From a virus (Duplodnaviria > Caudoviricetes), in IMG/VR virus record IMGVR_UViG_3300005764_000016, positions 4,393-68,392 of that record: a stretch of 64,000 nucleotides of DNA. One strand, written 5' to 3'. The position numbers and the translations under genes are program-made. The notes below the pieces were generated by a model. It saw nothing but the letters and a program-made list of their open reading frames with translations, searched no databases and had not been told where the DNA came from. Positions 1-64,000 of the stretch are shown here, piece after piece (position 1 is the first letter of the stretch; each line of letters begins with the position of its first letter).

Positions 1-236
1 GGCTCGGGCGGCACGGGGTTGATGTTCGTGTCGGGCCGCACCCAGGCCCACAGATCGACGTCGTTGTCGACCAGCCACCAGGCCCCGGGCAGGGGCAGGC
101 CGGGCGTCTGCAGGACGTTGGCCGGGCCGTCGGCGGCGTCGCTCCAGACGCGGAACTTGATCCAGTAGGAGCGGTGCCCCTCGCTGTCGCGCGAGCCGCG
201 CCAGGTTCGCTGTCCGGGTCTGAGAGCGCACACCAT
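1..236 (-). CDS. Tail/baseplate protein downstream of tape measure (partial, runs off window)
   Basis: ATG at 236, open to the window edge (MVCALRPGQRTWRGSRDSEGHRSYWIKFRV...); directly after the tape measure gene. Confidence 0.55.
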   Translation of the reverse strand, partial: MVCALRPGQRTWRGSRDSEGHRSYWIKFRVWSDAADGPANVLQTPGLPLPGAWWLVDNDVDLWAWVRPDTNINPVPPE

Positions 237-242
237 GGTCGT

Positions 243-1976
243 TTACCCGATTTCGGCCGGAGCGAAGCCGCCGCCTCCCTGGTCCATGTTGCGCAGGTGG
301 TCGCGCATTTCCTTCTGAACGGCCAGCTGCTCTCCGGCGATGGCGTGTTCCCCTGGGGCGCCGCCCGCCATGAGTGCGGCAAAAGAGGCGACCCGCGCCA
401 TGGCCTCGACCGAGTGAAAGGCAACGGCGTCGAATTTCAGATCGGCCTTGACGTGGATCGGCGCTGCTGCCGTCTGCCGCTTGCGCTCCGCGTCCAGGGC
501 TTTGTCGGCAGCCTTGGCCACGAGCGCGTCGCGCTTCTTCTCCAGGTCCTTGAGCTTATTTTCCAGTGCATCGAGCTGCTCGTTCTGGCGCCGGAAGGCG
601 TCGGCCTGCGCCTTCTGGCGGTCGGCCTCGATCTCGTCGTGGTGGCGGGCGCGATCCTTGTCCGCCTCGGCCAGGCGTTCGGCCGCCGCGCCCAGGTCTC
701 TCTCGAACTGTTCGGCGCTGCCGCCGAAGGCCCGACGCACGCCGGCCCAGGCCAGCTGGGCGACGGAAATGGACTTCTGCAGCCCGAACACGAACTCCGT
801 CCACAGCCTTTGCAGGAAAGCGACCACGTCGGCCCAAATCACCTTCAGGCCAGTGGTGAAGTCGATCCAGAATTTCTGTATCTCCTTGGTGGCCTTGTGA
901 AACGTGAGTTGAATCTGCGTCCAGGCGATGTCGAAGGCGAGCTGCATGTCGCCGGCCTTCATGGCGTCGCCGATGCCCTTGATGCCCTTCTGGGCATCGG
1001 TCTTGAGCTCGTCCCACTTGGTGCCGAGCCACTCCAGCGCCTTGCCGCCGGCACCGCTGAAATAGAGCACCGCTCCCGTGGCCGCAGCCACGCCGCCCAC
1101 GAGCAGGCCGCCGGGGGAAAGCAACATACCAAAGAGCGAACCGAGCGGCGCCAGCACGACCTTCAAGACGGACCAAGCCGGGCCCAGGGCCAGCAAGCCC
1201 GCGCCGACGGCGGCGATGGCCACGACCGTGCGCTTGGCCTCGGGCGAGGCAGTTTTCAACCACTGGACGAACAGCTCGAAGCCCTTGATGACCGGCTTTA
1301 AGCCCTCGGCCACGACGGCACCCAGGTCGGCCTTGAGCGATTTCCAGGCGGTAGAGAGGTGGTGGAGCTGACCCTCCAAGGACTTGGACTTTTCTTCGGC
1401 CATGATCGAGCCCTGGGCGATCAGCTCCTGGAACTTGGCCTGAAACTCCTCGGGAGTCTTGGCCTCCCTTAATTGAGGTGCCATGTGACGCGACATGCGC
1501 ATGGCCAGCTGCACGTTGCCCTTTTCCAGTGCTTGCGTGACGCGCAGGGCGGCCTCGGCACCGGCACCCGTGGCCTCGCCGAACTTGATGGCGTCCTCGG
1601 TCGCCTGCTGGGCCCGCTCGCCGTACAGGCCGTAGGTGCCGGCGGTGGCCAGGAGCTGCTTCACGTCGCCGGCCGACGCCATGGTGTGGTGGGCGATCGC
1701 CGCCGAGAACTTGTTGTAATCCTCGGTCAAGGCCTGCACGTTCTGGCCGCTCGTCTGCAGGACGGCGTTCAAGCGAATCATGCCCTGTTCCCGGCCGGAA
1801 AACGCCTCGACCGCCGAGTGCAGGAACTTCTCGATGCCAATGGCCTCCAGGGCGCGCGTCACTTTCTCGACGAAGCGGCTGGTTGCTTCCTGGGCGCGCT
1901 CGAGCATGGAGATGTATTCGGCGCCGTCGCCGGTCAAGCGCACGACCATGCTCTCGAGCTCGGTTTCAGCCGGCAC
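243..1976 (-). CDS. Tail tape measure protein
   Basis: 577 aa, Ala-rich and helical, N-terminus ELESMVVRLTGD; follows tail tube and chaperone genes. Confidence 0.85.
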   Translation of the reverse strand: MPAETELESMVVRLTGDGAEYISMLERAQEATSRFVEKVTRALEAIGIEKFLHSAVEAFSGREQGMIRLNAVLQTSGQNVQALTEDYNKFSAAIAHHTMASAGDVKQLLATAGTYGLYGERAQQATEDAIKFGEATGAGAEAALRVTQALEKGNVQLAMRMSRHMAPQLREAKTPEEFQAKFQELIAQGSIMAEEKSKSLEGQLHHLSTAWKSLKADLGAVVAEGLKPVIKGFELFVQWLKTASPEAKRTVVAIAAVGAGLLALGPAWSVLKVVLAPLGSLFGMLLSPGGLLVGGVAAATGAVLYFSGAGGKALEWLGTKWDELKTDAQKGIKGIGDAMKAGDMQLAFDIAWTQIQLTFHKATKEIQKFWIDFTTGLKVIWADVVAFLQRLWTEFVFGLQKSISVAQLAWAGVRRAFGGSAEQFERDLGAAAERLAEADKDRARHHDEIEADRQKAQADAFRRQNEQLDALENKLKDLEKKRDALVAKAADKALDAERKRQTAAAPIHVKADLKFDAVAFHSVEAMARVASFAALMAGGAPGEHAIAGEQLAVQKEMRDHLRNMDQGGGGFAPAEIG

Positions 1977-2316
1977 TTAAATTTCCGGGTTGGGGTGCGT
2001 TGGAGCCAGGCGGCACGTAGCCGACCTGGGCGAACTTCGCCGCCTTGATGCGCTCGACCTCTGCGCTGCTGGTCTGGTCGGGCCCGACTTTCTTGGCAAA
2101 GCGCATTTTGAAGCGCTCCACGCGACCGCTGCTCGACCACATGGCCGCCAGCTGCATGAGATACCATTCGGTCTTGGTAGGCTCCTCCCACTGCAGGTCT
2201 AGCCAAGCGACGTGGGCGCGGAAGACGTGGTGGGGCATGGCCATGACGGCGGACAGGGGCAAGCCAAACTCGCGCGCCACTAGGAGGTGATCCCAGAGGC
2301 GGCGGGCAAGTTTTTT
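1966..2316 (-). CDS. Tail assembly chaperone GT extension (-1 frame)
   Basis: -1 frame KKLARRLWDHLLVAREFGLPLSAVMAMPHHVFRAHVAW...; entered at slippery A AAA AAC; ends at the tape measure start. Confidence 0.8.
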   Translation of the reverse strand, partial: KKLARRLWDHLLVAREFGLPLSAVMAMPHHVFRAHVAWLDLQWEEPTKTEWYLMQLAAMWSSSGRVERFKMRFAKKVGPDQTSSAEVERIKAAKFAQVGYVPPGSNAPQPGNLSAG

Positions 2317-2690
2317 GCCTCGTCCTCGGCTTTGGGGCTCTCGCCCTGGAGCTCGTCGAGCTTCTGGTACAGGACGCGCACGATGCGCCTGGGCCAGGAT
2401 CGTACCGTCGCCAGGGGCGTCGGCGGATTGGCAACGCGGCCGTCCTTCCACTCCAGCTTCGTGCCCTTGTAGATACAGGCGGCCACGAGCACCGATTCCG
2501 AGTCAGCGACGCCGCCAATCTCGATGACCTGGCCGTCGCGCGAGGCCCTGGCCCCGCTGCTGATGGCGTTTCTGTACTTCCTGGCGGCGTCCTCGGTGGG
2601 CTCGACCAGCACGTAGTCCTCGCCGCCGATCTTGGCGTGGAACTCTCTGAGGGCCACGTCGTCGAAAATCAGCTCGCCGTTGTCGCTCAT
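2280..2690 (-). CDS. Tail assembly chaperone G
   Basis: 136 aa between tail tube and tape measure, with a slippery heptamer near its 3' end. Confidence 0.8.
   Translation of the reverse strand: MSDNGELIFDDVALREFHAKIGGEDYVLVEPTEDAARKYRNAISSGARASRDGQVIEIGGVADSESVLVAACIYKGTKLEWKDGRVANPPTPLATVRSWPRRIVRVLYQKLDELQGESPKAEDEAKNLPAASGITS
2310..2316 (-). other. Programmed -1 frameshift site A AAA AAC
   Basis: Minus strand GAG GCA AAA AAC TTG; XXXYYYZ heptamer in the correct phase. Confidence 0.8.
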
Positions 2691-2705
2691 CGCTGTCCTC
2701 GGTCT

Positions 2706-3182
2706 TTAGGTTCCGGGCGCCGGCACGTAGTTCGGCCCGGCCTCCACGAAGTTGACCGGGTCCCAGTTGGTGGCCACTATCGTGCCCGTGGCCTTGGGCA
2801 TTTCGCCTTCCTTGAAGTCGGGGTTCTCGAACTTCTGCAGGTAGCCCCAGACGGCGAGCTGGCTGTGGTCGGGGAACGTGAACGTGATCGACTGCTCCAG
2901 GTTGATCTCCTGCTGCAGGCCCGTCCAGCAATCGGGGTCGAAGGCGAAAGTCGCCCCGCCGTCGGCGATCGTCTTCAGCTTCCGCGCCGCGAACGTGCGG
3001 TAGGTGATGTTGTGCATCGTCGTGGTGTCGATCTTGTCGCCGCCGTCCCAGCCCACCGGCTTGACCGTCTCCTCCCAGATTTGGATGGCGGGATTGTTGG
3101 CGAACGTAATCAGCGTCTTGAACCCGTCGGGCATCTTGAAGCCCGAGGGGATGACGCGGGCACTAACCGGAGGAGCGGCCAT
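2706..3182 (-). CDS. Major tail tube protein
   Basis: 158 aa, IDTTTMHN-type motif, position upstream of the chaperone. Confidence 0.75.
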   Translation of the reverse strand: MAAPPVSARVIPSGFKMPDGFKTLITFANNPAIQIWEETVKPVGWDGGDKIDTTTMHNITYRTFAARKLKTIADGGATFAFDPDCWTGLQQEINLEQSITFTFPDHSQLAVWGYLQKFENPDFKEGEMPKATGTIVATNWDPVNFVEAGPNYVPAPGT

Positions 3183-3209
3183 TGTGGGAAACCTCGCGGG
3201 CGATCGAAC

Positions 3210-3686
3210 TCAGGAAAGCTGGGTGATGGCGATAACCGGGTTCAGGGTGAACACGTGCCTCTTCGTCGTGGCGACGGCCTGGCCCACGACCAGGATGCCC
3301 GTCTTGGAGATCGAGTGCACGACGTAGGTGGCGGCCGTGCCGGTGACCGCAGCGGCGATCGGCACCAGGTTCTGCGCCACCTGCTGGTCGAGCGTCGCTT
3401 GCACCTGGCGGGCCTTGGCCCAGCCGTCGGGATGCCCCGAGGCGCGGACCTTGACCTGCACGCCGTAGTGCCAGAGCGTCTCGCCGTCGGGTTGGGTGCG
3501 GCCGTCGCCCTGCCAGGTCGTGTCGCTCACCACCAGCACGTTGTCGGGGCTGTCGGGCTCCACGTCCACGAAGATCGGCCAGTCCACGGTGCCGGCCACG
3601 TCGGTGTCGGGATCGACGCCCAGGCCCAAGAGGATCATGGCCCAGCGAAGTACGTCCGCCGGCGAGTGCGCGAAGACGTTGAGCAC
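3210..3686 (-). CDS. Tail terminator/completion protein
   Basis: 158 aa, GVQVKVRA motif, position before tail tube. Confidence 0.65.
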   Translation of the reverse strand: MLNVFAHSPADVLRWAMILLGLGVDPDTDVAGTVDWPIFVDVEPDSPDNVLVVSDTTWQGDGRTQPDGETLWHYGVQVKVRASGHPDGWAKARQVQATLDQQVAQNLVPIAAAVTGTAATYVVHSISKTGILVVGQAVATTKRHVFTLNPVIAITQLS

Positions 3687-3699
3687 GCATTACACCACT

Positions 3700-3870
3700 T
3701 CACTTCAAGACGCCGGTGCCGACCAGGAAAACGACCGTGCCCAGGACCAGGCACGCGAACCAGGGCAGCCAGGGCGAGTAGCTCGTGGGCACCGTTCCGA
3801 GCAACGTCAACAGCCACACGAACATCGTAACCGTGAACAGGACCAGCAGCACGATAAACAGCGGGCTCAT
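3700..3870 (-). CDS. Small two-TM membrane protein (56 aa), holin-like candidate
   Basis: Not in the ORF track; MSPLFIVLLVLFTVTMFVWLLTLLGTVPTSYSPWLPWFACLVLGTVVFLVGTGVLK fills the gap between two structural genes. Confidence 0.6.
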   Translation of the reverse strand: MSPLFIVLLVLFTVTMFVWLLTLLGTVPTSYSPWLPWFACLVLGTVVFLVGTGVLK

Positions 3871-3873
3871 GGC

Positions 3874-4224
3874 TCACTCCACCAGTCGCGTAAAGGCCGA
3901 GGCCTTGAGGGCTCCGGTGTCCACGGGCACCAGCTGCTGGCTCTCGCGCTGCAGGCGGAGGCCCGCCAGCAGCAGTGCCTGTCCCAAGCTCGCGCCCTTG
4001 GCCACGGCCTCCTTAATCATCCGGCCCAGCTCGTTGGCTCCCTGGCGGAAGGGCTGCTCCAGGTACTTCGCCTGGCCCACTTCGTGATGAGCCTGCAGGT
4101 TCTCGTGCACGTACAGGGCGTAGTTCTGCGTGTAGCCCACGATGCACGAGATTCGCTTGGGGTGCACCAGGCCCTTTTGCTTCAGGGCGTCGATGACCGC
4201 CTGCACGCGCTCGACCTGGGCCAT
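3874..4224 (-). CDS. HK97 gp10-like neck/tail completion protein
   Basis: VGY..YALYVHE, GQAKYLEQP and VPVDTGALKAS motifs. Confidence 0.75.
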   Translation of the reverse strand: MAQVERVQAVIDALKQKGLVHPKRISCIVGYTQNYALYVHENLQAHHEVGQAKYLEQPFRQGANELGRMIKEAVAKGASLGQALLLAGLRLQRESQQLVPVDTGALKASAFTRLVE

Positions 4225-4227
4225 GGC

Positions 4228-4614
4228 TCAGCCCTCGGGCACGATGGTGGGAAGAGTATCTTTCCACCGCATCAAGAAGACCATTCTAAAAACGGCCCGG
4301 GCTTTGAGATCACCCGTCTTGTCGAACTTCACCACCTGCATGATGCCGACCTTGGGGATTAAGTGGATGTCGGGGAGGTCCACCAGGGCCCCGCGCCACA
4401 TGATGCTTCTTACGGGGACGTCCTGGTCCACCACGACCTCGGCGTCGATCTTGCGCACGGCGCCGTGGGGATCGGTGACCTCCGTGGTGGTGTCGTCCCA
4501 GCGCACGTCCACCTCGACGGGGGGCAGCACCTTAGGCTGTCCGTAGCGGTCGGTGCCGACCCAGGCCCACATCACGGCCTTTTGGTCGAGGAAGGCAACT
4601 TCTTGGTCCGGCAT
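4228..4614 (-). CDS. Head closure protein
   Basis: MPDQEVAFLDQKAVMW..DRYGQP..PVEVDVRWDD; start chosen at internal ATG 4614. Confidence 0.65.
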   Translation of the reverse strand: MPDQEVAFLDQKAVMWAWVGTDRYGQPKVLPPVEVDVRWDDTTTEVTDPHGAVRKIDAEVVVDQDVPVRSIMWRGALVDLPDIHLIPKVGIMQVVKFDKTGDLKARAVFRMVFLMRWKDTLPTIVPEG

Positions 4615-4811
4615 TTCGCCTCGTACTTCGCGGCCAGCGTCCTGAAGGAGTAGCCACAGTGCGGACAGGACAGCTCTTGAGCGATGGCGTCCTCGACCTG
4701 CTGCGCCGAGTCGAAGCAGCCCAGGCAGCCCGGACACGACAGCTCCGAGAGCAGCGCCCCGTGCAGCCGGAGCAGGTTCACGTTGCGGGGCACCGCGCAC
4801 GTCGCCCGCAT
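4572..4811 (-). CDS. Small double-CxxC Zn-binding protein
   Basis: CPGC and CPHC motifs, 79 aa. Confidence 0.5.
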   Translation of the reverse strand: MRATCAVPRNVNLLRLHGALLSELSCPGCLGCFDSAQQVEDAIAQELSCPHCGYSFRTLAAKYEAKCRTKKLPSSTKRP

Positions 4812-4815
4812 GGCT

Positions 4816-5232
4816 CTAGTCCCTCTGCGTGACCGGAACCTGCTGGCTGGGCGGCTTGCCCAGCCAGGCCAGCGACGCGAACTGCCGCTTGCCGATGGCC
4901 GACAGGCAGCCCGAGAAATCCAGGTTCATCGCCGTCTGGCCGTAGCGCGTCGAGTCCAGGGACAGACCCGTCTGCCCCTGGAACGTGGCCGAGGCCCGGT
5001 TGGTGTTCTTGCTCTGGTAGAGCAGGTCCATCTGGCAGTACAGGTGTGCCGCCAGCCAGGTCTCGATCTGATCCAGCTCGACGGCCGACAGCGGGTAGCC
5101 CTTCTTGACCGCGCAGTCGGCGACGCGATCGACCAGGGCCGAGGCGCTGGCCACGAACGGCGTCAGCGAGCTGGTGCCGTTCCAGTTGCTGCCCAGGATG
5201 CCCTTCACGGCCTCGTTGGTGGTGCGCGGCAC
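4816..5232 (-). CDS. Head-tail connector/adaptor
   Basis: 138 aa, IETWLAAH and STRYGQ motifs typical of adaptors. Confidence 0.7.
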   Translation of the reverse strand: MPRTTNEAVKGILGSNWNGTSSLTPFVASASALVDRVADCAVKKGYPLSAVELDQIETWLAAHLYCQMDLLYQSKNTNRASATFQGQTGLSLDSTRYGQTAMNLDFSGCLSAIGKRQFASLAWLGKPPSQQVPVTQRD

Positions 5233-5235
5233 GGT

Positions 5236-5625
5236 TTACTTCCTCGTCGCGGCCCGCCGCCTAAGCGCGGCGACGATCTGCTCGCGGTTGGCGTTGTCGG
5301 CCACCTCGACTTCCTGCTCGGCAGCCAGGGCGCGCAGCTCCTTGACGCTCAGCCCGTCCAGCGGGCGATCGGTCTCGGTGGGCGTGGCGCCCTGCCGGGC
5401 GGCCAGGCTCACCGGATCGACGGGCGTGCCGTGCGTGATCTCCACGTCGTGCACGCGGCGGAATTTCTCCGGCCAGCGCTCGGCCAGGTCCTGGTCGGTC
5501 TCGAACACGTCGGGCGCGCGAAACTCGATCAAGAGCTGCTGGCCGTCGTCTCCCAACACGGGCCGGCCGTCGGGATGAATCCGGCCTTCGTAGTGAACGC
5601 CGGCTAGAACTTGCACGCGGTGCAT
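5236..5625 (-). CDS. Protein with C-terminal Rho-N/HeH-like helical motif
   Basis: LDGLSVKELRALAAEQEVEVADNANREQIVAAL. Confidence 0.6.
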   Translation of the reverse strand: MHRVQVLAGVHYEGRIHPDGRPVLGDDGQQLLIEFRAPDVFETDQDLAERWPEKFRRVHDVEITHGTPVDPVSLAARQGATPTETDRPLDGLSVKELRALAAEQEVEVADNANREQIVAALRRRAATRK

Positions 5626-5745
5626 GGCATACTTTCTCCCGAGGTCTACCCGAGGGGTGGGAGACAGGGAACGTCAGCACCCTGCTCCCGGCGGGGGCAC
5701 GGTTACTCACCTGGGCCGCCGCATCCCCTCGCGTAGGCCGCCCAG

Positions 5746-6276
5746 TCAATAACCGCGCCGGCCACCGAAGCCGCCGCGCCCACCCAAGCCACCGAAGAAG
5801 CCGCCCCGGCCGCCGAAACGGCTGCTCTCGCGGAAGGACGAGCTCTCGCGGAACTCGAACCGCTCCCGGAACTCGAACCGCTCCCGGCGCTCGCGCTCGC
5901 GGAAGGACCGCTCGCGGAAGTCGAAGCTGCGCGCCGAGAAGAACGACGGCACGGCGAAGTCGTGGAAGCAGAACGTCGGAACTTCAAGCACCACCGGCGC
6001 CACGCGGACCACGGGCACCTCGACCAGCTCCTCGACCACCCGCTCTTGCCGGATCACCCGGTCGGGCGTGCGCACGACGATCTCCTTGCCGGGGATCACC
6101 ACGTCCTCGGCGATCACGCGCTGGCGGCGCTGCAGCTCGAAGTCCACGACTTCGCGGGAACGGCCGTTAAACACCCGGCCGAAGTCGGGCGGAATGGCGA
6201 TGCGCTCGGGCGGGTGCCCGCTGCCGGCCGGTCCCACGACCAGGGCCGCCAGGGCGATGGCAATGGCGTATCTCAT
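5746..6276 (-). CDS. Secreted low-complexity protein (RE/FRE and GGR tracts)
   Basis: Signal-like N-terminus MRYAIAIALAALVVG; FRERFEFRE repeats; GGRGGF tail. Confidence 0.55.
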   Translation of the reverse strand: MRYAIAIALAALVVGPAGSGHPPERIAIPPDFGRVFNGRSREVVDFELQRRQRVIAEDVVIPGKEIVVRTPDRVIRQERVVEELVEVPVVRVAPVVLEVPTFCFHDFAVPSFFSARSFDFRERSFRERERRERFEFRERFEFRESSSFRESSRFGGRGGFFGGLGGRGGFGGRRGY

Positions 6277-6281
6277 GGCAC

Positions 6282-6722
6282 TTACCTCCTTCTGAAGACT
6301 GCGAACGCGCCTCTGCGTCCGTCCCCGTAATGATAGCCGCCGCCGCCGCTGCAGCTGCGCCCGCTTTGGCTCGGGATGCGGACGGTGCTGGAGGCCAGGG
6401 GAGCCGCCAGCGGGAAGCCGGCCGTGTCCAGGGCCTCGGTGGCGCGGAAGGTCTCGGCGTCGGCCACGCGCGGCTGCCGGTCCGAGGGCGCGGCCGGCTC
6501 GGGCGCCTTGGTCCGGGCGGGAGCGACCGCCGGCTCGGGCGCCGCCGCCACGGCTGCCGGGACTGCAGCCAGGGCGCTAGTCCGGCTGCAATGCAGGCCG
6601 GCCGTGACCGGCCGCGACTGCACGCCGGCACGGAGCGACGAGCCGGCGGGTACGGTGCGTGCCTGCTGCGCGGGCACCACGACGAGCGGTAAGGCGAGCA
6701 CGAGCCACGGCCAGCGTCTCAT
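6282..6722 (-). CDS. Secreted Ala/Pro-rich protein
   Basis: MRRWPWLVLALPLVVVPA signal-like start at ATG 6722. Confidence 0.5.
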   Translation of the reverse strand: MRRWPWLVLALPLVVVPAQQARTVPAGSSLRAGVQSRPVTAGLHCSRTSALAAVPAAVAAAPEPAVAPARTKAPEPAAPSDRQPRVADAETFRATEALDTAGFPLAAPLASSTVRIPSQSGRSCSGGGGYHYGDGRRGAFAVFRRR

Positions 6723-7264
6723 GGTTTGTCTCTCTTGGCGGTCGCTTCCTTGACCTTGACCACGGTTACCTGGTAGGGCGTCGGCCGGTTGCGCAGGGCG
6801 GTGTAGCCCAAGAGGCGAAAGCTGCCCGTCTGCGTCGGGATCAACAGCCACGACTTGGGGCCGGTGCGCACGGCTTCGAGGCCCTCTTCCAAGGGCACGA
6901 GCTCGCCGTACTCGCCGGCCGTCTCCATCGAGAACGTCTTGCGCTCCTTGAGGCTCATGTCGATCTCGACCGGCATCGACAGGGCGTTTTCCACGGGCCC
7001 CAGCGATACCGCCTGGGTGGCCTTGTAGTCCTCCCACTTGGCATAGAGATAGGCCACGCCCGCCGAGACCACGGCCAGGAGCACGGTCACCAGGGCCAAG
7101 AGCATGGTGTGGCCGCCGTTGGGCCGCGCGGGCGGATAGACCGGGCCGGACAACAGGCTGGTGTCGGGGGGCGCTGCGCGGGTCGCTTCGGCTTCGTCGG
7201 CCATGGGAACCAACCTCATCGAGCCGTCGTCGCTGCGGAGGACGATCGCGGGGATGCGGTTCAC
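6719..7264 (-). CDS. Single-TM membrane protein
   Basis: GTG 7264 overlaps the previous stop; TM segment MLLALVTVLLAVVSAGVAYLY. Confidence 0.55.
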   Translation of the reverse strand: MNRIPAIVLRSDDGSMRLVPMADEAEATRAAPPDTSLLSGPVYPPARPNGGHTMLLALVTVLLAVVSAGVAYLYAKWEDYKATQAVSLGPVENALSMPVEIDMSLKERKTFSMETAGEYGELVPLEEGLEAVRTGPKSWLLIPTQTGSFRLLGYTALRNRPTPYQVTVVKVKEATAKRDKP

Positions 7265-8379
7265 GGCCGGCCCTCCGCGTGCGCCAGGAGCCCGGCCGCG
7301 GCCAGGCGCGGGTTGAGCCGCAGCCGGTCGCCGTCGAAGATCGGGAAACTGAAGATGCCGTCGTCGCCGCGCAGCCGCCAGCGCCGCTCGCCGGTGCGGT
7401 TGACGACCCGGCCGGCGTCCTGGTGGCAGCGGGCGCACTGGCGGTTGTCCACCGGCACGTGCGAGGCGAAGTAGCCCACGGGCACGATGGAAAACTGGTC
7501 GGCGGTCGGTGCCTCGACGCCGGGCAGCCATTGCTGGCCCTTGACCGGGACGAACTCGGCCCCGTCCAGCCGGGCCAGCACCTGGTCCTCGTCGAGCCGG
7601 GGCAAGAGCGCGCCGCTGGCCGCCACGGAAAAGGCGTTGCGGTCGTGGCCCGAGTCGATCAGGCGGCGCGGCAAGAGCTGCGAGCGTCGGCCGAAGGCCT
7701 CCGCGAAGTCGTCCTCGGTGGGGAAAGGCCGGTAGACCTGGACGCCCCAGCCCTTGCCGGCCGGCCGCTTGACGCGCGTGCGCAACTCGAAGGCGTGGTC
7801 GTAGCCCCGGCTGTCGGTGACCAGGAGCAGCTCGCCGAAGCGCGTGCCCTCGGGAAACTCCCAGCGGAACCTGGCGAAGGAGCCGTCACTTCTGATAGAT
7901 CGCCACCACTGCACGGGCTCGTCCAGTTGCACGAACTTCACCGTCTTGACGTTCGATCCCCTAGGGACTCCGGCCGGCTCTTGCCAGGGGAACTCGTTGT
8001 TCGCCGACGTGTTCGTGTCGGCCCGGGCCAGGATCGCTCGCCCCTCGTCCATGACCTGGTAGACCCTGGGGGCCTCGGCCTCGGTGTAGAAGATCAGGCC
8101 GCGGTCGCGGATGCGCTCGACCTCGCGGCCGGCGGGCCACAGCCGCAGGAACTGGGCGTGGCGGCCCGGCCCGCACAGGAGCCCGTCGGGCTTGGGCCGC
8201 CGGGGCTCCGCTCGGGCGGGTTCTGCGGCCGGCCCCGGAGCTTCGCCGCCGGACGCGGCGATCACCCCCTGCGCTCCCCTGGCGACTCGCCGCACGGGAA
8301 GCTCCGGGCCGGGCGCGGACGCGGCCGGCGGCAGGCAGCCGGGCAGGAACAGGAGCCAGGCTAGACGCGCGCACCGCAT
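7261..8379 (-). CDS. Putative c-type cytochrome lipoprotein
   Basis: Lipobox-like LFLPGC, single CARCH heme-binding motif, WEFPEGT motif. Confidence 0.6.
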   Translation of the reverse strand: MRCARLAWLLFLPGCLPPAASAPGPELPVRRVARGAQGVIAASGGEAPGPAAEPARAEPRRPKPDGLLCGPGRHAQFLRLWPAGREVERIRDRGLIFYTEAEAPRVYQVMDEGRAILARADTNTSANNEFPWQEPAGVPRGSNVKTVKFVQLDEPVQWWRSIRSDGSFARFRWEFPEGTRFGELLLVTDSRGYDHAFELRTRVKRPAGKGWGVQVYRPFPTEDDFAEAFGRRSQLLPRRLIDSGHDRNAFSVAASGALLPRLDEDQVLARLDGAEFVPVKGQQWLPGVEAPTADQFSIVPVGYFASHVPVDNRQCARCHQDAGRVVNRTGERRWRLRGDDGIFSFPIFDGDRLRLNPRLAAAGLLAHAEGRP

Positions 8380-8391
8380 CGAAACTCCGCT

Positions 8392-15833: not shown

Positions 15834-18800
15834 TCAGCGTGCTCCCTTGAAACCGCTGCCGCGCTGGGCCTTGGTCTTGAGCCTAGCCAGGCGCTGGCGC
15901 ATGAGGTCCACCGCCGAGTCTTCCAGGCCGTTCTTCTTCATGGCCCGGGCAACCTTGTCGCCGTCCCAGCCCAGGACTTCCTTGGGCACTTTCACGCCGG
16001 TCTTCTTGGCTTCCCGGTCCAGGTAGCTCAGGAACTCCGCGTCGTCCTCCCGAGGGAAGGCCAGGCCGTTGTCGATCAGGCGTAGTTTCTTGCCGTCCTT
16101 GATGAGCCAGTTGCCGGGATGGCGGTCGGTGTTGCCGATCAGGACGTCGTAGGCGGCGGCCCGGGCCAGGTCGCGGTTGCCGCCAAAGGCATCGCGGAAC
16201 CGGGGCGTCTCCCACATCGGCACGGCATTGCGAACCCACTCTTGCAGCGAGCCCTTCTGTCCCTGGTGTTCGCGCACCACCGTCGCGGGTACGAGGTCGG
16301 TCATGCCGATGGCCTTGGCCACGTCGTAGGCGGCGGCCTCGCGCTGGTAATACGTCCCGCGGCGGATGTTGTAGCGCGCGTCGGGGTCCTCGCCCGACTT
16401 GGGCTTCCACGCGCCCTCGCTGCCGTCCTTGAGCCGGACGCGGTAGACGTCGTTGATGCCGCCGCCGTCGTCCTCGGCGATTAACTCCTCGTGGACGATC
16501 TTGCCCTGGCGCAGGCTTTTCTCCCTGGCTTCCATGCGCCCGCGCCCGCGCGCGTCCCAGGCCTTCAAGGATGCCTCGCGGGTGTTGGCGACCAGCAGGG
16601 CGATGGCCCGGTTCCGCCTGCCGACCGGGGGCCCCAACAGGCGCAGGGCGTTGGCCACGACGGCACGATACCAGCGCTGGTTGAAGATCGACACCGGCCG
16701 CTCGCCGGCCACGTCCACGTCCAGGTCGTCGCCCTGCGCGCCCTCGCTCTCCTCCAGGGCGTCCTCGATGTCGGCCTTGCTCCGCACCTGCTCCACGTCG
16801 GGCTCGCCCACGTTGGCGGGTATCCAGGCGCAGCGGCAGCGCGGATGCCTGGGGATCAGGCCGCGGGCCTCGTCGATCTTGAGGACGATGCCTTCCAGGG
16901 CGGCGCAGGCCTCGCAGACTTTCTCGTCGCCGGTCGTGGACCACTCGACGGCGACGCCGACCTGCTCGACGCCCAGGTTTTCCAAGGCAGTAAGCTGGCC
17001 CTCGGCGTGGGCTCGGATGATCTCCGTGCGGGCGATGGTCAGGGCTCGATCTCGGCCCAACTGGACTTGCTTGTCCAGGTCTCGAGCAACTTCGCGCGGG
17101 CTCTTGCCCTGCACCATGCCGTCGGCCAGGACGCCCGACATCCGGGTGCTCATCTGGTCGGTGATGCCCTGGAGCTCGTCGAAGGCGCGGTCGGCCAGGA
17201 GGTCCACCTTCTCCTGGGCCACCGGCTGCTCGAAGGCCGAGCGCAGGAACTCTTCCTTCGTGCCCTCGTAAAAGGGCTTGAGCACGTCCTGGGCGGTCTG
17301 GGTGAAATACTCGGGGTGCTTCTGGCGGAGGGCCTGCTGGCGCACGTCGTCGAAAGCTCTCCCCGCGCCCTTGGCGAAGCCCTGCGTCATGAACTTCTTC
17401 CAGGCGTCCTCCAGGTTGACCGCGGTGGCAAACTGCGACTTGAGCCAGGCTTGGAAGGCCTGGAGCTTCTGGGGGTCTCGTTCAAAGGCGAAGCGCCTGT
17501 TAGCGGTGACGTTGGCCGTGATGCCGGTGCCTTCGAGCCACTGGCGCAGGGCTGGCGAGCCCTTGCCCCCGGCGTAACTCTTGACGACCGGCTCGCCCTT
17601 CTCGCGCACGACCGAAAAGTGGTTCTTGAAGCGCGGCACGTCCACGTCGAGGATGCGCTCGGCGACTTCCTTGTGGCCGGCCGGCAGTGGCGCCTCGGGA
17701 TCGTAGGGCACGTCCCAGAACCAGGCGTTCTTGCCGTCGTCGGCGACCATGCCGTACAGCTTGTCGTCGCGGCCGAGGTTCTTGAGCCAGTTGTCGAGCT
17801 GCTCCTTAGACGGGTTCTGGTGGACCTCGTAGACGTGGCCGAACATCTCGCCCTTGGCCACTGCGTGGGCCCGCCCGCGCGTGTCCCAGGCTTTCTTGGC
17901 CGCTTCGCTGTCGTTGGCGGTTATCCTGTCCGGTGGCCCCACCACGATGCCGAACCGGACGTAGTCGCGGCCCTCCTCGTCCTCGTCGTACCAGTTTTCC
18001 AGCCAGTCGTCCTGGCGGATCATCACCCGCCCCGGGGCCTGCAGGGCGCCGACTTCCTCCTTGGGGTCCTTGTCGTGGCCGCCGGCGATGGCGTTGTCCG
18101 CCGAGGGGTCCTGGGCGAAGACGTAGCCGTCGCCGACTCCAATCACGGCGACGTAGTGGCCGTAGTCGAACTCGGCCTCGGCGGGCATACTGGGCATGTA
18201 ATCTTTGAGACAGCAAATGACGGGCAGGCCCAGCTCGGTGAAGTGCTCCAGGTCCTCCAGGGTCAAGCCGTGCTGGGCGATGACCGAGCAGCCGAGCTGG
18301 CTGAAGGCCTCGACCAGGGCCTGCGGCGCGGTGGACTTTTCCTTGCTGGTGCCGAGCAGTTGTTTCCAGCCATCGAGAGTGCGGGGCCCCGCGCCGTAGT
18401 GAAGGCCCACGGACATGGCGACGGCGGCCCCGCAGGAATAGTGATCGGGCTGGCGGACGTTGGGCAACTCGACCAGGGCGTTGCTCACTCCGAACCAGCC
18501 GAGCCGGGCGGGCTCTCCTTGGCGATCTCGTCCCAGACCTCGTCGAGCATCCGCTCGTCCTCCTCCGTCAGCTCCGGCGGCTCCTCGCCCTGGGGCGTTG
18601 AAGACTCGTCCGGCGGGGAATTTCTTGGCGTGGTAGGCATCGAGGGCCTTTCGGTTTTGTGACCCTGCTCTTAGGTCGAACTCGGCGTTCCAGCTCCGGC
18701 CGTGCTGCTCCCAGTGATCCCTGCCCTCCTTGGTCTTCATGAAGTCGCTGACTCTAGTGTAGCCCCGCGCCTGGGCGTAGTCCTTGATCTCGCTGGGCTG

Positions 18801-19544
18801 GCCGGCCAGGTCGCCGTCGTAACCCATCTTCGCCCAGGTCACGTAGCCGTTGAAAATGCCAGGAGCCCGCGCCGCCAGGCATTCGATGTGCTTGAAGCCG
18901 TGCGCCGCCGCGGCGTCGACCTGGTCCTTGAACACCTGCGTGCCGAAGCCGGCGCGGCCCCCCGTCACGCGGATGATGTCGTTGTGGATCGACATGCTCG
19001 CCGGGTCGATCGTGCGCTCGGCGTGGTAGCGGTCGTGGTCGATGTAGACCAGGACGTCGTCCGAGTGGCGCCCGACCTTGATACTGACCCGGGCGCCGTC
19101 CATGCCGCCGCAGACCGCCGCGATGTCGTCGGGCGTCAGGCGCGGCAACAGCTGCTCGACCGTGGGCCGGCCCGGAGGCGACGGCTCCACGGTGACGTGG
19201 AAGTGCTTGGCGGGGCGCTGGGCAGCGCGCTCGGCGGCCTTGCGGCGGCGCGTCTCCCAGGCCTTCAAGGCCGCTTCGCGGGTGTTGAGCACGTAGTACG
19301 GCCGGTACAGCTCCAGGCGCGCGGCGGCGGCGTTCTGCGTCAGGCCGAAGGCGTCTTCCTTGGCGACCAGGTCGGCCACGGCCAGCCGCAGCTTGGCGAA
19401 GCCCTGCTTGATCGTCGTCTCGAAGGCCCGCCGGAGCGTGGCGGTGCGCGTCGGGTCCAGGCGGTCGAGCCTCAGTCGGCGCGCGGCGGGCCTCGGTCGG
19501 GCCTTGCCGACGCGCTTCAAGCGTGCTCGCTTGCTGACGGGCAC
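15834..19544 (-). CDS. Polyvalent MuF head morphogenesis protein with GNAT-like, C39 peptidase and HipA/PI4K-like kinase modules
   Basis: IARTE..EWSTTGDEKVCEAC..HPRCRC (MuF); QPDHYSCGAA..GHYVAV..QDP (C39); GFGTQVF..W.KMGYD (GNAT-like); IGNTDRHPGNWL..IDNGLAF (kinase). Confidence 0.85.
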   Translation of the reverse strand: MPVSKRARLKRVGKARPRPAARRLRLDRLDPTRTATLRRAFETTIKQGFAKLRLAVADLVAKEDAFGLTQNAAAARLELYRPYYVLNTREAALKAWETRRRKAAERAAQRPAKHFHVTVEPSPPGRPTVEQLLPRLTPDDIAAVCGGMDGARVSIKVGRHSDDVLVYIDHDRYHAERTIDPASMSIHNDIIRVTGGRAGFGTQVFKDQVDAAAAHGFKHIECLAARAPGIFNGYVTWAKMGYDGDLAGQPSEIKDYAQARGYTRVSDFMKTKEGRDHWEQHGRSWNAEFDLRAGSQNRKALDAYHAKKFPAGRVFNAPGRGAAGADGGGRADARRGLGRDRQGEPARLGWFGVSNALVELPNVRQPDHYSCGAAVAMSVGLHYGAGPRTLDGWKQLLGTSKEKSTAPQALVEAFSQLGCSVIAQHGLTLEDLEHFTELGLPVICCLKDYMPSMPAEAEFDYGHYVAVIGVGDGYVFAQDPSADNAIAGGHDKDPKEEVGALQAPGRVMIRQDDWLENWYDEDEEGRDYVRFGIVVGPPDRITANDSEAAKKAWDTRGRAHAVAKGEMFGHVYEVHQNPSKEQLDNWLKNLGRDDKLYGMVADDGKNAWFWDVPYDPEAPLPAGHKEVAERILDVDVPRFKNHFSVVREKGEPVVKSYAGGKGSPALRQWLEGTGITANVTANRRFAFERDPQKLQAFQAWLKSQFATAVNLEDAWKKFMTQGFAKGAGRAFDDVRQQALRQKHPEYFTQTAQDVLKPFYEGTKEEFLRSAFEQPVAQEKVDLLADRAFDELQGITDQMSTRMSGVLADGMVQGKSPREVARDLDKQVQLGRDRALTIARTEIIRAHAEGQLTALENLGVEQVGVAVEWSTTGDEKVCEACAALEGIVLKIDEARGLIPRHPRCRCAWIPANVGEPDVEQVRSKADIEDALEESEGAQGDDLDVDVAGERPVSIFNQRWYRAVVANALRLLGPPVGRRNRAIALLVANTREASLKAWDARGRGRMEAREKSLRQGKIVHEELIAEDDGGGINDVYRVRLKDGSEGAWKPKSGEDPDARYNIRRGTYYQREAAAYDVAKAIGMTDLVPATVVREHQGQKGSLQEWVRNAVPMWETPRFRDAFGGNRDLARAAAYDVLIGNTDRHPGNWLIKDGKKLRLIDNGLAFPREDDAEFLSYLDREAKKTGVKVPKEVLGWDGDKVARAMKKNGLEDSAVDLMRQRLARLKTKAQRGSGFKGAR

Positions 19545-19907
19545 TTAGACCACTCCCTTTTCCGGGGTCGGCACGATGACGCACGGGCCGCCGGCGATCT
19601 TGCGGTTGTTGCCGGCGTCGGTGCGCCAGAGGGCCCAGCGGTAGTTCTTGTCCCAGATCAGGTTCAGGGTCATGGCCCGCGTCAGTTGCCAGAGCAGCGT
19701 GGCCGGGTTGGGCGGATTCGGGCCCGGAAACACCACCGTCACCGTCGGCTGCGTCACCTCGACGTTGCCGTCGATGTCGGTGATGACGAAGGCGTAAGGG
19801 ATGCCCGTGGCCACGAAGCTATCGTCCAGCGAGGTCGCCCGAATATACAGGTCGGCCCCCGCTGGAAACGTGATACGCTGGTCGATCGGGTTGGCGCTGG
19901 TCGGCAC
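19545..19907 (-). CDS. Virion structural protein (BppU N-terminal-like)
   Basis: 120 aa, beta-rich, at the end of the fibre gene block; family assignment tentative. Confidence 0.4.
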   Translation of the reverse strand: MPTSANPIDQRITFPAGADLYIRATSLDDSFVATGIPYAFVITDIDGNVEVTQPTVTVVFPGPNPPNPATLLWQLTRAMTLNLIWDKNYRWALWRTDAGNNRKIAGGPCVIVPTPEKGVV

Positions 19908-20124
19908 GGAAGGGGCCTCCCTCCAGGTAATACTCGTCGGTGTCCTCGAACACGAGCGCGAGCACGGGAACGTCCTGGAACCACAGGCACAGGTCCACGG
20001 GCAGGAACTGCACCCAGCCGAGCGTCGAGGCTCCGCCCCAGGCCGCGGTGCCGGCCACGCTCATGCCCCCGGCGGGCTCCAGGGGCGCGTCGAAGCGGCT
20101 GCGATTGAAGTCGGCGCGGTCCAT
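19819..20124 (-). CDS. Hypothetical virion-associated protein
   Basis: 101 aa; WFQDVPVL motif shared with the C-terminus of 23169-24107. Confidence 0.4.
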   Translation of the reverse strand: MDRADFNRSRFDAPLEPAGGMSVAGTAAWGGASTLGWVQFLPVDLCLWFQDVPVLALVFEDTDEYYLEGGPFRADQRQPDRPAYHVSSGGRPVYSGDLAGR

Positions 20125-20127
20125 CGC

Positions 20128-23100
20128 TCACCCCGTCGCCTGGAACTGGATGTCGACGCCCGGATTGCTGGCGTGCTCGCCCTCGGCGAAGCTCGACCAC
20201 GACGCGGGCGGGATCGTCGAGGCGTTGTTGTACCACAGGCAATTCGGCCCCCCGGCCGACGTGTGGCCCGGAGCCACCAGGTGGCCGAACGTGTTCGTCC
20301 AGGGGTCGTGATTGACGAAAAAGTATTCGTTCACGTCGCCCAAGGCCGTGGCCTTCATCTCGGGCGGATGCACGCCGGTAACGGACTGGATCAGGATGGC
20401 GTAGGTGGTGCCGGAGACGAGGGCCACCGGCGTGATGCCGGGCACGGTGACCGTGATGCCGCCGGCCGAGCCGTCCGGCTCACTCACCGTCGTCCACTTG
20501 TTGAGGATCGTGCAGGTCGTGCCGTCCTTGCGCACCAGCCACACGTTGCGGCTGGCCGGCAGCGTGGCATTGTCGATCTTCCAGAACGTCACGCCCGTCA
20601 AGTTGCCGTTGATCGTCGGGTGGAACTGAGTGCCGTAGACGCGCGCCGTGCCGTCGCCGTTGGTGTAGTTGGACAGGATCGTGCCGAAGATCGTCTCCTG
20701 CGGCGCGCCCGTGTAGAAGGTCCAGACGGTCGGGCTCATCACGCCGCCGCCGGCGTTCTGGCCGCCGGAGAGTGTGACTTGAAAGCTGTCGTTGTCGTTG
20801 AGCAGGGCCGAGGGCGTGAATGTCGAGGTGAACGTGCCGTTGTTGTAGCTGGTCGAGCCGGCCACCGTGAGGCCGGTATTGGCGTCCAGCACGCTCCAGG
20901 TCGGGTTCACCGCCGCCACCGACTCCTGGAACGTGGCCGTGATCGTGGTCCCGCGCGGCACGTTAACCTGCAGGTTCGTCGGCGACCTACTCACCACTCT
21001 TGGAATGTCGGCCGTCTGGTAGCAGCCGGCGTCCCAGGCACCCGCCTGCGGCCGTGCCCGGCCGGCGAAGTCGGGCGAGGGGGCATTGATCCCGTTGAAC
21101 GTGGCGACGCCGAGGTTGATGGACGCCGCCGGGGCCGTCACCGACTCGGTGTAATCGTTGCTGCCCAGGTTCGTGAAGAAGCTACTCGGCGTGCCCGTGG
21201 CCCCGTGCGTGTCGTAGCCTTGACCCTGCCAGGTCGAGAGGACCAGCAGGCCGTCGCCGTCCGTGACGCTGAACTCGGTGCCGTTGGCGTAGGCGTTGTA
21301 ATCGCAAAAGAAACCGGCGCGGCTGTCGTCGGAGAGGAGCAGCGACAGCGGGGCCACCGTCGAGGTGGTGACGAAGATGTTGTCGAACACCGTGCAGCCC
21401 GTACTGGCCGCCGTGACGTGCAGGCAGGACTTGGGCGACGAGCCGCCCAGGACGATGGTGTTGTTGACCACCGCGCAGCCCACGGAGCCGAAGGCCGACG
21501 TGTCGTGGTAGAGCGAGATGCCGGCCGAGGACAGGTTGTAACACAGGTTGTTCTGGATGGTCGTGTTCTGCTGGCCGTCGCAATTGATGGCGCTGCCGGA
21601 CTTCAGCTGTCCGATGTCGTGGACCGTGTTCAGCTCGACCAGGCCACCCCAAGAAACACCCGGCAACCCAGCAGATAAGTCGCCGTTGAAGTGCAGCCCG
21701 TCCGACGTGCAGTCGTGGACCGTGTTCTTGCGCACCACGAAGTAGAGCTGACTGTTGGCCGTGTAGACGGCCACCGCCGACGTGCCGGCATTGATGCCCG
21801 AAATCGTGTTGTTGTAGACGAGCACGTTCTTCTGGAAGGCCGTGAAGATGCCGTAGTTGTCGCCCGCGATCATCGTGCAGGTGCAGTTCTGGATGATATT
21901 CCCTTCCGGACAACCCACGTTGGCATTCAACCCCGACATGCGAATGCCGGCCTTGTGCTTCACGGCAACGTCCGTGGGAGCGATGGTGAAGCCGTCCACG
22001 GTCACGTAGCTGCAGTTCTCGAAGTTGAAGCAGTTGAAGGTATGGATGGCCCGGGAATTGATCACCGGGTTGCCGGTGCCGAGGAAGCGGATCGGATGGC
22101 CGCTGCAGCCGACCACCGGGAAATTCCAGTCCATGTCCACGCCGGCGTAGTTGCCGGCCGCCACGTTGACCGTGTCGCCGGGCCCCAGCTGGGTGTTCGA
22201 TACCTTCGTTAATGTCTGCCAGGCCGTGCCGGACGACGTGCCGTTGTTGCCGTCGCTCCCCGTGGCGGCGTTGACGTAATACGTCTTGTTCGAGAGCGTC
22301 AGCCACTGCACCGTCATGTCCAACGAAAAGGCGTTGCCCTTGAGGTCGTTGGCGGTGATCCGCCAGCGATGCGTGGCGGGGCTGGCGTTGCTCACCGAGG
22401 GGATCGTCACGTTCGCCGTGCCGCTATCGGGCAGGCCGCTGGCCACCGTAGTGCTGGTGGTCACGTCGATGATGGAAACGCTGTTAGCTTGGACGTTGGC
22501 CGAGTTCAGGGTCTTCCAGCGGAAAGTCACCGAGCCGCCCACCGACGTACCGACGGCCACGAGGCTGGCCTGGTTGGCGATCTCGACGAACATGAAGTAG
22601 GGGACCGCGAAGGGCGGGATGTTGCCGAACTGCGTCCAGTCGTTGATGGTGTGCAGGTAGGCCGAGACCGTGGGCAAGAGCTGGTACATCACCTGCACGC
22701 CCTTGACGTAAACGACCATGCCCTCCTGGCGGTCGCTGTCGGGGATGGCGTTCAGGTCGGCAATGCTGTTCACGACCTTGAAGGCGCGCGTCGTCTCCAT
22801 CGTGTTGACGGCGCCGTAGACCTTGCTCAGCCGCCCGGCCGTCATGAGCACGTCGAGGTAATCGCCGGCCGCGAAGTTCTGGTCGTGCGTGCCCTCGGCC
22901 ACCGTCACGCCGGTGAGCGTGTCCGTCGATAGGCCGGTGGCCTGGAAGATCGTGGCGTCGGCGCGGTTGGTCGAGGGCGCGCCGCTCACCTTCTTGCGCA
23001 GCGTGAATGCCAGCGGAGACGTTGCCGACAGGGACAGGCCCAGCTCCGACAAGGCCGAGGTCAGGGCCGCCCCCGCGGCTGCGACCATGACCACCGAGCC

Positions 23101-23172
23101 GGAGCCCGCACTGTACGGGCTGCCCAGCGTAGTGCCGAAGTCGTTGGCCGGGACGTCGAACGTCGTGCTCAC
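20128..23172 (-). CDS. Fibre/spike with right-handed beta-helix, Ig-like (Big_5) and DUF4082-like domains
   Basis: TYYVNAATGSDGNNG, repeated I.N.TI/V.N..VHD coils, SRSPT..NVP..TITATF Ig motif, YGTQF..G.FWK tail. Confidence 0.7.
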   Translation of the reverse strand: MSTTFDVPANDFGTTLGSPYSAGSGSVVMVAAAGAALTSALSELGLSLSATSPLAFTLRKKVSGAPSTNRADATIFQATGLSTDTLTGVTVAEGTHDQNFAAGDYLDVLMTAGRLSKVYGAVNTMETTRAFKVVNSIADLNAIPDSDRQEGMVVYVKGVQVMYQLLPTVSAYLHTINDWTQFGNIPPFAVPYFMFVEIANQASLVAVGTSVGGSVTFRWKTLNSANVQANSVSIIDVTTSTTVASGLPDSGTANVTIPSVSNASPATHRWRITANDLKGNAFSLDMTVQWLTLSNKTYYVNAATGSDGNNGTSSGTAWQTLTKVSNTQLGPGDTVNVAAGNYAGVDMDWNFPVVGCSGHPIRFLGTGNPVINSRAIHTFNCFNFENCSYVTVDGFTIAPTDVAVKHKAGIRMSGLNANVGCPEGNIIQNCTCTMIAGDNYGIFTAFQKNVLVYNNTISGINAGTSAVAVYTANSQLYFVVRKNTVHDCTSDGLHFNGDLSAGLPGVSWGGLVELNTVHDIGQLKSGSAINCDGQQNTTIQNNLCYNLSSAGISLYHDTSAFGSVGCAVVNNTIVLGGSSPKSCLHVTAASTGCTVFDNIFVTTSTVAPLSLLLSDDSRAGFFCDYNAYANGTEFSVTDGDGLLVLSTWQGQGYDTHGATGTPSSFFTNLGSNDYTESVTAPAASINLGVATFNGINAPSPDFAGRARPQAGAWDAGCYQTADIPRVVSRSPTNLQVNVPRGTTITATFQESVAAVNPTWSVLDANTGLTVAGSTSYNNGTFTSTFTPSALLNDNDSFQVTLSGGQNAGGGVMSPTVWTFYTGAPQETIFGTILSNYTNGDGTARVYGTQFHPTINGNLTGVTFWKIDNATLPASRNVWLVRKDGTTCTILNKWTTVSEPDGSAGGITVTVPGITPVALVSGTTYAILIQSVTGVHPPEMKATALGDVNEYFFVNHDPWTNTFGHLVAPGHTSAGGPNCLWYNNASTIPPASWSSFAEGEHASNPGVDIQFQATG

Positions 23173-24107
23173 GAGCGGACCCTCGCGCGGCTAGCTCCCG
23201 GACTGCGGACCAAGGGCAGCGGTCGGCCCCGGAACCAGACGTCCAGGATCGGCAGGTCCTGAAAAAATATCTTGCCGGTGACCTTCGGCAGCCAGGAGCT
23301 CCAGGCGACGCTGGAGTCGCCCGGCCAGGTCGCCGTGGTCGGCTCGTTGAAGCTGGACACGAGAGCCAGGCTCGAATCGCCCGCCCAGCTTGCCGGCGCG
23401 CCCAGCATCGGCGCGGCGTACCAGGCCGCCGCCGCGTCGCCCGCCCACGTCGCCGGGCTCCAGCGCACGATGGCCGAGTGCCACAGGGTCGCCGAGTTGC
23501 CGGGCCACGAGGCGGCGCTGCCCAGGGCCTCGGCCGAGGCGAAGCTGGAGCTGGAGCCGCCCGCCCACGTCGCGGCGCCGACCTGGACGTTGGGCGCGGT
23601 GAAGCTGGCCGTGGAGCTGCCGACCCAGGTGGCCGCGGCCGTCCCCTGCGTGGCGGTCGCTCCGTGCCACGATGCCGTGGCGCTGCCGCTCCAGGTGGCC
23701 GCCGCCTTGCCCTGCGCGGCTCCCGTAAACGCAGTGCTGGAATCGCCCGACCAGGTGGCCGTGGCCGATCCGAGCGCCGCGGCGGTGAAGGAAGTCGTGG
23801 CGTCGCCGGACCAGGTCGCGGTGCTGGCCGCCTGGGCAGCCGCGACCAGAGAAACTGCCGACGTACCCGTCCAGCTCGCCGCACCTGCCGCCAGGGCCGA
23901 ACCGGCGAGGGCAGCCGTCGACGATCCCGTCCAGGTCGCCGCCGAGGCAGCCGTCTCGGCCGCCGTGAAGCTGGCCGTCGCAGTGCCGGTCCAGGCCGCC
24001 GCGCCGCCGGCGACGGCAGCACCCGCGAAGGAGGCAGAGGACGTCCCCGCCCAAGTAGCTACACCCGAGGCGTACTGCGCTCCGACGTCGAGAAAAAACT
24101 GCAACAT
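23169..24107 (-). CDS. Trp-spaced tandem-repeat protein (about 13 repeats of 19-20 aa)
   Basis: Repeats of A[TS]W.G.SS.SF type throughout. Confidence 0.7.
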   Translation of the reverse strand: MLQFFLDVGAQYASGVATWAGTSSASFAGAAVAGGAAAWTGTATASFTAAETAASAATWTGSSTAALAGSALAAGAASWTGTSAVSLVAAAQAASTATWSGDATTSFTAAALGSATATWSGDSSTAFTGAAQGKAAATWSGSATASWHGATATQGTAAATWVGSSTASFTAPNVQVGAATWAGGSSSSFASAEALGSAASWPGNSATLWHSAIVRWSPATWAGDAAAAWYAAPMLGAPASWAGDSSLALVSSFNEPTTATWPGDSSVAWSSWLPKVTGKIFFQDLPILDVWFRGRPLPLVRSPGASRARVRS

Positions 24108-24110
24108 GCA

Positions 24111-24362
24111 TCATCCAGACTTCCAACCCAGCTGGCTCGAACCGGGCGCGGGCAGGCTCGATCGCGGAGCGATGACGAACTGGACCTCGGTGTCGGTGAC
24201 GGACTTGACCGAGCGGACGAAGAAGGGCTCGCGGCAATCCTTGCAGCGCAGCATCAGCGAGGCGACCAGCTGGCCGTCTTCGCCTAGCGCCACTTCCACC
24301 TTGTTCTCGAACGTCCGGTGATCGCAGCTCACGTTTCGGTCCAAGAAAATTCGGTGCCACAC
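24111..24362 (-). CDS. Small CxxC protein
   Basis: 83 aa, LRCKDCREPF. Confidence 0.45.
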   Translation of the reverse strand: MWHRIFLDRNVSCDHRTFENKVEVALGEDGQLVASLMLRCKDCREPFFVRSVKSVTDTEVQFVIAPRSSLPAPGSSQLGWKSG

Positions 24363-24367
24363 CCAAA

Positions 24368-24799
24368 CTAGCTTTCTGTACCGAGGCTCGCTGTAGTTAA
24401 TTGCGGGGTCACGCCGTTGGCGATGGAGATGGACGGCGAGATGGCACCCGACCAGAGTATCTTGCCCGTCCCCGACAGCGCGGTGCCGATCGAGGCGAAC
24501 GTGGCCGTCGCGCTGCCGCCGGTGCAGGCGGGGAAGTTAATCACGGCAGTGGGGTTCCACTGGTTAGCGGCCACCGTCCAGCCCGAGGACGTCCGTACCA
24601 CGGCCGCGCGGGCGTAGCCGGTGTAGGCGACTTCGTTGGAAGTCTGGTTTCCCGCTGCGGTGGGGTCGGCAGTGTGCAGGGCCACGTACAGCGACGTCAG
24701 CGGCGCCGTGGCGGCATTGTCCGCGATGTTCGGGATGGGCGTGGCGTTCAAGATCAACTTGAGAAAATCGTTGGAGAAGGTCGAGCCCTTCGCAGCCAT
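24368..24799 (-). CDS. Conserved phage fibre-associated structural protein
   Basis: LYVALHTADP..NEV.YTGYAR motif common in phage fibre modules. Confidence 0.7.
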   Translation of the reverse strand: MAAKGSTFSNDFLKLILNATPIPNIADNAATAPLTSLYVALHTADPTAAGNQTSNEVAYTGYARAAVVRTSSGWTVAANQWNPTAVINFPACTGGSATATFASIGTALSGTGKILWSGAISPSISIANGVTPQLTTASLGTES

Positions 24800-24808
24800 G
24801 TTTTCCCC

Positions 24809-25183
24809 CTAAAAAGCGGCCCAGAACAGTTGCTGGTCGCCGACGCTGGCGACCAGGTAGAGGAGGGCCGCTTCCTCCACCGGAACCACGGCACCGGCCG
24901 CCAGCACCAGGCAGCCGTCGGTGGCCTCGTCGCTGTCGGCCGTGCAGCCGGGACCGCCGAAGTAAATCGAGCCCGTGTTGTCGGGATGCGGCACCAGCAT
25001 CACCCCGTGGACGCACGGCAAGGACGCCTCGACCAAGGGCGTCGCCACGAGGCCGATACTCTTGCGGCCGGTGACCGGCGAGATGCCGGTCAGGTCTGTG
25101 CCGGCAAAGGCGAGCACGCTGGAACCCTCCCAAGTTGCCGTCGGCTTCGGCGGCGTGGCTGTACCGAGAAAGAACTGCAGCAC
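24809..25183 (-). CDS. Hypothetical structural protein
   Basis: 124 aa, tightly packed in the fibre block. Confidence 0.5.
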   Translation of the reverse strand: MLQFFLGTATPPKPTATWEGSSVLAFAGTDLTGISPVTGRKSIGLVATPLVEASLPCVHGVMLVPHPDNTGSIYFGGPGCTADSDEATDGCLVLAAGAVVPVEEAALLYLVASVGDQQLFWAAF

Positions 25184-25184
25184 G

Positions 25185-25778
25185 TCAAGTCCCTATGCGA
25201 CCGAGGATCACGAAACCAGCGTTATTCACCGGAGCCACCGGCATCGTGCTCACTGTCAGGTGCGTCTTGCTGTTGGTCGTCGATACCGAATTGATCCTGA
25301 ACGTCTTACCCAAGGAGTAACCCGCGAGGTTCGTGAAGTAGATGGCCTGCCCGACGTAAGCGGTAGCATCGACGCCTGTAGGCAAGTTCGTCTCGAAGTC
25401 CGTGGTGGTGGGGCTGTAGGTCGTCGTGTCCACCACCCCGCTTATCAGCGTCGAGTTGAAGATGCTCGTCAGGTTGGCGTCCACCATGTCACCAAAATAC
25501 TTCGACGAAACCTGATCGACGAAATCCGTAGGGTCGGCCCCCGTCGCCGTGCAGTGATAGGCCAAGTCGCCGAGCGTGCCGGTGTCCGTGGTCGTCAACG
25601 CGATCTTGTACCAGCCGTTGGCCACTTCGGTAACGGTGCCGCCCGCTGCCGCGAAAGCGCCGCCGGCTTTCGAGAGCGTGACGGTCACGGTCAAGCCGGT
25701 CGCTGGCGTGGTGTGATCGCCGGACTGCACCATCAGGAACATCCGGGTATAGGCGTTGCTCTGCTTCAAGGTTGTCAT
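25185..25778 (-). CDS. Hypothetical structural protein (Thr-rich, Ig-like)
   Basis: 197 aa, SKAGGAF..TEVANGWY motif. Confidence 0.55.
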   Translation of the reverse strand: MTTLKQSNAYTRMFLMVQSGDHTTPATGLTVTVTLSKAGGAFAAAGGTVTEVANGWYKIALTTTDTGTLGDLAYHCTATGADPTDFVDQVSSKYFGDMVDANLTSIFNSTLISGVVDTTTYSPTTTDFETNLPTGVDATAYVGQAIYFTNLAGYSLGKTFRINSVSTTNSKTHLTVSTMPVAPVNNAGFVILGRIGT

Positions 25779-34957: not shown

Positions 34958-35170
34958 CTAGCTGGCGTCAGTCCCGTGTGCCTCTATTACCGTGTATCCA
35001 TGCTTGCGTCCCCATTGGATCGCTTCGTCTCGCGTCAGGAAGATCGGGCTGACCTTGCTGCTCATGGGATGCCAGGGCGACGAGTTGCCACGGTGTCCCA
35101 GGTAATAACCACCATTTAGCGTCACCATTGGGTACAGGTATTGATGCTGCCTACCTTTTGCGTCAGTCAT
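34958..35170 (-). CDS. Hypothetical small early protein
   Basis: MTDAKGRQHQYLYP..., GAGGAGG RBS inside the repeat. Confidence 0.55.
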   Translation of the reverse strand: MTDAKGRQHQYLYPMVTLNGGYYLGHRGNSSPWHPMSSKVSPIFLTRDEAIQWGRKHGYTVIEAHGTDAS

Positions 35171-35223
35171 CGCAAACCTCCTCGCCCCTGGTTCGCCGGG
35201 GCCGCGTGCCGCGAAAAGCGCGG

Positions 35224-35733
35224 CTAGTTTCCAGCGAGGGCGATACGGCGGGCTTCCTGCTCGGCCAGCAATTCCTCGAGCGTGGCGTAGACGGAAAACT
35301 CGTAGCCCTCGAAGTAGCCAACCGAGAACGTGTAGAGCTCGCCCGGGGTGCCGTCGGTCCAGCGGACGGTAAGTTTCTCGACGGTCTCGCGGTGGTAGTA
35401 GCCGCGCGACGGGCCGATCGACACGGGCGTCGTGCGCTCGACGGCGGCAACCTGGGTCAGGCGTGCCAGGCCACAGCGGGCCTCGCCGTCGCCGCCGCGG
35501 ACCTTGCTGACGAGGTCTTCGGCGTCCTTGGACAGACTCCCGCCCGGGGGCAGCTTGGCACCGATGCCGGTCGTGAAGCCGTCGCTCCAGAGAATCCAGG
35601 AGCTCGTGACGTGCAAGGGCTCGACGTTGCAGGTCATGCGAATCTGGTCGAGCCGCGTGCCGTCGATCTCGGCCAGGCGGCGGGCTTCCATTTCGTCGGT
35701 GGTCACGTAGTGACGGGTTTGGTAGCGGGTCAC
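35224..35733 (-). CDS. Hypothetical protein
   Basis: 169 aa, packed in the early gene run. Confidence 0.5.
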   Translation of the reverse strand: MTRYQTRHYVTTDEMEARRLAEIDGTRLDQIRMTCNVEPLHVTSSWILWSDGFTTGIGAKLPPGGSLSKDAEDLVSKVRGGDGEARCGLARLTQVAAVERTTPVSIGPSRGYYHRETVEKLTVRWTDGTPGELYTFSVGYFEGYEFSVYATLEELLAEQEARRIALAGN

Positions 35734-35736
35734 GGC

Positions 35737-35970
35737 TTACTCCTCCTCGTCCATCCTGGCCGGCCAGCAGTGGCCCTCGCCGCACCAAAGCTCGGCGTTG
35801 CCGTCGGCGTCGATCTCGGTCTGCTGGCCGTCCCAGCACATTTTGGTTTCGCCGGCATACTCGGCGTTGCCGTCGGCGTCGAAGTCGAGCAGCGCCACGC
35901 CGGGGATGGTTTCGCTGGTGCCGGTGGCGATGCCGCCGCAGCTGGGGCAGGTATGGGGTTCAAAGCGCAT
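35737..35970 (-). CDS. Small Cys-rich protein
   Basis: CPSCGG; the segment DADGNAE is repeated twice. Confidence 0.55.
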   Translation of the reverse strand: MRFEPHTCPSCGGIATGTSETIPGVALLDFDADGNAEYAGETKMCWDGQQTEIDADGNAELWCGEGHCWPARMDEEE

Positions 35971-36004
35971 GGGTTAGTTCTCCTGTTGCTCGGCGAGCCA
36001 TTCG

Positions 36005-36307
36005 TCACGGCTGATGGCGTTCTGGCCGTTGTAAACGCACGACCAGCCGGTCGCCCTCGGCGCAGTCGGGGCAGAAGAATTCGCCGCAGTCGAAACAGCG
36101 GACGGTGCCGGCCCGGTTGCACTCCACGCACGACGGGCCCAGGGCGACTTGCTCGTCGTCCAGCTGGGTGAGGCCTTGCAGGTAGCCGGCCAGGCACTCG
36201 GGGCAGCAGTGGTCGGGGCCGGTGCAGCCGGCGTGGGGATCGTCCGGGAAACGCCGTTCGTTGCGCAGCTGGGTTTCCAGCCAGCCGTCGAATTGATAAG
36301 CCATCAT
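36005..36307 (-). CDS. Small Zn-finger protein
   Basis: Multiple CxxC motifs; AGGAG RBS before ATG 36307. Confidence 0.45.
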   Translation of the reverse strand: MMAYQFDGWLETQLRNERRFPDDPHAGCTGPDHCCPECLAGYLQGLTQLDDEQVALGPSCVECNRAGTVRCFDCGEFFCPDCAEGDRLVVRLQRPERHQP

Positions 36308-36379
36308 TGCTCTAAACTCCTCAACAGTTTGGGGCCACCGGCCCGGGGCTGTTTCCACCAGCCGCCGGGCCGCTCTCGT

Positions 36380-36565
36380 TTACTCGTCGTCGTCGGTGGC
36401 CCACAGGCCATCGTCGTTGCGTATGCTTTCGTACTCGCCGCGGTCGTCGTACACGGGCAGGTGAAACGAGACCTTGGACTTGATTTCGTCGGGCGTGGTT
36501 TCCTCGTCGGCGACGTACCAGGTTTCCAGCACGGTGCCGTCGTCTTTCGCAAGCGTCAGTTGCAT
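36380..36565 (-). CDS. Hypothetical small acidic protein
   Basis: 61 aa with AGGAG RBS. Confidence 0.55.
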   Translation of the reverse strand: MQLTLAKDDGTVLETWYVADEETTPDEIKSKVSFHLPVYDDRGEYESIRNDDGLWATDDDE

Positions 36566-36696
36566 GGCTGGTTCTCCTGTGCGGCGACTTTGGGATAGAA
36601 GGCCTTGCCCGAGTGTTCCACCAGCGTGGTGGGCCGTAGGCGTAGGTAGAGCTCGCCGGGGACTAATGCCGAGGCAGGTATCTTGCGGGCTTTCAT
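36556..36696 (-). CDS. Hypothetical 46-aa protein
   Basis: Starts within the 28-nt RBS repeat (MKARKIPASALVPGELY...). Confidence 0.45.
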   Translation of the reverse strand: MKARKIPASALVPGELYLRLRPTTLVEHSGKAFYPKVAAQENQPCN

Positions 36697-36930
36697 GGTG
36701 GTTACTCCTGTGAAGGCGATTAGCGTATGCGTGCTGAGTCCATATCGTCCAAGTCGATGGTGACTGTATCCCCGTTGGGGTCTGTCACCGAAAAAACGAC
36801 TGCGGTAGATTCGGGATCGGTCATCATTGAGAACGCCTCGCGGGCAGCTTCCAGAGGCGTATCAGCGTCAACATCGACTTCCCAAACAATGCGGAATGAT
36901 GGCATGGTGGTTACTCCTGTGAAGGCGATT
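36694..36930 (-). repeat. 28-nt direct repeat carrying SD+ATG (36694-36721, 36903-36930)
   Basis: catggtggttactcctgtgaaggcgatt occurs twice. Confidence 0.8.
36720..36905 (-). CDS. Hypothetical small protein
   Basis: MPSFRIVWEVDVDADTPLEAAREA; bracketed by the RBS repeat. Confidence 0.6.
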   Translation of the reverse strand: MPSFRIVWEVDVDADTPLEAAREAFSMMTDPESTAVVFSVTDPNGDTVTIDLDDMDSARIR

Positions 36931-36954
36931 GTTCGAGTTTCTGGGTGGGGCAGG

Positions 36955-37083
36955 CTAGTCCACGTCCGCGACGAGGTAGCCGTTGTCGTCGAGCAACTTC
37001 GCTATTTCGTCCAGCGTGTCCGGCGTCCAGGCGACGCCGTCCAGCAATTCTTGAATGGCAAGTAACAGGTCGTGGTCGTCCAC
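36955..37083 (-). CDS. Hypothetical 42-aa acidic protein
   Basis: VDDHDLLLAIQELLDGVAWTPDTLDEIAKLL... Confidence 0.45.
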   Translation of the reverse strand: MDDHDLLLAIQELLDGVAWTPDTLDEIAKLLDDNGYLVADVD

Positions 37084-37140
37084 GGCTGAATCTCCAGCGG
37101 GCGAGGGGAAGGGCGAGGGGGTGAGGGGGCGAGGGGCTGA

Positions 37141-38679
37141 TTACCAGCCCCGTTCGATGCGGGCGGCGGCTTGATCCAATTCGATGGCCAGGTGGTTCGT
37201 GTCGTTGGCCGTGACGCTGGTGGCGTGGGCCATATTGATCTTGCAGCCCAGGCCGATGGCGACGATCTTGATGCCCTTCTTGTGGGCGGCGGTGCAAGCG
37301 GCGTTGCAGGTGTCCTGATCGTCCGGTTCGCCGTCGGTGACGACGACCAGCCACTTGGCGCCGGCCGACTGTGCAGCGAGCCAGTCGGTTGCGGCCTGGA
37401 CGGCTTCCGTGGTCCGCGTGCCGCCCATGTTCCGAACCTGGTCGAAGTGGTTGCTATCCTTCCAGTCGGTCCCGAACGCGATCGACTTGACCGGGCCGCA
37501 TTCCTTCATGCCGAGGGCGAAGGCCCGGGCGATGCCGGCACACTCGGCCATCACGTTGTACATGGAGCCGGAGCAGTCGAGCAGCACGGCCGCGGCCAGC
37601 CCGTCGGCGTGCGGGGCGTCCTGCCAGCGGGCCAGGCAGTGGCCGTCGGTGACGATACGGTAGGCCTGTCCGAGGGTGGAGCCGCTGGCCATGCCATCGT
37701 CCTTGGCGATGGCGTCGCCGTCGTTGGCGATGCGGGCGGCGACCTTGCGGACGGCCGGGGAGAGCAGGTTGAAGGATTCGGTATCAAACGGGTTCATGCC
37801 GGGGGCCCCGGCGCCTTGCGAAGCACCGATGCCGCCCTTGCCGGCCGCGACCGCGTCGCCCGCGGCGCCGGTGGCCACGTCGGCGTTGGCCGGGACGTTG
37901 GCCGTTCCTTGGGCGCGGGCCGACTTGCCGGCCTTGCCGGTCTGGCCCGTGCCGTCGCCGGGGCCGAACAGGTCGCCGACTTCCGGGGCGCCGGGCGGTG
38001 GCGTGAACGGGGCGAGGATGACGGCCAGCTGCTTGGCAAGGTCGATCAGTTTCGGGAAGCGGGCAGGCGTGGGCCGGCCGTCCTGGGCGGGCGTGCGGCG
38101 GGCCTTCCGCAGGAGAGCGTACACCGCGCGGGCGTCGACGCCGAACCGGCGGGCCATCCTGACGTTGTAGTTGCCAATGCGGGTCAGCATGCGCGGCCGG
38201 GGCAGGCGGGCGGCAAGCAGGCCGGTGACGAGCAGCTTCCACGCATGGGAACTCGTGTCGTTCCAGTCGTACAGCCGATCGACCTGCGGTTTCTTGAGGG
38301 CATCCAGGTTGCCGGCATCGAGCAGCTGGCCGGGGCGCTGGTTCAGTTGCAGCGTGGCGAAATAGTGGGCGATCCACGATTCGTCCGCCACGTCCAGGAC
38401 CGCGTTCAGGCAGTCGTGTTCCAGCCGCGAGCGCTGGGGGTCAATCAGTTTGTGAGACTCGTAAAACTGGTGCGCGAGCTCGTGCACCACCGTGCCGCAG
38501 GTGACGGCGAATTGTTCCTCGGTCTGGTAGTTGCTCATGCCGGGCAGGGTAATCGTGCCGGCCTTGTTAATGGCGGCGTTGGCCCCGTCCTCGACCTTCA
38601 CGCGCAGGCCGAGTTTCATGCCGATGGCCTTGGCAAAGCCCGCGTAAGCCAGCTTGCCGTAAACCGTCTGGCGTGCCAT
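37141..38679 (-). CDS. vWA-domain protein with N-terminal HExxH (CobT-like MoxR partner)
   Basis: VVHELAH; MIDAS LLDCSGSM, GGTRT, VVTDG. Confidence 0.85.
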   Translation of the reverse strand: MARQTVYGKLAYAGFAKAIGMKLGLRVKVEDGANAAINKAGTITLPGMSNYQTEEQFAVTCGTVVHELAHQFYESHKLIDPQRSRLEHDCLNAVLDVADESWIAHYFATLQLNQRPGQLLDAGNLDALKKPQVDRLYDWNDTSSHAWKLLVTGLLAARLPRPRMLTRIGNYNVRMARRFGVDARAVYALLRKARRTPAQDGRPTPARFPKLIDLAKQLAVILAPFTPPPGAPEVGDLFGPGDGTGQTGKAGKSARAQGTANVPANADVATGAAGDAVAAGKGGIGASQGAGAPGMNPFDTESFNLLSPAVRKVAARIANDGDAIAKDDGMASGSTLGQAYRIVTDGHCLARWQDAPHADGLAAAVLLDCSGSMYNVMAECAGIARAFALGMKECGPVKSIAFGTDWKDSNHFDQVRNMGGTRTTEAVQAATDWLAAQSAGAKWLVVVTDGEPDDQDTCNAACTAAHKKGIKIVAIGLGCKINMAHATSVTANDTNHLAIELDQAAARIERGW

Positions 38680-38727
38680 TTTCCGATCCTTTCCGTTTCC
38701 TTTGGGCGTCGTTTGTTGTCTAAGATT

Positions 38728-38756
38728 AGTATAGCAGTGTTGTTTACTCTTGTCAA
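38728..38756 (-). promoter_or_regulatory. Strong sigma70 promoter of the vWA gene
   Basis: TTGACA-N17-TATACT. Confidence 0.8.
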
Positions 38757-38844
38757 CAGCAATCGGAAAGAAAAATTGGGCGGTTGTGTACGGGTGTTTA
38801 GGCCGCTTTGGACCCCATGATTTTGGTAAAGGGCGAGGGGGCGA

Positions 38845-39081
38845 TTAGTTCGGCCGGCCGTCCAGGGCGTTGACTTCCTGTTGGGCCAAGTCGCCGGCGA
38901 GCATGAGGGCCTTCTCGTGGCGTCGGTTCACGCGGAACAAGTGCGTGCCGTGGTTGGGAGTACGCCCCTGCTCGAATGGAATGCCTTGCTCGACCAAAGC
39001 AGCGGCTAGGCGGGTGGCAACGCGCCCGTCGTCCATCAAGAGGAAAAAGGTTCTCGCTTTCACGGTTCGTTCTCCAGACAT
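38845..39081 (-). CDS. Hypothetical protein
   Basis: 78 aa ORF. Confidence 0.4.
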   Translation of the reverse strand: MSGERTVKARTFFLLMDDGRVATRLAAALVEQGIPFEQGRTPNHGTHLFRVNRRHEKALMLAGDLAQQEVNALDGRPN

Positions 39082-39134
39082 CGTTCGGTCTCCAGAGGGC
39101 GAAAGTAAGGGGGAAGGAAAGGGCGAGGGGTGAA

Positions 39135-39296
39135 TTAGGTGAGGCGGGAAGCAAAGGCTTCCAGCGCACCGAATAGTTCGCGTTCAATCCGGCGAACTAT
39201 TGGATCGCGCCGAAACTTGTCTACAACCTTCTTGGCCTTGTTGTGCTTATTCACGTTTCGCGTCGAACGTCGCCCGCCAACTTTGCACTTCGCCAT
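39135..39296 (-). CDS. Small basic protein
   Basis: MAKCKVGGRRSTRNV..., AGGAG RBS. Confidence 0.45.
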   Translation of the reverse strand: MAKCKVGGRRSTRNVNKHNKAKKVVDKFRRDPIVRRIERELFGALEAFASRLT

Positions 39297-39416
39297 GATG
39301 ATCGTTCTCCTGAAAAAGGGTTTGGTTGGGCGATGGGGGCGATTAGTTGGCCTCGGCCGGGGCAATGTCGATGCCCGTGCTGGCCAGATGCCGGCGGCGC
39401 AGGGCGATGGGGGCGA

Positions 39417-40484
39417 TTAGTTGGCCGCGGCCGGGGCGGCGTTGGGCCACTGGGCGACCGAGTTGCGGGCAATTTCCGTGAGGCAGGCCCGCTGCGGAGC
39501 GGCCAGCTGGGGCGGGCCGACTAGGTCCAAGATGGCCACGTCGTAAGCGTCCTGCCAGGTCATGCCGGCCTGCTTGACCAGCCGAATCCAGCGGGTCAGC
39601 GAGCGGGGCGACAGGTCGAAGTGTAAGTCGGCGCTGCGGATCATTTTGGCAACCGACTGCACCTGGCTGGCTTCCTCGGGACTGCAGCCCGTCATGATTT
39701 CGAGCAGCTTGGCTTCCTGCTTGGGTTCCAGGTAGTCCGCGTAAATCGGCATGAGCCGATCTTTGAGGGCGGCGTTGACCTCGCGCGTGCCGGTGTAGCC
39801 TTCGTTGTAAATGAGGATCAGGCGGAACCCCTTGTGCGGCGGGATGACTTCGCCCGTGGGCAGCCGCAGGCCCTCGCCGGTCTGGTCGGTCAGAGTGTTG
39901 ACCAGCGACCAGACGCCCGGATGGATGACGTTGCTTTCTTCGGCGATGAGCCAGCTGCCCGTGCGGAGGGCGATGGTAAGCGGCCCGTCGATGAAGCGGA
40001 GCGAACCCTTTTTCGACGTCCACGTGCCGAGTAGGGCGTCGATCTGCATGTTCGCCGCACACTGCATGGTCACCGTCGGGTGGCCGATCTCGGTGGCGAG
40101 CTCCCGGATGGCGGTGGACTTGCCGCAGCCGCGGGGGCCGAACAGGGTGGCGCCCTTTTCAGCGGCCATGGCGTAGCGGAGGACGGGATACCACTTCGGC
40201 GGCACGAACCCGTCGGACGTTTTGCCCGTCGCCACCGGGGCGTTGACCACGGCCACCGGGACGGAGGATTCACCGTCGGCCGGGCTGGCGGGCTGAGCGG
40301 CGCGGGGGGCCCCCTGCTTGCGGTTGGCAAGCCCGCCGCGGTAGAGGACGGACCACACCGTCTGCCAGGGAATGCCTAGATCGGTGCCGATGGCGCGGAT
40401 GTTCTGGCCGGCCTGGCGCTTGGCGATAATTTCGTTTTTCTGCAGGTCAGTGAGAGACACGTTGCTAGTTCCTTTCCGTTTCAT
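39417..40484 (-). CDS. MoxR/CbbQ-like AAA+ ATPase with N-terminal HTH
   Basis: GPRGCGKS, LIAEES, YN.GYTG..EVNAALKDR, SPR. Confidence 0.88.
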   Translation of the reverse strand: MKRKGTSNVSLTDLQKNEIIAKRQAGQNIRAIGTDLGIPWQTVWSVLYRGGLANRKQGAPRAAQPASPADGESSVPVAVVNAPVATGKTSDGFVPPKWYPVLRYAMAAEKGATLFGPRGCGKSTAIRELATEIGHPTVTMQCAANMQIDALLGTWTSKKGSLRFIDGPLTIALRTGSWLIAEESNVIHPGVWSLVNTLTDQTGEGLRLPTGEVIPPHKGFRLILIYNEGYTGTREVNAALKDRLMPIYADYLEPKQEAKLLEIMTGCSPEEASQVQSVAKMIRSADLHFDLSPRSLTRWIRLVKQAGMTWQDAYDVAILDLVGPPQLAAPQRACLTEIARNSVAQWPNAAPAAAN

Positions 40485-40510
40485 TCGGGCGTCTTTTCTT
40501 GTCTAGTATT

Positions 40511-40539
40511 AGTATAGCCAGCTTGTTTACCTTTGTCAA
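40511..40539 (-). promoter_or_regulatory. Strong sigma70 promoter of the AAA gene
   Basis: TTGACA-N17-TATACT; near-copy of the 38728 promoter. Confidence 0.8.
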
Positions 40540-40614
40540 CAGCAATTGGCGAAAAAGGCTGAGTTTTTCGCTTTTCCTAAGATGGCTAGGAATAAGGCTT
40601 TACTGTATGTATAA

Positions 40615-40809
40615 TTATGCACACCGCCGGCGACGGCGGCGAATTGGCGGGCGTCCCTGGGGCTTGACCTTGGCTAATTCCGGGTCGCCGAGTTTCTCGG
40701 CGATGGCTTGACGAATGAAGGCCGAGGCATTTTGCCCGCTGGCTTCCATGCGGCGCAGTCGCCTGAGCAGCTTGGAGCTGACGCGGAGAATGAATCGCGG
40801 TGACTTCAT
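40615..40809 (-). CDS. Ribbon-helix-helix DNA-binding protein
   Basis: FILRVS...NASAFIRQAIAEKL. Confidence 0.65.
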   Translation of the reverse strand: MKSPRFILRVSSKLLRRLRRMEASGQNASAFIRQAIAEKLGDPELAKVKPQGRPPIRRRRRRCA

Positions 40810-40839
40810 GCCAAGCACCTTTTTTGGAGGTCTATCACA

Positions 40840-41187
40840 GTGGCCGATTCCGTAGGGACGCCGTATACGGTCGCCGACTGCGAGACGCTCTGCCAGGGCT
40901 GCCACGACCTAGCACACGCGAGCATGAATGGCGCGGCTGCCAAGGCACGGCGGGCGAAGCCGGTGACGAAGGAAGAGATTCTAGCGTTGCGTGGCCAGAT
41001 GCAAATGAGCCAGCAAGAATTTGCGGTGCGGTTGGGTTTGAAGACCAGGGGGGCAGTTTGCCAGCTGGAACGCGGAACCAGGAAGCCCAGCGGTCCCCTC
41101 TTGGCTCTGCTGAACCTGTTAATTGCATCTCAGGAAAGTCGCCAGACATTCGCCGAAGTGAAACGAAGCGACCAGCAACCAGCCTAA
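40840..41187 (+). CDS. XRE-family HTH protein with an N-terminal CxxCH fragment (HNH remnant)
   Basis: TLCQGCHDLAH; MSQQEFAVRLG..VCQLERG.RKP. Confidence 0.7.
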   Translation: MADSVGTPYTVADCETLCQGCHDLAHASMNGAAAKARRAKPVTKEEILALRGQMQMSQQEFAVRLGLKTRGAVCQLERGTRKPSGPLLALLNLLIASQESRQTFAEVKRSDQQPA

Positions 41188-41188
41188 C

Positions 41189-41416
41189 TCAGCCCGGCTT
41201 TTTTCGAGAAGTTTCCTTGGCGAGCTTCCGAAGTAGGACGGCCTTGGGGCCCGTGGCCAGCGTGCGGCCACTCTCCAGGTGGCGCACTTGCGAGCGGTGC
41301 CGGAGCCCTAAATAGACGGCCAGCTCGTCCTGGGTCATGTTCGCCTTGCGGCGGATCGCCATAACCTCTTCGGCCGTAAGGGGCGGCAGCGCGGCGGTGG
41401 TTGCTTGCTGGGTCAT
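41189..41416 (-). CDS. XRE-family HTH protein
   Basis: IRRKANMTQDELAVYLG..VRHLESG. Confidence 0.8.
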   Translation of the reverse strand: MTQQATTAALPPLTAEEVMAIRRKANMTQDELAVYLGLRHRSQVRHLESGRTLATGPKAVLLRKLAKETSRKKPG

Positions 41417-41500
41417 GAACGGGGGTCTCCTGAGTTAAGCGAGCCCTTGGCTCCCTACCAAGGGACCACGTTTACAGTTTATCCCCGTAAACAAGGCGGG

Positions 41501-41833
41501 TCAAGTTGAAGTTGACGAAGTGGCAGGGGAAATGAGTTTTCCAGCGTCGTCTAAGAGCAGCTCTACGGGCGAGAGAGCCGGGTGTGCCCGGAAGTAAGGA
41601 CGAATGGCCCCCTCGACGATCCGGGCGTCCCCTTCCCACCAGCGGACGTGCGCCTTGCTATGCCTGGTCTTGCCGTGTTCCACGGGCAGGTAGCCGAACG
41701 GCACGACCTGCACGACGTGCGGCGGGCCGTCGGCCAGGATGCGGACCATGCCCACGTCGGCCATGGGATGGTAGCCCAGCCGCGCGCAGCGGAGGGCGGT
41801 GCCGAAGGATACCTTGCTCTCGGTGAAGGTCAT
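41501..41833 (-). CDS. Hypothetical protein
   Basis: 110 aa, coupled to the upstream ORF. Confidence 0.45.
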   Translation of the reverse strand: MTFTESKVSFGTALRCARLGYHPMADVGMVRILADGPPHVVQVVPFGYLPVEHGKTRHSKAHVRWWEGDARIVEGAIRPYFRAHPALSPVELLLDDAGKLISPATSSTST

Positions 41834-42348
41834 TGTCCGTTACCCGTGGGCAAAAGCAGCGCGCCCGTAGAGACGGCTTCTCGCAGGCACCTGGGGTGCA
41901 GCCGGGCTTCCAGCTTGCCCTTCCACAGGCGGATGGCCGGGAACTCGTCGGGGTTGTCTTCCTCGTCGCTGGCCCACACCGCTTCCTCCTCGGGGTCGAG
42001 GATCGGCTCACCGCACCACGAGCAGGTGCAGTCGGGCCCCTCCTCGACGTGCTTGGCAAACCAGGTGAGCGAGCGCCGGGCCGGCGGCACCGGCTCCAGG
42101 TCCTCGACGGCGTGGTAGACCAGCGCGTCGCCCTTGAACTCCACCGCCTCGCGGACCTGGGCCTTGTCCCTGACGCACTTGTCGCAGGCGAAGGCCACGG
42201 CCTTGCCGGATTCGCCGGTGAGCACGTTGCCGGCGGTCGGGTAGTCCCACTTCGCCTTCCGGTCGAGCTCGACCAGGTTGCGGCAGAAGCCCGTCACCTG
42301 GCCGCAGGCCCCGCAGCGCACCTTTTCCACGGCGTCGTCGATGGTCAT
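41830..42348 (-). CDS. Multi-CxxC Zn-binding protein
   Basis: CGAC, CDKC and CSWC motifs. Confidence 0.55.
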   Translation of the reverse strand: MTIDDAVEKVRCGACGQVTGFCRNLVELDRKAKWDYPTAGNVLTGESGKAVAFACDKCVRDKAQVREAVEFKGDALVYHAVEDLEPVPPARRSLTWFAKHVEEGPDCTCSWCGEPILDPEEEAVWASDEEDNPDEFPAIRLWKGKLEARLHPRCLREAVSTGALLLPTGNGQ

Positions 42349-42351
42349 GGC

Positions 42352-43038
42352 TTACTCCGCAGGCACGTACTTCATGAATTCGTCGCGCATCCGGTGCAAT
42401 GCCTCCATCGCGCCGGGCTGCTCGCGGGCGAGTTCCTCGAGGAACGGCAAGCCGGTCTCGATCGAGCGTAGCACCTGGGCCCGCGTGGCGTTGGGCTTGC
42501 CCTCGGCGTACCACTCGACGCGGGTCGGGTCGCCCATCTGAAGAAGCACGCCGCCCTTGCCGTCACGAAAGAGCGAATAGCTGCGCGTGGTCCAGAGCAG
42601 CACGACGCCGGGATTGCGGCGGATGGAATGGCCGGGCTGGATGCAGGAGTTCTCCATCGCCTCGGTGGTCTCGTCCTCGCGGCGATGCATGTAGGGCTTC
42701 GTGAGGAAGGGGCAATTCCGCGCGGAGTACGTGGCGCATTCGTGGTGGCTGGGCGGCTCGCTACTGGTGCGATTGACCCCGCACATGGGCCCGGCAACGA
42801 AGGTCATATAGCGGCCGAGTTTCTCGCCGCACACCCAGCAAAGTTTGTCCTGGATCGCCTGGCGAAACTTGCGGCCGTCCATCGCCCGAAATTCGGGCTG
42901 CAACTGGCCGTCGACCAGAATCCACGGGACAAACCAGGGCACGGGATAGCCGCGGGCGTCGATCGGAAGTCGGCTCAGGCGCTCGGGCAGCGCCTCCAGT
43001 TCGGGGCGAAGCGCGGGGGTTTCGGTGACGGTGTTCAC
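42352..43038 (-). CDS. Conserved phage hypothetical protein
   Basis: RGYPVPWFV, CWVCGEKL, EPPSHHECA..CPFL. Confidence 0.7.
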   Translation of the reverse strand: MNTVTETPALRPELEALPERLSRLPIDARGYPVPWFVPWILVDGQLQPEFRAMDGRKFRQAIQDKLCWVCGEKLGRYMTFVAGPMCGVNRTSSEPPSHHECATYSARNCPFLTKPYMHRREDETTEAMENSCIQPGHSIRRNPGVVLLWTTRSYSLFRDGKGGVLLQMGDPTRVEWYAEGKPNATRAQVLRSIETGLPFLEELAREQPGAMEALHRMRDEFMKYVPAE

Positions 43039-43105
43039 GTTCGATCCTCCGGGTTAATGGTGTGGGCGAATTGCTCCGGGCCATCGGACGGTGCGGGGTT
43101 CATGG

Positions 43106-43474
43106 CTATTCTTGATCGTCGAACATGGAACCATTCTTGCTCGGGCTGTCGCCGTCGATGCTACGTCGCATTTGTTCGATGGTCGGCCAGTCGGCTCCGC
43201 GCTTGCGGTAACGAAAATAAACGGAAACGACGCAATCGACGTTGTAGGGGAATAGATCGGCGTGAAATTCGGTTCGCCGCGACCAGTGTTTGGAAACGCG
43301 CTCGAAAACTTCGTCGCGCAAGCGGCTGTTAATTCCCCAGGCGTCGGCAGACACCGTATAAGCAACCGTATCGCTGTCGCCGTTGCGCTTGTTTTCGGCC
43401 AGCACGTCCACGACCGAATGCAGGAGCGTTCGGTAGTCGAAACGCCTGGCGTAGTCCTTGCTGCTCGTCATCAT
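43106..43474 (-). CDS. Hypothetical protein
   Basis: 122 aa. Confidence 0.45.
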   Translation of the reverse strand: MMTSSKDYARRFDYRTLLHSVVDVLAENKRNGDSDTVAYTVSADAWGINSRLRDEVFERVSKHWSRRTEFHADLFPYNVDCVVSVYFRYRKRGADWPTIEQMRRSIDGDSPSKNGSMFDDQE

Positions 43475-43477
43475 GGC

Positions 43478-44872
43478 TTAAATCTCCAGGGGCAAAATCT
43501 TCTGTACGGCAGCGAGTCGCCGCTGCGTGAGTCGCACTTGACTTGATCGAATGTCGCAGCCGAGAAAGCGGCGTCGATACTCCAGGGCGACTTTGCCGGT
43601 AGTTCCCGAACCGCAAAACGGATCGCAGACGACGCCGCCTTTGGGACAGAACGAGCGGATGAAGAATTCCGGCAGGTCCTCTGGAAAGGGGGCTTCGTTT
43701 TCGTGACAGAGTTTGTCGCCCATGTTGCCGCCGCCGGCGATGCATTCGACGACGTTGCCGGGGTTGGCGATTGCCGGCGGCTCGTAGACTCGGCCGGCTT
43801 TCTGGCGGGCGCGGTGCGGGCCGACGTTGGCGCGGTCTTGCATGCTGGCGTAGCCGCTGACGCGCGATCCGTCTTTGGTGCGATGGGACGGATTGCCGCC
43901 CGGTTCGTACCGCGGCGGTTCACCCATTGCCGTGTTGTCGCTCCAGGGCAACTCACCGCCGCGGGTCGCGCAAACGATGTATTCGTAATCGTTGCGCAGC
44001 CAGTCGGGGCCGCCGCTGCCGGGGATGCCGACGCGGTAGTAGATGGGCGGCTTGCGCAAGTGGATGCCAGCGCGATGCAGGTCGGCCATGAGCAACGCTG
44101 GCGCAGCGGACCAGCGATAGTTTTTTGTCTGACCTTCGACGACAAACGCGACGAGCCCCTTGCAACAACGCAAGGCCGCTCGGTAGACCTGGACCATCCA
44201 GGCAACCCATTTCTCGGTTGAAAGTGCGATGCCCTTATCCTCGCCGTTCTCCAGGTACAAGCGCGCTTGTTCGTAAGGCGGCGAACCGAAAACCAGATCG
44301 ATGCTGTCGGCTTCCTGCGCTGCGAACCACTGGAGACAGTCGGCGCATTCGACTTGGTAATAGCGTTCGCTCGCTTCCGCGACGGCGAGCGCTTCCTTTT
44401 CCAGCCGCTTGCGTTCCTTGGCTGTTTCTTCGTCGTGGAATTCGCGGACGATCCGGGCTTGGCTGACGCGCTCGTTCTTGGCGGTGCGATCTTCGATGCG
44501 GTTCTGGATGGTCTGCCAGGACATGCGGGCAAGCTGCTGCGTACGGGAGGATTGCATTTTCGTGATTGGCTCCGGTAACGCACCGTTACCGGAAGAAGTC
44601 CGGCCCCGCGGTCTTACCGTCGCCGTCAGCACTTCGCCGAGCCGGTGGGCGACTTTCATAGCGATCGTCACTGCGGCGTTATGTTCGTCTACGGACAGGT
44701 CTTTCTTGCGTGCAACGTACTCGGCGATCGCGGCGGCTTGGGCTTTGCATTCTTCCAGCGCTGCCACGTCTGAAAGCTGGTCGAGAAATGCAATCATCTT
44801 GCCGGATTCCTTGCTTAGCTGGCATTGCCCGGCTTTCACTTTTTGAAGGATCAGAGCCAGATTTTCAGCCAT
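43478..44872 (-). CDS. N4/N6 DNA methyltransferase (beta class) with N-terminal extension
   Basis: GSPPY, APFPEDL, VCDPFCGSGTT. Confidence 0.9.
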   Translation of the reverse strand: MAENLALILQKVKAGQCQLSKESGKMIAFLDQLSDVAALEECKAQAAAIAEYVARKKDLSVDEHNAAVTIAMKVAHRLGEVLTATVRPRGRTSSGNGALPEPITKMQSSRTQQLARMSWQTIQNRIEDRTAKNERVSQARIVREFHDEETAKERKRLEKEALAVAEASERYYQVECADCLQWFAAQEADSIDLVFGSPPYEQARLYLENGEDKGIALSTEKWVAWMVQVYRAALRCCKGLVAFVVEGQTKNYRWSAAPALLMADLHRAGIHLRKPPIYYRVGIPGSGGPDWLRNDYEYIVCATRGGELPWSDNTAMGEPPRYEPGGNPSHRTKDGSRVSGYASMQDRANVGPHRARQKAGRVYEPPAIANPGNVVECIAGGGNMGDKLCHENEAPFPEDLPEFFIRSFCPKGGVVCDPFCGSGTTGKVALEYRRRFLGCDIRSSQVRLTQRRLAAVQKILPLEI

Positions 44873-45202
44873 CAGGACACCTCATTGTCAATTTCGTCCA
44901 AGATCAGTTCCACGTCGCGCAGGTCGTACACGAGCGCGGCCCAGCCGCCCGCTCGCTCGACCGCATTCAGAAACGACGCTTGCGCCGCGGTCGGCTTGCG
45001 ACCGCGCTGCTTCCAGAAACCAGCCGCGGTAACAGGCCAGCACGTCGCTACAGCCGGGCTCGCTGTTGAGCCGGACGAAGCGCCGCTTGCCGGCGTGGGT
45101 GCCGGCGAACGCGCCGCTGTTGACGCGGATCGCGAAGCCGCCGCGCAGCTCGAGAAACTGCTTCACCATCTTGACCAGGCCGGTTTCGGTCGGGGCTTTC
45201 AT
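44872..45202 (-). pseudogene. VRR-NUC nuclease with an apparent frameshift near 45012
   Basis: GCSDVLACYRGWFL switches frame into KQRGRKPTAAQASFLNAVERAGG; that frame's stop overlaps the MTase ATG. Confidence 0.7.
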
Positions 45203-45299
45203 CTTCTGCTTCCAGCGATTCGCCAGGTGATGACGACGCGGCCGAGCCGCACGACCAGCGTGCCGCCCGCGTAGTCGAAGGACCAGCCAGCGGGGGCCC

Positions 45300-46079
45300 C
45301 TAGACTGACAACGGAAACTCGCCGGCCGAAGTAAAGGAGCCGAAAAGCTGGCCTTGATACTGCCACGGTCGCACCTTCTGTTTTTCGACCCGCGCGACGA
45401 ACCGCGCCGCCTCTTTCCAGTCGTGCACGTCCCGGCCGTGCTTCCACGCCCAGTAGGACCAGGCCATGCTGTCCGCCGAGTACAGGAGCGAGCGCACCAC
45501 GCCGCTCGCCAGCGCCGTCAGCTTGACGCCGAAGCCGTGCAAGCGCAGGTCGGGCCGCTCCCGTTTTATGGCCATGAGCACGTGCTCGACCTCCTCGGGC
45601 TGCTTGTTGCGCTTGCACACCGAGCCGACGCCGACCCACTGGCCTTCTGCGAGTCGCGGGCCGTACTGCCGGACGTGCGCCACGTACTCCTCGGGCCAGA
45701 AGCCTTGCAATACCGGCATCGTGTAGGCCGCGCAGTCCACGGCCTTACGGATCGCGTCGTAGCGCTCGACGGTCATGCGCTGGTGGTCGCGCACGGACAG
45801 GTCGGTTCGGGCCAGCACGAACGGCTCGCACATATAGTCCTGGCTCACCGCGGCGACCAGCTTGCCACAAACACTCCAGCGTCGAATGGCCGCGGCGTAC
45901 TCCTGCGGGGTGTACCGATGCTCGCCGTGGCGGGTGATCTCGGTGAAGGCGCCGCTGTCCATCATCCACTCGCCCGCGTCGAAGTCGCGGACGCGGCCGC
46001 GCAGCGTGTTGACGCTGATGCAGCTCCGCTCGAAGTGGCGGGCAAACGACGCCTTGTCCAGGCCGACGTAAAACTGCAT
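45300..46079 (-). CDS. TGT-like/DpdA-family deazaguanine base-exchange enzyme
   Basis: MMDSGAF, QDYMCEP, PVLQG, VGVGSVCKR, LHGFGVK, SADSMAWS. Confidence 0.75.
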   Translation of the reverse strand: MQFYVGLDKASFARHFERSCISVNTLRGRVRDFDAGEWMMDSGAFTEITRHGEHRYTPQEYAAAIRRWSVCGKLVAAVSQDYMCEPFVLARTDLSVRDHQRMTVERYDAIRKAVDCAAYTMPVLQGFWPEEYVAHVRQYGPRLAEGQWVGVGSVCKRNKQPEEVEHVLMAIKRERPDLRLHGFGVKLTALASGVVRSLLYSADSMAWSYWAWKHGRDVHDWKEAARFVARVEKQKVRPWQYQGQLFGSFTSAGEFPLSV

Positions 46080-46080
46080 G

Positions 46081-46302
46081 TCATTCCACTTCCTTCGCCC
46101 AGCGGCAGCGAAACCCGTAGCGGCCGACCATCTTGAGTAACTTCTTGAGCCGCACGCCCAGGGGCACCGGCGACGGCAGGGCCTCGAGCTCCACGAGCAC
46201 GCGCGGGTTGGCCGGCCTAGTCGTCGTCGTCTTTTTCGCCGCTGGCGGCCCGGGCACGCGCCCGTCCGTTGACCGTTGCTGCGGGTTGCAGGGGTCGGAC
46301 AT
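46081..46302 (-). CDS. Hypothetical small protein (start uncertain)
   Basis: VELEALPSPVP.GVRLKKLLK..GR.GFRC. Confidence 0.4.
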   Translation of the reverse strand: MSDPCNPQQRSTDGRVPGPPAAKKTTTTRPANPRVLVELEALPSPVPLGVRLKKLLKMVGRYGFRCRWAKEVE

Positions 46303-47587
46303 AGTTGTCGAACCGCATGTATTCCTTCTGGAACGCCAGCGTCACCTCGCCCGTGGGTCCGTTGCGATTCTTGGCGACGATGGCCTCGACGGTGTCCTGG
46401 ACCTGGCCGGCGTCGCGCGGCCGGTGCAGGAGCACGACCACGTCGGCGTCGGCCTCCATGGCGCCCGACTCGCGGAGATCCGCCAGCGTCGGCCTTCCCG
46501 AGCTGCGATCCTCGCTCCGGCGATTGACCTGGGCCAGGGCCAGCACCGGCACGGCGAGCTCGTTGGCCACCCGTTTCAAGCCCCGGCTGATGCCGGCCAC
46601 CTGCTCCTGGCGCACGTCCTTCTTGTCTTCGGGCTCGACCAGCTGCAGGTAGTCCACCACGATCATTTTCAGCTGGCCCTTGCTCTTGAGCCGCCGGCCG
46701 GTGGCCGCGATCCGGGACACGTTCTGGTGCGGGTCGCGGTCGATCCACACCGGGTAAGCCGACAGGCGGTGCAGGGCGTCGAGCAGGTCGTCGCGCTCGG
46801 TGGCCGGCAAGATGCCGCGGCGCACGTTCAAGGAGTTGACGCGGGCCTCGTTGCACATCATGCGCTCGGCCAGTTCGACGTGGCTTTGCTCCAAGCTGCA
46901 GAACAGCACCCCGTGGCCTTCCCCGGCGGCGTGCAGGCTCACCTGGCAGGCGAAGCTGGTCTTGCCGCACGACGGCCGCGCGCCGACGATGACGAGCTCC
47001 GCGTCTTGCCAGCCGGCGGTGATCTTGTCCAAGTCGAGGAAGCCCGACGGAATGCCGCTGGCTCCCTGGCGCTGGCAGCGGGCGTCGATGGCGTCGGAGG
47101 CCTCCGACAGGCACTGCTTGAGCGGGATGGCCCCCTGGCGGCGCTCGTGGCAAGCCACGCTGAAAATCTTGGCCTCGGCATCGGCGACCAGGTCGTGCGC
47201 CGAGCCGATCTTGCCGTCCACGGCGGCCACGATCTCGCAGGCAGCGTGCCGCAGCCGGCGGCGCAGGGCCTCCTCGGCGACCTGGGCGGCGTAGGCCATT
47301 GCCCCGGCGCCCACGGGCTCGTTGTCCCAGAGCTGGGCCAGGTAGGTGTACTTCACGTCGTCGATCTGGCCGCGGCGCTGGAGCAGGTCGGCGACGGTCA
47401 CGGTGTCCGCGGGCAGGCCCTGGCCGCGCAGGTGCACGATGGCGGCGTAGACGAGCTGGTGCGCGTGGGCCCGGAAGTCGGCGACGTCGACGGCCAAGAC
47501 GACGTCGTCGATCGTGGCGTTCCAGCGGAGCAGCGAGCCCAGCAGGGCCCGCTCGCTGCGGAAACTGTCGTCGGTCATTTCGGTCAT
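46217..47587 (-). CDS. dnaB: Replicative helicase DnaB-like
   Basis: GARPSCGKTS, IVVDYLQL, LAQVNR, DLRESGAMEADAD, KNRNGPTG. Confidence 0.95.
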   Translation of the reverse strand: MTEMTDDSFRSERALLGSLLRWNATIDDVVLAVDVADFRAHAHQLVYAAIVHLRGQGLPADTVTVADLLQRRGQIDDVKYTYLAQLWDNEPVGAGAMAYAAQVAEEALRRRLRHAACEIVAAVDGKIGSAHDLVADAEAKIFSVACHERRQGAIPLKQCLSEASDAIDARCQRQGASGIPSGFLDLDKITAGWQDAELVIVGARPSCGKTSFACQVSLHAAGEGHGVLFCSLEQSHVELAERMMCNEARVNSLNVRRGILPATERDDLLDALHRLSAYPVWIDRDPHQNVSRIAATGRRLKSKGQLKMIVVDYLQLVEPEDKKDVRQEQVAGISRGLKRVANELAVPVLALAQVNRRSEDRSSGRPTLADLRESGAMEADADVVVLLHRPRDAGQVQDTVEAIVAKNRNGPTGEVTLAFQKEYMRFDNYVRPLQPAATVNGRARARAASGEKDDDD

Positions 47588-48744
47588 TGCGTTCCTTTCC
47601 GGCGGTCTCGAAACACGTAGGGGACGCCCTCGACCCGATCGAGCGCGTCGAGGTCGGCCTTTTGCTTGTCCAGGCGACGCTGGCGCTGGGACTCGGTTTC
47701 CTCGGGCGGGCCGTTGGCGTTGGGAAGGTTTTCGAGCGGCGGCTCGTCGCGAAACATTTCTTCGGAAATCCAGGCGGCGGCATTGTTGACGCGGCCGTTG
47801 CGCCAGCGCAGGGATCGTTTCCAGAGCTCGAGCTGATCGAGCATCAACTGGCGAACGTCGGGGCTGGGGTCCAAGACTCGGACAGCCATGAGAGCGGCCT
47901 GGCCGCCTTGCCGGAAGCCGTCCGGCCAGCGCGGCCAGAACACGTCCCAAAACCAATTGGTTTGGTCGTAAGGACGACGCTCCTGGGGCTGCCCCTCTCT
48001 CCCCTGCACCCCTCTCTCCGAAGAAGAAATACCAGAACCATAACCATAACCAGGATGTTGAGTGTTTGTTGCCCCGCTTGTTGAACAAATGCTCTCACTT
48101 TGTTGAGCATTTGTTGAGCATTTGTTCGACATTTGTTGAAGTAAAGTCCCGATGCCGAGCACTTGTTTCTCGCTAATCCTAAACCATTCCCCTTTCAGGC
48201 GTTCCTTCGCAAAATGATCGTGAACGAATCGCTCTGCCTCTTGCATGTTTGGCACGCTCCAGGTGCCGAGCATGCTGCAGTACGTCGAAAACTTGCTGAA
48301 TCGGTCGTGTGGATCGACCGAAGAACCGATTTTTACGGTTCCGTCTTTGTGTTTTTGGAAGGCGTAAAGAAACCCCCGGCGCGAGGCCTGGCTTTTCTGG
48401 CCAGCCCGAGAGCGCTTGGCGGAGATTCCCGAGGCGTGTTCCCACTCCTTCCGCAAGCGTTTTTGCAAGAGACGCTTGCCGTCGGGCGTGGGTGTGAAAC
48501 AAGCCAGCACGAGAGTGCGAACGGCATTCCAGCCATCGGCACTCAGTCGTGCCAACCTGGCCAGAATTGCCTCGTCGTTGGGTAAAGTTGCTGGTGGCTC
48601 GTCTTGCCAAGCATGCAGCAGCAACAGGAGGTATGCCCCAATCTGCTCCGTGTTCATTGATGCGACCTTGATGTCGCCCAGGAAATCCTTGACCCAAAAG
48701 CGAAAATAGGGGTACTCAGATGCCACCGTTCTTGCCCTTTCCAT
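47584..48744 (-). CDS. Replication initiator (DUF1376/YdaU-like) with an internal T5orf172/GIY-YIG domain
   Basis: YFRFWVKDF..GAYLLLL..W..PPATLPND; internal GFLYAF..VKIGSS..GEWF; upstream of dnaB. Confidence 0.75.
   Translation of the reverse strand: MERARTVASEYPYFRFWVKDFLGDIKVASMNTEQIGAYLLLLLHAWQDEPPATLPNDEAILARLARLSADGWNAVRTLVLACFTPTPDGKRLLQKRLRKEWEHASGISAKRSRAGQKSQASRRGFLYAFQKHKDGTVKIGSSVDPHDRFSKFSTYCSMLGTWSVPNMQEAERFVHDHFAKERLKGEWFRISEKQVLGIGTLLQQMSNKCSTNAQQSESICSTSGATNTQHPGYGYGSGISSSERGVQGREGQPQERRPYDQTNWFWDVFWPRWPDGFRQGGQAALMAVRVLDPSPDVRQLMLDQLELWKRSLRWRNGRVNNAAAWISEEMFRDEPPLENLPNANGPPEETESQRQRRLDKQKADLDALDRVEGVPYVFRDRRKGTQ
48099..48141. repeat. Four tandem 11-nt iteron-like repeats (putative origin)
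   Basis: tttgttgagca x2, tttgttcgaca, tttgttgaag in an AT-rich patch within the initiator gene. Confidence 0.65.
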
Positions 48745-48787
48745 TTTGGTGGTCAGAGTTCGTGCTCCTCACGGTGAAAGTCCGGCT

Positions 48788-50026
48788 TCATCCCTCTTCG
48801 CCGGGCTGCCGTTTGGGCGCTCGCTTGGGCTTGATGGCCTTGCTGCGCTCGATCGCTTCCTTTTTCAGCACCGCCGCCATGGTGCCCAGCCAGATGGCGT
48901 TGCGGTCGATCCGCTCGATCACCCCGGTGAGAGCCTCGTCGGTGACGGCCTGGGTAATTACCGCGCGAATGGCGGCGATCTCGTCCTGGCGCTCCAGGTC
49001 GGCGGCGTTTGGTTCGGGCGCCGGTGTTGGTGTCGGCGTGGGCGTCGGCGTAGGGGCGGGCGCGGCGGCCTTGCCGTTGCCGTTGCCCTTGGCCTTGGGG
49101 CGATTCTCGAGCTCCCACTGGAGCATCAACAGGATGCCCTCGGCCGCGGCGGCGGTGAGCTCGGCCGAGGTCTTGGCGCCGTGCTTCTTGATGAGGGCCT
49201 GCATCTTCTCGGGGCCGTAGCCGAGTTTCTCGGCGAGCTCCATCATCTTGTAGCGCTGGTCGAGGCTCGCCGTCTTGACCTCGGGCAGGTCGGAGATGTC
49301 GCGGTCGTCGCCGCCCTTGCCGCTGGCGGTCTCCTTGTCCTCGTCCACGTCCACGGTGAACACGTCGGAGACGGCGGTGACCGTCTTGACCGCCGACAGG
49401 AAGGCGCGCTTGGCGGCCATCTTGAGAACGGTGTTCCACAGGTCGGGAAGGTCGGGATTGACCACGCGGCCCGCAGGCTGGTCGGTAATGCGTCGGTCGT
49501 CCGGGGCAAACTTGGCTCCGCAGCCGCCCTTTTTCCGCCAGCAAAAGTAGCCCGGTTCGTCCTTTTTCTTGCTCTCGAAAATGGTCGTCTGGTCGCACTC
49601 GGGACAGCTACGCCCGCTCTTGAGATAGGCGTACTTTTTCTCCTGCGTGCCGCAGGAGCCCAGCCCCCAGCCCCACTGCTGGCCCGTGATAATGTGCGTC
49701 AAGGTGCACGTCACCCGAAAATAACGGTGGTTGCCGTCGGCGTGCATCACGATCAATTCGGGGGGGAACTTGGGCGCGAGGCGGAACGTGCGGCAGAGAA
49801 CCTCGCCGCCGGGCTGCCACAGCGACGGCCGCTGCGTGCCCTCGATCGTGCCGTAGTGGTGGCCTTTCTTCATGATGTGTTCCATCACGTCTTCGATCAG
49901 CTTCTGAGCCTCGAGGAGCTGCTCGACGGAGAGCACCATCGGCTCGTTATGCGCTGGCCGGGGCGCCGGCACCTCGTCCGTGCGGTCGATGAATTGCGAA
50001 ATCTCGGGCAGGTTCGTGGCTACCAT
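48788..50026 (-). CDS. Putative single-strand annealing/recombination protein with Zn-ribbon insert
   Basis: YGTIEG..PSL..PGGE; NTVLKMAAKRA..SDVFT.D; CPEC..GC insert; near Gp157. Confidence 0.55.
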   Translation of the reverse strand: MVATNLPEISQFIDRTDEVPAPRPAHNEPMVLSVEQLLEAQKLIEDVMEHIMKKGHHYGTIEGTQRPSLWQPGGEVLCRTFRLAPKFPPELIVMHADGNHRYFRVTCTLTHIITGQQWGWGLGSCGTQEKKYAYLKSGRSCPECDQTTIFESKKKDEPGYFCWRKKGGCGAKFAPDDRRITDQPAGRVVNPDLPDLWNTVLKMAAKRAFLSAVKTVTAVSDVFTVDVDEDKETASGKGGDDRDISDLPEVKTASLDQRYKMMELAEKLGYGPEKMQALIKKHGAKTSAELTAAAAEGILLMLQWELENRPKAKGNGNGKAAAPAPTPTPTPTPTPAPEPNAADLERQDEIAAIRAVITQAVTDEALTGVIERIDRNAIWLGTMAAVLKKEAIERSKAIKPKRAPKRQPGEEG

Positions 50027-50152
50027 TGGGATCGCTTCCTCTCTGTGGTTGAATGAGAGCGGGCGGACCTCCGTGTCCACCCGTCCGCGGAATGTAGGAA
50101 GCCGGGCAGGGGAGGGGGCCTTCCCTGGCCCCTCCCCGCCCGGGAGCACGGT

Positions 50153-50338
50153 TCACTTCGGGGCCAGCCGCGCCTCGGCGGCCGGCAACAGCTCCTCGCG
50201 CATGATCTTGACGTGCGGCGCCGCCTCGAATCCCAGGCGGACCCTGCCGCATTCCTGATGGACCAGCAAAATCCAGATCATTTCCTCGCCCACCTGCAGG
50301 CGGACGGCCTCGCCGGTCCTTCGCGTGAGTACCAACAT
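50153..50338 (-). CDS. csrA: CsrA-family RNA-binding protein
   Basis: MLVLTRR.GE.V...VRLGFEAAPHVKIMREEL. Confidence 0.85.
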   Translation of the reverse strand: MLVLTRRTGEAVRLQVGEEMIWILLVHQECGRVRLGFEAAPHVKIMREELLPAAEARLAPK

Positions 50339-50378
50339 GGTCGCGAGTCCTTTCTGCTGACATGGTGGCGAGTCCAGG

Positions 50379-50576
50379 TCAGGGTTTGTACGTGCCCGAG
50401 CCGCTGTTGAGCGCTTCGCCAAGTGCCTGGTTGACAGCACTCGACCCATTGAGCCAGGCCACGCGCTTCGCGGCCTCTTCTCGTGTCGAGTGATCGCTGT
50501 CGGTCCACCACTTGCCGGCGGGATCGTAATAGCCGACCGTCCAGCAGCCCGGATCGGTGCGTTTGTAAACCCACAT
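50379..50576 (-). CDS. Small conserved phage protein
   Basis: WTVGYYDPAGKW..A.RV..LNG. Confidence 0.6.
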   Translation of the reverse strand: MWVYKRTDPGCWTVGYYDPAGKWWTDSDHSTREEAAKRVAWLNGSSAVNQALGEALNSGSGTYKP

Positions 50577-50587
50577 GATCGCGCCTC

Positions 50588-51115
50588 CTAGCTGATGCGA
50601 AGGTGACGGCCGCGCGGCAACAGCCGGCAGCCGGGAACGTCCTGGCCCGCCACCAGGGCGTCGCGGATGGCCTCGACCCGCGGCCGGTACGTGGTCTCGC
50701 TGCGCCGGTACTGCTCGGGCAATTGCTCGGCCGGCACGTCCAGGGCGTAGGGCTGGGCGCCGCCGTTCTGACAGAGCGCGATGCGGTAGCGCTGGGTCTC
50801 GACCTTCTGGATACCCTGGGCCTCCAGAAACATCCGCAGCCGCGTCTTGAGCGAGTCGACCACGTGCTCGTCGGCGGACACGCGCCTTTCGAGGCGTTCT
50901 TTCTCCTCGCGCCGGGCCGCCGCCCGCAAGGTCAGCTCGCGGATCAGGGCGGCGTAGTTGTCGAGCTTCAAGTCGCGGTCCTGGGAGAGGTCGGCGAACC
51001 AGCGGTCCAGGGTCTCGGCGGCCTCGGGCGACAATTCGCCGTCGGCGTCGGCGGCCTCGTCCAAGAGGGCGATGAAGGCCAAGAGCTCGCCGGAAATTTG
51101 CAAGAGCGTGGGCAT
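50588..51115 (-). CDS. Siphovirus Gp157-like protein
   Basis: KLDNYAALIREL, coiled coil, AL.AG.DVPG..L..G.HLRI. Confidence 0.8.
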   Translation of the reverse strand: MPTLLQISGELLAFIALLDEAADADGELSPEAAETLDRWFADLSQDRDLKLDNYAALIRELTLRAAARREEKERLERRVSADEHVVDSLKTRLRMFLEAQGIQKVETQRYRIALCQNGGAQPYALDVPAEQLPEQYRRSETTYRPRVEAIRDALVAGQDVPGCRLLPRGRHLRIS

Positions 51116-51205
51116 GATGATGCCTCCTGCCTGACGGGATGGGATTGCCACGCCCTACATTCTAAGCACGTTGCGTCTTTGCGTCAATGTGCGTTAGACG
51201 CAAAT

Positions 51206-51233
51206 TGACATTTATGGACCACTGGCTATAATC
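51206..51233 (+). promoter_or_regulatory. Rightward sigma70 promoter
   Basis: TTGACA-N16-TATAAT. Confidence 0.65.
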
Positions 51234-51275
51234 GGATAATGGCACGTTGACTTTTTGTCTTGAGAGGACACATTC

Positions 51276-51533
51276 ATGCTTGCTACGCTGGAGCCGTCGT
51301 CCGTCAAACAAGGATTGGAGAGACCGGACATGGCCCGCAAGAAGCCGCCCACCAAGACGGTCAGGGTGCACCTGGACGTGGCCGCCATGATCGACACCTG
51401 CGCCGGAGCAGAAAGGCGGCCGGTGCCCGAATGGCTCAGCGACCTGCTCAGGCCTTTGCTCAAGGAACGCATAGCCAAGTCCGTGGCGGCCTTGATCGGC
51501 GAGGACCTGCAACCCAGGAAGCGGAAACAGTGA
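51276..51533 (+). CDS. Small RHH-like regulator
   Basis: KTVRVHLDVAAMI..WLSDLLRP. Confidence 0.55.
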   Translation: MLATLEPSSVKQGLERPDMARKKPPTKTVRVHLDVAAMIDTCAGAERRPVPEWLSDLLRPLLKERIAKSVAALIGEDLQPRKRKQ

Positions 51534-51538
51534 CCCCG

Positions 51539-51823
51539 TCAGGTCGGCCCGTTCAGGTGCAGGCCGAAGCGCTCGAGCGTCTGCCGCGTGTGCTGCCGCC
51601 GCGACCGCTGCTCGGCGAAGGTCTCGGGATGCGCGGCGGCCTCCACGGGCACGAACAGGGCCCCCAGGTCGGCCCGGCTGACGTAGAGTCGGCCCACGCG
51701 CTTCCAGGCGGCCAGCTGGCCCTTGCGAATCCAGTTGTAGACGGTGTCGATCGTGACTTGGGCGTGGCGGGCGGCCTGGGCCACGGGGATCAGGTCGTCG
51801 GGCAGCTCGGGTGGCGCGTCCAC
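51539..51823 (-). CDS. Excisionase-like HTH_17 protein
   Basis: IPVAQAA..VTIDTVYNWIRKGQL.A..VG. Confidence 0.75.
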   Translation of the reverse strand: MDAPPELPDDLIPVAQAARHAQVTIDTVYNWIRKGQLAAWKRVGRLYVSRADLGALFVPVEAAAHPETFAEQRSRRQHTRQTLERFGLHLNGPT

Positions 51824-51970
51824 GGTGCGTTACCTCCTCGGGGCGGCGAGCCGTCTTATCTACGCCCGGCCCCATGTGACCTGCAAGGGGCAAATGTGAC
51901 ATGGAATCTGACGGTCACTTTTGACCGGAGTGTCCCTGCTCGTGACAGGTCACTTTTCCAGGCGGCCAAT

Positions 51971-52156
51971 GAGCCGTGGAGTGCGAGCGAACCGTGGAAG
52001 ATGAGCGCAGCCGTTTCAAGGGAGAGAACCGTAAGAAGGGAGCGCAGCCGATCGCCGGGAGCGAACCGAAATGGTTGAGCGCAGCCGAAATTCGAGAGCG
52101 AACCGAGGAAGTCGAGCGCAGCCATACGACCAGAGTGAACCGAGCGCTACGAGCGC
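51971..52156 (+). repeat. TIGR-like dual-repeat array 4 (5 units, plus strand)
   Basis: GAGCGAACC/GAGCGCAGCC alternating with 9-nt spacers, opposite orientation to arrays 1-3. Confidence 0.9.
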
Positions 52157-52158
52157 CC

Positions 52159-52524
52159 TTACGACTTGTAATAGCCGTCGGCCCCGCGCAGGAGCACCGG
52201 CGGATCGTGCCGGCACAGGGCCCGCAGGGCGGCGTAAAAGTGACTGTCCAGCCGCTTCCCCAGCTTGTGGGCGATGACCTTGGCCGGCCGCGGATCGCGT
52301 CCGACGGCACCCAGGATGCGCCGCTGCAGGCCCTTGAGGCGCACGGACGGGGCCTGGGGTTTCTGGTCGAGTGCCGTCGCCGGGACGTAGTAGACCAGCC
52401 GCGCCCGCGCGTCGTGCGGGTCGCGGATCGTCACCTGGATCATCGAGCGCGGCCCGTGGGCCGACTCGAAGGCGCGCTGGGCTTCCTTCAACCACGGGGC
52501 GACGATTCTCGGTGCTGACGTCAC
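52159..52524 (-). CDS. Hypothetical protein with C-terminal winged-helix character
   Basis: 121 aa; its stop abuts the 3' end of array 4. Confidence 0.5.
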   Translation of the reverse strand: MTSAPRIVAPWLKEAQRAFESAHGPRSMIQVTIRDPHDARARLVYYVPATALDQKPQAPSVRLKGLQRRILGAVGRDPRPAKVIAHKLGKRLDSHFYAALRALCRHDPPVLLRGADGYYKS

Positions 52525-52721
52525 GACCGCCTCCGGTTAGGGTGTCGTTCCACGCGGAGCCGTGTGGTGCAAGCCGAGGAGTTCCTTCTCAACAGAGATT
52601 GTAAACGTCGGTCGGCGGAACGCCGACCGTCAGAAATGCTCGCGAGCCGCGACGGGATCGAGTCACCCCTGGGCTCGCGAGCGCCACTCGGTGGTGGGCT
52701 AGAGCCGCGAGGGAATCGTAA

Positions 52722-52834
52722 ATCCTACGGGAGTTTATAACGTTGTCAAAGCATTTCTAATTTTTAATCTTTTCCCACCCTCACAGTGCCGTTATGCGGA
52801 GTAGCCTTGTCAACTTGGGATAGCTGGTTATACT
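52722..52834. promoter_or_regulatory. Divergent promoter pair
   Basis: Leftward TTGACA-N16-TAGGAT (52749-52722); rightward TTGTCA-N16-TATACT (52807-52834). Confidence 0.5.
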
Positions 52835-52843
52835 TTGTAAGGA

Positions 52844-53062
52844 ATGCACGCACCAGAAACCAACGGAGCCGCCATGCCCCAGCACAAGAGGAATGGAGTC
52901 GGCCAGGTCGAGTCCGTCAAGCACCTCCGCATCACGCTCTCTGCCGACCAGCACCGGGCCTTCCGGGTGCTGGCGGCGCACGCCGGCGAATCCATGTTCA
53001 AGCACGCCGTGCGCGTGATCGGCGACTACATCCGCCGCGAAGCGCCGCCGCGGCGGGCTTGA
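52844..53062 (+). CDS. Small RHH-like regulator
   Basis: KHLRITLS..HRAFRVLAA. Confidence 0.55.
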   Translation: MHAPETNGAAMPQHKRNGVGQVESVKHLRITLSADQHRAFRVLAAHAGESMFKHAVRVIGDYIRREAPPRRA

Positions 53063-53169
53063 CCGCGCTCGCGCCCCGGAAGGATTCTCTGCCTCGGTTT
53101 TCCGCGTTGCCGGGACTACTATTGTCGTAATAGTATGTCTATACGCCCGTGTTACCATTTTCGTGTTAA

Positions 53170-53454
53170 GTGGAGCGACAGAGTCCTATGCTGGGGAACA
53201 TGACGATCCGACACGTCGTGCGCCGCCTGCGCACGGAGCGCGGCCTGACCCAGCTGCAGCTGGCCACCGCCGCCGGCATCACGCCTTCGGCGGTGGCGGC
53301 CATCGAGTACGGCGTCAACACCAATCCGCGCATGATTACGTTGCTCGGACTGGCGCACGCCCTGTCGGTGACGCCCAACGACCTGATGATCGAGGACAGC
53401 AAGGCGGGACCGCTGCCCAAGCGCTACCGGCACAAGAAACGGCGCCGGGATTGA
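53170..53454 (+). CDS. XRE-family repressor
   Basis: LRTERGLTQLQLATAAGITPSAVAAIEYG..NP. Confidence 0.85.
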   Translation: MERQSPMLGNMTIRHVVRRLRTERGLTQLQLATAAGITPSAVAAIEYGVNTNPRMITLLGLAHALSVTPNDLMIEDSKAGPLPKRYRHKKRRRD

Positions 53455-53486
53455 CGCCGCTTGATACGCCTTATAAAATAGCCTCC

Positions 53487-54095
53487 ATGCACCAGCGCGA
53501 AGCCGTATTGCGTGCCCTCCTGGCCTGCGCCCGGCCGATCGTCCGCCAGCAGTGGCGGGCCGACAGCTGCATCGCCTCGACGGCCATCGCCATCGACGTG
53601 CTCGATTACTTCGGCCTGGCGGCCAAGCCCCTGGCCTGCCGCACCGCGGTCTGGAACCGGCAGCTGGTCGAGCGCGTCGAGGCCGAGGGCCGCACGCCCG
53701 ACCCCGAGGAGCTCCACCAGTGGTGCCGCGAGTGCGGGGCCTGGTCGGTCGGCATCGGCTACGGCGAGGCGATCCCCAGGCCGGACGGCTGGCCGGCCCA
53801 CCTGGTCGCCATCCAGGGCGAAGAGTTTCTCCTGGACCTGTCCTTGGACCAGGGCAGCCGGCCGCACAAGCACATCCAGCTGGGATCGCTCGGCCAGCGA
53901 CTGCCGGCAGACTGGCGGGCGCAGGCCGAATACCGCTGCGAGGCCTTCGATTGCCTGTTGGAATATGCCTGGCTGCCCGAGGACCAGAGTTTCCGGCGCT
54001 CGCCCGACTGGCGCTCGACCGGCCGGCGGCAGCGGGCCGTCGGCACCATCATCCGGGCGGTGAAGGACGCTTTGAAAGAAAGAGGAGAAGCATGA
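53487..54095 (+). CDS. Hypothetical protein
   Basis: MHQREAVL..SCIASTA..HLV..LDLS; coupled to the next gene. Confidence 0.55.
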   Translation: MHQREAVLRALLACARPIVRQQWRADSCIASTAIAIDVLDYFGLAAKPLACRTAVWNRQLVERVEAEGRTPDPEELHQWCRECGAWSVGIGYGEAIPRPDGWPAHLVAIQGEEFLLDLSLDQGSRPHKHIQLGSLGQRLPADWRAQAEYRCEAFDCLLEYAWLPEDQSFRRSPDWRSTGRRQRAVGTIIRAVKDALKERGEA

Positions 54096-54613
54096 CGGAC
54101 AAACTGAAAGAGACCTGCGACCGGGCCCTGATCGACACGCTGCCGCCGACCTTGAAGGCCACGCTCGACCGGCTCGTGGCCCGCGGCCTCGACCGGCGCA
54201 GCATCCTCGAACTGGTCGACGCCTTGGCGGGCCGGGCGGGCTGGGACTTCGCCCGCGGCCGACCCATGATCTCGCTGGCCGTGGAAGCGTACCTCGAGCA
54301 CCGCGAAGCGCAAGAGAAGGAGGGCAGCGTGATGGAAAACGTCACCGTCCGCACCACCGACCCGCAGTGCGTCGCTAACGCCCTGCTCCTGACCGAGTTC
54401 CAGGAGGTTGACGAGCGGAAGGTCGCAGCGTGGTCCGACGACCAGCGCGCCGAGGCGTTCGAGTGGGCCATGCGCGAGCATCTCGCCGCCAGCGACAACG
54501 ACGACGTGGAGCGGCTGCTAATGCCGCCGCACGTCCGGGAACTTTACCTGAATGCAACCGCTGGTCGTTTCTTGGATGAACCAAACCCATCGCCCAATCA
54601 GAGGAAGCAATGA
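54092..54613 (+). CDS. Hypothetical protein
   Basis: MTDKLKETCD... within the track ORF; ATGA overlaps on both sides. Confidence 0.5.
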   Translation: MTDKLKETCDRALIDTLPPTLKATLDRLVARGLDRRSILELVDALAGRAGWDFARGRPMISLAVEAYLEHREAQEKEGSVMENVTVRTTDPQCVANALLLTEFQEVDERKVAAWSDDQRAEAFEWAMREHLAASDNDDVERLLMPPHVRELYLNATAGRFLDEPNPSPNQRKQ

Positions 54614-54801
54614 AAGTCATCGTCGCATGGAATGACAGCATCCGGCAATATGTCTATTGGGCAGGCAAACACATCCTGCCCAACTGGACACTTGCCATCG
54701 AAGAAGCCGAACAATTCGCCGACGAAACCGCCTGCCAAATCAGGATAGGCGAGCTTTACGAGAAGGGTTATCGTTCGCATCAAATGGCCGAGTACGCCTA
54801 A
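54610..54801 (+). CDS. Hypothetical small protein
   Basis: 63 aa. Confidence 0.45.
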   Translation: MKVIVAWNDSIRQYVYWAGKHILPNWTLAIEEAEQFADETACQIRIGELYEKGYRSHQMAEYA

Positions 54802-54890
54802 TCTAGTGCTCTCGGCCAACAAGCGCCAGGTCGCCTTGCGGCTTGATCGAGCGTCGGCGCTCGCCATGGCGCAGCGCATCCTCGACGAAC

Positions 54891-54962
54891 TAGCCCCGGC
54901 CGGAGTCGAACCGACATCCTCCGCTTAGAAGGCGGTTGCTCTGTCCGTTGAGCTACGGGGCC
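54891..54962 (-). tRNA. tRNA-Arg(UCU)
   Basis: GGCCCCG-TA-GCTC..GAGC-A-ACCGC-CTTCTAA-GCGGA..GTCGG-TTCGACT-CCGGC-CGGGGCT-A folds as a cloverleaf; no encoded CCA. Confidence 0.9.
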
Positions 54963-54968
54963 ACACGA

Positions 54969-56114
54969 TCATCCCGTCTCGCCGACGGCCGCCGCCGCGG
55001 CCTCCCAGTTCTCGATGGCGTAGCCCTGCGTTACCCGCAGGCTTCTTTGCCCCAGGATCACCCGCGCCGTGTCGAGGCCGTACTTGGCCGCGAGCCGCGT
55101 CCCCGCGTTGTGCCGCAGTTGGCCCGGGTTCCACTCGGCCACGCCGGCGACGTGGCAGGCCCGGTGCACGGCGGCCAGGAGCGCCGTGCGGTTGTAGCGG
55201 GCCGCCTTCGGCTTGCCCCGGCCGCCGCGCTCGGGCCGGAACAGGTACTCGCCCGGCTTGGCCAGGAGCAGCCACGGGGCGAGCGTGGCTTGGGCCTCGG
55301 GGCCCACGAGCACCGTGCGCGGATGGCCCTTCCAGAGCGTCTTGTGCTGGGGCGGCCGGTAGGCCCAGACTTTCTTGAAGTTGACCCACATGCCCTTGGC
55401 GATCTCCACCCGGCCTTTCTTGTCCAGGGCCTCGGCCTTCAGGCGGCAGATCTCGCCGGGACGGGCGCTGGTGAGCAGGAGTAAATCCACGATCGCCCGC
55501 ACGGGCGCGGGCGACAGGTGCGGCAGCGTGGCCTCCAGGTCTCCTTCGGGAACGGGTAACACGGGGGGACTCTCCTCGACTTGGTGCTCGCGAACCTTGA
55601 GCCCGCGCACCGTGCGCAGGGTCTCGAACGTGCCGCCCGGCACGAGCTGCTCGGCCTCGCCCCAGCGGAAGATGGTGCGGACGCGCACCAGCTGGCGGTT
55701 GATGCTGGCCCGCTTCCACTGGCGCTTGACCATGGCCCGCAGCACGTCCTTTAAGGCCTTGGGGCCGAAGGCGGCCAGCGGAGTCGCTTGGTGGACGTCG
55801 AGCAAGGGCTGGCAGGCACAGCGGTAGTTGACGAACTCGGTGCTTGGATTTCCGCGCTCGTCGCGGTAGGCTTCGTGGGCGTGCTCCATGAAGGCGGCGA
55901 CCAGGTCGGCCACGCAAAGGCCCGTTCCCGCGTCGGCCTTGACGCCAGCTGAGCGATCGGGGGCCAGTTCGGTTACCAGCCTGGCGTACTTGAGCCGGGC
56001 TTCCTGCGAGCCGATCGGACCCAGGTAGTAGTCGTGGCCGGCGACGCGGATGAATTCGCGGCCCGACGTTTTGTGAGGGTGGACGGTGGGCGGCCACTTG
56101 ACCTTGCGTCCCAT
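54969..56114 (-). CDS. int: Tyrosine integrase
   Basis: SARPGEI (R), QHKT (K), GQLRHNAG (RH), GYA (Y); N-terminal arm-binding domain. Confidence 0.92.
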   Translation of the reverse strand: MGRKVKWPPTVHPHKTSGREFIRVAGHDYYLGPIGSQEARLKYARLVTELAPDRSAGVKADAGTGLCVADLVAAFMEHAHEAYRDERGNPSTEFVNYRCACQPLLDVHQATPLAAFGPKALKDVLRAMVKRQWKRASINRQLVRVRTIFRWGEAEQLVPGGTFETLRTVRGLKVREHQVEESPPVLPVPEGDLEATLPHLSPAPVRAIVDLLLLTSARPGEICRLKAEALDKKGRVEIAKGMWVNFKKVWAYRPPQHKTLWKGHPRTVLVGPEAQATLAPWLLLAKPGEYLFRPERGGRGKPKAARYNRTALLAAVHRACHVAGVAEWNPGQLRHNAGTRLAAKYGLDTARVILGQRSLRVTQGYAIENWEAAAAAVGETG

Positions 56115-56213
56115 GTTGGGGCCTCCTTGCCCTCGGATTTCGTGGGAATACCGTGAGAAACCCGGGGGCAGGTGCGACAGCAGACACCGGCAAGCCCCGA
56201 GCCGAATGGAAGA

Positions 56214-56242
56214 GGTTAACTCGCTTAGAAGGCGAGTGCACC
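56214..56242. other. Candidate attP core
   Basis: GGTTAACTCGC-TTAGAAG-GCGAGTGCACC: 9/11 inverted arms around the tRNA-Arg anticodon-loop 7-mer. Confidence 0.65.
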
Positions 56243-56409
56243 TAACCAGTGAATTACCAACAACTTATGCCACGCAACTGACTTACGTTTAATCTCCGGA
56301 GTTGAAGAAGCCTGAAAACCCCGGAGGTCGTTATGAGGAAACTGCAGTATTTTGCATGGGAAGAATCCAATCGTGTGAAACGTGGGAGAAACGCTCGGCC
56401 TGGGTTGGA

Positions 56410-57159
56410 TTATTTCGTGGGAGAGCCGTTTTGCCGCTGATTCTCGATGGTTTTGACGATGCGATTATAGTTATCATCGGCCTCTGTCGAGCCCCACAAA
56501 CCCAGGTAATAGTCGCGGCCGTCGACACGAATGCGTGCCCGCCCTGATACGTGATGATGCATCTTTGGTGGCCACTGGCTTGGCCTTCCACCCTTGTTGA
56601 TCTTGGTACAACCGTTCGCCACCGCTTTTTTTCGGTGTTTCTCAGCCATTCTCACGATTCGTTTATAGGCAGCCTCGGCCTGTTCGGAACCAGCCAGTCC
56701 CAGGTAATAATCACGTCCCAAGACGCGAATTCGTGCTCTGCCCGAGGAACGATGCACAGTTACGAGCGGTGGCCATCTGCGCAGTCTGCCCGTTGGCGTA
56801 AAGGCTAGATTTTGTGCGACACTGTATTCTTCGCAGGTTCCGTAATTTACACTGCCAAACGATTTCAAGATGGCAATGTCGGCGTCAGTCAGAGTGAACC
56901 ATTCGCCACGCACCCAGTGGGTCTCAAAATGCTTGTGAATGGCTTTTTCCAACATTTCCGAGTTGTCTGTCCTTATGGTGTGCACCAGATCGACTGCGAC
57001 CGGCGAATGCAGCTGCAGGATCATCATGCGCTGGCGAATGTCGTTGGCGACGCCGATCTTGTAGTACGGCCGGTCCACGACCATCCGCGCCACGTAGACC
57101 AGGCGCCCCTTGAACTGCACTTGCCGAGGCTTGCGGTCGGGCTTACGCTTCTGAGACAT
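56410..57159 (-). CDS. T5orf172 (GIY-YIG-like) protein with two integrase-arm-like domains
   Basis: YYKIGVA..GEWF; two copies of WPP..H..SGRARIRV.GRDYYLG. Confidence 0.75.
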   Translation of the reverse strand: MSQKRKPDRKPRQVQFKGRLVYVARMVVDRPYYKIGVANDIRQRMMILQLHSPVAVDLVHTIRTDNSEMLEKAIHKHFETHWVRGEWFTLTDADIAILKSFGSVNYGTCEEYSVAQNLAFTPTGRLRRWPPLVTVHRSSGRARIRVLGRDYYLGLAGSEQAEAAYKRIVRMAEKHRKKAVANGCTKINKGGRPSQWPPKMHHHVSGRARIRVDGRDYYLGLWGSTEADDNYNRIVKTIENQRQNGSPTK

Positions 57160-57261
57160 GCCACGCCCTCTCAGTCAGGGTTTGGTATCAGGGCCGCCGG
57201 GGTGTTAGAGCACCCCGCGCGGTCCGACCATTCTAATCGGCCCCTCCAGTTTCGTGCAATC

Positions 57262-58020
57262 CTAGCTAGGCCGCTCCAGCCGCTCGGCCGCGAACGGATC
57301 GCCCGCCCCGCGGCGGCGCAGGCTCACCAGCCGCAGGAGCTCCCGCCGGCGGGCGTCCGCCTCGCTGGGTACGGTGCCGTCGAGATAGGGCATGGCCCGG
57401 CCGCACCAGTTGACCCCCGAGGGCCCCAGGTGCAGGACCTCGAAGGGCGGCCGGACCTTGTCCGACTCGGGCCACTTTCGCTGAAAGAAGCTGTCCGCGC
57501 CGCCGGCGTGCCGCCAGTCGGTCTCGTGCCAGGGCGGCGGACCAAGGTGCGGGTCTTCGGCGTGGAAAATCTGCGTGTAGCCGGCGAACTCGCGCTGCTG
57601 GGGATGCAAGGGGAACGTCGGCCAGGTGGCCTCGGGCGGGACGCCGTCCCTGAGCTTGGGCAGGTCGTAGAACATCCGCCTGAGCGGCGTGTAGAGCTTG
57701 CCTGGTGCCGGCTTCCAGTAAGGGACGGCGAACTGCTTCCACCACAGCACGTCCGGGTCGATCAACACCAGCCAGCCGTGCCGGCCGAAGGAGTCGAGCC
57801 CCTCCTCCAGGGCCCGCCACTTGTTGAAGCTGGCGCCGTCCTCGTAAAAGGCATCGGTCAGGAATGGCGTGGCATCGTTCTCCCAAGCGACGTAGACGGT
57901 TTTATCGCCGGGCCGACTGACCACGCACACCTCGGCGAAGTGGTGCCGGTTGTAGGGCAGCGTCAGGGCCAGCAGGTCGGCCATGTCCACGCACACGGTG
58001 ATGGCTCTAAGTGCTGGCAT
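57262..58020 (-). CDS. GT-A-like glycosyltransferase
   Basis: ITVCVD, LVLIDPDV, FAGYTQIFH, GGADSFF. Confidence 0.65.
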   Translation of the reverse strand: MPALRAITVCVDMADLLALTLPYNRHHFAEVCVVSRPGDKTVYVAWENDATPFLTDAFYEDGASFNKWRALEEGLDSFGRHGWLVLIDPDVLWWKQFAVPYWKPAPGKLYTPLRRMFYDLPKLRDGVPPEATWPTFPLHPQQREFAGYTQIFHAEDPHLGPPPWHETDWRHAGGADSFFQRKWPESDKVRPPFEVLHLGPSGVNWCGRAMPYLDGTVPSEADARRRELLRLVSLRRRGAGDPFAAERLERPS

Positions 58021-59014
58021 TTTGCAAGTACCTCACGACGTTGCCCACGGGCAGCCCCAGCTGTATCCGCCGCGTCACCACCTCGACGGGCCGGCTCGGC
58101 CGCTTGGAGCGGTAGACGCCCGCGTGCGTGGCGCTGGTTTGCTCCGTGCCCGCCTGGGCCATGGCCAGCTCGCCACGGCCGCGGAGAGGCACGCCGCACT
58201 CGTGGCAGTGCTTGCGGACTTGGTCCTTAAACCATCCCATCGGAAGTTCCCACCACTTGTAGAACGGCTTCTCTAGGTTAGGTGGTACTGCCCCGACTAG
58301 ACGGAACTCTGGAGGATTTTGCCAAGCCCATGTAGGATCGAGCCCCGTGTCCGGGTAGCCCGGCTCGTGCTGGTGTAGCGACGCCATCGCAGCGGCGACC
58401 TCGCAAAAGAACGCCCGCAGCTCGCCCCGGAAAAGAATGATGGCCGCGCTCCATAACTGATTCACGTCGCACCCGGAGATCAGTGCCCAGCGCTCGCCCT
58501 CGTCCGGCACCAGGTCTCGCATCGCCACGAAGACCGGCGCGTGGCGCGAATCCTGATGCTCGCCGACAATGTTGGCTTCCGGCCAGTCTCGCCGAAACTC
58601 CGCTGCAGCTTCTTGGTCCAGGTGTACGTTGATGTTGGACACGCGCGGGTCGAATGTCTGACGCATGGCTTTGGCTTTGCCGTGCGCGTGATTGCACCAC
58701 AGCCCACGTTGCTCGAAGGGGACGTGCTTGCAGAGGATCGCGCAGCACTCTTCAAAGTGCGGCGACAGGGCTGGGTTGCCCCCGAAGACGCCATAGACGC
58801 CCCAGTACCCGCGGAGGGAAAGGACCGCCTGCTCAAACTGTTCCGGGGTCATAAAATCGGTGGGGCCGGCGAGTTGGCTGCCCTGCGTGCAGTTAAAGCA
58901 CGCCTTGTCGCAGGCCCGCGTCAGCCGGATTTGAATGACCCCGCCCCGGTAGGGCTTACACGGTCGCACCTGACCCGGGGCAATCATTCTGGCGAGCGCT
59001 TCTTGTTCGGTCAT
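58007..59014 (-). CDS. Radical SAM protein
   Basis: CDKACFNC, FGGNPALSP; C-terminal Cys cluster. Confidence 0.8.
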   Translation of the reverse strand: MTEQEALARMIAPGQVRPCKPYRGGVIQIRLTRACDKACFNCTQGSQLAGPTDFMTPEQFEQAVLSLRGYWGVYGVFGGNPALSPHFEECCAILCKHVPFEQRGLWCNHAHGKAKAMRQTFDPRVSNINVHLDQEAAAEFRRDWPEANIVGEHQDSRHAPVFVAMRDLVPDEGERWALISGCDVNQLWSAAIILFRGELRAFFCEVAAAMASLHQHEPGYPDTGLDPTWAWQNPPEFRLVGAVPPNLEKPFYKWWELPMGWFKDQVRKHCHECGVPLRGRGELAMAQAGTEQTSATHAGVYRSKRPSRPVEVVTRRIQLGLPVGNVVRYLQNAST

Positions 59015-59551
59015 GTGCCAAGACCCTCCGCTTGTTGGGCCGCAGCGGCTGTCGCAATGCCCGCTCCAAAAGCCAGCCTGAGCGCAGCCTCTTGCGAAGC
59101 GCCGAGAGCCGGGGGCATAATCTCCGCTGTTGTCAATTCGCCCTAGGCTGTGTTTCATCGAGGGCCGTGGCCCCACGTCCGCAAGAAATACAAGGAAGTC
59201 CCGCCAACGAGCATCGACCCGGATGCCTCTTGCTCCGTACATGGAGTAGTTTGCAGCACGGGGGTTCGTGCAGCGACTCCACATACTGTTCCACACCCGG
59301 TACTCCCGACTGGCACAAGCACCATGCCTGAAATTTCTTCGCGCGACTCCCTTAGATGCGACCTCGCCTTGCAAGCAGCCGCAACTTTGGATGGCGTTTT
59401 TGCCCAGCAGCTGGGCCGCTTTGACCAGCGTAACCGCCCCGCAGTCGCACTGGCAAAGCATGAGCCGGTTGCCGTACCTGTCTCGCCCCGGGCAGGATCG
59501 TACCACAAGGCGACCGTACCGTTCGCCGGATTGCACTTTGGGCAGGGCCAT
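59015..59551 (-). mobile_element. Truncated HNH homing endonuclease in frame with the radical SAM gene
   Basis: RYGRLVV..CQCDCG..SCGC..YRVW..M.SRC..YGARGIRV..RP...SLGRIDN; lacks the usual NCRWAT ending. Confidence 0.7.
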
Positions 59552-59658
59552 GACGTGGTTCCCTCCTGAACGCCAGCCCGCAGCCACAGGGTTCAGGACC
59601 TGCGACCACGGGACTGGCAGAGAACGCCGCCATCTTATGCCCCCGTCATACGGTTTTT

Positions 59659-60264
59659 CTACGTCGGTAAATAGGCCGTCCTGACTCGGTCATGCTCGTA
59701 CCTCGCATTGACGCCGTCGCGGCCGGCGTCGTGGTAGCCGTGCCGCTGCACGAGGGCGTCGATCCGGGCCAGGCGCTCGAGGTTGCCGTTGTGCTCGACC
59801 AGCATGGCTAGGAAGAGAAACTTGCCGAAGTCGTGAGCTTTCAGCACCTCTTCCTCGGCCCCCTCCACGTCCAGGCAGAGAAATTCGATCACCGGCGGCG
59901 CGGCGTGATCCTGAAGCACGCGGGTCAAGGTTGCACAAGCGACCATCCGCTCCTCGCCGGGCAGCTCGCGCCTAGGCCAGTGGTCGCCGAAGGCCCAGGG
60001 GATGCCGGACAGCTCGACCTGGTCGCCGTGAATCTCGCGGAAGATGACCGAGCCGCAGTAGGCCCAGAGCGCCCGCCGATCCACCGCGCAGCGACGGTTC
60101 TGTCTCAGCCCGCGGAAGTGCCAGCTGGGCTCCACGCACAGCCCGCGCCAGCCGCGCTGCTCCAGGCGGTAGGTCTGGCTGTCGCCGATGCCGTCGTGGG
60201 CACCGGCCTCGACGAAGTAGCCGACTCCAGGGAAGAGAACGTCCACCCACTCGTGTTCAGTCAT
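59659..60264 (-). CDS. FkbM-family methyltransferase
   Basis: FVEAGAHDG, GLCVEP, FLCLDVEGAEEEVL. Confidence 0.85.
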   Translation of the reverse strand: MTEHEWVDVLFPGVGYFVEAGAHDGIGDSQTYRLEQRGWRGLCVEPSWHFRGLRQNRRCAVDRRALWAYCGSVIFREIHGDQVELSGIPWAFGDHWPRRELPGEERMVACATLTRVLQDHAAPPVIEFLCLDVEGAEEEVLKAHDFGKFLFLAMLVEHNGNLERLARIDALVQRHGYHDAGRDGVNARYEHDRVRTAYLPT

Positions 60265-60271
60265 CAGTTCA

Positions 60272-61027
60272 CTACTTGTCAGCCTCTCCGTAAATGCGCA
60301 ACTTGGGCTTTTCCCGGTGGAACTTCGCCAAAGTTTCCGTCCAGAACTTCCCCGTAACTTCGCCCGTGGAGGTGACGGGAGGCGGTCTAAGACCACCCTC
60401 GTACCAGTGGCCGCACACCCGGCAGACCACCTTCGCCTGGGCGAGCATGGCGTCCATGGTCACGTCTTTTAAGTGCATCACGCCGACGTCGAACCCCGCG
60501 ACGCGGGCCACCGAAGCGCCCGCACCGTCCAGGAAGTAGCCGTGGCGAGTAAGGCCGAGGCCACAGCCACGCACGCCAAAAATACCGCAAGGATCGGCAG
60601 CGCCAATATCGGGCCAGCGATCCACGGGGGCAATGCGCGTGTTCGTGAACCACTGGGGCGTGACGCCGGGCGTCTTGGCCTCGGCGTGTAGGCTGACGTG
60701 GTGCCGTTGACACAGATCGCGGTACTTCTCGCTCTTGCCGCGTCCATTGGTGAGCACCTGCAGGAAGACGTTGGGAAAGTGCTTCCGATAGCGGAGCAGC
60801 TCGGCCAGCATCGACTCGAACTGTGGGTGCAGCGTCGGCTCGCCGCCCAAGAGGCGTATCCGCTCCCACTCCCAGCCGAGGTCGAGCGACTCGTCGACGA
60901 ACTCTTGGACCTGGGCCAGCGTCATGTTCGGGTCGGTGATGACGTCCGAAAATCTGTCACAACCGAAGCAGTCGAGGTCGCAGGCCGTGTTGATCTGGAG
61001 CTCGACGTGCTTGAAGGGACTGTCCAT
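60272..61027 (-). CDS. Radical SAM protein
   Basis: CDLDCFGC, LLGGEPTLHP, VLTNG. Confidence 0.85.
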   Translation of the reverse strand: MDSPFKHVELQINTACDLDCFGCDRFSDVITDPNMTLAQVQEFVDESLDLGWEWERIRLLGGEPTLHPQFESMLAELLRYRKHFPNVFLQVLTNGRGKSEKYRDLCQRHHVSLHAEAKTPGVTPQWFTNTRIAPVDRWPDIGAADPCGIFGVRGCGLGLTRHGYFLDGAGASVARVAGFDVGVMHLKDVTMDAMLAQAKVVCRVCGHWYEGGLRPPPVTSTGEVTGKFWTETLAKFHREKPKLRIYGEADK

Positions 61028-61031
61028 TCGG

Positions 61032-61349
61032 TCACCCTCGCTCGTGCAGGTGCTCGGGGCCGCGGTCGTGGTCGCCCTGGTCGGGCCGAAACCTCCAGCC
61101 GCGCGACAGGTATTTCAAGAGCGCCTTCACGTCCCCCGACTGCAAGATGCGCTCGAACTCGGGCGTCTTTTCCTCGTAGCAAATGTGAATGATCGGCTGC
61201 AAGATCGTCGAGCCGATCTTGCGGCTGACCTCGGCCAGATTGACCTCGGCGGGATCGGCCTCGCGCATGCGGGCCAGGCTCTCGGGGTCGAGAATGACCA
61301 GCAACCTATCCCTGACGTGGTTCTCGGTGACGATCGGCACGACGATCAC
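61032..61349 (-). CDS. Hypothetical protein
   Basis: 105 aa. Confidence 0.5.
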   Translation of the reverse strand: MIVVPIVTENHVRDRLLVILDPESLARMREADPAEVNLAEVSRKIGSTILQPIIHICYEEKTPEFERILQSGDVKALLKYLSRGWRFRPDQGDHDRGPEHLHERG

Positions 61350-61352
61350 GTC

Positions 61353-62054
61353 TCACCCTCCCAAAAACACCACGCCGACGCCGCAGCTGGCCCCGTTCCA
61401 GTGTTTGAGCCAGTGCTCGTAGGCGGTGACCGGCTGGCCCAGCTCGGCCACCTCGCTGGTATCGACGATCTCCAGGTGGCGGTAGCCGCGGGTCAGCACG
61501 CGCTCGTAAGCCTCGCGCGGGGCCGTGTCCTGGACGTCGTGAAAGAACACCACGGCATCGGTGGCCAGCACCGGCAGGTAGCAGTCGAAGTCGCGGTCGA
61601 AAAAGCTCTTGTCGCCGTCCAGAAACAACACGTCGATCGGCCGGTCGCCCAGCCAGCGCTGGACCTGCTCGACGGTCGAGGGGGCGTAGGAGCTGGCCGG
61701 TAGCCAGCAGAACTTCTGGCGGCGGAAGCGCATCTGGAACAGCTGCCAGTAAGGGGTCCCGCGAATCTCGCAGACGATCATGCGCGCGGGGTTCAGCTCG
61801 TGCAGCCAGGCCCAGGCCGAGCCGCCCTTGTCGGCACCGATCTCCATGACCGTGAGCCCAGGACGGTGGATCAGACTATCGGCGACCAAGTGCAGCATCT
61901 TCTCCAGCTCGCGCCGCCGCTGCAAGGGATGGAGCGGCGAGTCGAACAGCTCGTCGAGGTCTCTGAGCGTGGGCAGCCGCTCCTGCCACCACTTGACGAG
62001 GTCGGGGTGCAGCGGGCCGTCCATCGCCAGGGCCTCCTCCAGCTGGGTCGTCAT
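61353..62054 (-). CDS. Class I SAM methyltransferase (Methyltransf_24-like)
   Basis: MEIGADKGGS, IDVLFLDGD, FFHD. Confidence 0.8.
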   Translation of the reverse strand: MTTQLEEALAMDGPLHPDLVKWWQERLPTLRDLDELFDSPLHPLQRRRELEKMLHLVADSLIHRPGLTVMEIGADKGGSAWAWLHELNPARMIVCEIRGTPYWQLFQMRFRRQKFCWLPASSYAPSTVEQVQRWLGDRPIDVLFLDGDKSFFDRDFDCYLPVLATDAVVFFHDVQDTAPREAYERVLTRGYRHLEIVDTSEVAELGQPVTAYEHWLKHWNGASCGVGVVFLGG

Positions 62055-62062
62055 TGCTGCCC

Positions 62063-62299
62063 TCAAGTAACTTTGCGCTTCGCGGACGCCGGAGAATTCG
62101 TCATGTCCGGGTGTCCTTGGACGCGCACGCGCTGGAGCGAAATGGCATCTTTTCTTGCTTCTGCCGAAGCGAAGTCCAACTGTAAGGAGCCGCAAGCCGG
62201 ACAACGCATGCGCGCGGCGCGATTGCGTTCGAGCCAGTGATGCCAGGACTCTGCCTTGCACTCCTTGCAGACATACTTGCGATAGCCACGTCGCGCCAT
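62063..62299 (-). CDS. Small Zn-ribbon protein
   Basis: CKEC...CPACGS. Confidence 0.5.
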   Translation of the reverse strand: MARRGYRKYVCKECKAESWHHWLERNRAARMRCPACGSLQLDFASAEARKDAISLQRVRVQGHPDMTNSPASAKRKVT

Positions 62300-62862
62300 T
62301 AGGTGACCTCTTGGGTCGGCTCCACGGGCGGCAGGTCGACGAACCACGCCCGCACGTCCAGCACGTTGCTGGCGATCGTGGTCCAGGCCTTCTGGCAGCG
62401 GTCGGTGTACTGGTAGCGGAACAGGCCGCCGTCGCGATTCTCGCCCAGCAGCCGGTCGTAGCCGTAGGCGAAGCCCTCCTCCGTGTCGTGCAGCACGAAC
62501 ACCTCGACCTTGTCGAGCAGCTCGCGCACCGCGTACTCGCGCTCGATGGGCTGGTTCTGGTCGACCAGGCAGACGCCGAACGTGCCGGCCGGCAGCACGA
62601 CCAAGGACAGAAAAGCCGGCAGCTCGTAGAGCTCCGGCCAGCGGCCGACCAGCCGCAGCTTGTGATGCGCGCTTTCCAGCCCGCGAAACTCGGCCAGCCA
62701 CTGCTCGTTGTTGTCCACGGTAAGGACGTAGCGGCCGGCGGCGTCGGCGAACTCGTGCAACAGCGGCGTCGAGTACCAGCCGACGCCCAGCTCCAGGATC
62801 GGCCCCGTCGTCCGCAGGCAGGCTCCGATCAATAACCGCTGGTGGCTGGCAACGACGTCCAC
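62299..62862 (-). CDS. Methyltransferase-like protein
   Basis: GPILELGVGWYSTPLLH, LVD, LHDTE. Confidence 0.7.
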   Translation of the reverse strand: MDVVASHQRLLIGACLRTTGPILELGVGWYSTPLLHEFADAAGRYVLTVDNNEQWLAEFRGLESAHHKLRLVGRWPELYELPAFLSLVVLPAGTFGVCLVDQNQPIEREYAVRELLDKVEVFVLHDTEEGFAYGYDRLLGENRDGGLFRYQYTDRCQKAWTTIASNVLDVRAWFVDLPPVEPTQEVT

Positions 62863-62896
62863 GGCTCCTTCTCCCGGTGGCCCCGACACGTTGGTC

Positions 62897-63982
62897 TTAC
62901 CCGGCAGCATAGGCACGGCGCAGGTCCTCGATGGCTCCGGCCAGCCGCCGGCCCTGGTGTCGATAATCGTAGAAGTCCACGGCGGCGCCCGCAAAGCCCA
63001 GTTGCCGTTCCTCGTCGTAGCCGGCGACCAGCTCGTCCAGGAGCGGCTTCATCGCCATCGGATCGCGGGCGTAGCGCCCCGGCTCCACGCGCGTCAGGTT
63101 GCCCTCCAGCTGCGGCAGGAGCTCGTCGTCGGGCAAGTCGGTCAGGACGCGGCAGCCGCAGGCGGTGGCCTCGACGATCTTTCTGAGGGCATAGCCCCAC
63201 ACGCTCGACGTGCACACGGCCACGCAGTAACGTGCCAGCGTCTGCAGGTAGGCGGATGTCTGGCAGCCCTGGCGATGGTAGCCGGGATGGGGCAAGACGT
63301 CGATGCCCAACTCGGCGGCGTGGCCGGCCAGGGCCTGCCGGAGCGGATAGGCCCGGCTGAGCGCTCCCGACAGGATCGTGCCCCGGCGGCCCCCCTGAAA
63401 GGGCGGCACCAGGTCGGCGTCGAGCGAGTGATAGGTGCGCACCAGGTGCTCGGGGCGCACGAACGGGCAGAGGCGGGCCACGATCTGGGGATGGTAGTAG
63501 ACGATCCAGGCATGACAGCCGATCTCCAGCGCGGCCTCGCGGTGCAGGGCGTAGTCGTTCTGCGCGTCCTTGAGCACGGTGAGCTTGAACACGTCGCTGC
63601 GGCGGGCCAGCGCGCCCACGTCGTGGAAGCGCCAGCGCGGGTCCTGGCTGCGGTCGGCCGTCAGGCCCAGCCACTCGCGCTTGTCCTGGATCACGACCAC
63701 GCCCGGCTCGAAGGCGCGCAGGAGCGCAGGCACGTCGGTGGAGTTGGCCCGCGTCGAGCCGGGCGGGCGTAGGGGATGCTCGGCCACGTCGTGGCCGGCG
63801 AGGTAATAGCCGCCCGCTTCCAGCGCCAGGAACAGCTGCCAGCCCTCGTCGGTCGTGTGCCGGGCCATGCTCTCGACGGCCAGGCCCAGGCCGCGGCCTT
63901 GGGTGCCGTCGTAGCGCGGCGCGGGCAGCGGGTAGTCGGGCCGCTGCGGCAGAGTCGCCAGGACGTCGGCTACGGTGCGCAT
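62897..63982 (-). CDS. GT-B (CgeB-like) glycosyltransferase
   Basis: ILSGALSRAYPLR, YALRKIVEATACGCRVLTD. Confidence 0.7.
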   Translation of the reverse strand: MRTVADVLATLPQRPDYPLPAPRYDGTQGRGLGLAVESMARHTTDEGWQLFLALEAGGYYLAGHDVAEHPLRPPGSTRANSTDVPALLRAFEPGVVVIQDKREWLGLTADRSQDPRWRFHDVGALARRSDVFKLTVLKDAQNDYALHREAALEIGCHAWIVYYHPQIVARLCPFVRPEHLVRTYHSLDADLVPPFQGGRRGTILSGALSRAYPLRQALAGHAAELGIDVLPHPGYHRQGCQTSAYLQTLARYCVAVCTSSVWGYALRKIVEATACGCRVLTDLPDDELLPQLEGNLTRVEPGRYARDPMAMKPLLDELVAGYDEERQLGFAGAAVDFYDYRHQGRRLAGAIEDLRRAYAAG

Positions 63983-64000
63983 CGAAAGGCGCTCATGGAG

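Follow-up and report, generated by a model that had tools for sequence, protein, structure and literature searches.

An inverted dual-repeat TIGR array in the lysis–lysogeny control region of a temperate soil phage with a TasA-like protein

Can a guide-RNA array serve a Tas protein whose gene lies 37 kb away on the opposite strand, and if so, from which promoter would it be read? This question is raised by an array within the lysis–lysogeny control region of a phage, placed between two minus-strand early genes. TIGR-Tas systems, described in 2025, are RNA-guided DNA-binding systems, and their dual-repeat arrays (Faure et al. 2025, PMC12045711) consist of two alternating repeats of 8–12 nt, with a pair of short spacers in every unit, conserved motifs on either side of each spacer and truncated edges at both ends (PMC12045711). 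The published surveys covered approximately 5 kb around tas (PMC12045711; TIGRFinder survey, bioRxiv 10.64898/2026.09.09.750476), and the natural role of phage TIGR-TasA, the growth of the arrays and their control are stated as open questions (PMC12045711, discussion). A literature search for remote or inverted TIGR arrays returned no paper.

The stretch of DNA analyzed (the window) comprises 64,000 nt, namely bases 4393–68392 of the 68,392-bp IMG/VR record IMGVR_UViG_3300005764_000016, and all coordinates refer to the window unless marked as genome coordinates. The record originates from soil metagenomes with an estimated completeness of 94%, and the phage was present in five soil DNA runs from three studies. 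The phage is temperate. Its tyrosine integrase gene (54969–56114, minus strand) adjoins a complete tRNA-Arg(TCT) gene (54890–54963), and the 3' part of the latter (54921–54963) showed very high depth and recurred in many unrelated contigs of the same soil runs, as would be expected of an attachment core within a tRNA gene. Nearly all genes of the record, including all lytic genes, are encoded on the minus strand, while the few plus-strand genes are small regulators beside the integrase and the tRNA-Arg attachment region.

Anatomy and copying history of the arrays

The array in question, designated array 4, occupies 51971–52158 on the plus strand. Each of its units is composed of an 11-nt edge repeat (GAGCGCAGCCG), an 8-nt spacer A, a 10-nt loop repeat (GAGCGAACCG) and an 8-nt spacer B, which gives a period of 37. 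Tandem Repeats Finder (TRF) called a period-37 array at 51985–52123, and reading from edge to edge yielded five units. The initial annotation had likewise counted five plus-strand units that end against the stop of the convergent gene, and both points were confirmed, as the array directly abuts the TTA at 52159–52161, the stop codon of a convergent 121-aa gene. A search for the pattern of loop, eight arbitrary nucleotides and edge returned 22 matches in the window against 0 expected, four on the plus strand in array 4 and 18 on the minus strand in three arrays. Both edge and loop begin with GAG and end with CCG, so that the motifs flanking every spacer are identical and resemble boxes C and D; in the published TasR arrays, the flanking motifs are CCA and UG (PMC12045711). 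The ends are truncated on both sides, as is typical for TIGR arrays: the first edge (51971–51976) is reduced to GAGCCG by an internal 5-nt deletion, and the last (52151–52157) is shortened at its 3' end to GAGCGCC, a terminus common to phage G001, which is described below. The number of mismatches per repeat was 0.33, compared with 0.14–0.47 in the remaining arrays. With alternating repeats, short variable spacers and units close to the usual 36 nt, array 4 is confirmed as a genuine dual-repeat TIGR (tigRNA) array, whose repeat family is common to the other five arrays of the phage. An Rfam search over the array gave no match.

In the CC(R) before and GAG after each spacer, the two short spacers, the truncated edges and the presence of a phage-borne Nop-only Tas, the locus is like dual-repeat TIGR-TasA systems. 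It differs from them by its location, since arrays are expected beside tas and on the tas strand, and array 4 lies 37 kb away, opposite in strand to tas and to both flanking genes. Furthermore, no terminator-like site was found 3' of the array on the plus strand (downstream fold z = +1.66), although a rho-independent terminator is usual, if not obligatory, for such arrays, and the array is only one of six that are scattered over the genome.

The description of the locus as a fourth array on the opposite strand is correct within the window, and the plus strand was confirmed; the whole record, however, holds six arrays, two of which precede the window, with a total of 38 units and 76 spacers. 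Array 4 is the only one of the six on the plus strand. Array 0 (genome 3–364) runs off the start of the contig and lies in the 4.4 kb before the window (loci L001–L007), together with a further array with the same repeats as the others (genome 2786–2900). Within the window, array 1 (13732–14030) begins at the tas stop codon, downstream of tas, and is closed by a strong terminator, a hairpin of −36.5 kcal/mol followed by U5. Array 2 (14958–15096) lies upstream of tas, and array 3 (31176–31518) fills the junction of two late genes. The minus-strand arrays often fit exactly between genes (14029–14031, 31176–31185, 31523–31525; genome 2786–2900): the first edge is truncated to TAGCCG and so contains the TAG stop of the upstream gene, while the start of the following gene falls within the last edge or immediately behind it. 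A TAGCCG start is also seen in phage G001 (15300–15380).

Array 4 and array 0 share one complete unit, another spacer A and, in the adjoining unit, the rare loop variant GAGAGAACCG, so that three identical spacers link the two. Across all 76 spacers, eight identical pairs were found, a number reached in none of 2000 column shuffles. A metagenome contig of array 0 aligns in reversed orientation to 51984–52067 with 11 differences. Judged from these shared stretches, array 4 is an inverted partial copy of array 0, or array 0 was copied from array 4. An 85-nt block common to both contains seven differences, every one of them in a spacer, while its 53 repeat positions are identical (P = 0.0007), which is moderate evidence that the repeats of array 4 have been maintained, although homogenization between the arrays could produce the same spacer-confined pattern. 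Across the six arrays, a number of spacer A sequences are found again next to another spacer B, and there are families of near-identical spacers (e.g., 13929–13965 compared with 13743–13779, and 31223–31333). The shared spacers show that the arrays arose by copying from one another, and the reuse suggests that recombination at the repeats also gave half-guides new partners; the reuse of spacer A and the near-identical spacers alternatively suggest guides that track variant alleles of one target. The proposal in the initial annotation that the arrays spread on their own therefore stands with regard to duplication, but autonomous mobility is an overstatement. In the soil metagenome contigs over array 4, no junction indicating an inversion of the array was observed.

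The Tas protein and the sense strand of the arrays

The record encodes a single tas gene (14032–14928, minus strand), which is flanked by arrays 1 and 2 and has its own promoter and terminator; as assumed before, one Tas would serve the arrays. Its 298-aa product, P0001, contains a Nop/IS110-type RNA-binding domain (Pfam PF02371, 22.2 bits against a cut-off of 21.3). A profile built from P0001 and 28 homologues matched TasR (9mty) with E = 9.5e-22, TasH with 7.6e-11 and the IS621 recombinase with 5.7e-6. The match to TasR starts at profile position 40 and at residue 123 of TasR, after the nuclease domain of the latter, and Pfam found no nuclease family (HNH, RuvC) in P0001. By these profile comparisons, P0001 is a Nop-only, TasA-like protein, and TasA proteins are RNA-guided repressors (bioRxiv 10.64898/2026.09.09.750476). 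The family comprises more than 2,900 relatives, the closest of which has approximately 60% identity; a close relative of this tas was found neither in IMG/VR with a single-sequence search nor among GenBank phages.

A known system with a similar guide format is the array of SpTasH from Salicola phage CGphi29 (PMC12045711, PMC13421893), which also has 8-nt spacers and a combined guide of 16 nt, with a period of 36 compared with 37 here. SpTasH carries an HNH nuclease, which P0001 lacks, and it processes its own precursor via a C-terminal Tyr/His pair (Y289 and H296). Candidates for such a pair in P0001 are Y267, H275 and H277 (each at least 90% conserved in 29 homologues), which lie in the tail that was aligned to TasR.

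To assign the sense strand, 80 IMG/VR loci encoding relatives of P0001 were each oriented with tas on the plus strand. In 63 of the 80, it was the tas strand on which the arrays showed the order GAG..CC(A/G)-spacer, and by this rule the sense strand is plus for array 4 and minus for the other five. The opposite strand was used in a single locus (L024), where the arrays have different repeats and run along with the local genes: approximately 35 units opposite to the tas strand (L024:485–3007, minus strand) are interleaved with small genes and may belong to a second TIGR system. In ten whole related records, a generic array pattern gave 499 matches on the tas strand and none on the opposite one. 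An array antisense to tas and to its two neighbor genes is hence unusual. Dispersal as such is not unique to this phage, as two related records (G007 and G008) spread many arrays over more than 10 kb.

Exact scans for the repeats in genome and metagenome collections returned only chance single matches in coding DNA, and, in addition, phage G001 (IMG/VR, locus L009); no further record with these repeats was found. G001 shares the edge and loop consensus, and its array starts at the tas stop and ends with GAGCGCC. Unlike in the phage studied here, this array (G001:C1:11554–15303, minus strand) is a single one with approximately 100 units, directly after tas and entirely on the tas strand, and G001 has no synteny to the control region. 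Two relatives found through TerL carry no arrays, and relatives of the 121-aa protein were not detected beyond copies of the studied phage.

Promoters and repeated sites around array 4

Within the genome, eight sites match the sigma-70 consensus in at least 10 of 12 positions, all of them intergenic, and they include two divergent pairs near array 4. The first pair consists of 51187–51159 on the minus strand, which reads Gp157, a CsrA-like gene and DnaB, and 51205–51232 on the plus strand. The latter (TTGACA-16-TATAAT) is the only 12/12 match of the genome, lies 734 nt upstream of array 4 on the same strand and is directed toward an 85-aa ORF (P0122; 51276–51533, plus strand) and the array. 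P0122 is probably a ribbon-helix-helix (RHH) DNA-binding protein, an assignment that we treat as a lead, as it is derived from language-model features and the shape of a structural model, with no match in Pfam. Three copies of TTGCGTC, two direct and one inverted, are located at 51165–51205, where they run into the −35 hexamers of both divergent promoters (51187 and 51205); this is likely an operator set, with the RHH-like protein possibly as its ligand. The CsrA-like protein (PF02599, E = 7e-11; 50153–50449, minus strand) is a phage-encoded member of the early operon.

The second pair consists of 52749–52722 on the minus strand and 52807–52834 on the plus strand (10/12 each). From the latter, a small ORF, an HTH_3 regulator and three further genes are read. 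The former precedes the 121-aa gene (52159–52524, minus strand, no assigned family) as the first gene of a predicted transcript that continues antisense through array 4 into an HTH_17 gene (excisionase/MerR-like, 94 aa; 51539–51823, minus strand), which is divergent from the array and carries GGAGG before its GTG start. For this HTH_17 gene, no promoter-like site of its own was found, so that the flanking minus-strand genes are probably connected by read-through across array 4 in the antisense direction. The 121-aa gene has a long 5' leader with a GC-rich hairpin at 52600–52636, and this hairpin has the 9-mer CTGACGGTC in common with the site at 51907–51915. As the promoters at 51205 (plus) and 52749 (minus) converge, array 4 sits between two strong opposed promoters that are 1.5 kb apart. 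On the plus strand, no canonical terminator-like site was predicted from 51232 to the array.

The space between the HTH_17 gene and array 4 is occupied by a cluster of repeated sites (51874–51957), with ATGTGAC at 51874 and 51894, GGTCACTTTT at 51913 and 51948, and a total of five GTGAC/GTCAC cores. The five cores are packed into 78 bp, and the genome has no second cluster of this kind (P about 0.0015). The motif GTCACTTTT occurs in four copies in the window compared with 0.27 expected, and none of 100 shuffles reached four. Two of the copies stand before array 4, and a third is inverted at 52236–52244 in the 121-aa gene. The fourth (13647–13655, minus strand) comes after the array 1 terminator, approximately 50 nt before the start of a 1100-aa head gene. 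The motif is absent from G001. The clustering of the sites is real and non-random; ATGTGAC by itself was discarded as an enriched word, with four occurrences against 3.7 expected. The inverted copy forms, as 52236–52248 together with 51910–51922, a 13-nt inverted repeat that brackets array 4. An invertible segment with these boundaries was considered and rejected, with no supporting junction and with one arm inside a gene.

The sites are thus present where they had been reported, and they are clustered, but their assignment to the array is only one of several readings, as the divergent HTH_17 gene has them upstream to the same extent. In a related soil contig, the tail-to-tail pairing of the RHH-like and HTH_17 genes is kept, and the spacer before HTH_17 measures 156 nt compared with 335 nt here (a comparison of predicted genes). 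Because the difference corresponds approximately to the length of the array, it suggests that the site region is older than array 4. For the plus strand of the site region, folding predicts a long hairpin with UUUU behind it (−43.8 kcal/mol, z = −2.75); the closing stem of this hairpin pairs the first ATGTGACCTG with CAGGTCAC; hairpin and U4 end at 51957 and could attenuate read-through just ahead of the array. The minus strand folds about equally well, as expected of palindromic operator DNA.

Independent regulation had also been proposed in the initial annotation, and this part follows from the architecture: array 4 is alone on the plus strand and the others belong to minus-strand operons, so that it shares no transcript with them. 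The further suggestion was expression in the lysogen. In its strictest form, a private promoter with operators in the 140-nt leader would make array 4 specific to the lysogen and provide the prophage with a guide set for immunity or host-gene silencing. We consider this unlikely. The site cluster is indeed unique in the genome, and a weak candidate promoter at 51942–51970 (plus strand; GTGACA, 17 nt, GCCAAT; 8/12) lies below the threshold of a standard scan, with its GTGACA, part of two of the sites, matching the −35 hexamer in five of six positions and its predicted start falling at the first spacer. The plus-strand genes are a few small regulators near the integrase and tRNA-Arg, with the lytic genes all on minus, and tas, which resembles a moron in having a promoter and a terminator to itself, might be expressed in a lysogen. 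However, the candidate −10 hexamer is poor, the sites are placed just as well for the HTH_17 gene, the 156-nt spacer of the related contig is about what the site region would measure minus the array, and the motif is missing from G001, which has the same repeats. A promoter of the lambda P_RE type, dependent on an activator, was also considered for the leader and became less likely once the consensus promoter upstream had been found. Consensus-strength promoters of temperate phages are mostly early lytic. Regarding lysogenic expression in general, the small plus-strand regulators near the integrase argue for it, while the consensus strength of the 51205 promoter argues rather for early lytic transcription.

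The explanation we favor, and to which we assign slightly better than even chances, is that array 4 is a working array that serves TasA, that its plus-strand transcript stems mainly from read-through of the 51205 promoter and is gated by the GTGAC/GTCAC cluster, and that its guides block sites in DNA. A sense pre-tigRNA could only arise from plus-strand promoters, and read-through from 51205 would be the most likely source, possibly with a contribution of the weak local promoter. The GTGAC/GTCAC cluster ahead of the array would control this transcription, being an operator or, alternatively, the hairpin-U4 attenuator. Cleavage by TasA inside the edge repeats would then release 37-nt guides from the transcript, in line with the published cutting of the precursor within edges by dual-repeat Tas (PMC13421893; bioRxiv 10.64898/2026.09.09.750476). 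The two 8-nt spacers of each guide would pair with opposite strands of a 16-bp site, where TasA would block transcription without cutting. The sequence itself establishes the anatomy, orientation and duplication history of array 4, its intact repeats, the promoter map and the TasA family of P0001. We infer that the array is transcribed in sense, that the transcript is processed and gated at the site cluster, and that targets are repressed.

Several points stand against this explanation. Array 4 has no terminator, unlike array 1 and the published norm, and the hairpin with U4 that ends at 51957 could stop read-through before the array is reached. Between the RHH-like ORF and the array, 430 nt of untranslated RNA, antisense to HTH_17, would be open to Rho action. 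The candidate for a local promoter matches poorly (8/12), and any sense transcript would probably run into the early transcript of the minus strand. Array 4 is also partly redundant, as one of its guides is present in array 0 as well, and none of the guides yielded a target in the DNA searched. The geometry used in these searches, a 16-bp site in which spacer A is joined to spacer B in reverse complement, was deduced from the 8-nt 3' overhangs of TasR. Arranged as A+rc(B) or rc(A)+B, the guides matched the phage itself no better than control arrangements did, and neither the comparison of this phage with G001 in both directions nor 1.17 Mb of other phage DNA gave targets above controls.

Part of the same evidence would be explained if array 4 were an inert scar, i.e., an inverted recombination duplicate within the 335-nt intercistronic spacer of an operon of the 121-aa and HTH_17 genes, transcribed in antisense only and producing no guides. 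The near absence of opposite-strand arrays in the relatives (1/80 loci; 0 against 499 matches in ten whole records) fits such an origin, as do the missing terminator, the lack of a strong local promoter, the damaged first edge and the likely antisense read-through into the HTH_17 gene, for which no minus-strand promoter was found. We nevertheless doubt it, as the repeats are no more degraded than in the arrays adjacent to tas, with the divergence from array 0 confined to spacers, the ends on both sides are canonical, and a consensus promoter faces the array. A functional antisense RNA is a further alternative, which would pair with the pre-tigRNA of array 0 and time or dampen its guides. The transcript would be perfectly complementary to one unit of array 0 over 48 nt, and over 84 nt with 11 mismatches, and minus-strand read-through is likely. 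However, this mode of action would be purely conjectural and without precedent in the TIGR literature examined, and the antisense strand has no special structure (z = 0.15), so that we regard it as very improbable.

Implications for phage TIGR-TasA systems

Face-to-face promoters are well-known switch elements in temperate phages: in coliphage 186, pR and pL face each other, and lambda P_RE reads antisense through cro. The position of array 4 resembles these switches, as it lies in the overlap of two strong promoters that face each other across small regulator genes at a distance of 1.5 kb. We know of no guide-RNA array within such a zone. Beyond the working array favored above, array 4 could be part of the lysis–lysogeny switch itself, being made together with the RHH-like regulator from 51205 only while the opposing early promoter is shut; we offer this extension tentatively and consider it improbable.

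Phage-borne TIGR-TasA was known already. The value of the phage is limited in that it is known from soil metagenomes alone, without an assigned host or targets. It nonetheless provides a compact test case, with one TasA and 38 guides at six places, five arrays within lytic operons and a sixth, inverted, in the control region, and with clear traces of half-guides copied and newly paired between arrays. Surveys limited to the neighborhood of tas miss most guides of such a phage. If the inverted array is state-specific, RNA-guided repression would be tied to the lysis–lysogeny decision. If the reading as a switch is true, the prophage would gain guides specific to its state, through which TasA could silence genes of the host or rival phages, and this would be a first natural case in which convergent transcription couples the output of TIGR guides to a phage decision circuit.
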